DNA from: Lenisia limosa
Taxonomy: Eukaryota; Protista; Breviatea
Reading direction: 5' to 3'
Assembly (NCBI GenBank): GCA_001655205.1
Contig: LPNZ01009289.1
Span: 1 to 38,597 of the forward strand
DNA length: 38,597 bases
Under the pieces are notes generated by a model. It was not told the DNA's origin, made no database searches, and saw only the letters and a list, made by a program, of their open reading frames with translations. Positions 1-38,597 of this stretch are shown in pieces. How positions within the stretch are numbered: the stretch's first letter is position 1; each line of letters begins with the position of its first letter. The translations under genes and the position numbers were made by a program.

Positions 1-781
1 GACGGGGGTGACACCTTTATCATTGCAATGCTATAACGAATTACACCGGTTTCATTTCATTCAATTTTCAAAATGACACAGCTACCATACATGACTATGC
101 GTTCTTAAAATACGATCCTGCCCTCAGCCAACCATGGGATGGGCTCGGGGGGAGAGACAACCTCGCCGTCAAACTCAACCTCTTTCTTGAAGTGGGGGAT
201 GATTTCATCCTATAAGGTCATTTCAAGCGAACGTTCTCCACTGTTCCCATTTATAGTTAATTATTTTCATGAGGATATTCGACTAAATCTGAAATTCACC
301 GCGTAGCGCGATATGCGCATGATAAAGGAAGCCTCCATATCTCCACTGATCGTGAGGTCTAAGGCCCAGCAAACCTCAAACTTGCCTAGTACCTCCTTTG
401 CAATGTTAGTGTTACGAGTAATACGGAAAGTGGCAGGAAGAGGCTTCTTGAGGTACTCCATCACACTATCAAACTCCTCATCGCTCATGATGTTGAGACC
501 CTACAGAATAATGTTATTTTAAAGCCAATAAACACCGAAGCAAACCTTGTAGTAAGCAAAGAATCGCTCATTCTCAAGAACAAGTTCGTCCCACCTCTTA
601 AAAGGCTCTCTATTATCAACTATAGGAAGTTAAATAGAGTAGTTGTTGGTGTGGGTCGCATGGATCGGGGTTTGTTGGTGTGGGTCGCATGGATCGGGGT
701 TTTACCCTTACCTTGAGGACCAGCATTCTTTCTGGATTTCTTCCGATCCTTCATTGCCATATGACCGCGACGTCTTACCAT
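1..781 (-). CDS. NSUN2: NSUN2/NCL1/Trm4-type tRNA (cytosine-5)-methyltransferase, 5' part; runs off the left edge
   Basis: Phase-consistent GT-AG exons 781-712, 619-546, 500-375 and 209 to about 110 give MVRRRGHMAMKDRKKSRKNAGPQVDNREPFKRWDELVLENERFFAYYKGLNIMSDEEFDSVMEYLKKPLPATFRITRNTNIAKEVLGKFEDEIIPHFKKEVEFDGEVVSPPEPIPW. This matches the NSUN2/Ncl1 N-terminus (basic tail, EN..F..YY, L..PLP.TFRI, EVDG..V..P.P.PW). The catalytic cysteines lie outside the window. Confidence 0.85.
643..701. repeat. Perfect 29-bp tandem duplication in NSUN2 intron 1
   Basis: TTGTTGGTGTGGGTCGCATGGATCGGGGT at 643-671 and 672-700. Confidence 0.95.
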
Positions 782-1620
782 ATTGTTCACAAAACTGTGC
801 GAAAAAGGGAGGTTTCAATTTTGAAACCGCTTTAAAGCTAGATTCCTGCCAACTATCCGTAGTACGCTGGGCAAAAAATAAAATATGTGGGGTGACACCT
901 GTATTTTTCTCCACTGACGAGTGGATTGCCTTAACAAGTACAAGCCCTGTACACGAGGTGGGACGTGATGTTCTCCCTATTCCCTTCAATCAGACACTTT
1001 ACCGTGAGCTTGGGGGTTGGGGGCTTTTCACAAATGTATGTATGGTCATTGGGCTTTGAGGCGTAAGGGTATATTCTATTGTGAATGTATCCTCCTCCAG
1101 GCATTGGGTCTCATAATGTCATTTTATTGCATCTTCAAAGGTACACTATTCATTGTTTGGGTCTGAATTCGGTTACCGCGTAGGAGGGGGAGAAATGCGT
1201 CTACTGTGCTTCTATTGCGGCGTTCGTCATTGTCCTCTTTCAGCTATCTCTTCAAACAGTTGAGGGGGGGGGGGTGAAGAAACAAGTTAGAGCAATTAAA
1301 TATAATGCCAGATGNNNNNNNNNNNNNNNNNNNNNNNNNNNNNNNNNNNNNNNNNNNNNNNNNNNNNNNNTGAAGAATTTCTGTGTTGTACTTTGAAAAC
1401 AAGAAAGTTACTCTTCAGAATGCGACAAAGTTTTCCGTTCCCATTCAAGAGCCAATGTATTATGTAAGCAGATGCTCTGGAGTTATTTTATACTATCGGA
1501 GTTTGTTTTCTCTGTCCACGGGCCTTTTCTCACGTTGTCTATAAAATGGCGTTCAGAAACAGCTAATGTGTATTTAACATTCTCGCCGCGAATCATAACT
1601 TCTGTTTTTTGAAATCTACA

Positions 1621-2525
1621 TTAGGGGATGATGCAAAAAAGAAGGCTCGCATTTTTTTTGCGCGCATTTTGCTCTCATTTTTGGGTGCTTTTTTGCGAGG
1701 CGGATTTTCCCCGCATTTCGCTCGATTTTGCCTTTTTTTTCCGCTTCTTTTTTTGGATTGTAAACAACAAAAAAATAAGTCAACTATTATATATATACTA
1801 TATATATATATATACATGTATATATATATTATTTCCAAAAGAACAACTCAATCAATCAACATACATGTACCTCTGAAAAGTATTGAGTCTCATTGTGTTT
1901 GCTCATAGAATAGCTTCCATTGCCTCATAGAAAATCCGGCACAAATTTGGTCGAGCTCTAGACAATATTACATAATAATCAAGAAGAAAAAAGAAAACAA
2001 TAAAGGGGAGGGGGGTCTGGAATTGGAATATCGGCAAACGGATTGAACATGTCTTCCAGTGTCAGCCATCGCTGAGGCCATGCGAGTCTTCCAGTGTCAC
2101 CCATCACTGAGGCCATGCGGGTCTTCCACCGATAATGACCAAACAAGACAACTCAAAATATTTCGATTTTGAAGTAAACAAAAACTTTTTTTAAAATGGT
2201 CACGACAATTCAAATTCATGTCTGTTCGTAGTGACAAAAATCAGCACCATTGTCGTTATTTGGGAAGCCTCTCGATCTCAGGAACAGTAAAACAAGAATA
2301 CTTGAGGCTCTTCTCTCACATTGGAAAGTTGACTTTCATTATTTGTTATAAATATCTGGAGTTGTGGAGTGTCAAGATGGAAGCACAATGTGCGGTAAAA
2401 ATATGAGCAAAATGCGGAACATTTGCACCAGACATTTTACATTTGTGTGGCTCGCAATTTGAAAACCCAATGCGCGCAAAATGCGAGCAAAATGCGGAGA
2501 ATTTACCTTGGTACTATCCCCCTAT
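1621..2525. repeat. Inverted pair of degenerate 100-120 bp repeats (about 1621-1722 and 2403-2525); possible TIR-like ends
   Basis: The left copy and the reverse complement of the right copy share, in the same order, TAGGGGAT, CTCGCATTTT(n)GCGCGCATT, TTGCGAG and CCGCATTT(T/C)GCTC. No target-site duplication seen. Confidence 0.4.
2051..2128. repeat. 35-bp tandem repeat, about 2.2 copies
   Basis: GTCTTCCAGTGTCA(G/C)CCATC(G/A)CTGAGGCCATGCG(A/G) at 2051 and 2086, partial copy at 2121. Confidence 0.9.
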
Positions 2526-2850
2526 AGTCAGATCTTCAAGTAATTTGCCGTTCTATTGTTTTTACCACAGTGACGACGTTGTTTGACAATTATATAGTAT
2601 TTCTCATTGCTTCTTTAATATCTATTCCCGTTTTCAACCCTCATGTGTTTCCCAAATACTTTGTCAGCAGAGTTGGTTTTCATTAATATTCCCTTTTATC
2701 CCCTCTGAACCGCAAGAACCTGATAGCTTCATAGCATACATTTGACTGATTGAATAAAACCATAACCTATTTCTACATGCTAACCAGGAAAGCACTTTGT
2801 TTTCCTATCTGGACTAGGACAGAGCGCAGGGTTTCTTTTTAGGTTTGTAG

Positions 2851-3286
2851 AACCTCCCCTTGCAGGACTGCCCATGAAATGTGAGGTAAGAAAGATACCT
2901 ATATTATGTGACTAGTATCCTTAATATAATATTACCTCACTATACAACTCATAAGGAGTGGGAGGGAGGGGAAATCACAAAGTCAGTGTGTGATTTCTTG
3001 CAACTTAAAAAGGGTCCTGAAGATAAAGCCTCACCCTTTATATTGTGAACTGTAAATTCACGGTATATTGATCCATTCTTTTTATCCTAACTATTATTAT
3101 TTTATTTTTTATATTACCCCTTTCCCCTTTCCCTTCACTTTTAACCCGACAGGAAGGGTATCTGTATCTTGGTAATTTGGAGAATTATGATTCGTTAGTT
3201 TCATTCCAATTCTGGTATCTGAGGTTGGCACGTACATTTATCTCACCTTTCTAGGTACAGATAATGTTAGATCAGACTTGTTTTAA
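2851..3286 (+). CDS. Possible 3' exons of a small unidentified gene (5' end unresolved)
   Basis: Three phase-consistent GT-AG exons (2851-2885, 3153-3171, 3255-3286) read EPPLAGLPMKCE-EGYLYLG-TDNVRSDLF*. Too short for any family assignment. Confidence 0.3.
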
Positions 3287-3399
3287 ACCTAAAGTCCATG
3301 GCCATTACTTATCTAACCCCATTTATAGTCTTTTAACCCCACCTATTAACCATGTAACCAACCCCATATTATAACTATCCTGGTTAATCCGCGGTTCTG

Positions 3400-4960
3400 G
3401 GGATAAAACTATCTTAAGCCCTCTGCAGAGGATAACCTGATTTTTACCCCCCCCCCCCCNNNNNNNNNNNNNNNNNNNNNNNNNNNNNNNNNNNNNNNNN
3501 NNNNNNNNNNNNNNNNNNNNNNNNNNNNNNNNNNNNNNNNNNNNNNNNNNNNNNNTGTACAAATGAAGAACACCACGGGTGAAGGGTACATTATAATTCC
3601 CGAAGTACATCTCGGTGTAGGCAGCAATGTCACTGTGGGGATAGGGGAATCGAGGGCTAGTGAAATATTGAGTTAACTGATTTCTATTGTGGTAAATCAA
3701 AGACTTGTAAAAGAAATACAGTTGTCAACCCATTTGTTATTTTTCCGAAATCCTCATAGTTCCCCTTTAGGTTTCCATTTTTGAGGACATAAACATGCCA
3801 GTCCAGCCGAACATGACAAGTCCATCAATGGAAGACCAGTTTTCGTATGTCTGGCATATTTTCTTAGATAGATATATTGGATGTCCAATGGCGCTCTGCT
3901 TTGTCGCATTAATAGAGCATTTATGTGCGTCGTAGGTAACAGCCTAATTTTCAGCTAATCAAATGATATACTGTCATTTTTGAGTAATGTTAGATGCTGT
4001 AAACCAGTCATTGATTTGATCGGCAAGGGTATACCGGAGTATTATCCTCATCAGACTTCACGAGCTATGGTATATTGAAAAAGTCGCTATAAATTATGTA
4101 AGATTTTTACTTTTTTTTTTTTTAATATTAAATACTTTTTGTTCTAACATTTAAGGATAGTCAATCTAGGAGGCTCTCCTGGTGCATATACGCACCTCGG
4201 CTTCTACGGATACTGTATGATAGGCTTATCCTCTTTTTTTTTTGTTTTCTTGTGTCAATTTTGNNNNNNNNNNNNNNNNNNNNNNNNNNNNNNNNNNNNN
4301 NNNNNNNNNNNNNNNNNNNNNNNNNNNNNNNNNNNNNACACACGTTTGGGCGTTCAAATTGTGTATTTCTTCCATTGTCGCTGAAACAGGGAGCTTCTTA
4401 TTTCACCAATATAGTGTTGATGATATACAGCACGATATTTTTCAGCTGTTTGTTTAGTGTCGAACCCGAAGGTCTCATCAGGCACCGATTTCTTCGAACA
4501 GCTTGTGTAGGTTGGGTGCAATGCTGTTCTCAAGTTTAGAGGACCTCCCTAAGTGACGCTTTCGCTTCTTTGAGCAACCACTGACCCAAAATTAGGCAGG
4601 TGTCTTCGGGTCAGTCGTTAATATCTTCATTTGGCTGCTCACCAGCCAGCCATCTGACCGTTACGAAGAACTGTTCTCCGGTAAGCCATTCCAACATCCC
4701 AAAAGATAATAGAATTTCCATTTGGTACATGGGTCACTGTTTAGATCTTATGAGTGGGTGTGATAAAGAGTCTACTCTCATTGAATCAGCGCTTTGCCTT
4801 CCTCTTGATGCTTTCAGTGGGTGGTAATGGAATGGTTTTGTAATGTGAGTAATATTGGATGATTGATCCACTACTTCACATCGTAATTGGAGGAAGCCTT
4901 GTAATTGATCACAGTCTTTTCGAAAGTATTCACTTCTCTTAACAGTATTGACTGCATAAG
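3400..4960 (-). CDS. Unidentified multi-exon protein; boundaries approximate, two gaps inside
   Basis: Exon-like blocks bounded by AG/GT: THVPNGNSIIFWDVGMAYRRTVLRNGQMAG, IAPNLHKLFEEI-AEKYRAVYHQHYI-ATMEEIHNLNAQ (three phase-consistent exons), AVTYDAHKCSINATKQ...CQTYENWSSIDGLVMFGWTG, YFTSPRFPYPHSDIAAYTEMYFGNYNVPF. No family recognised; start and stop not fixed. Confidence 0.45.
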
Positions 4961-5110
4961 CACAAAATTTGACCCATTTAGCCCCCTTTCATCATGATGA
5001 ATTGGACGAGACCGATGCCATGTTCAACTTCATGCCATTTTCTTTCCTATTCAGTGAGAGGGCTGCAGAATAGGCGTTGGGTTCCTTTTAATTGTGTTTT
5101 CCAAAGGTTT

Positions 5111-6543
5111 ATGCTATCAATCATTGTTGGTGATACCCTGAACTGAAACCTAATTAGAGAAATCAACTCATTTTGTGTTACTTTTGACAAATGTTTATTC
5201 TGGAAACTCAATCTTTATCATTTTTGTACTTTTTCGACGTTATGTTTTGGAAACATGCGCACAATGTTCTTTGAGGTCGTCTCGCTTTTACCTTTCCAGT
5301 GTCAGCCGGGTTGGGCATACTGATTTGCCTCTGTGTATGTGGGGTTACAACGTATTTTTGCTGGGTAACATCAGCTGTTTATAGTCTTCATTACCAGCCC
5401 TAATGTTTGATACTTACCATTTTAGTACAATCAGAAGGAAATCACCTCAGCGTATCATCGAGTGAGGGGTTTTGGATAGTGATATTTCGATATGGTGTTT
5501 TGTCATTTTCTATTGCAGTTTGCTGTAGTATTGTATAAATGATACAGCCCTCATTCTTTGACACTCCACCCAGGTTACTCTGTTGCACCGAGGACCTGAG
5601 TTCTTTGAAGTCAGTAACACGGACACCATCAATGAGCTTGCCAACCTTGACGTTTTACCATACCCTCCAGAAATCAAGATGAAGCTTGGAATGGATTACT
5701 TACAAGGTCTGATATGGTTAATTTATGGCAGTTTCCATCTCTGTGTTGTCTCTTTTGACGTATGTTTAGGTGTTATTTGTCCAAGAGCCGGGGTTGTTGG
5801 AAGCGGTGACATAAGCGCTGTACCACCCAAAAGCCTCTACAAACGCTTTATTGTGAGAATCTGGTTATAACTTCCGTCTTTGGGGATCAGTGTTTCCACT
5901 ACCTTCACTTCTTGCTATCCTTTTATGATTACAACCCTTCAGCGTGACCATCGCTTCACCTGTAAGATCGCCACAAAAGTAATTGTCGTCATGTTTCTTC
6001 TGTCGTTGATGGCGGTAGGGGGTGTTTTTAATGGTTCTGGATATAATAATCACTTTGTGGTATAAAGCTCATTTTGATTTACTGAATCTTTGCGTTTTCT
6101 TTTTTTCTGCTTTAGGGCGATTAAGTTGTGACATTTTTTTAAAATAAAAAATGGATTATTTGTAAAGTTCATTTTTGAATCAACCAAATCAGACAAATAC
6201 AAAACATAAAGAGATTTGGTTGGAAAACAACCTTTCCAGAGCAACAGCACAAGCTAAGATGGGAGCGATCTGTCGAAGAGACACAAAGGGCGTCGTGGCC
6301 TTCAAGAAGTGCATTGAGGACCTTGATCTGGACAGGTCTATAGGAACTGTAGTGAATCTTTAGTGGAAGTAGTTGCGGCCGGGGTAGAGTTTCGGTGGTT
6401 GGAGGAAGTACTATGAAGGGGGCTCTGGCAAGCGGTACATTCGCAACAGGCAGCCTTTTTTTACTGGGTGTCATCTGTGGGACTTCTTCTTCAGATTCTG
6501 GAGGAATGAAATCAATAGGAGTTGCAAACTACCCAAACCTTGA
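5111..6543 (+). CDS. Predicted type II (signal-anchor) membrane protein; weakly glycosyltransferase-like
   Basis: Phase-consistent exons 5111-5129, 5300-5334, 5426-5461, 5574-5706, 5770-5852 and 5943 onward give MLSIIVVSAGLGILICLCYNQKEITSAYHRVTLLHRGPEFF...GVICPRAGVVGSGDISAVPPKSLYKRFIRDHRF. A likely last exon (6388-6543) reads SFGGWRKYYEGG...GCHLWDFFFRFWRNEINRSCKLPKP*. The + strand introns are T-rich with good donors (GTATGT, GTGAGG, GTGAGA). Joins between 5960 and 6388 are unresolved. Confidence 0.6.
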
Positions 6544-7199
6544 GCTCTAAAAGTGTTACTACAATAGACAGTAGAAAGTAGCTGCGACAAAGTGTTACCC
6601 CTTCCCCTCCCCGTCTGACCATCATTAGCATAAATTACAATATTTGTCTCGTCAAATAGGTAACAGAAGTCAGTGATAGTCGTAGCCCCCTACTTGAAAT
6701 TTTGATCCCAATTGCTATAGTAACCCATGAAAGTACCACTTCGGGTTTTCGGTGAGAAGGACGCTGGAGACTACACCGAGCCTGGCCACATGTGCTCGCG
6801 CTTGCTTCCCCCTCACTCACAACTCACTTAGTGGTTCTGCCGTCAGTCGCCGTCGATATCGCACCTTGCTGCCAAAACTTATCGGACCGCTGAGACTGAG
6901 TTGAATTTTCCCAGAATACACTAAATAAACACGCCACCCTAAGACTCAATTTTTTAATGAACAAAATACATGCATCCCATTAACTTCCGTTCTAATTCCT
7001 CATATTATCATTACTAAACAAATAACTTAAAATATGTTCTGAAACCAAAGTTTATTCGCCCCACTTCGTTTTTTTTTGACATTGATTGTTACTTGGGTTA
7101 CAATTTAATTGAGCTTCACTTTCTACCAAATGCCCTGTAAACTGTCGATGTTATCAAGAAATATATGATTATATTTCAATTTTTCAGGATACAGAAGTG

Positions 7200-10100
7200 T
7201 AATTATATCTCATTTCCACCCTAACATTGCCTAGGCTGTCATCAATAATGCGAAATCTTCGAACCTGGGCATTGAGTCGAGCCCACTTGCTGTAAGTTAT
7301 ATTATGGCGAAATCATATTTTTAAATAATTAAAATATTCCAGTACCCCCCACATCGTCAAGCCGTATTCCAATCAGGCGGGCAGGTGGTTGTTGTTGACA
7401 ACATCAAGTTTGGGGCAAACAACGACGGGTACTATTTCTCTTCTAAACTGGTGTCCCACTCAATGGTTGGTATTTTATTGAGTAATGCATGTACATACAT
7501 ATATATATACATATATAGTATATATATGTATACAGAGGACATACTATTTCGTATTTATCTTCTTATTTGTTGTATAAAGTGAAAATTTATTGTTTCCCAT
7601 TCGATGAAGACATATTAATCTGTTTTAAGAGCCATACAAGATAGTTTTGGATATCAACTATGAAACAAAACTATTTTTACCATTGAATCATCTTCTATCG
7701 TTGGTCATATACTGAGTGCATATTCAGTTTTTTCTTCATCTTGGTCAATAATCAAAACCCAACCAGTTTAGTATAACATCTTGGTCAATCATTAAAACCC
7801 AACCAGTTTAGTACAACATCAAATTTACATTTTTGGAGTTTGATGAGTCAAGCTTCTGAACGATTTTAGGATGATGCTCCTGATGAAAGTGTGTTCAACT
7901 ATGGACCAGATTGGTGGGTGACCTTGAACATATTACATTTAGAGGGATTATTTTTTTATTTATTTTTGTTGATATTAATTTGCAAAAATGTTTGGGTGCA
8001 AACTTAATTTTCACTCCATCCAGGCCGGAGACTGAAACCCAGATGGAGAAAGGCTTTAAAGAGGTTAATGATGGCTTCAACGGACTGTCTGTTAGTGGTG
8101 GGTGGCTTTTGTTTTGTCAGTATGGTTTATACATAGATATTACATTGCTACTCTTATAGTTTTGTCACTCTCCAGAATAGCAATAGCATCAAAGACCTAA
8201 ATGATCTGAAAGAAAAATGATTATGTCACTCTTCTCATTTTGCGACATAATAAATCGCCTTGGCCATGTCTTACCTCCACAGCTGGGTTCATCGCCATCG
8301 TTATTTTGGTTTGCTGCCATTTTGCCGACGGAGAACCAGCACGCACGTGCTGCTGCTTTATCGTTCCATTCTTTTTATTGATCATCTCGTTTTTCCTCGT
8401 ATCGAAGTCACATTCCTGGCAAGGCGACCTTCAATGTGAGTGTGTAGTTCTTGTGGTAGTTCTTGAGTTGTGGTGGTAATGGTGGTTGCTTCTCAAAAAC
8501 CAGTCTTCTGTTTTGTTGAGGATTAAACTTTGTATTACATACTTCTCGAATTTTTTTGGTTCCCTTTGGTCAAACAATAAGTTGTGCCTGATTATACAGA
8601 TGATGCAAATTCGCGGAGTTGGATGCCTGAGGGGATGGAGCATGTTTTCGGTAGTCATGGTCTCAATGAACTCAACTACGCAATCAGTACACGGGGTCTT
8701 GCAATTAGGGGCTCACCTGTGCTCGGAAAAGACTTTTTTTTTGAAAAAATTTTGAGGCTCAATGCAATACACATTGGCTCAGAAAGTATCTGATAGTTTT
8801 TCAAGGGAAAATGGTACAGCAGAAGATCAGATTATCTGCTGTTTTACCTTTGATGTACGGAATGGGAAATTTGATCATTGTTCTGTATAATTACTCAAAG
8901 TTTCCCCATTCCTACCTAATTGTTGACTTCAAACATTTCATTTTGTACCAATTCACAGTCTCCAGCAGTTATTTATTGTGTTACATACATGTATATTCAG
9001 CGCACCTGTCTCTAATACTCCACAGTTGCCACAGACACCCATCCTAACGAGACTGAAGTCGTCTCAGGGGCTATAACATTTATCAGTGGGCTGATGGGTT
9101 GATGTGTTGAAAGATCGCATGTATAATAAGTAATTGGATTATTTTGAAGAAATATGATAGTATTTAAATCACTTACACCATCATGTAGTGCATACGTTTC
9201 TTGTCACAGCGTTTAGTTTTTGCTTTCGTTATTTGCTGTGCCAACATTATTGCCCACGATACAGATCCGGTGGGTGGTTGACAGACATTTTGGACACTTG
9301 GGTATGCTTCATTAAATATGTAACACATTATATTATAAATCTCGATACACTAATATCGATATATTTTTGATATTTCACTGACAGAAAATTATCACTTATT
9401 TGTTAGTATGATAATATCATACGCTATTGGGTGATGTCACTTCCTTCCAAGGCTGCACTTCAGTTCTTGGAAATAAGCAACTTTGTCAATGTATTGCTTT
9501 TAAAATCTAATTGGGCTTTCCTCACTCTGATGCTCTAGTTTGGAAAAAATGGAAGCGTTCCAAGTGTGTGGGTAAATGGAGGGTTTCGGTCGTTATCAGA
9601 AGTTTTATTTTATTACGTACATGTATACCTATTGCAAAATTATTGCATCTGATTTGTTATCTCAACACTGGGATATAATTTGAACAAAGCATCTCAACGA
9701 TCGCATTACCCTGTAGATCCGATTGACGCTGTGAAGCCAGGTGTCGATCCCCTGGTCATTCCCGTGGGCTGGTTTTGAGAAGAATCGATATCAGCACTAT
9801 CATTTCTCTAAATTCTTAATGAGTTCAAGAAAAAACTCTACTTTTCCTATTTTCCTGCGCAAGCCCCGAACCCACCCACGCTTTAGATCAAGGGTAGACC
9901 TGACGTTGGGTGTTGGGTCAACTCCCCTCAGGGACGGAGATTGCAAGAGCAGCATGATAGGGAGCTTGAGGAGCTGGCTTTGGCTGAGAGAGAACGCGAG
10001 AATGAAAGGTTCGTCCCTGTCAGTCATGGAATGCTGTGAATGTTGTCCAAACCCTTTTATGCTGTGGTGATTTTTATCAGAGCTACTTGTTAACATTCTT

Positions 10101-10709
10101 CACACTTGGACAGGATAGCGAACGAAACAGCCAGCGCTGAGGCGACCAAACTGGTGCGGAAGTTGGATTGTAGCTTTCAATTATCGTCTAATTGGGATAC
10201 TTAACACGCATTCCCATGACTCCGCAGGCCAAGGAAGATGAGGCGGAAAAGAGACTGCGAAGAGTTCATAAGGAGACAGAAGAGGCTGAAGCGCGCTTGC
10301 AGGTAAGCGGTGTCCCTTGCTGCTACCATTTCGACCATATTACGTGAAATTTCGTGTTACAAACAGCCATTTATTTAATTTCTCCCCAGGTCATGCGAAA
10401 CGAGATTCTGAGAATAGAAAATCAGTCCTCAAGAGGTGGTCCTGGAGCGCCTCACTCCTGGGGTGATTTAAATTAATGTTCACCTTTCCAGGCATGGAGC
10501 CCTTTGACGCGTTGCCTGCAATGGAAAACGAAGCCCCCCCTTCATTCCATGAGGAAAATCAGATGGACGTTCCGCCTCCACCAGGTGAGCCCAGTTTTGT
10601 TTGATATGACAGAAATTATTGTAGATGATTGACATTTTGAGTCGTTTTTTTGAGAATAATGCAAGTAGCTTATGACGAGGTGTTCGACAACAGAGCTGTG
10701 GGTGTTTAA
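7200..10709 (+). CDS. Unidentified multi-exon protein with a hydrophobic Cys-rich segment, a C-terminal coiled coil and a Pro-rich tail (could be two genes)
   Basis: Six phase-consistent exons from 9932 to the TAA at 10707-10709 read GRRLQEQHDRELEELALAERERENER-IANETASAEATKL-AKEDEAEKRLRRVHKETEEAEARLQ-VMRNEILRIENQ...DVPPPP-VAYDEVFDNRAVGV*. Upstream exon-like blocks (VVVVDNIKFGANND, DDAPDESVFNYGPDW-PETETQMEKGFKEVNDGF, GFIAIVILVCCHFADGEPARTCCCFI) could not be joined continuously. The start coordinate is approximate. Confidence 0.55.
7737..7820. repeat. 40-bp tandem repeat, about 2.1 copies
   Basis: CATCTTGGTCAAT(A/C)AT(C/T)AAAACCCAACCAGTTTAGTA(T/C)AA starting at 7737 and 7777. Confidence 0.9.
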
Positions 10710-10773
10710 GTTTATGTTTCTTTTGAGGCTTTGAAAATCTGTTTATCTCTCTTGGTCCTTTTTTATTATGATA

Positions 10774-13700
10774 TTATGCTTTCTGATTCCCACGGTACAA
10801 CAAACATTCGTATCGTACTTTATCGAGCAAACAGCGAACTGGATACATTGCTATTACGTGATCTAACGTCCAATGAAACAACTTAAGAAAAGACAATAGA
10901 AAAAAAAAAAAAAAAANNNNNNNNNNNNNNNNNNNNNNNNNNNNNNNNNNNNNNNNNNNNNNNNNNNNNNNNGTGTCGATGGCGTCCTCATATTTCCGAC
11001 GCAGCTGGTTGAGCTCCTTACTAAATTGGGTCAAACGTGTGACCAAGATGATCTCTCTGTCAGTTTTCTTCCAATAAAAATACAAATAAAAGCGAAATGA
11101 TAAGTTGCAGATTTCGGCGGATGTGTCGGTCAAGACTTAACATGAACACTGTATGATACAAAGCTCACTGTCGACCCAGATTCATGACTGTGAGATGGTG
11201 CTCAAGGTCTCTTCGTTTCATAAGAGAGAGCTGGAAGATGAATGACCGAGCTGATATGATAATTTCCCATTACAATTACCTTAAAAATACAAACACCACC
11301 CTGTTATTCTCACCTCTTCAACGGATTTGTTCGCAATATTGATGACATTCTTCTTCTTCCGTCTAATAGTGTCAAAATGGTATGTGAAAACGGGATTTTG
11401 TCGGATTTCCACCAAAAAGACAACACACTATCATAACCAGAATAGCCCGAGCCGCCCCTCACCTCCTTCGCGGAGCTGCAACAAAAGTACCACCATCCAT
11501 ATCATCAAGGTCATTGTCCTGGACTGGTGTTTGGACAAAGGTTGCCCCATCAAACTCATCTTCAGCGGCTATTGGGTTACCACTCATGTCGAGCTAAGGT
11601 CGTGAATAACAAAGGTTGGGCTTGGGAGTTTGAGTGGCTCAATGTAATAGTAATATGTCGGTCAAAAAGCAACCAGCCAAATATTGAATAAAAAAACGAC
11701 AATATCCCTGGTCCAATGAATACCATTTATGTAGTTTGGGTTCATTCACTTAAATGAGGAAAGGTCAGCATGTCATCCCCCCCCCCAACAGTGCCTTCAT
11801 CAAAGCCATCATCATCTTCATTGTTGTTGACGAGAAGTGTGGCCTCGTCATAATCTCCAACAGCTCCCTTTTTGTCGTCATAATCACCAACAAGAACTGT
11901 TTTGTCTTCATAATCCCCGACAAGAACTGTTTTATCATCATAATCCCCCGGGGCAAGTGTGCTATCGTCATAGTCAGCTTTTGTCTGCACAAGAACGGTG
12001 GAATCCGAATAATCAATGTCCTAAGAAGTAAACGGGTAGTACCCCAAGTCTACTGTGTTATAAGAATATAAAGGAGAAGTGCTAAGGTAACGATTAGTGG
12101 TATTGCTTGGCCTCACCTTCGGGCTCAAAACTTGGGTAGTTTCATATGCCGTATCGCAGGTAGTCATCTTTGGTTTGGCCTTGATTGTGGAGCCATCACA
12201 ATCAGTGAAGGAACCTATACGTGTGATAATTCTTCTTTTTTCAGGCTCAAAGACAAGAAAAATTACCAAAACATATCCCCGTCCACAAAACACTGGTGCT
12301 TTTTTGGATAAATTGGTGCTTTTTTTNNNNNNNNNNNNNNNNNNNNNNNNNNNNNNNNNNNNNNNNNNNNNNNNNNNNNNNNNNNNNNNNNNNNNNNNNN
12401 NNNNNNNNNNNNNNNNNNNNNNNNNNNNNNNNNNNNNNNNNNNNNNNNNNNNNNNNNNNNNNNNTTTGAGGACACGGGGGAGGAAGAAACTTGAGGTGTA
12501 ACGTATTCTGAAAGGTACGGTGTGTTTGAGCTGGCAGGGGAGTATGTGGGAGTTGTTGCTGAATTGGAGGGCGCCGTCGTATGGACACTTGGTCTTCGCG
12601 GCAGTGGAGGCTGGGGAGGGGGGGGGGAGAGAGNNNNNNNNNNNNNNNNNNNNNNNNNNNNNNNNNNNNNNNNNNNNNNNNNNNNNNNNNNNNNNNNNNN
12701 NNNNNNNNNNNNNNNNNNNNNNNNNNNNNNNNNNNNNNNNNNNNNNNNNNNNNNNNNNNNNNNNNNNNNNNNNNNNNNNNNAAAGCAAGGTGAAATATGG
12801 TACGCATCACAGAGGTTCAGAAAAGACAAAAAAAAATATCATCTTTGTTACTCCAGTTTCCTTTATTATCCGCATACAGCAGGGGTTTCCAGCTGGTCTA
12901 ACAAAGCAACTTGTGACGGACGTGGTGGTAGAGGCGGAGTAGGTGCAGCAGTATATGCTTTCCAATACCCATGTTTAGCCAATTCATACGCTTCAGAGCT
13001 ATCCTCTACAGAGCATCAAATGGCAGTATCATAAATGATACAATTCAGAAGGGTTACAACACCGTCCCGTCACTATTCAACTTCAACAGAATTAATATTA
13101 CATCAAAATTATGGAAAGAAAGTAAAATCATATTATATATTTGGTATTTAGAAAAATTATTAAGATTTCAGGAACCTACCTGGCGTAATACAGAGATCAA
13201 TACTTAAATTCTTGGCATTATTGATGCACTCCACGAAAATGGGCAGAATTGACACTCGATCATTGAGGGTTAAGTGGGGGGACTGCAGGATAATCTGAAA
13301 GGTATTAGTGCTTCAACTACATGTCATAGCTATGTGGAATTTTGAAAATGTGTTAAAAATATATATAACTAGTATCTCGATATGTACATATTATTATAAT
13401 AATACTATATAAATACTATACATATGAAGATTTCACATTTCACTCACCCCAACAAAACAGGGTAGTAGCAGAGAGCTTGCCATACCAAAGTCCTATTGAG
13501 GCGGCCCAGAAGCGGCTGAGGAGTTGAGCGTCTCAGTGCCGTGGCAAGAGGGGGCGGCGGTGGCGTACACAGCTGTTTAAGTGTTAATCAAAAGTACAAT
13601 GAAAAATGGAAGGAGTAGGGTTAGATTGTGGTTAACATCAAATTTTGAGAAGTTTGTTCTGATATTGAAATACAATTTTGGGGAAGTTGGGGAAACCCAG

Positions 13701-16150
13701 AATATTACACGGTTGTCTCGTATTAATCACCAATTAGCCTAAAAAGACAAACGTACATAGAAAACAACCAGTTCACCTCCAAGAGCAGCTCCACGAAGCT
13801 GACCTCAGCCGATGGCAGGTTACGCCAAGGCCACGGCTGGATCGTCTTCGAATTTGACCTACAAGGTAACGTTGAATTAGGGTAGGCATCAAACAAATAC
13901 TTGCAATGTGGTACCTCGTCTATTCCATGATGTACACACCATATGGTATCATTTAATATCATACGATAGGACCAAACACGCACCTTGCAAGTTCCTCTGA
14001 CAATTGGGACGCCTGTGAGAGAAGTTCGTCACGAATTGAATCTTTAGCATGCTGAAGGGTTGAGCTTCAAATGAGACATATAAAAACGACTTGAAAATAT
14101 GGGAAATTATAAAATTTAGAAGGAACAAAAATCTCATCAAATAATGAGACTGAATGAGATTTCCATTGTATTTAAAATAGCCATGATAAGCATGGTACCA
14201 ACCTCGGGCATTACTTGAAGCATTTTGAATAGTCCTTTTAGCGACTTCCTTAATTCAGGCAATGACGACGGTAGTGCCACCTGCTATGTAATATGGGTAA
14301 TGACGACGGTAGTGCCACCTGCTATGTAATATGGATAATTCTAACATGTTTGCAGCGTAAAACCACCACCAGTTCTGGAACATTTTCAAATGCATTACTA
14401 CATGAAGCCATTATTAGTCTAACTATCTCCTATACAGTCTGGCCAAAGCATCCCCTCAAACCACCCCCGGCTTCGCTGCTCCCCCCTTCCAGAAAGAACC
14501 CCTCCTTTTGGGAGTCTGTGATGAATGAAACAGAACTGGAGGGCAGCGGTGTAACAAAGTACAATATTATTAGGTTATCACGAAACGAATCATGTTAATC
14601 ATGCTTCATGGTGCAACTCAAACCTTGCCAAGGCTCTCATCGATAACCGACTGCACCACTGCAATTTGCTAAAGTGTAAAAAAATAAAACAAAACCCTAA
14701 AACTGTGTTATAGCTTTTATTTTCGCCTACAAAGACTGGTTAGAAAGAAACAGCAATAAAACCCCTGGAATAAATTTGAGACGCCCACCGCATCCGATCC
14801 CACCACCCCCCACCTTATTTGCTTCAGCCACAATTTCGATCCTGTCACTGAAAGCCGACTTGACAGCAAGTTTGGCAGATCGTCTCGCCTTCCGAGCTCT
14901 TGACAGCTAACGTGGGTGAGCATGTTGATATGATAGCTAACGTGGGTGAGCATGTTGATATGAGAGTGGGCATGTTAATATCGTTTTAACTTGGTGCTTT
15001 TGGCTGGTTGCTGAACGAAATATTGGACTTGATACTATGTACAAATATGTTTTTGTTTCGTTTACCTCTGGGGACTTTGACTTGTCGTCAGGGAACCGAG
15101 CGAGAGACCTACCATTGTAAAAAAAAAACACGCACTGTAAAAGGATAACTGCTGAGATTAAAAAACCAGCACTTCCACCTACAGCTCCTCAATGGACTTT
15201 GTTCGCAAGTCTTGGCTGGACCGTTGGATCCTTGTTTCGGTCTGAAAAGATGAAAATGCTGCTATTGCTTCACAGCATATTCTGACTGGTCAAAGGTTTC
15301 ATGAAACGAACAACAAATCCTGCCTTTACAAATGTTGAAGCCATGGGATGTATCGCAACTATCATTATGATAAATTGTTCACAATTTTATGACACATTCA
15401 AGAATAGTCCTTCAAGTTCATTCACCATCCGCATTATAATCTAGAACTACAGGGGCAATCCCACCTTTGGAAACTGGACTTTACAGAGCCGAAGAACGCG
15501 CTGGCATGACTCCAGGGACTCAAGACGCTTCATCAGAATGGCCCTCTCCCCCTCCCGTCGCTTTCGATCCGCCTTGTTCAGCTGCAAAACATTAGAAAGT
15601 CGCCCAGTAAACCTCATGTATCTGCAATCATCATAAACTTAGGATTCAGCAGACAAAGAGTGCCAAGTAAGCCGCCATTACTGTGGCTGGTTGCCAATTG
15701 GTATTCATTCGATTCTTTCTAATATATTTAATCTACCTTCTCTTTTCCAAAATACCCCTCATACTGGGCCACAGAGGGCGTTTTCAACAGGCTAAATTGT
15801 GAGAATAAAGAATAAGGGGGCGAGGGATTATAACACATAATCCTTCTTTACTCGAATCTATGGCATACGAAAACAGGAACAACCAAAGTATTTAGGCCAA
15901 GAAAAAATTCCAAAAGAGTCGCACCTCCAAAAGAATTCGGTTTGTTTGAATATTTTCCGTAGCTGCTTGGATAGCGTTCTCCACCTTCAAGGTTAAATAT
16001 GGAGGAAGCGCTGTAATTCCTGTCAAAAGTTGAACTAAAAAGAGCCAAACAAACGCCAACATAATGCTCTTCTTGCGAGGGACTACATTCTTCACCAAGT
16101 GTTTGCAGCTGTGTGATCTTCTTTTTTGGCACATCTGCGTCGGTGTCCAA
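10774..16150 (-). CDS. Large unidentified protein: helical N-terminal half, Pro-rich region, acidic Thr-motif repeats and a SARAH-like C-terminal helix
   Basis: Phase-consistent exon chain from about 16020 to 13200 (ITALPPYLTLKVENAIQAATENIQTNRILLE...LNKADRKRREGERAILMKRLESLESCQRVLRL...DLRTKSIEELSLARFPDD...HAKDSIRDELLSQASQLSEELAR...). It continues with PTPPLPPRP and PPPPQPPLPRRP, then GDYDDKTVLV repeats, EDEFDGATFV and DDMDGGTFV, and ends NKSVEELSLMKRRDLEHHLTVMNLGRQEIILVTRLTQFSKELNQLRRKYEDAID. Three gaps interrupt it; the 5' end lies between about 16150 and 16330. Confidence 0.65.
11845..11978 (-). repeat. Coding 30-bp (10-aa) tandem repeat, about 4.5 copies
   Basis: (G/T/A)TCATA(A/G)T recurs at 11847, 11877, 11907, 11937 and 11967. 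It encodes DYDDSTLAPG-DYDDKTVLVG-DYEDKTVLVG-DYDDKKGAVG-DYDEATLLV. Confidence 0.9.
12295..12326. repeat. GGTGCTTTTTT-core minisatellite (20-bp period) running into a gap
   Basis: GGTGCTTTTTTGGATAAATT-GGTGCTTTTTTT followed by Ns. The same core occurs at 32973-33011 and once at about 1684. Confidence 0.75.
14261..14334. repeat. 36-bp identical duplication (38-bp period) spanning a (-) strand 3' splice site
   Basis: AATGACGACGGTAGTGCCACCTGCTATGTAATATGG at 14261 and 14299. Confidence 0.95.
14905..14981. repeat. 30-bp tandem duplication spanning a (-) strand 3' splice site
   Basis: AGCTAACGTGGGTGAGCATGTTGATATGA at 14905 and 14935, plus a degenerate third copy. Confidence 0.9.
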
Positions 16151-16470
16151 AAGGCGTTCAGGCAGATCATATTTATGGACGTGCGTGAGAATGACAAATG
16201 CAACCTGGGATCTGAGCCGCTTCGAAGTATTATTAAGCTATATTAAAGTTAAAGAGCATAAGGAAGGCTTCCAAACCACTTGTGTTGAGACTTCAGCAGT
16301 GAAAATAGGAGGTGATTTCACCTTGTACATCCTTCTTCTGTTTTCTATACTAAAATGAAATTATATGAAAAAGCCAAGGAAAACAAACATTTTGGATGTT
16401 AAGGTAATCCGGTCGCGCAATATTCCTGCAATATGTGGTTTTATTGAACCTCTCTCCCCCTCTCCCAGTG
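16150..16470. promoter_or_regulatory. Probable short bidirectional promoter/5'UTR region between the divergent genes
   Basis: Position only: it lies between the 5' end of the (-) gene and the ATG at 16471. A candidate 5'UTR intron runs from GT at about 16403 to CCCAG at 16468. No promoter motif identified. Confidence 0.3.
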
Positions 16471-19400
16471 ATGACTCCACGGGACCTCACGAGCGCCCTT
16501 GAGGGTGTTAGAATAGATGAGAATGCCCCTTCAAATGACGACTACAAGTTCTCACCCTCTTCTATAGCCTTCTTCTTTACACACCATTGCTACAGAAAGG
16601 TTCTTTTAGATTGCAAACGATCAAATCAAGGCAAACGAACAGGTTTGAATGAATACCTCGTTGAGTTCTTCCCCTTTTATCCGTGACATTGACATGGGTA
16701 ACCCGCAGATTCAAGCGCTAAATTTCCACAAATCTTCTGTAACATTACTAGAAAAATCCCCTATCCAGGAGCTCTTTGACAAAGGCAACGATTTTGAAGA
16801 CCGAGTATGGGGGCAATCTTATGTAATGATAGAATATAACCCATTGCAATTTCTTTATGTTCCAGCTTGAGCGAGACTTGATAGCCTCCGGACACCTTTT
16901 GGACCAAAATGGACGTACGGCCTGCGCCAATCGACTTAGGTGAGGGAACTGGGGTGATCATTGTTTGATTACCATTTTGTTCCAAATCTGTACACTATAT
17001 TTTTTTGACAGCTCGAAACATTTATTATTGTATTCTGGATATCTTCAAAGTTTAATAGTTTTAGCAATCTGGTTGAGACATTTCTGGAAGGCGACAAGGA
17101 TGAAATGTGGATCCGTGGCGTGTGGTTTGGTCCCCCCGGAAAAGTGGGTTTGGTCCCCGGAAAAGAGGGTTTTGGTCTTTGTTGAAGCCGATTTTTTGTA
17201 AAGGTCTTTTCACCTTTTGTAGAAGAAAACGGCTATAGTGGACTGGAGTGAGGTTCTGCCCTGCATAAACAGTAACGTACAGTTTGACTTCATCAAGGCT
17301 ATTAGGTGATAATTTTGTAGATAATCATGTCACAATTGGATTCTCGGAACTTAATAATAGCAGTTAGCTCCTCTGCCAATCACGCGGCAGTTATCAGTAC
17401 TTACACACTTTAGGAAGGGGTCGAAGGTAGTCCTTGAGATTATTGACGCGAAGGCAGCTGATCACCCCAAGGCCTATCACAGAGCCCAGGTTAGCATATC
17501 AGAGATGTACATTATATCGTATGTACTATGTGCGATACGTTTTATCAATCAACACCTCTTTCCTTCACTGTACCGTTTGTTTATAAATTCATTGGATATG
17601 GTTGGCTTGATGCATTCCTTAGCAATGGCTTGTGTAATGGCCTGATTCAGATACCATGTTCATATCTTGTTTTTCTTTCATCATGACAGGTTGCAATGTA
17701 CGCTGAGATTATGGCAGCGGTGATATCTTATGAGCAAAGCAAGAAAAGGATGGTCAATGTGGAACCATCCCTTTACGGAGGAGTGTGGTGCCTCAAGCAC
17801 AGCAAAGATAATTACCATGTATGACGAGAAGTAGTTTTCGAAGTTTGAATTTGTTTCCTCCAGTCTTCTGGCCAACCAAATAGAGATAATAAAAACGATT
17901 CAAAAGCTGTCAATGGCCACAGCTATTTATGCGATGTGTATCAAACCATGGATACCACATAGAAATTGCATTATTGTCCAATTTTGCATCGATGATAGCA
18001 GTGTTTTCTTTTTGATTTATGATATAATGTAGTATGCAGTGTGACTTTATAACACACTGATCTATTCAGAGATTCCTTTTAGCGCCAATGGTGGTCACTA
18101 TCCACCAAGTCCTTCAAAATCTTCAGGAGAAAGTCGGCCAAGTTGGTGTGGGAATGCTATGGCAAATTTACTTCATTTCGAAAAAAGGGGAAAGTTACTT
18201 GGGCAAGCAAAGAGTTTACCAAATCCAGACGTGACATTCATGTGACATTTTTTGGGCTCCGTGCAATTAATTTTTTGAAGAAATTAATTGACAAAATTTG
18301 AAATTAAAGTGTCGAAAATGGAGTTTCCATGACAATAGGTCTCACTTCAAATTCGGCAATTAATTTTTCAATTAATTGCACAGAGCTGTAGAAATTTAAC
18401 ACATTTTACAGTTTTGTGTTTTGAATCAACGGTGGGTACTGACTGTCTCAAATGTTTTTTTTTGTTCAGAGATATTGATCAATTCAAATGATCAGTCGTC
18501 TATTTCTTTCTTTGATCGGGTTTACTAAATGATAATTTAGAGTGGTGATACATTGTTGAATATACCAGGGCCCTTATCAACTTCGTGTTACTCATGTGAA
18601 AAGGTTGATGCATGTCGGGCTATGGTATGTGGGTAAAGCTAGAGGCTTTCAGTGTTGCCGAATATGAAACTTTAATAGCTGTTTAATTATTTAAGGCAGT
18701 ACGGCAAGTTTCTGTTGAGTCTCTTCCCGCTTTGAGTCTTGAGGTACTGGACGTTTTGTGTATATGCTCGTGGTCCTAAACCCTGTCGTCAATTCGAACT
18801 ATTGCCGTTAATTCAATTTTTTGTGACTGTCTCTTTTTCATGTTCCTGTCAATTTCACAACAGTTTAACTCGTAAAAATGGACATAGTATGAGAAAATGC
18901 GAGCTTAAACTGAAAAAAAAACTGAGCGAGCGTGGCGCTTAAAAAAATTAAATTTTCGCGATAAAGTTAGCTGATCTTGCACAAAAAAAAAATTGAACGG
19001 TTACTTTTTTTCTTTGTTTCCTTTCATAAACAAATAAGTGTAAATATCTCAGAAATATATTACTGTTTTGAAGGGGAATAGCTGATTTGGCGACAGTAAA
19101 TCATTAACGACATAATTTTGGAATATAATTTTATTTTATATATTTCACGGATTTATATGCAGTCAGACTTTCTATGACACAGAGGACCACAAAGATTCAC
19201 TTTTAGGATGCTGCAACCGCTGTAGGCCTCGAGTCCAAATATCGCAAGAAGGGACAGACGGGCATGGAGGTATTTAATCCTTTGTTATGCTACATTGTTG
19301 ATACTGTTTTGGCATATTGTGGTGAAGCTTCACTTTATTTGAACTAACGTTCAAGGCAATGAGTTACCTTGTTCATGCCGAAAGACCCCAAGCAAGTCTC

Positions 19401-22400
19401 AAAACAGACCCCTCTCATGAAGATGTGATAATGGCTGTTGCTATTCTGCAGCGCACTTTAGGCTTCATTGTATGCTGGTTACCAGTAGTTATTCCAAATT
19501 AATAATATTGTTTTCTGATGTTTAAAATGATGCTTTTTTGATCTTGATGACTTTTAGTGTTTCTCACCGTGTTGCGCTTTTTGTATGCGTAGTTGTCTTG
19601 GGTCTTTTCTGTAACATATTTGTTTTTCCAGATTTTTTTATCAATGAAGCAAGGACTATTGGCCGTTTGATTTCGTAACAACCGTTTTAGCCTGAGATGG
19701 GTCATACACCAGTCAATAGCAGGTTTGTCCAGCCCTCAGAGCTCATCATCGACTCAGTTGCAAAAATAGAGAACGGTACGTGGTACCCGTCTGATTAGTA
19801 ATATGCTTAGTATTTATATTCATATATTTCAGGATATCATGATATGTACATCAATATAATTATACATAATGATATAGCCATATGTGTATTTTTTTGGATA
19901 TTTGTTTGTACAACTAAACAATCGATCCCTCTTAGATACACACAGCTAATATAATTATAGCTAAATATTATTTCGTTATATTACTGCTTTTGACATCGTA
20001 GCCACCCTCATTGGAATCAGCCTACACAATGATCTATACACCAATAACCTTCGCGCCTGGAGCTGGATGTAGGTCAATGAGGGGTTTTCTGGCTAAATTA
20101 GACTTCATCTATTGGACATCTTTTTTAATGGAGTGATCAATCCTACTCTTAGGAAATGAAGTTATGGTCTAGTCACACATAGTCTCTTATGTATCAAATG
20201 CCAAAAAGGGTTGTCGTCAGGGATTGGTAATGATGTGAAAAGCCGTCACACAATGTTACTCACCTTGTCGTTTCAAGATAACCCACCTAGATCCCGCGAT
20301 ACAAACATTCCTGGAAGAACCCATCGTCAAAATGGTCATGTTGCGTATCGCCCTTCAAAAAAACAGGTGAATTATTTTGTATATTTATGAAGATAAATCA
20401 TGGGAAGATAAATCATGGGACAGATAAAGCATGGGAAAGTAAATATCGATATATGATATTAATGTTAACGCTATCACATCCACAATTCTGAAGTTTTCAG
20501 TCCATCGAAGTGTCTCAGTATTTGATCAAGAGTCTTGCTGACATTTTACTCGCTCATTCGTCCGTGCAGCACCGGTTGCTCATTGTCACTGAAAGTGGGT
20601 ACTTAAATCATCAAAAGATTCTCATGGATGACCAACATCAACTTTGGTGATTATTAATCACACTTTTGTTCCCAGAACACTAATCATGGGTTTTACACCA
20701 TTAAAATCTTAAAAGCTAGCTTGGTTTCCATTTGTCGATCTTGCGAATCACTTCAAAATAGCTGGCTTATGATCCCATGCTTTTTCTAATTCCCAAAGAT
20801 AAGCTGCAAACAAACCTGCTAGTCAACACAATTCTCAGTGTTCTTGAGTGCTCCAATTCTGCTCAGGTTCGCATATTTTTTGCTTCAGTTATGTTTATAT
20901 CTTTTCACTTTCAGATTTTTAATAGTTTTTCTCTTGTATTAACCTATTTCGTCTTCATCCCCAAGCTTGTCGATGACTGTGTGCTGGTACTGGCCAATTT
21001 GGTGTCTGACGGACGTGGGGTCAATAGCCGCACTATGGACGTTGAGTTTGCCATCGGCCAGCATTGCACTGCTGTAAGAAGATTGGGTGTTGGGTAAAGG
21101 AGTCACAGTAAATTTGATCTTTTGACATTTCCCCCAAAATCCTTTGAATTTTGAAACACCGCTTGATTAACCAACATACAATCACTCTGAGCAACACTTG
21201 CCTATTGTCACATTCGATAGCCAATGTTGTGCGACGTAATGCAGCTCAAAAAAGCGTTCCGTTGCAACAGGCCTGGTCCTAATACCATTCAAGATATTCT
21301 TGAAGGCCTTCCTCGTTTGTTGGGTATTTTAACCAGTTATTTCTGTGTTCGTGTCCAGCCCATAAAAAATTGTTCATTTCATTCACCATTCCTGAAATTA
21401 GTTTGTAAAAAGTATTTAATTAGTGCTACTTTAAATCCTGCAGCCCCAATGTGCACCGCCAGACCAGCTTGCCTATCAGTGGACAACAACATTCAAAAGG
21501 AGGTAGGTTCATCATCAGATCAATGGTCCAAAGGGATTTGGCTCTAACCCCATGCATAAAGGTATAAAAAGTGATTTGATTTTGGATGTTAATCAGCTTG
21601 TTTGTAGACAATGGAATGCTTCGACACCGTTTTTTAAATGCCATCTACGGTTTCTTACTTACACTTATAGACAGAACTGCTTGATGCACTCCAAATGAAA
21701 TCGCAGACCATCTACGACGTCTTCAAATTCTTGTCGTCAAAGTGTTCAGAATCCCTTGTCAACTTCGCCCCCGTCCCTATCATCCCAAAAACAGCAACGT
21801 TAGTACTGTTCAACATTATCCTCAATCATCTCAGAGACTTGAAATCACCTTTTATTTGAGGACATTTCACTTAGTGATTGAAAACTTCAATGTTGTGAAT
21901 GCAACTTATGAAATATTGTAATACATTATCCTGATATTTTTTCAGATTATTTATCTTCTTAGACTTCCACCATCACTTCAGCTACTCTACCAAGTGGAAG
22001 ATGTTGAGGTAGTGCGGATTGCCTCTTTGAAATCTGCATGTTCAACATTGCCTCACACCTTAGTTTGCCACTGAAGCCAAACAGTGCAGAGAATCCCGGC
22101 TCAAAAGCCTACAGGATCCCAATGCCACTTCCCTTCCGATTGTCATCAAAGACTATAATGCACCGTGTGAGGTAGGACTGTTAACGCTCTTTGTTCACCT
22201 GCTAGATTCCATTGACCGAAGGCACAAGGTCGCAGCTCTTCGCCTTCTTTGGCCCAACATTCCTTGCCACGCCAATCACACACACCGACGACTCCAACCT
22301 GATCTTCGGTTCATATGCCGATTTGGACCCACGAGGTCGGTGGAGACTTTCATAGTACCAGCGAATTCAAAAATGAATAAAACAAACCATAATGTATGTA

Positions 22401-25400
22401 ACGAGTATCATTTTTCAATTGAATAACTCACAGTGACCCATCATCAGCGTTATGTTATTGCTGTTCCTGCAGCATTAAAATTTCTTCTTTGATACTTGCT
22501 TTAATACAAATGACCTTATTCAAAGAGTAATTGTTCTGTTGAATCCCATTCCTTGTCTTCTGACTTCGTAGATATGCGAGCTGCTGCAATAGCATCTGCC
22601 CAATTTTCTGATGCGATGGAGGATTCGCTTGAAGCCAAGGTTGGTTCTGTACAACCACCCTTCATGAAAGACATGTGATAGAATGTCTCCAAGAGTGTCA
22701 TTTGTGAGGTCCAAAAGGGCCCTATTCTGTATAATACAAACTATGCTCATTCAGAGACAGCTGAAAACCTGTCTGACCTCAATGTTTATTTATATATGTA
22801 TGTATATATACTGTATATGTCAAAATAATTGAGACTTTATTGAGAACTATGCTGTGGTGTGTGTGTGTGTGTGTGTGTTGTGCTTTTCTGGTGTATGACG
22901 AATAGGTTGTTTGAATAAAAATGGTATTAAGTATACTCTGATGATACTAGGACTCGCGGTTCACTTCTGCGAAGTTCATGTCAAAGAATGGCAGGGAAAC
23001 AGTTTTTCTGAAACCAAAACAAACGGTCACGCCACACGTCTTGGTGCCACGAACAATGGATGTCAACCTTGAGAAGGTTGGTCAAATACTCATATTTCCG
23101 CCTCCTCAAACTACATCTTATCTTCAACAGAGGAAACTTGGGCTAATTGCCATCTGTGCTGGAAATGCCTCTTTTGGGGAGAGACGTGCTTTGAAACTTC
23201 TCCAAAGACAAGACCCTATCCAAGGTAGCTGGTTTTTGTGAACTTTCATCTCAAAAACGTATGTGTTTGTATACCCAGGATCGTGCTTGTTTTCTTCCAA
23301 GATCTAAAGAGGGGAGCAGGCCTTCATAGTTCTTAGGAAACCTTGTACCCTCAGCCGATGAAGTTAATCAACTGACATTTACACAAACTCAAGGACTTTC
23401 GTAGGCAGTTCTTGTTCTGTTGTAATGACTTTGCCTTCGCATCGTTTTCACTGACATTTCTGATAGGTTTCTTGATTCACAAGCAGCAGCTTTCAGCACC
23501 ATCGCCAAAAACTGTGTCACGGTGAGTTGAACGCGGTGTGATATTTTGAAATAATACATGCTTTTTTGAGGAACAAGAATGTAGGTGGAATTCAGTTGTT
23601 TCATCCAAAACAGTGTATCATCATAATGGAGCAGGGAGCTGCGTATTATTTCTTTATTGCATTAGACTGTCGCTGGCCCACCCGGCACCGGAAAGACACA
23701 TTTCATGGCGCTAACCATCCTGCACCTTGCCCGAGCATTTCACAACAGTCAAAGCGGACGGGCGTTCCGAGTGGGTGCTAATTGATTATTCGTGTACATA
23801 CATATTAATTTGTATTGAATGAGTGTATTAATCTATTATTCCACAGGTTATTGTCACTGCGTTCACACATGCTGCCATTCAAGAGGTGAGACAGGGTCAT
23901 TGAATCGTCTGTACATGTTTCCCTTCGCAATTGATTATGCAATTCTAAGGCATTCGCATTCAACACCTTTTTATTTTATAGGTTCTTTCAAAGGTCGATC
24001 AGCTTGCGCCTGCGTTCCAAGAAGATAACCCTGAATGTGTGTCAAGAATAATAGAATTATAACATATCTGTTCATATCATAGTAATATTATATAATATAT
24101 ACAATGGTGCCTGCAAGAACCAACGATTCATAAGTCGGATTTTGGACTGGTCCTACTTACCATTCTGTTCGGAACTTTTATGTATATATCATATATTTCT
24201 TGTATAATTGTTGTTTTAAATCCCATTCCAATATCTTTGTTACTGTAGGAACTGATTCTCACACCAACACATCAGGCAACACAATTGTCACTCGGCACGT
24301 ACAAGGCGGCAAGGCTGCCCTCAAAGGAAAGCCCACAGACTACGTCGTCATCAATGGGGCTACTGCGTATGGTGTCAAGTCGGTATGTTGAGGTCAAACC
24401 AATCGACTGTTTCATAATCTACTCTGGGTTAAGAGAGAACCTTCGCTAGTATCTCAAGTGTTTTCTGCTCGTTGGGCAGGCGAAATAGGATGAAAGGAAC
24501 CTATTGATTATGTCACTCTGTAGGCCAAGGTCAACGAGGCCGACCTTGTGATCATTGATGAGGCGTCCCAGGTTAGTGGGGGGTTGTGATCATTGATGAG
24601 GCGTCCCAGGTGTGGGGGGTTGTATCAGTATATCCAAAACAAAATGAAGTTGAGAAAGGGTTCAGTATAGCATGGAGATGAGTCCGAAGACAACGTCCAA
24701 ACCAAACTATTACAAATTCATGGTATCAGAATATTCAATCAGAGCATTTCGTATTCATCAAGTGCAACAACTCTTAATTTGAATCACAATTTTTTTTAAT
24801 TCATCCAAAAATCGGCAGGGTTGTTTAACGAATGAGTGTGGAGGGTTGATATTTATCCATTAAATTTTACTTGGAGAACCTGGTGTGAAAAAGTCTTCCG
24901 ACTTGGGTTTCATTCACTCTGGTCTAAAAACGGCCGCTGACATATCGATAGTATTCAGAGAATTTATCGAGAGATTCAGCATTTTTTTGTCATACTACCG
25001 ACACGTCGGCTGTCACGATGTAAAACAGCATTGTACAATGTTCGCGCTCTTTCTATTCTATTCCGAGTATTTTCTTCCAATTACAGTTTAACAACCTCTC
25101 CATCGAACAACCTCACTGCGTAGGTTCCTCAGAGTCATCTTGCACTCATGCTTGCACATATTGCTGAGACTTCCCGCCTTGTCGTCGTTGGCGATTCGGA
25201 ACAGGTCAGTCAACAGTCCTGCGGTGTGTTTGTTTCGTTTGAAATGTTAATATTAAGCATTGAGTTAACGTTTCAGCTTCCCCCCATTCTCAAAGCAACC
25301 TATCCTGAAGCACTCGAGAACACAGTTGCCTCTTCTTTAGCGCTACTCGAGGATAACCCGGGTAGGTCCACGCAGGCAATAACCAGTTCTATCATATTAC

Positions 25401-27462
25401 TGAAGCAATGTTTCTGAGCAGTTTTATAGTGGTATTGGCATTCTTCTAAATCATAGTAGATCTCTTTGTGATTCTTGTTTCTTTGATGGTGTACTTTTAT
25501 TAACACCTGGGAAGAAGTGTAGTATTTCTACATTAATACCCCACTTACATGTAACGTACTAGCTGTCGGCCACACAAAGTTGACGCAGACGTTCCGACTT
25601 GTTAGTGACATTTCTGAGGCTGTGACCCAGTTGTACGACAACGGGCTGGTTTCCATTGCACCACATTCGCCAAACCTCCAAGACTGTGTGATGGGTGAAG
25701 AGATGCCGTTTTTTAATATTATAATTCAAGTATCAACGATGATCCTTATAAGTATCCAATAGCAGCATTATGCTGACTACTTAATCGTCCGTCGCCGTCA
25801 TTACATGCTTATCTCATTTTGTTACACAAAAGCAAAAACACTAGTTTTGACCGCGTAGTTACCCCACGCACGCGGCAGCTGGAGCAATCCGACCTCAGTA
25901 CTGCAAACCAGGTCGAAGTTGTCCGTAGACTGGTGGGCTAGGTTTATCTGTGGTTGTTTCATTAAACTGCAAATATTTGCTTTTGCATTCTCCTGGTTAG
26001 ATGTATTTCATATCCCCCCCCCCCAGGCTGGAGTCCTCTGCAGCCGACAGCCTCGAGGGTTGGCTGCCTTAGTGCTTCAGACGTCAAGAGCCACACACAC
26101 CCATGAGCAGATCGTCTCCCGTGGGATACGCTGCTATTACATACAATCAAATTGAATTGGCTTTATAGCAATGCGCATTTTCAAACAATATTAAAAAAAC
26201 CCATCTGATGTTCCTCATAGGGGGACTTCGTACGACAATCGAGACCATTCGTTTGCTGTTGGCGCTTCTCCTCAACCGTCCGGAATTGGTTGAAGGTGCT
26301 GATGACCAGTGCCGGTTTGAGGATTATGATGTACCAAATGGATAGAAACTTTGGTGGAGAAACATGCTGTTTTGGTCTCCGTTTCACAGAATGAACCTGT
26401 AATATTTCTACATTTAGTCTTTTGATTACTCTTCAGAATTGAAGGTGAAGAGCCCAGTAGGCCTCTCGTCATTGTGTCCACTCCTCAAAGAATCGAAAAG
26501 AACCTACTGAGGCAGTACCTCCCTCATTTGGTGAAGAATAATGAGTATGTTCGTTCCATAGAGTCAGATACATTGTGTTTTTGTTTTGTTTGGCTTCTGT
26601 GCTTTATTTCCCGAAGATTTCTCTTGTATTGTTAAGACTTGTCATGAGATTTTTTAAGATGGATACAAAAGCACAGTTTTTTTAAAACATGCAGAGAGTT
26701 CAAGGAGAGCGGTACCGCATGGGTGCTCATCGATACTGTCAACAAAATGCAGGGCAAGGAGGTATGTCTAAAAAAAATATTCCGCCTTGGGGAGTCAGGT
26801 CATCAGTCGTTTGGACAGTATATTAAACGGTGTTGGCGATAGGCGTTTGAGCTTCACCAAGTAACTCTTTTGTTTTATTGAAAGCGTATCTTTATTCAAC
26901 TCCCCCCCCCCCCCNNNNNNNNNNNNNNNNNNNNNNNNNNNNNNNNNNNNNNNNNNNNNNNNNNNNNNNNNNNNNNNNNNNNNNNNNNNNNNNNNNNNNN
27001 NNNNNNNTCAACAAATGACTTTTTCTACTGTAGTAACAGAGTCAATGTGGCGGCGACAAGGTGGGTATTGATAATTGGAGTATTGAATTTATGGCGTAAC
27101 AGCACAAAATGAACCAATTAGCACAGAGTACTTTTCGGCCCTCGTGATAAAGAAGGGGTGGAATTGAGTATAAAAATACCGTTGTTTCTCAAGAGTATAT
27201 TTCACTGTTATTGTTGTGTTTGCTACCCAGGCATTCACAATCCCAGAGCACGACGGTTGAGTGTGGTCATCACAGCTTCGGAGACCCTCGACCCCCCACC
27301 TGCGGCCATTGCTTCCGAAGACGCCGGCAAGGGCATGGATACGCTCATGGTGGGGGGGGGGTATACTCTGTTTATCATGTTATCATACGTAATAGTATTT
27401 TTCTGGTGACCATTTAGAATCTGGTGTCTCAAGCAAAGATCTACAGCCAATGGTTCAATTGA
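16471..27462 (+). CDS. Fe-S PD-(D/E)XK (Cas4/AddB/Dna2-type) nuclease fused to a UPF1-like SF1B helicase; about 45 exons, about 1,300 aa
   Basis: Hand-spliced, largely phase-consistent model from ATG 16471 to TGA 27460-27462. Nuclease: FSPSSIAFFFTHHC (16471-16599), KGNDFEDRL (exon 16709-16804 joined to the next), VQFDFIK (17223-17305), IIDAKAADHPKAYHRAQ-VAMY (17414-17489 joined to 17690-17818), CYSCEKVDAC (18586-18615). Helicase: DSQ, GPPGTGKT (23675-23698), VIVTAFTHAAI, IIDEASQ (to 24571), VVGDSEQ-LPP (25124-25204 joined to the next), LTQTFR, DTVNKMQGKE (to 26761), NRVNVAATR-AR. One exon segment is hidden in the gap at 26915-27007; exon and length counts are approximate. Confidence 0.92.
17124..17177. 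repeat. 21-23 bp tandem repeat spanning the exon-4 donor of the nuclease-helicase gene
   Basis: GGTTTGGTCCCCCCGGAAAAGTG-GGTTTGGTCCCCGGAAAAGAG-GGTTTTGGTC. Confidence 0.85.
18256..18386. mobile_element. 131-bp hairpin, MITE-like, inside intron 18146-18568
   Basis: Terminal inverted repeat GCTCCGTGCAATTAATT (18256-18272) versus AATTAATTGCACAGAGC (18370-18386), 16/17 match, extending imperfectly to about 40 bp (GAAATTAATTGACAAAATTTGAA versus TTCAAATTCGGCAATTAATTTTTC). No coding capacity and no clear TSD. Confidence 0.5.
20389..20444. repeat. 15-16 bp intronic minisatellite, about 3.5 copies
   Basis: GAAGATAAATCATGG twice, then GACAGATAAAGCATGG and GAAAGTAAAT. Confidence 0.85.
21580..21625. repeat. 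46-bp dispersed direct repeat; second copy at 27961-28006
   Basis: TTTTGGATGTTAATCAGCTTGTTTGTAGACAATGGAATG(C/T)TTCGAC, 45/46 identical. Confidence 0.95.
24546..24615. repeat. 38-bp period tandem duplication of the Walker B (DEASQ) exon end and its donor site
   Basis: TTGTGATCATTGATGAGGCGTCCCAGGT at 24546 and 24584, each followed by a G-run. Confidence 0.95.
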
Positions 27463-27969
27463 CATTATTTGTTATTTATTATGTATTACTATTTTGCCTT
27501 CGTTTACTTTACTTCAGTAGTATTAGTATTAATTATTAACACATTAAGAATATTTTTACAATCAGTGAATATTGAACATTGAACCTTGTTCGAAAATCCA
27601 TCTACTTTTCAGCAAAAATATCAGAATACAATTAGACCCTTGAAAACATATCGACGATATAACACATGAACCTAGAACACCTATACTCCTTTCCACATTT
27701 TTTCACAAAACGACCGGACCGAACCCTTGGCACTATTAATGACAGTGGTGTGTCCTAAAATGTGACTACTGATCTCATTCATTCAAATCCGTCTTCACCC
27801 CCCCCCCCTGACCATAATCAATCATTTATTGATGTGCCAAGGAGTTAAAGTCTCCTGCCACTTCTCCCAGAAAACCTGGTCACGATAAACAAACTTTTTT
27901 GAAATATATTGAAAGACAACGTTTCGATTCTCAGATAAACCATCTCAGGCTCTTTTTTACTTTTGGATG

Positions 27970-30900
27970 TTAATCAGCTTGTTTGTAGACAATGGAATGT
28001 TTCGACGTACGAAGAATTTGGTGACTCTTAGTAAGCATTGCCCACACCTCCTCCAGATCCTCAACCTCCTGAATGGACAATCAACTAACCTTTCATAATG
28101 AATGATAATATAATCATACTTATAATTCCCATGACAAAAAGACAGAGAGTTGTTCACTGCGCTAAGTATTTAGATATACTCATATACTTGCCCCTTCACT
28201 CACCTCGCAATTTGGAGGTCCGGTAATAAGCTGGTATATGACAGCTTCATCTTCAATTTATCCTCAACTGCAAATACCTGATTGAGGTCATGAATTTTTT
28301 AGATAAATTGGGATAATACACCTTCCCCTCCCCCCAGACCCAATGACCAACCAGCAAGCTGCTGACCCCTCCACCCATCATCTTTAGGTAGACATGCATA
28401 TGGATATTGGATAACCACTCCAACACGGTGCTATAACATCACAAACAATTAAAATGGCTTCAACACCAATGTCCGTGGTGTATATATGACAGAATGTGAC
28501 TGCTCCATGCTGCTATTATCTTTTCAGCTTAACTTACATGTTAATCTCTTCGTTTAAGTTCAATACAAGAGCATTTATCAGTGATGTGTGTCGATTCTAT
28601 CATTGTGATTTCAAATCACTTGTAAACCCAACCTCAATGAACTCTGTGACTCGATATGTTGGGTATTTCGGACCAACAGACCAATTTCTTTTGTCAAACA
28701 CCCATAAGTGAGTTTCAAAACTAAGATCCAATCTCTGAAACATCAAAAATGCACATACTTGTGGAAATGTCATTTCAAACGGCTTACATTGAGCCATTTA
28801 ATCAAATCATCCCACTTTATTCCCTTACTTTCAATCCAGGGCTCTTCAAAACAATTGGTACCAGTCTCTCATAATTAAAAAATAATTTGGGGATTATAAT
28901 TCCTGACTAGTTGGTTCCATAGCAATAGTATTAAGTGATATCTTTTTAACTAACCTTGAAGTGTGGTTATGAGGTTTGACATCGTCAAAACTGTTCTTTT
29001 TTAACCAAAGGAAGTCCAATATCGTCAATCAGAGTTCGTATTATGTAGTGACTACCAATGGACTGTGTGGTGAGAGCAGAATTGACAAGATGTTGAAAAC
29101 AGTCAACGTTGTTCCTTGGTTGTATTCCAGTGTCTATGACATCATTAAGCATTCAAAAGATTCAATACAAGCAACAGAAGAAGGAAGAAATAGAACTGTG
29201 AAACTAATAAACGGAATTGTCTTAATCTCAATTGTTATTTGAATATAATAGATAAATAATCGTTATAAACCCGTTCATGTGAATAATTTCACAAAATATT
29301 GAATGACACAATCAATTATAACCACCCACTCAAAATAAGATGTACCCAACATCTTCAATCCAAAGGAATATGGAGCGTCACATCAGGCTGTACACTCTAA
29401 ACCCTCAGACAACATTGAGGTAAAGATTTAGCTCAAATGTAGCAAAAGGGTGTGCAAATAGTAATATTATATTTATCATATTATATATATATATATATAT
29501 ATATCATATACTATTAGAACAGGTGTATGCTAGATGGACAAGGACCCATGCCCACGGTTGGAGTACTAATATTCATATACTTTACTATTACGTATAATAA
29601 TGGTAATTATATTGAATAGCTTATAAAATGACGTGTTTACTTGAGGAACTTGTTCTCAGTATACCTCCAAAGTACGCTTCTCAAGAAGTCAATGTCTTTT
29701 GAAATGTTGAAAGCTATGATGGAACTTCCAATGCTGTTCAGCAGAAGGGCATCTTTCTGATTGTGTGAACCAGATATCATCAATAGACATTCTGACAGCT
29801 GTAAAGAGTAAGCTGACCGTAATATCACTTTCAAATAAATGTTCCACTTTTTTCACCTCATAAAGTAAAACCTGGTCAAGTAAAGTAAGTTACATACACT
29901 GTATAAAGATTTTTAGTGATAGACTTTGATTAATTGACTATTTTCTAATATAGTTATTATACAACTATATTATTCACACAGCTTTGGCAATGAGATGTAC
30001 TCAATAATACAATAATTTATCAAACATTTAAATGCATGTTAGAATAATTAAAGTGTTCGTACTTGATCAACAATACCAGTCAGGTTAGTCCTAATACCCC
30101 ATTACACCATTCAGAAAGTCATCCATTGTCAAAATAATGGGCATTTAATTTACACTTCTCTACTACTATTCCTATCCTTGGGACGGATCACAGCGAGGGC
30201 GAGGGGACCTACGTAACAATTGGCTATTATGACCAAAAGGTGGCTCCTATTGTCTCCTAATTTGAAATTTCTCAAAAAGATTACTTCATCTTGATGAAAG
30301 AAGTAATAAATCACTGATTAGTGACATACAGACGGACTACTACGATTACTAAAGTACATTCTGATGGTTTTTCAAGTTTGGTGAAGTCCAAATGTTAAAT
30401 CATAATGTTCTATGGTAACTTGCTATATTAGGAAAGTTATGATATAACATTTCAGCCATTTTGCTTTTATCCATTGTGGTTTCCACTTGTTTTTGTTTTA
30501 TTTGTTTAATACTTTTCCAGTAATAAGGACATAAGGTCTTACCAAAAAGAGTAAATCACACACCAAACATGTTATTACGCCAAAAGCAGTTATTATGACA
30601 ATAGATATGTGGTGTCGGCCTATGAGCTTCGAAAACTAAAATATGCAATCTTGAGCACATTGGAATGCCGCAGGAGATCCACAACATTTTCACAGGGGTG
30701 AACTATATCGCTGGAGGTTTGGACTCATCCTTTTGCAGATTTATACACAAAGGGTGTAGCATAATAACTGAATAATATTGGTGAATTTATTAGTCTTTGT
30801 GGTAATTTTTGTTGGATGAAGAGCACCATTTAGTACAATTTAAAACCTCTAAATCTGTTCAGAAAACAGAGTATCAGTTGACCAAATTAGGCTGGTCAAA

Positions 30901-33900
30901 ACCTCTGACTATATTCCCGTCATTTTGGGATAATACGGACTCAGTCGACACGTCAGACTTTAGTAACCCTCGTTTTACAACGTGAGAACATGGAACTGCT
31001 GTGACATATGAGGTGACATTTGCTACACTTATAGTTATGTATGTGTAGCGGATAACGACATTTTTGCCTGTGCTTATGTTGTCTATTCATTAATCAACTT
31101 TAGTAACCATGATTTTAGAAACCCAACAACTGCTCCGGTTTGCTCAAACATTTCTTATCATATATTACGCACTTGATAATGCAAAATCATGAAATTGCAT
31201 GTCATAAATATGATAATAGTCAGCATCAGCATCTCATTGTTTTATATTCCTTTTCAGAATAGCGGTTCTTCAAAACAGAGAATTGTGCTGGAATTGAACA
31301 GCATTATCATTTTATTGTGAGAATACTCTATTTTAACTCTTTAGAACTGTAATGCTACTGGCTATTGCATCCGTATCCTTGATTGTAATTCATTTTCAGC
31401 TAATTAAAGTAAAAGCCAATCTAGATAGTAACTGCGATGATTTGCTGCTTCAAAACGTTGATAAGGTGGGATTTTCATCACCAACAATTTAAGGTTCTTC
31501 AAAATGATAGAGATTCAGTTACACATATTATTCAAAAGGGAATCAAAGTTTGCTCATCGCACAATGAGCTATTAACTTGTAGAAAATTTCGTTTCATCTT
31601 GAAAACCTTGGAAACTCTCTAATCACTGCCAACTTTCCTCTTGATTTGGAGGTTGTGCGCTCAATTATGTGGAGGTAGGATCAATATGGGATACACCTCA
31701 ATTACCAGAGAACACGTTCACAATCCGTTCAACTCTCTTTTTACATGGGTGGAACCTATCGGATATGTATACTACAAAGTAAGTGCTACGAAATTCACTT
31801 TGAGTCGTATTAGAACAGATAATGATAATTTATTTAGCAAACATCTGAAGGAACTAATTTATTTGTGTTTTTTGTCCACCCTGACTCACATTACAACTGT
31901 TCATTTTGTCCTCTAGATTTTGAGGTTTGCCCATATCTTCCATCACGTCTAACATTTAGATTGTACATAACCATGGATTTTCTTCCTTTGTTGATTCTCT
32001 TGGAATTCCCTATCGAGACTTTGGAATTCTTGAAGATGAAAGTTATAACCACTCAATTCGGTATGTACGTTTTATTTGAAATGGATCATGTTTGTATCCT
32101 GTCCTTATTGATAACGATTATGTACTGTATACTATGTTTATATATGCAAATCATATGCGCTTTATGGTAATTATGGTTACTTTAAACTTATCTAATCGCT
32201 TATCACACAGCCCATGGTACACATACGCAGCAAACAATCCGGGTAAAAAGGTAATCGTAATTGAATAACTCACATTATTTCATATCAGCACAACACCAGA
32301 CTTATTTAAAGAGATAAAATACATATCAAAAGTCCACATGTAAGTTCAATCACACCGTCGAATTCTTGAAATTGTCAAGAACATATGATATTTAAAACAG
32401 TATCATAAAATTGTTCATTGAACTATTGTTTGTTAATAATCGTGAAGCGGACTTCTGACATGCGGTTTTCTAGCTCCCTATTACCATTCTTAGACCTGGA
32501 CACCCCTATATGCGTATTTCGACTCGGCGCTGACAATGGGTGTTGACCTTCTTTTAAGCATTCATGTAGGAAACTGTTCACAGAATTGGATCTAATGATA
32601 AGAAAGAGAAGAGCATTATCAAAGTCTTGCATTACACCCAATCAATGAATGCAATTGTTAAATGTGTAGAACAATGACACCCTATGGTCCGCCCAGCCGA
32701 ATAGACTCTGGAGTACAGCGCATGATGGGTCATCTGGTGGGCAGTACATGGCTATCGTTAAATATTTAAATTGACAATACACATCAAAGCCATTGTCGCT
32801 TATTCAGTAGGACATGGTGAATTGACATACATCGTTTCGGGTTCGATCGAGTCGCTTGATTTGATCAATTGGTTTAATGTATGAGGGATATCTTGGCTAA
32901 TATCACATGTTTGAATATGCGAACATAGGATAAAGGGTAATTGAATTCACAATATATGTAATATCAAAAACCGGTGCTTTTTGCAGAAATCGGTGCTTTT
33001 TTGGAGTATCGNNNNNNNNNNNNNNNNNNNNNNNNNNNNNNNNNNNNNNNNNNNNNNNNNNNNNNNNNNNNNNNNNNNNNNNNNNNNNNNNNNNNNNNNN
33101 NNNNNNNNNNNNNNNNNNNNNNNNNNNNNNNNNNNNNNNNNNNNNNNNNNNNNNNNNNNNNNNNNNNNNNNNNNNNNNNNNNNNNNNNNNNNNNNNNNNN
33201 NNNNNNNNNNNNNNNNNNNNNNNNNNNNNCTGTGTTTCTTAAGTACACTCAAAAGACAGAAAACTTAACATTTGTGGAAGTAAGGGGGAAGGTGACTATT
33301 TGTTAACACTAGTTAATGGAGTATCAGTCTACTTAGAAGAAAAGCCAGCTTTGACTTTATAGAAGGAACACACCGACATAGTTTGGTTGCTGCTTACTGA
33401 AAATCTGGAGAAGTTAGCCAAGTAAGTGGGAATTGGAATCTTGGTTACGGAAGTATTTATGATATGTTCTATTTGAACCAGCTTGTATTATCAGTTCAGT
33501 ATTTTATGTTGTATATGACAATTAAGGATTGATGGCGATCCTCTTTCAGTTTTCTACACCACTGACTCAAACTACAAGGCCATTCTGACGGTCAGGATGC
33601 CCATTTTACCACTGATATTTAGATGTTTGAAATCAAGGGAATTTCAGGTCTTCCTCTGACAGTTCTACTTTCCCGCCGGCAAGATAGGTTTACAGAAATC
33701 AATGAAGAGCCTACACAGACGTCTTACTTCCTTGTGTTGGCTATGTCCAAACTTACTGTTCAGCAATTCCATAATTGCAATGGTTATTGTTGTGTCTCTT
33801 CTCTGTATTCGTACATTGGTGATAATTATACCTCGACCAATTAGGCGTATTAAGTATAGGTGGGTGTGTAAACCAGTATTGTAACAATACAGAATTCAAG

Positions 33901-36900
33901 ATGTTGCCCGGCTTTGTGATGTAGGAAATTCAAAGACTAAACAAGTGTAAGCGCTGATCTTTGCTAAGTATTTTAGAAGTTCTTCTCACATGTTGGTCCG
34001 CGAGTTATTCAACCTTGAACAAACCGTCATTTCATTGAAGGTAACTGGTAACATCTGATAAAAAAAATCATTCAAGTTCCAAATAATTGACCAGTCATAA
34101 ATACCTTTGATCAAAAATCCGATCACATAGCCTGACAAACCCACCGCTACTCTTCAAATTGACATATCAATGGGATCCTTGGCATTTGTTCTCTTATAAA
34201 CAATAGTCAGCAATATTATACCATTGTTCTCCAAACATATCCTGTTAAGCAAAATGCCAAGATTCAACTTTCTCTATTGTTAATCCATTGTGTGTACCAT
34301 ATATTTGCGCCATAACCCCAATTACTTATTATTTAGAGTACTGTTGAGTCATTTAATCTGTACATTCCACAAGAAGTAGTGACAAACATACATTGGGAAT
34401 CTTCAGTATCAACAGTATGTTAGGACTAAGAGACTTTGATATCACAGTTACCAAATATTAGTCAACTCACTCTTTCTAGGTGTGTATGTCACCTAATTTT
34501 ACTTCGTTTGTGGGTTCCACATGTCAAGATTATATCGGTTTAATAATATTGATGAAAACACGATATAACGATGTGCTGGATTATTTATCCCACTTTACCT
34601 GACTATGCTACGTTTTAGTGCTTTCTTTGCAATGATAAATAATATATTCCAAATAGTGAATATTAAACCGGTTTTTCATTGTTCAGGATTATGTTTATTC
34701 GATTTTCGCCATTATTGCAGCTTGTTCAAGGTACAGTCACCGTGCTTCTCTCCTTTCAAAACCGAAATGTTATTACAAATGCAGAATCGGCCTTAAACGT
34801 CGTGACCATTTTGGGCGAATACATTAGCTCTCTAGCGGCAATTATCACAGAACATTTTGGCGTTGTTGCTGAGTTGGCGGATTTAGTGTTATTTAGTACA
34901 CTCCATGTGATGCCCATTGTTACTATTATCCAGGATGTCATATTACTATGTTTTAATACATAACAACTATCTAGGTTTACTGGAGTCACACTTCTCTGTC
35001 TTTTCGGTTGTGCCTGTCCAGATCGTTTGCATGCGGAACACTCTTGCATGGCGGCTTTGGATATTTTGGTGTACTTCAACCGATTCAGAGACAGGTTGAC
35101 AGTTAGCCAGAATTATGTTGTTCTCACTTTAGACATGGTATAGGAACCGCATCACCATAACCCCTTCAATTGGAATCTGTACTGGAAGAGTCTTATTGGG
35201 TAACGTAGGTATGTTCGGGCGAAGTCGTGAGAGGTAAACCCTTATCATAAACCCTTTTTGACTTATGAAACAATCTTTTGGGCTACACCCAAATCCAGGA
35301 TTATGTCATCATAGGGTCGACAACACAGTTCAAATACGGAGTTCTCGGCCGTTCCGTTAATATGGCTGCACGACTACAGAGCCTCTGCCAGTTGTATCAT
35401 GTCGGTTGGACATTCAAATTAGTTGCTACTACCATATGTCTCGTATAAAAAAGCTGTGTCATCTTTTTCAAGTAATTTGCAACTGACCTATTCCCCGTTG
35501 ACTCAAGCGCAGGTTTCAGTAGTCATCTCTCAGACAACATACTTCCAAATTGGGCATGCATATGTCTGTCGGTAGGCTTTTCAACCCGTCCTGTCATTTG
35601 GTGCAATGATTCTTTGATTCAAAACTCATGTCAACACCCCCTGCAGGTGTTTGGACGTGGTCAAGGTGGCGGGAAGTCTCACACCCACACTCATATACCA
35701 GCTCATTGCTGGACCGCCAAGACCTAATATCTCGGTCGAGGTTCGAGGGAGGGTCTTGTTTTGACAGTTACTAGCTCAAAGTATTGATGATTGAAGAGCG
35801 GGCTGCCTGCCCTTGGGAGGCTATTTTACAATGAAGATCATGATCATGTATTCCTCCTTCCATTACTGCAACAGTTGAATTAACATTTCAAAATTTTTCT
35901 ACACCCAGCTTTCTCGTGTCTTATTATTTCTAGGAAGTAGACATTTTTCAACTGCTTGTTGATCAGGTGGAGTTAATNNNNNNNNNNNNNNNNNNGACAT
36001 TTTTCAACTGCTTGTTGATCAGGTGGAGTTAATACACCGAATACTTCTTGTTGGGGGGGGGGGGTCGCTTATCGAATTCAGCAAATGCTATGGTTAAATC
36101 TTGACCACATTTGGGGTAAAGTTTAATCCATGTTAGAATGTAGCATTGATCTAATCCCCCAGGTATTTTGGGGCAAAGAAAGCGGGGATGTCACGTCAAT
36201 GATCGGTGAATACATCGAGATTTACGGCCGTGTAAGGGGGGCATATTTACAAACTATTACCTTTGATCTCGGATTTGTTTTGAAAAAAAAAAAACATCAC
36301 TATGACATATCAAGGATGCCCCATTGCAGCTGCTCCTTCATAGGGTTAGTAATGAGATGGTTATCAGGGAATGTTGTAAGTGATGTGGGGGACTGTGTAA
36401 TCTATATTTGTATTATTTTTGTATCAATGAAAATCCAGAATGAAATTGGGGGAAACAGATTTATTGATAGATAAGTTAAAAGAAAAGAGCCTCAGAGATC
36501 ACAAAAATCGAAACGGCCGTGCCTTACTTTGGGAGAGGGGGGGGGGGNNNNNNNNNNNNNNNNNNNNNNNNNNNNNNNNNNNNNNNNNNNNNNNNNNNNN
36601 NNNNNNNNNNNNNNNNNNNNNNNNNNNNNNNNNNNNNNNNNNNNNNNNNNNNNNNNNNNGAGGTGTAAGAACGATACGATTACGCGTCAAGTGAGGCTCA
36701 ACACAGAGCAAATGTTCAACTGCTTGGTATGTTACCGTTGACAAATGCCATTCTAAGGAAAGCGATACTCTCTCCGATTAGAATTTCTCAACGCCTGTAC
36801 TTTCCCATATACATCAATAAAATAAATAAACGAGAAAGATCAAGCACAATAAATTGGAAAAGTGAAACAAAATATCCCGCGATTGAAATAGAATTGCATA

Positions 36901-38597
36901 GAATGATGAATATTAAAGGAATAAGGTGTACTCAAGGCCATTGCCAGTCAAATCAACGACAACGAGTCTCACCGTTTTCGGCTCGTATTCTACCTCCACG
37001 TCCTTTTGTATTCTGGACTCTTGGCCCTCCAGCATGACCGTGAGAATCGGTCCGCCGTCCTCCTCCACCGCAGACTATAATGGTCAGAAATGCCTTACAA
37101 AAGGACCCGAATCGAGAAAATCAAACTAAGAAAAGGAACAGCAAAATGGGATTATTCATCACCAGATTCTCAAGGATTGGAATGCAGAATTTAAACCCTT
37201 TGTTTTTCCACCCCCCCCCCCACGCTNNNNNNNNNNNNNNNNNNNNNNNNNNNNNNNNNNNNNNNNNNNNNNNNNNNNNNNNNNNNNNNNNNNNNNNNNG
37301 AATAGGGTGGCAAGCCTGTCTGTTGGATCTGAAAAGTCAGACCAAAATTTTGGATATTGGGCAGAAAATAATAACAACATCAATATGGGTCACAGTTTTA
37401 ATATATACACATGTATGAGACATACACCTTATGGTGATAACTCCCCACAAACCCGAACAGAAGCCTCGAGGAACTTTCCCACAGAGGGAGGCAGATGTTT
37501 GAACACTGAATCCCACCATCTACGCAGGTATGAGCTCAGGAGTAACAATTAGCGAAGAAGTAAGCGAGGGAAATTCTAAATTGAATTCCCAAGACAGAAG
37601 CAAACAGAAATACACATTCTCACATTATCAAAACTGCTAAAAAAAAATAATAATGGGTANNNNNNNNNNNNNNNNNNNNNNNNNNNNNNNNNNNNNNNNN
37701 NNNNNNNNNNNNNNNNNNNNNNNNNNNNNNNNNNNNNNNNNNNNNNNNNNNNNNNNNNNNNNNNNNNNACCATCGGAGGGGCCGCACAATATGGGCGACA
37801 ATGAGCTGCGGAGTAAGTTGAATGTTAGAACAGCATTGGCTCAAGGGAATCTCCAATATTTAGTGAGCAAATTCCTAGTATACATTGTGGTTAGGGCTTC
37901 ACTTCGGTTCAAAAAAGACCGGGAAAATATCGATAGTTTTTGACGATTTATCGATAAATTCCGTCTTTTTTCGAACCGAAGTGAAGCTCTAATTGTGGTA
38001 GTATGTGAAGTATTTCTTGGATGTATAACCCAACACTGCCACATTTCACCCCCCCCCCCNNNNNNNNNNNNNNNNNNNNNNNNNNNNNNNNNNNNNNNNN
38101 NNNNNNNNNNNNNNNNNNNNNNNNNNNNNNNNNNNNNNNNNNNNNNNNNNNNNNNNNNNNNNNNNNNNNNNNNNNNNNNNNNTGCATCCACGGGGAGCAG
38201 TATCGGGCGGTTCGACCACGGAAGGGCTAAACGGTGGTTATGAAGTGTGGAGAATTCTATGTTGACCAGTCTGAATCATATTTCTCGGTCGAGACTTATC
38301 AAGGCCTGTGTATACATGTACAGTTGCGAATCATTCAAAATTAAAAATTTTATCATATGCATGAAGCATTACAAGGAAGGCTTGCCACTAATTTGTGATA
38401 GACCAGGTAAGGTAGAAACTATCGACTACTACGGGAAGCCCTCGTGAAAGCATAACCCATCTCACTTTGAAAGCGTTGCCTCCTTTGCAATCTGATAATC
38501 GGAAACTACAAGCGTCAGGATACGTTCTTTCATCTTGGCACATTTTGCCAACAGAGTTAGCATGTATCATACTTCTGTGCACCCCCCCCCCCCCACC
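27970..38597 (-). CDS. Long unidentified multi-exon gene or genes, convergent with the nuclease-helicase and continuing past the right edge
   Basis: Candidate last exon 28068-27970 reads EVEDLEEVWAMLTKSHQILRTSKHSIVYKQAD*. Many AG/GT-bounded blocks lie upstream: DEAVIYQLITGPPNCE, RLDLSFETHLWVFDKRNWSVGPKYPTYRVTEFIE, LSECLLMISG...KDIDFLRSVL, VYLSRLRPNIPTLPNKTLPVQIPIEG, SAVEEDGGPILTVMLEGQESRIQKDVEVEYEPKT. No continuous model could be built; six gaps. Confidence 0.5.
32973..33011. repeat. GGTGCTTTTT-core minisatellite (19-bp period) running into a gap
   Basis: GGTGCTTTTTGCAGAAATC-GGTGCTTTTTTGGAGTATC-G followed by Ns. Confidence 0.75.

Follow-up and report, generated by a model that had tools for sequence, protein, structure and literature searches.

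Gene structure and expression

The window, a 38,597-nt stretch of Lenisia limosa DNA, contains a modelled coding region at positions 16471–27409 (+ strand), in which 45 exons form one open frame of approximately 1,263 residues. All 43 of the 43 introns are of the GT-AG type. The product can be divided into a nuclease, a central region, and a helicase, in this order. The exons described below, and the motifs quoted in an earlier note on this DNA, are all on the + strand, and after splicing the motifs belong to one frame of one protein, as that note had claimed, with plausible continuity over an assembly gap. The note had extended the gene to position 27462; the model ends instead with a tentative stop codon at 27407–27409, and the C-terminus past 27349 is uncertain. 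The exons at 17065–17143, 18127–18193, 18696–18743, and 19207–19269, and the block at 25859–26514, are also tentative.

Confirmation of the coding sequence by RNA, proposed in the earlier note, was achieved in part. Joints in polyA RNA contigs confirm 17 exons, one contig yielding ten GT..AG joints, and RNA contig 2 (2,399 nt) starts in the central region and reaches 34 nt into the Walker A exon; however, among the RNA contigs listed, none spans 17820–19350 to join the nuclease exons to the exon starting at 19356. Approximately one-quarter of the modelled exons have no direct RNA joints. The length of contig 2 agrees with the gene model to within 67 nt. RNA contig 1 ends at approximately 21009 and adjoins the start of contig 2 at 21010, both positions being inside one exon. 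Over 21100–23699, a span that takes in the opening 34 nt of the Walker A exon, the RNA depth in 200-nt bins corresponds to the exon content of the model, and RNA is present in bins throughout 17700–23699. The nuclease exons were found in the same RNA library, with the share predicted by the model; the 31-mer shares observed in the RNA run were 0.27 and 0.20, against predicted values of 0.28 and 0.22. The locus is probably a genuine, expressed nuclear gene that encodes a single three-domain protein of the DNA2-like kind.

The assembly gap (26915–27007, 93 N) is located within the exon between helicase motifs V and VI. The stretch 26882–27109 is stop-free, and the two flanks share one frame across the 93 N as drawn. 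Position 26885 is the sole phase-compatible acceptor for the gap-bearing exon (26885–27060), whose frame remains stop-free over the gap and in which motif VI begins (NRVNVAATR, its first half). The left flank terminates in a run of 13 C. At this site the model has eight residues plus the gap, compared with approximately 12 residues in the bacterial relatives, and, given the length of the RNA contig, the gap and the 3′UTR together can occupy no more than 67 nt. The gap is probably short. Because the number of N is an estimate, the continuity and frame across the gap are plausible rather than proven.

Nuclease, central region, and helicase

Judged from its motifs, the N-terminal domain is a RecB/Cas4-type PD-(D/E)XK nuclease with a predicted four-cysteine iron-sulfur staple. 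Exon 1 (16471–16642) contains the start ATG, the FSPSS segment at residue 27, and the first iron-staple cysteine, Cys40 (HHCYRK); it is present in the RNA run and aligns with the extreme N-terminus of bacterial TM0106 proteins. Motif I (GNDFE, residue 69), encoded by the exon at 16752–16804, aligns with G..HE of the bacterial family, and the motif II aspartate (QFDFI, residue 146), from the exon at 17223–17305, aligns with the family's G.aDFL. The donor of the latter exon at 17305 was picked by hand and has a weak donor score (-0.3). The exon at 17414–17489 encodes motif III (EIIDAK, residue 162) and the start of the Q-x3-Y motif (HRAQ), and matches family positions 131–165 in an HMM search (i-E 2e-4). 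The motif HRAQ|VAMY, with QVAMY at residue 179, is formed across the junction 17489|17690 and completed by the exon at 17690–17818, which is covered by RNA depth in bin 17700–17899. The three C-terminal iron-staple cysteines have the arrangement C-x2-C-x5-C (CYSCEKVDAC, cysteines at residues 251–260) and are encoded at 18569–18624, with RNA depth in bin 18500–18699; the acceptor of this exon is either 18541 or 18569. The signature residues of the iron-staple nuclease are Cys40, Cys251, Cys254, and Cys260, together with Asp148, Glu162, Asp165, Lys167, Gln179, and Tyr183. The four nuclease motifs that had been listed before, GNDFE, QFDFI, EIIDAK, and HRAQ|VAMY, are all present in a single frame after splicing.

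The first 270 residues score 19.4 bits against the TM0106-family nuclease profile, whereas the top score of 2,000 shuffles was 11.0. In hhalign comparisons, residues 21–194 are colinear with the TM0106 family (P 2e-4 to 9e-4). Counted from the first ATG in the open stretch, the nuclease motifs start at residue 27, and the alignment begins from residue 4 of the bacterial family. The absence of an OB-fold ahead of the nuclease, suggested in the earlier note, is borne out in the model, and a region like the alpha1/OB of Dna2 is excluded barring unseen upstream exons.

The central region comprises 16 RNA-supported exons (19356–23224, 488 residues), identified from joints, contig pieces, and depth. 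Between the last cysteine and Walker A there are 572 residues, in agreement with the spacer of approximately 550 residues claimed earlier. Profile searches of the central region gave no match to any profile and no recognisable domain, and a 91-residue piece of it had no match among 1.84 billion representative proteins. RNase_H_2 (PF13482) was not detected there by profile or hhalign searches, but a structural remnant is still conceivable. Smith-Waterman comparisons of the central region with 18 TM0106 family segments produced Z values of -1.6 to 0.9.

The C-terminal domain is, by motif content, a UPF1/IGHMBP2-like SF1B helicase with intact catalytic motifs; I, Ia, II, III, IV, V, and VI are all present and in order, as had been claimed. 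The Walker A motif, GPPGTGKTHFMA, is at residue 832 and is encoded by the exon at 23666–23770, which matches Pfam AAA_11 (E 0.0017). Motif Ia (TAFTHAAI, residue 867) is encoded at 23847–23885, and motif II (DEASQ, residue 942) is part of VIIDEASQ, encoded at 24524–24571. Motif III (25124–25361) is distributed over two exons, 25124–25204 and 25277–25361, and reads GDSEQ|LPP across the junction 25204|25277, at residue 969. Motif IV (residue 1009) is provided by the exon at 25563–25685 (LTQTFRL ... YDNGL), and motif V (TVNKMQGKE, residue 1170) by that at 26695–26761. Motif VI (NVAATR|AR, residue 1205) spans the junction 27060|27247 into the last modelled exon (27247–27409), which continues as ARRLSVVITAS... 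into the C-terminal tail. The TR|AR junction recreates the bacterial family consensus NVA.SRA..l..vv.S. Separately, a 38-nt tandem duplication at 24546–24627 (+ strand) comprises the end of the motif II exon plus its donor, and the second copy of DEASQ is intronic.

The Walker A exon is 60% identical over 25 residues to a bacterial TM0106 fusion. Among solved structures, its best matches are UPF1 and nsp13, not DNA2, and they are weak (E 0.14). The helicase is colinear with the bacterial fusions over residues 825–1230 in hhalign comparisons. The helicase tree unites the 22 sampled bacterial fusions in a clade (98/99), and the L. limosa protein is positioned outside it on a very long branch, the length of which may be partly due to mis-modelled exons. 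Forcing the L. limosa helicase to group with the bacterial fusions costs 2.0 lnL, and a placement as their sister is not rejected (AU p = 0.23).

Relationship to Bad, TM0106-type fusions, and Dna2

The layout, size, and spacing of the protein suit bacterial DNA2-like enzymes, namely Bad and the TM0106-type fusions, rather than canonical eukaryotic Dna2, and the layout appears closest to that of the three-domain Bad enzymes; Bad was compared by its published description and Dna2 by architecture. In Bad from Geobacillus stearothermophilus (Wilkinson et al. 2020, PMC7430649), an N-terminal Fe-S nuclease is followed by a featureless central domain, for which 'no information can be gleaned', and then by an SF1B helicase. 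It is a single-stranded DNA endonuclease and 5′–3′ translocase of 1,245 residues, with Asp150 and Lys815 (PMC7430649). The L. limosa protein resembles this description in its three domains, with a predicted Fe-S RecB-family nuclease first, a featureless centre, and an SF1B helicase last, and in its size of approximately 1,263 residues. The motif III aspartate and Walker A lysine are residues 165 and 838, compared with 150 and 815 in Bad. Bad is intronless and is known in Firmicutes, some Proteobacteria, and methanogens.

TM0106-AAA_11/AAA_12 fusions (TIGR03491 plus an IGHMBP2-like helicase), which are widespread in bacteria, likewise have an extreme N-terminal nuclease, the same motif order, the C-x2-C-x5-C arrangement, and a C-terminal helicase. 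The 673 residues between the motif III aspartate and the Walker A lysine are within the range of 593–700 (median 629) of 51 such fusions. A profile of 84 fusions matches the model with 102 bits overall, 92 of them for the helicase (residues 775–1230) and 7 for nuclease motif III/QxxxY. According to these sequence comparisons, with significant profile matches for both, the two end domains are homologous to the bacterial fusions. Membership in the TM0106-type fusions, as put forward in the earlier note, is partly supported, by nuclease similarity, colinearity, the helicase profile match, and spacing. The bacterial proteins contain RNase_H_2, which makes up half of TIGR03491 (residues 312–485 in the Sphingobium protein), and a conserved central block, whereas in the L. 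limosa protein neither was detected, its central region shows no similarity to theirs, and its helicase falls outside their clade in the tree, although a sister position is not rejected.

In eukaryotic Dna2, a single chain carries an iron-staple RecB-type nuclease and, after it, an SF1B helicase of the UPF1-like kind (PMC4716839, PMC6943134). An alpha1 and OB domain precedes the Dna2 nuclease (residues 1–122 in mouse), and a beta-barrel/stalk immediately precedes the helicase (PMC4716839). The modelled L. limosa chain has the same nuclease type followed by the same helicase class; unlike in Dna2, its nuclease starts at approximately residue 25, and 572 residues separate the cysteine cluster from Walker A. 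In Dna2, roughly 350–400 residues lie between the nuclease and Walker A. The four cysteines (one N-terminal, then C-x2-C-x5-C), the D...E.K core, and Q-x3-Y are shared with Cas4 and AddB, and one bacterial relative matches Cas4 models weakly. However, Cas4 is a stand-alone protein of approximately 200 residues, and AddB carries its nuclease on the C-terminal side of an SF1A helicase that is inactive. UPF1, IGHMBP2, and Sen1 share Walker A GPPGTGKT, DEASQ, GD..QLPP, QG.E, and NVA.TRA with the L. limosa protein, but they do not have a nuclease domain.

Proposed function and alternative explanations

By analogy with Bad and Dna2, we infer the activity, substrate, and cellular role of the nuclease-helicase: the helicase would load onto single-stranded DNA, travel 5′ to 3′ with ATP, and feed the strand to the nuclease, which would cut it endonucleolytically. 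Its substrates would then be DNA ends, flaps, or foreign or aberrant DNA.

It is unlikely that the protein is the divergent Dna2 orthologue of this organism, which would have lost the N-terminal OB region and acquired a long insertion separating the nuclease from the helicase. It has the domain order and the four-cysteine nuclease type of Dna2, whose helicase is UPF1-like (PMC4716839), and the bacterial family profile gives mouse DNA2 94 bits, not far under IGHMBP2 (135), which, with UPF1 (113), is the closest among solved structures to the helicase of the bacterial relatives. Nevertheless, the nuclease begins where it does in the bacterial family, the 673-residue spacing suits the bacterial fusions and Bad, and the Walker A exon is nearest, albeit weakly, to solved UPF1 and nsp13. 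Equally doubtful is the hypothesis of the earlier note, an enzyme of RNA or nucleic-acid surveillance or of immunity in which the UPF1-like helicase is coupled to a nuclease that would destroy viral or transposon nucleic acid; the immune role is speculation. UPF1-family helicases function in eukaryotic surveillance. The bacterial relatives are plasmid-borne beside WYL regulators, an SbcC/SbcD-like pair, McrBC, and toxin-antitoxin genes, and their helicase part matches the PADLOC Mokosh MkoA models. However, the PADLOC matches on the bacterial fusions cover the helicase part only (best MkoA), apart from two weak ones to the nuclease domain (DruK, Cas4), and none covers a whole protein. Furthermore, the window holds no informative neighbour genes, and the characterised analogue Bad works on DNA ends. 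A prokaryotic enzyme of the Bad/TM0106 type could conceivably, if improbably, have been acquired by a eukaryotic lineage and kept beside a canonical Dna2, its centre swapped for a lineage-specific domain without relatives in the 1.84 billion representative proteins, and now act as an effector of nucleic-acid defence or genome surveillance.

The single three-domain protein has also to be weighed against two adjacent genes, or a frame broken at the gap or in poorly modelled stretches, either of which we regard as very unlikely. The stretch 17820–19350 is spanned by no listed RNA contig, tentative exons are found in it and at 25859–26514, and the gap length is only estimated. Against this, canonical splice sites carry the open frame everywhere, RNA bins run along 17700–23699, contigs 1 and 2 abut inside one exon, contig 2 joins the centre to Walker A at close to the modelled length, and the bacterial relatives are single proteins with the same layout. 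The closest relatives among the sequences compared are all bacterial, as would be expected if the DNA were a bacterial contaminant or had been transferred recently and were not expressed, but the identity to them is only 25–30%. This highly improbable origin is refuted by the 43 spliceosomal introns and the spliced polyA RNA.

Gene structure and RNA support

The gene at 16471–27409 on the + strand of the window is predicted to encode a prokaryote-style DNA2-like helicase-nuclease with an orphan central domain in a eukaryote. The nuclease and helicase motifs quoted in the earlier note are all located on this strand, in stop-free stretches that are numerous and short, none exceeding approximately 120 codons, and therefore the gene was reassembled by way of splice sites. 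The final model consists of 45 exons with a median length of 78 nt and 43 introns, all GT-AG, with a median length of 134 nt, and codes for approximately 1,263 residues.

RNA sequences came from run X1, a polyA library of this organism, contigs of which were placed on positions 17700–23699. A single 2,399-nt RNA contig provided 10 GT..AG joints, and a 577-nt contig provided further pieces, the remaining exons of which were positioned using the assembler depth per 200-nt bin. The RNA-joined exons form a single open frame once 2-nt shifts are applied. Joints, contig pieces, and depth define 16 exons in 19356–23224, which encode 488 amino acids without a stop. The rest of the gene was built using a small splice-site and codon model trained on these 16 exons, together with hand checks.

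The gene model passes three independent checks. The depth that the exon content of the model predicts equals the observed RNA depth in 13 of 13 bins within 21100–23699, with two bins off by about 2 nt of exon, and the agreement extends into the Walker A exon, of which the first 34 nt fall in one of these bins. The shares of sampled 31-mers present in run X1 were predicted to be 0.28 for 16400–17700 and 0.22 for 22000–26000, and were observed to be 0.27 (27%) and 0.20 (20%), respectively. The exons past 23337 total 1,415 nt, compared with 1,482 nt of RNA contig left. Tentative modelled parts, all on the + strand, are the exons 17065–17143, 18127–18193, 18696–18743, and 19207–19269, the exon block 25859–26514, and all of the C-terminal part beyond 27349. 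For the middle exons of 16471–17489, the profile scoring of 87,109 alternative exon chains gave no clear choice.

Three tiny introns were verified by RNA: 22172–22205 (34 nt), 22009–22063 (55 nt), and 23077–23130 (54 nt). The last of these is in frame and stop-free, and its retention would add 18 residues and keep the frame. Another intron contains one copy of a 51-nt direct repeat (21575–21625), the second copy of which, 94% identical, is located downstream of the gene (27956–28006); the repeat probably belongs to a small dispersed element.

Domain organization and probable continuity of the chain

The modelled protein can be divided into nuclease, central, and helicase parts. The N-terminus includes the sequence FSPSS at residue 27, and the nuclease motifs GNDFE, QFDFI, EIIDAK, and QVAMY are located at residues 69, 146, 162, and 179, respectively, accompanied by cysteines C40 and C251/C254/C260. 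The central region of 572 residues has no match to anything. Helicase motifs I, Ia, II, III, IV, V, and VI are located at residues 832, 867, 942, 969, 1009, 1170, and 1205, and the catalytic residues are complete in both the nuclease and the helicase domain. When exons were scanned one by one against Pfam and NCBIfam, the sole match was AAA_11, to the Walker A exon, and searches of solved structures with single exons gave only weak UPF1/nsp13 matches, again for the Walker A exon. A 38-nt tandem duplication (24546–24627; 2.2 copies, 93% match) repeats the last part of the motif II exon along with its GT donor, so that DEASQ is present twice, with in-frame splicing possible for the first copy only. 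The duplication could be genuine or an assembly artefact.

One RNA contig links the central region to the helicase, and the two RNA contigs listed abut at 21009/21010 within a single exon. The nuclease exons were joined to position 19356 because the frame is open, RNA coverage is present, and all relatives are single chains. It is very unlikely that the chain is broken between the nuclease and helicase parts, so that no single fusion protein would exist: none of the RNA contigs listed for 17700–23699 bridges the nuclease exons to 19356, but the frame is open throughout, RNA is present in the bins continuously from 17700 onward, and the relatives are all single-chain. The motifs, the open frame, and the RNA checks thus confirm the earlier observation of a nuclease and a helicase in one gene model.

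The assembly gap 26915–27007 is positioned between motif V (26695–26761) and motif VI. The acceptor at 26885 is the sole one that matches the reading phase of the gap exon, and there is no stop from 26885 through the 93 N to 27060; the frame is plausibly continuous, the flanks of the gap sharing it as drawn and the length of the N run being an estimate. The left flank ends with a run of 13 cytosines (26902–26914), which is the likely cause of the assembly break. The missing piece is probably a few codons, because the equivalent interval has approximately 12 residues in bacterial relatives versus 8 plus the gap in the model, and the RNA contig allows at most 67 nt for the gap and 3'UTR together. 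Other N runs of the window (e.g., 3460–3555, 12327–12781, and 38060–38182) also border homopolymer C or G, with PPPP or GGGG beside X in the translations, which suggests that the gaps are short sequencing failures and not long missing stretches.

Relationship to bacterial fusions and Dna2

A tblastn search of plasmids with the Walker A exon identified a Sphingobium gene annotated as a "TM0106 family RecB-like putative nuclease". With the nuclease exon, tblastn against plasmids gave no relevant match. The 1,099-residue Sphingobium protein contains RNase_H_2 (residues 312–485) and AAA_11/AAA_12 (704–1065), and matches TIGR03491 over residues 12–484. A search with this protein returned close alphaproteobacterial relatives only, and the ESM Atlas clusters listed were bacterial only. 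Relatives were collected as 12 further diverse plasmid copies and 80 chromosomal copies from many phyla. In an exhaustive protein search, a 91-residue read-through of two RNA-verified exons had no relative in a set of 1.84 billion representatives; a spliced junction was absent from metagenome contigs in an exact search, and a scan of viral contigs found no relatives.

A profile of 84 fusions matched the model with 102 bits in total, 92 of which came from the helicase and 7 from motif III/QxxxY. Model residues 775–1230 align to profile positions 730–1137, from shortly before Walker A to beyond motif VI. According to hhalign, residues 21–194 are colinear with the TM0106-type nuclease (P values of 2e-4 when 18 sequences were used and 9e-4 when 84 were used) over the first motif, G..(H/F)E, the aspartate of DF(L/I), E..D.K, and then Q...Y. 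A nuclease-only profile scored 19.4 bits, the highest score among 2,000 shuffles being 11.0. The motif III aspartate and the Walker A lysine are 673 residues apart, within the range of 593–700 in TM0106-type fusions. Therefore, as judged by sequence comparison, the two end domains and the geometry as a whole appear to be those of bacterial TM0106-type fusions.

The central region gave no HMM or hhalign match to RNase_H_2 or to the conserved block that follows it, and its local alignments to 18 family segments have Z-scores of -1.6 to 0.9. A degenerate RNase_H_2, proposed by eye from LIIDSV, IVTEN, and LVDDC, was without statistical support and was therefore discarded as evidence. In a maximum-likelihood tree of helicases, in which the outgroup comprised five bacterial helicases only, 22 bacterial fusions group in one clade (98/99) and the window's protein is placed outside, on a very long branch (5.5), weakly with a Bacteroidota IGHMBP2-like helicase (89/78). 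Constraining it to the fusions costs only 2.0 log-likelihood units (AU p 0.23), and a sister relationship to them is compatible with the tree. The earlier assignment to prokaryote-type TM0106 fusions is thus partly supported, by the nuclease, the helicase profile match, and the spacing; the protein is at most a candidate member of the family in the strict sense, because the central region, including the undetected RNase_H_2, is unmatched and the helicase falls outside the clade.

The eukaryotic enzymes known to combine an iron-staple nuclease with an SF1B helicase are essentially Dna2 alone, and three-domain "bacterial DNA2-like" enzymes are known from bacteria and archaea only. The window's protein (D165, K838, approximately 1,263 residues, featureless centre) resembles in plan Bad, the "bacterial DNA2-like" helicase-nuclease of Geobacillus stearothermophilus and the closest characterised enzyme, a likeness at the level of the published description. 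Bad is an ssDNA-dependent ATPase, ssDNA endonuclease, and 5'-3' translocase/helicase that loops DNA, and mutants were prepared for D150 of nuclease motif III and K815 of Walker A (PMC7430649). Firmicutes, some Proteobacteria, and methanogens are reported to have relatives of Bad, and a second class of relatives is reported from Mycobacteria and Rhodococcus (PMC7430649); Rhodococcus is the source of one of the TM0106-type sequences collected here. In mouse Dna2, the nuclease is preceded by an alpha1 helix and OB domain (residues 1–122), and a beta-barrel with a stalk is located between the nuclease and helicase (PMC4716839). In contrast, the nuclease of the window's protein begins right at the N-terminus, and the stretch ahead of its helicase is much longer and unrelated; the claim of a layout unlike that of Dna2 is borne out at the level of architecture, which alone was compared.

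Predicted activity and bacterial gene context

With no catalytic residue lost from either enzymatic domain, the helicase would most likely travel 5'-3' along single-stranded nucleic acid, powered by ATP, with endonucleolytic cutting by the nuclease coupled to this movement, as in Bad and Dna2. An expressed, intron-rich eukaryotic gene of this layout would mean that the enzyme class crosses domains, and would provide a second, non-essential Dna2-like motor for work on how unwinding and cutting are coupled, as well as a testable bridge between eukaryotic genome surveillance and the helicase-nucleases of prokaryotic plasmids or defence islands. Given a full cDNA, the orphan central region would lend itself well to structure prediction.

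The plasmid neighbours of the bacterial fusions include WYL regulators, an SbcD/SbcC-like pair, McrBC, toxin-antitoxin genes, and IS elements. The helicase of the bacterial fusions matches the Mokosh MkoA models of PADLOC; among five proteins scanned, none was covered as a whole by a PADLOC model, and two gave a weak match to a nuclease model (DruK or Cas4). This gene context is compatible with defence, or with plasmid and repair functions, and provides nothing direct on the eukaryote, for the protein of which an immune role is hypothesised.

In the plasmid loci L001 (3853–10892), L003, L006, and L011, TM0106-helicase genes are flanked by divergent WYL-domain regulators. The Sphingobium gene is followed by SbcD-like and SbcC-like genes, and McrBC is located ahead of the Acaryochloris gene. 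Such surroundings possibly represent an uncharacterised defence or repair module. In two further plasmid loci, L008 (2489–4765) and L012 (3001–7388), an IS5 transposase splits the TM0106-helicase gene into separate nuclease and helicase ORFs.
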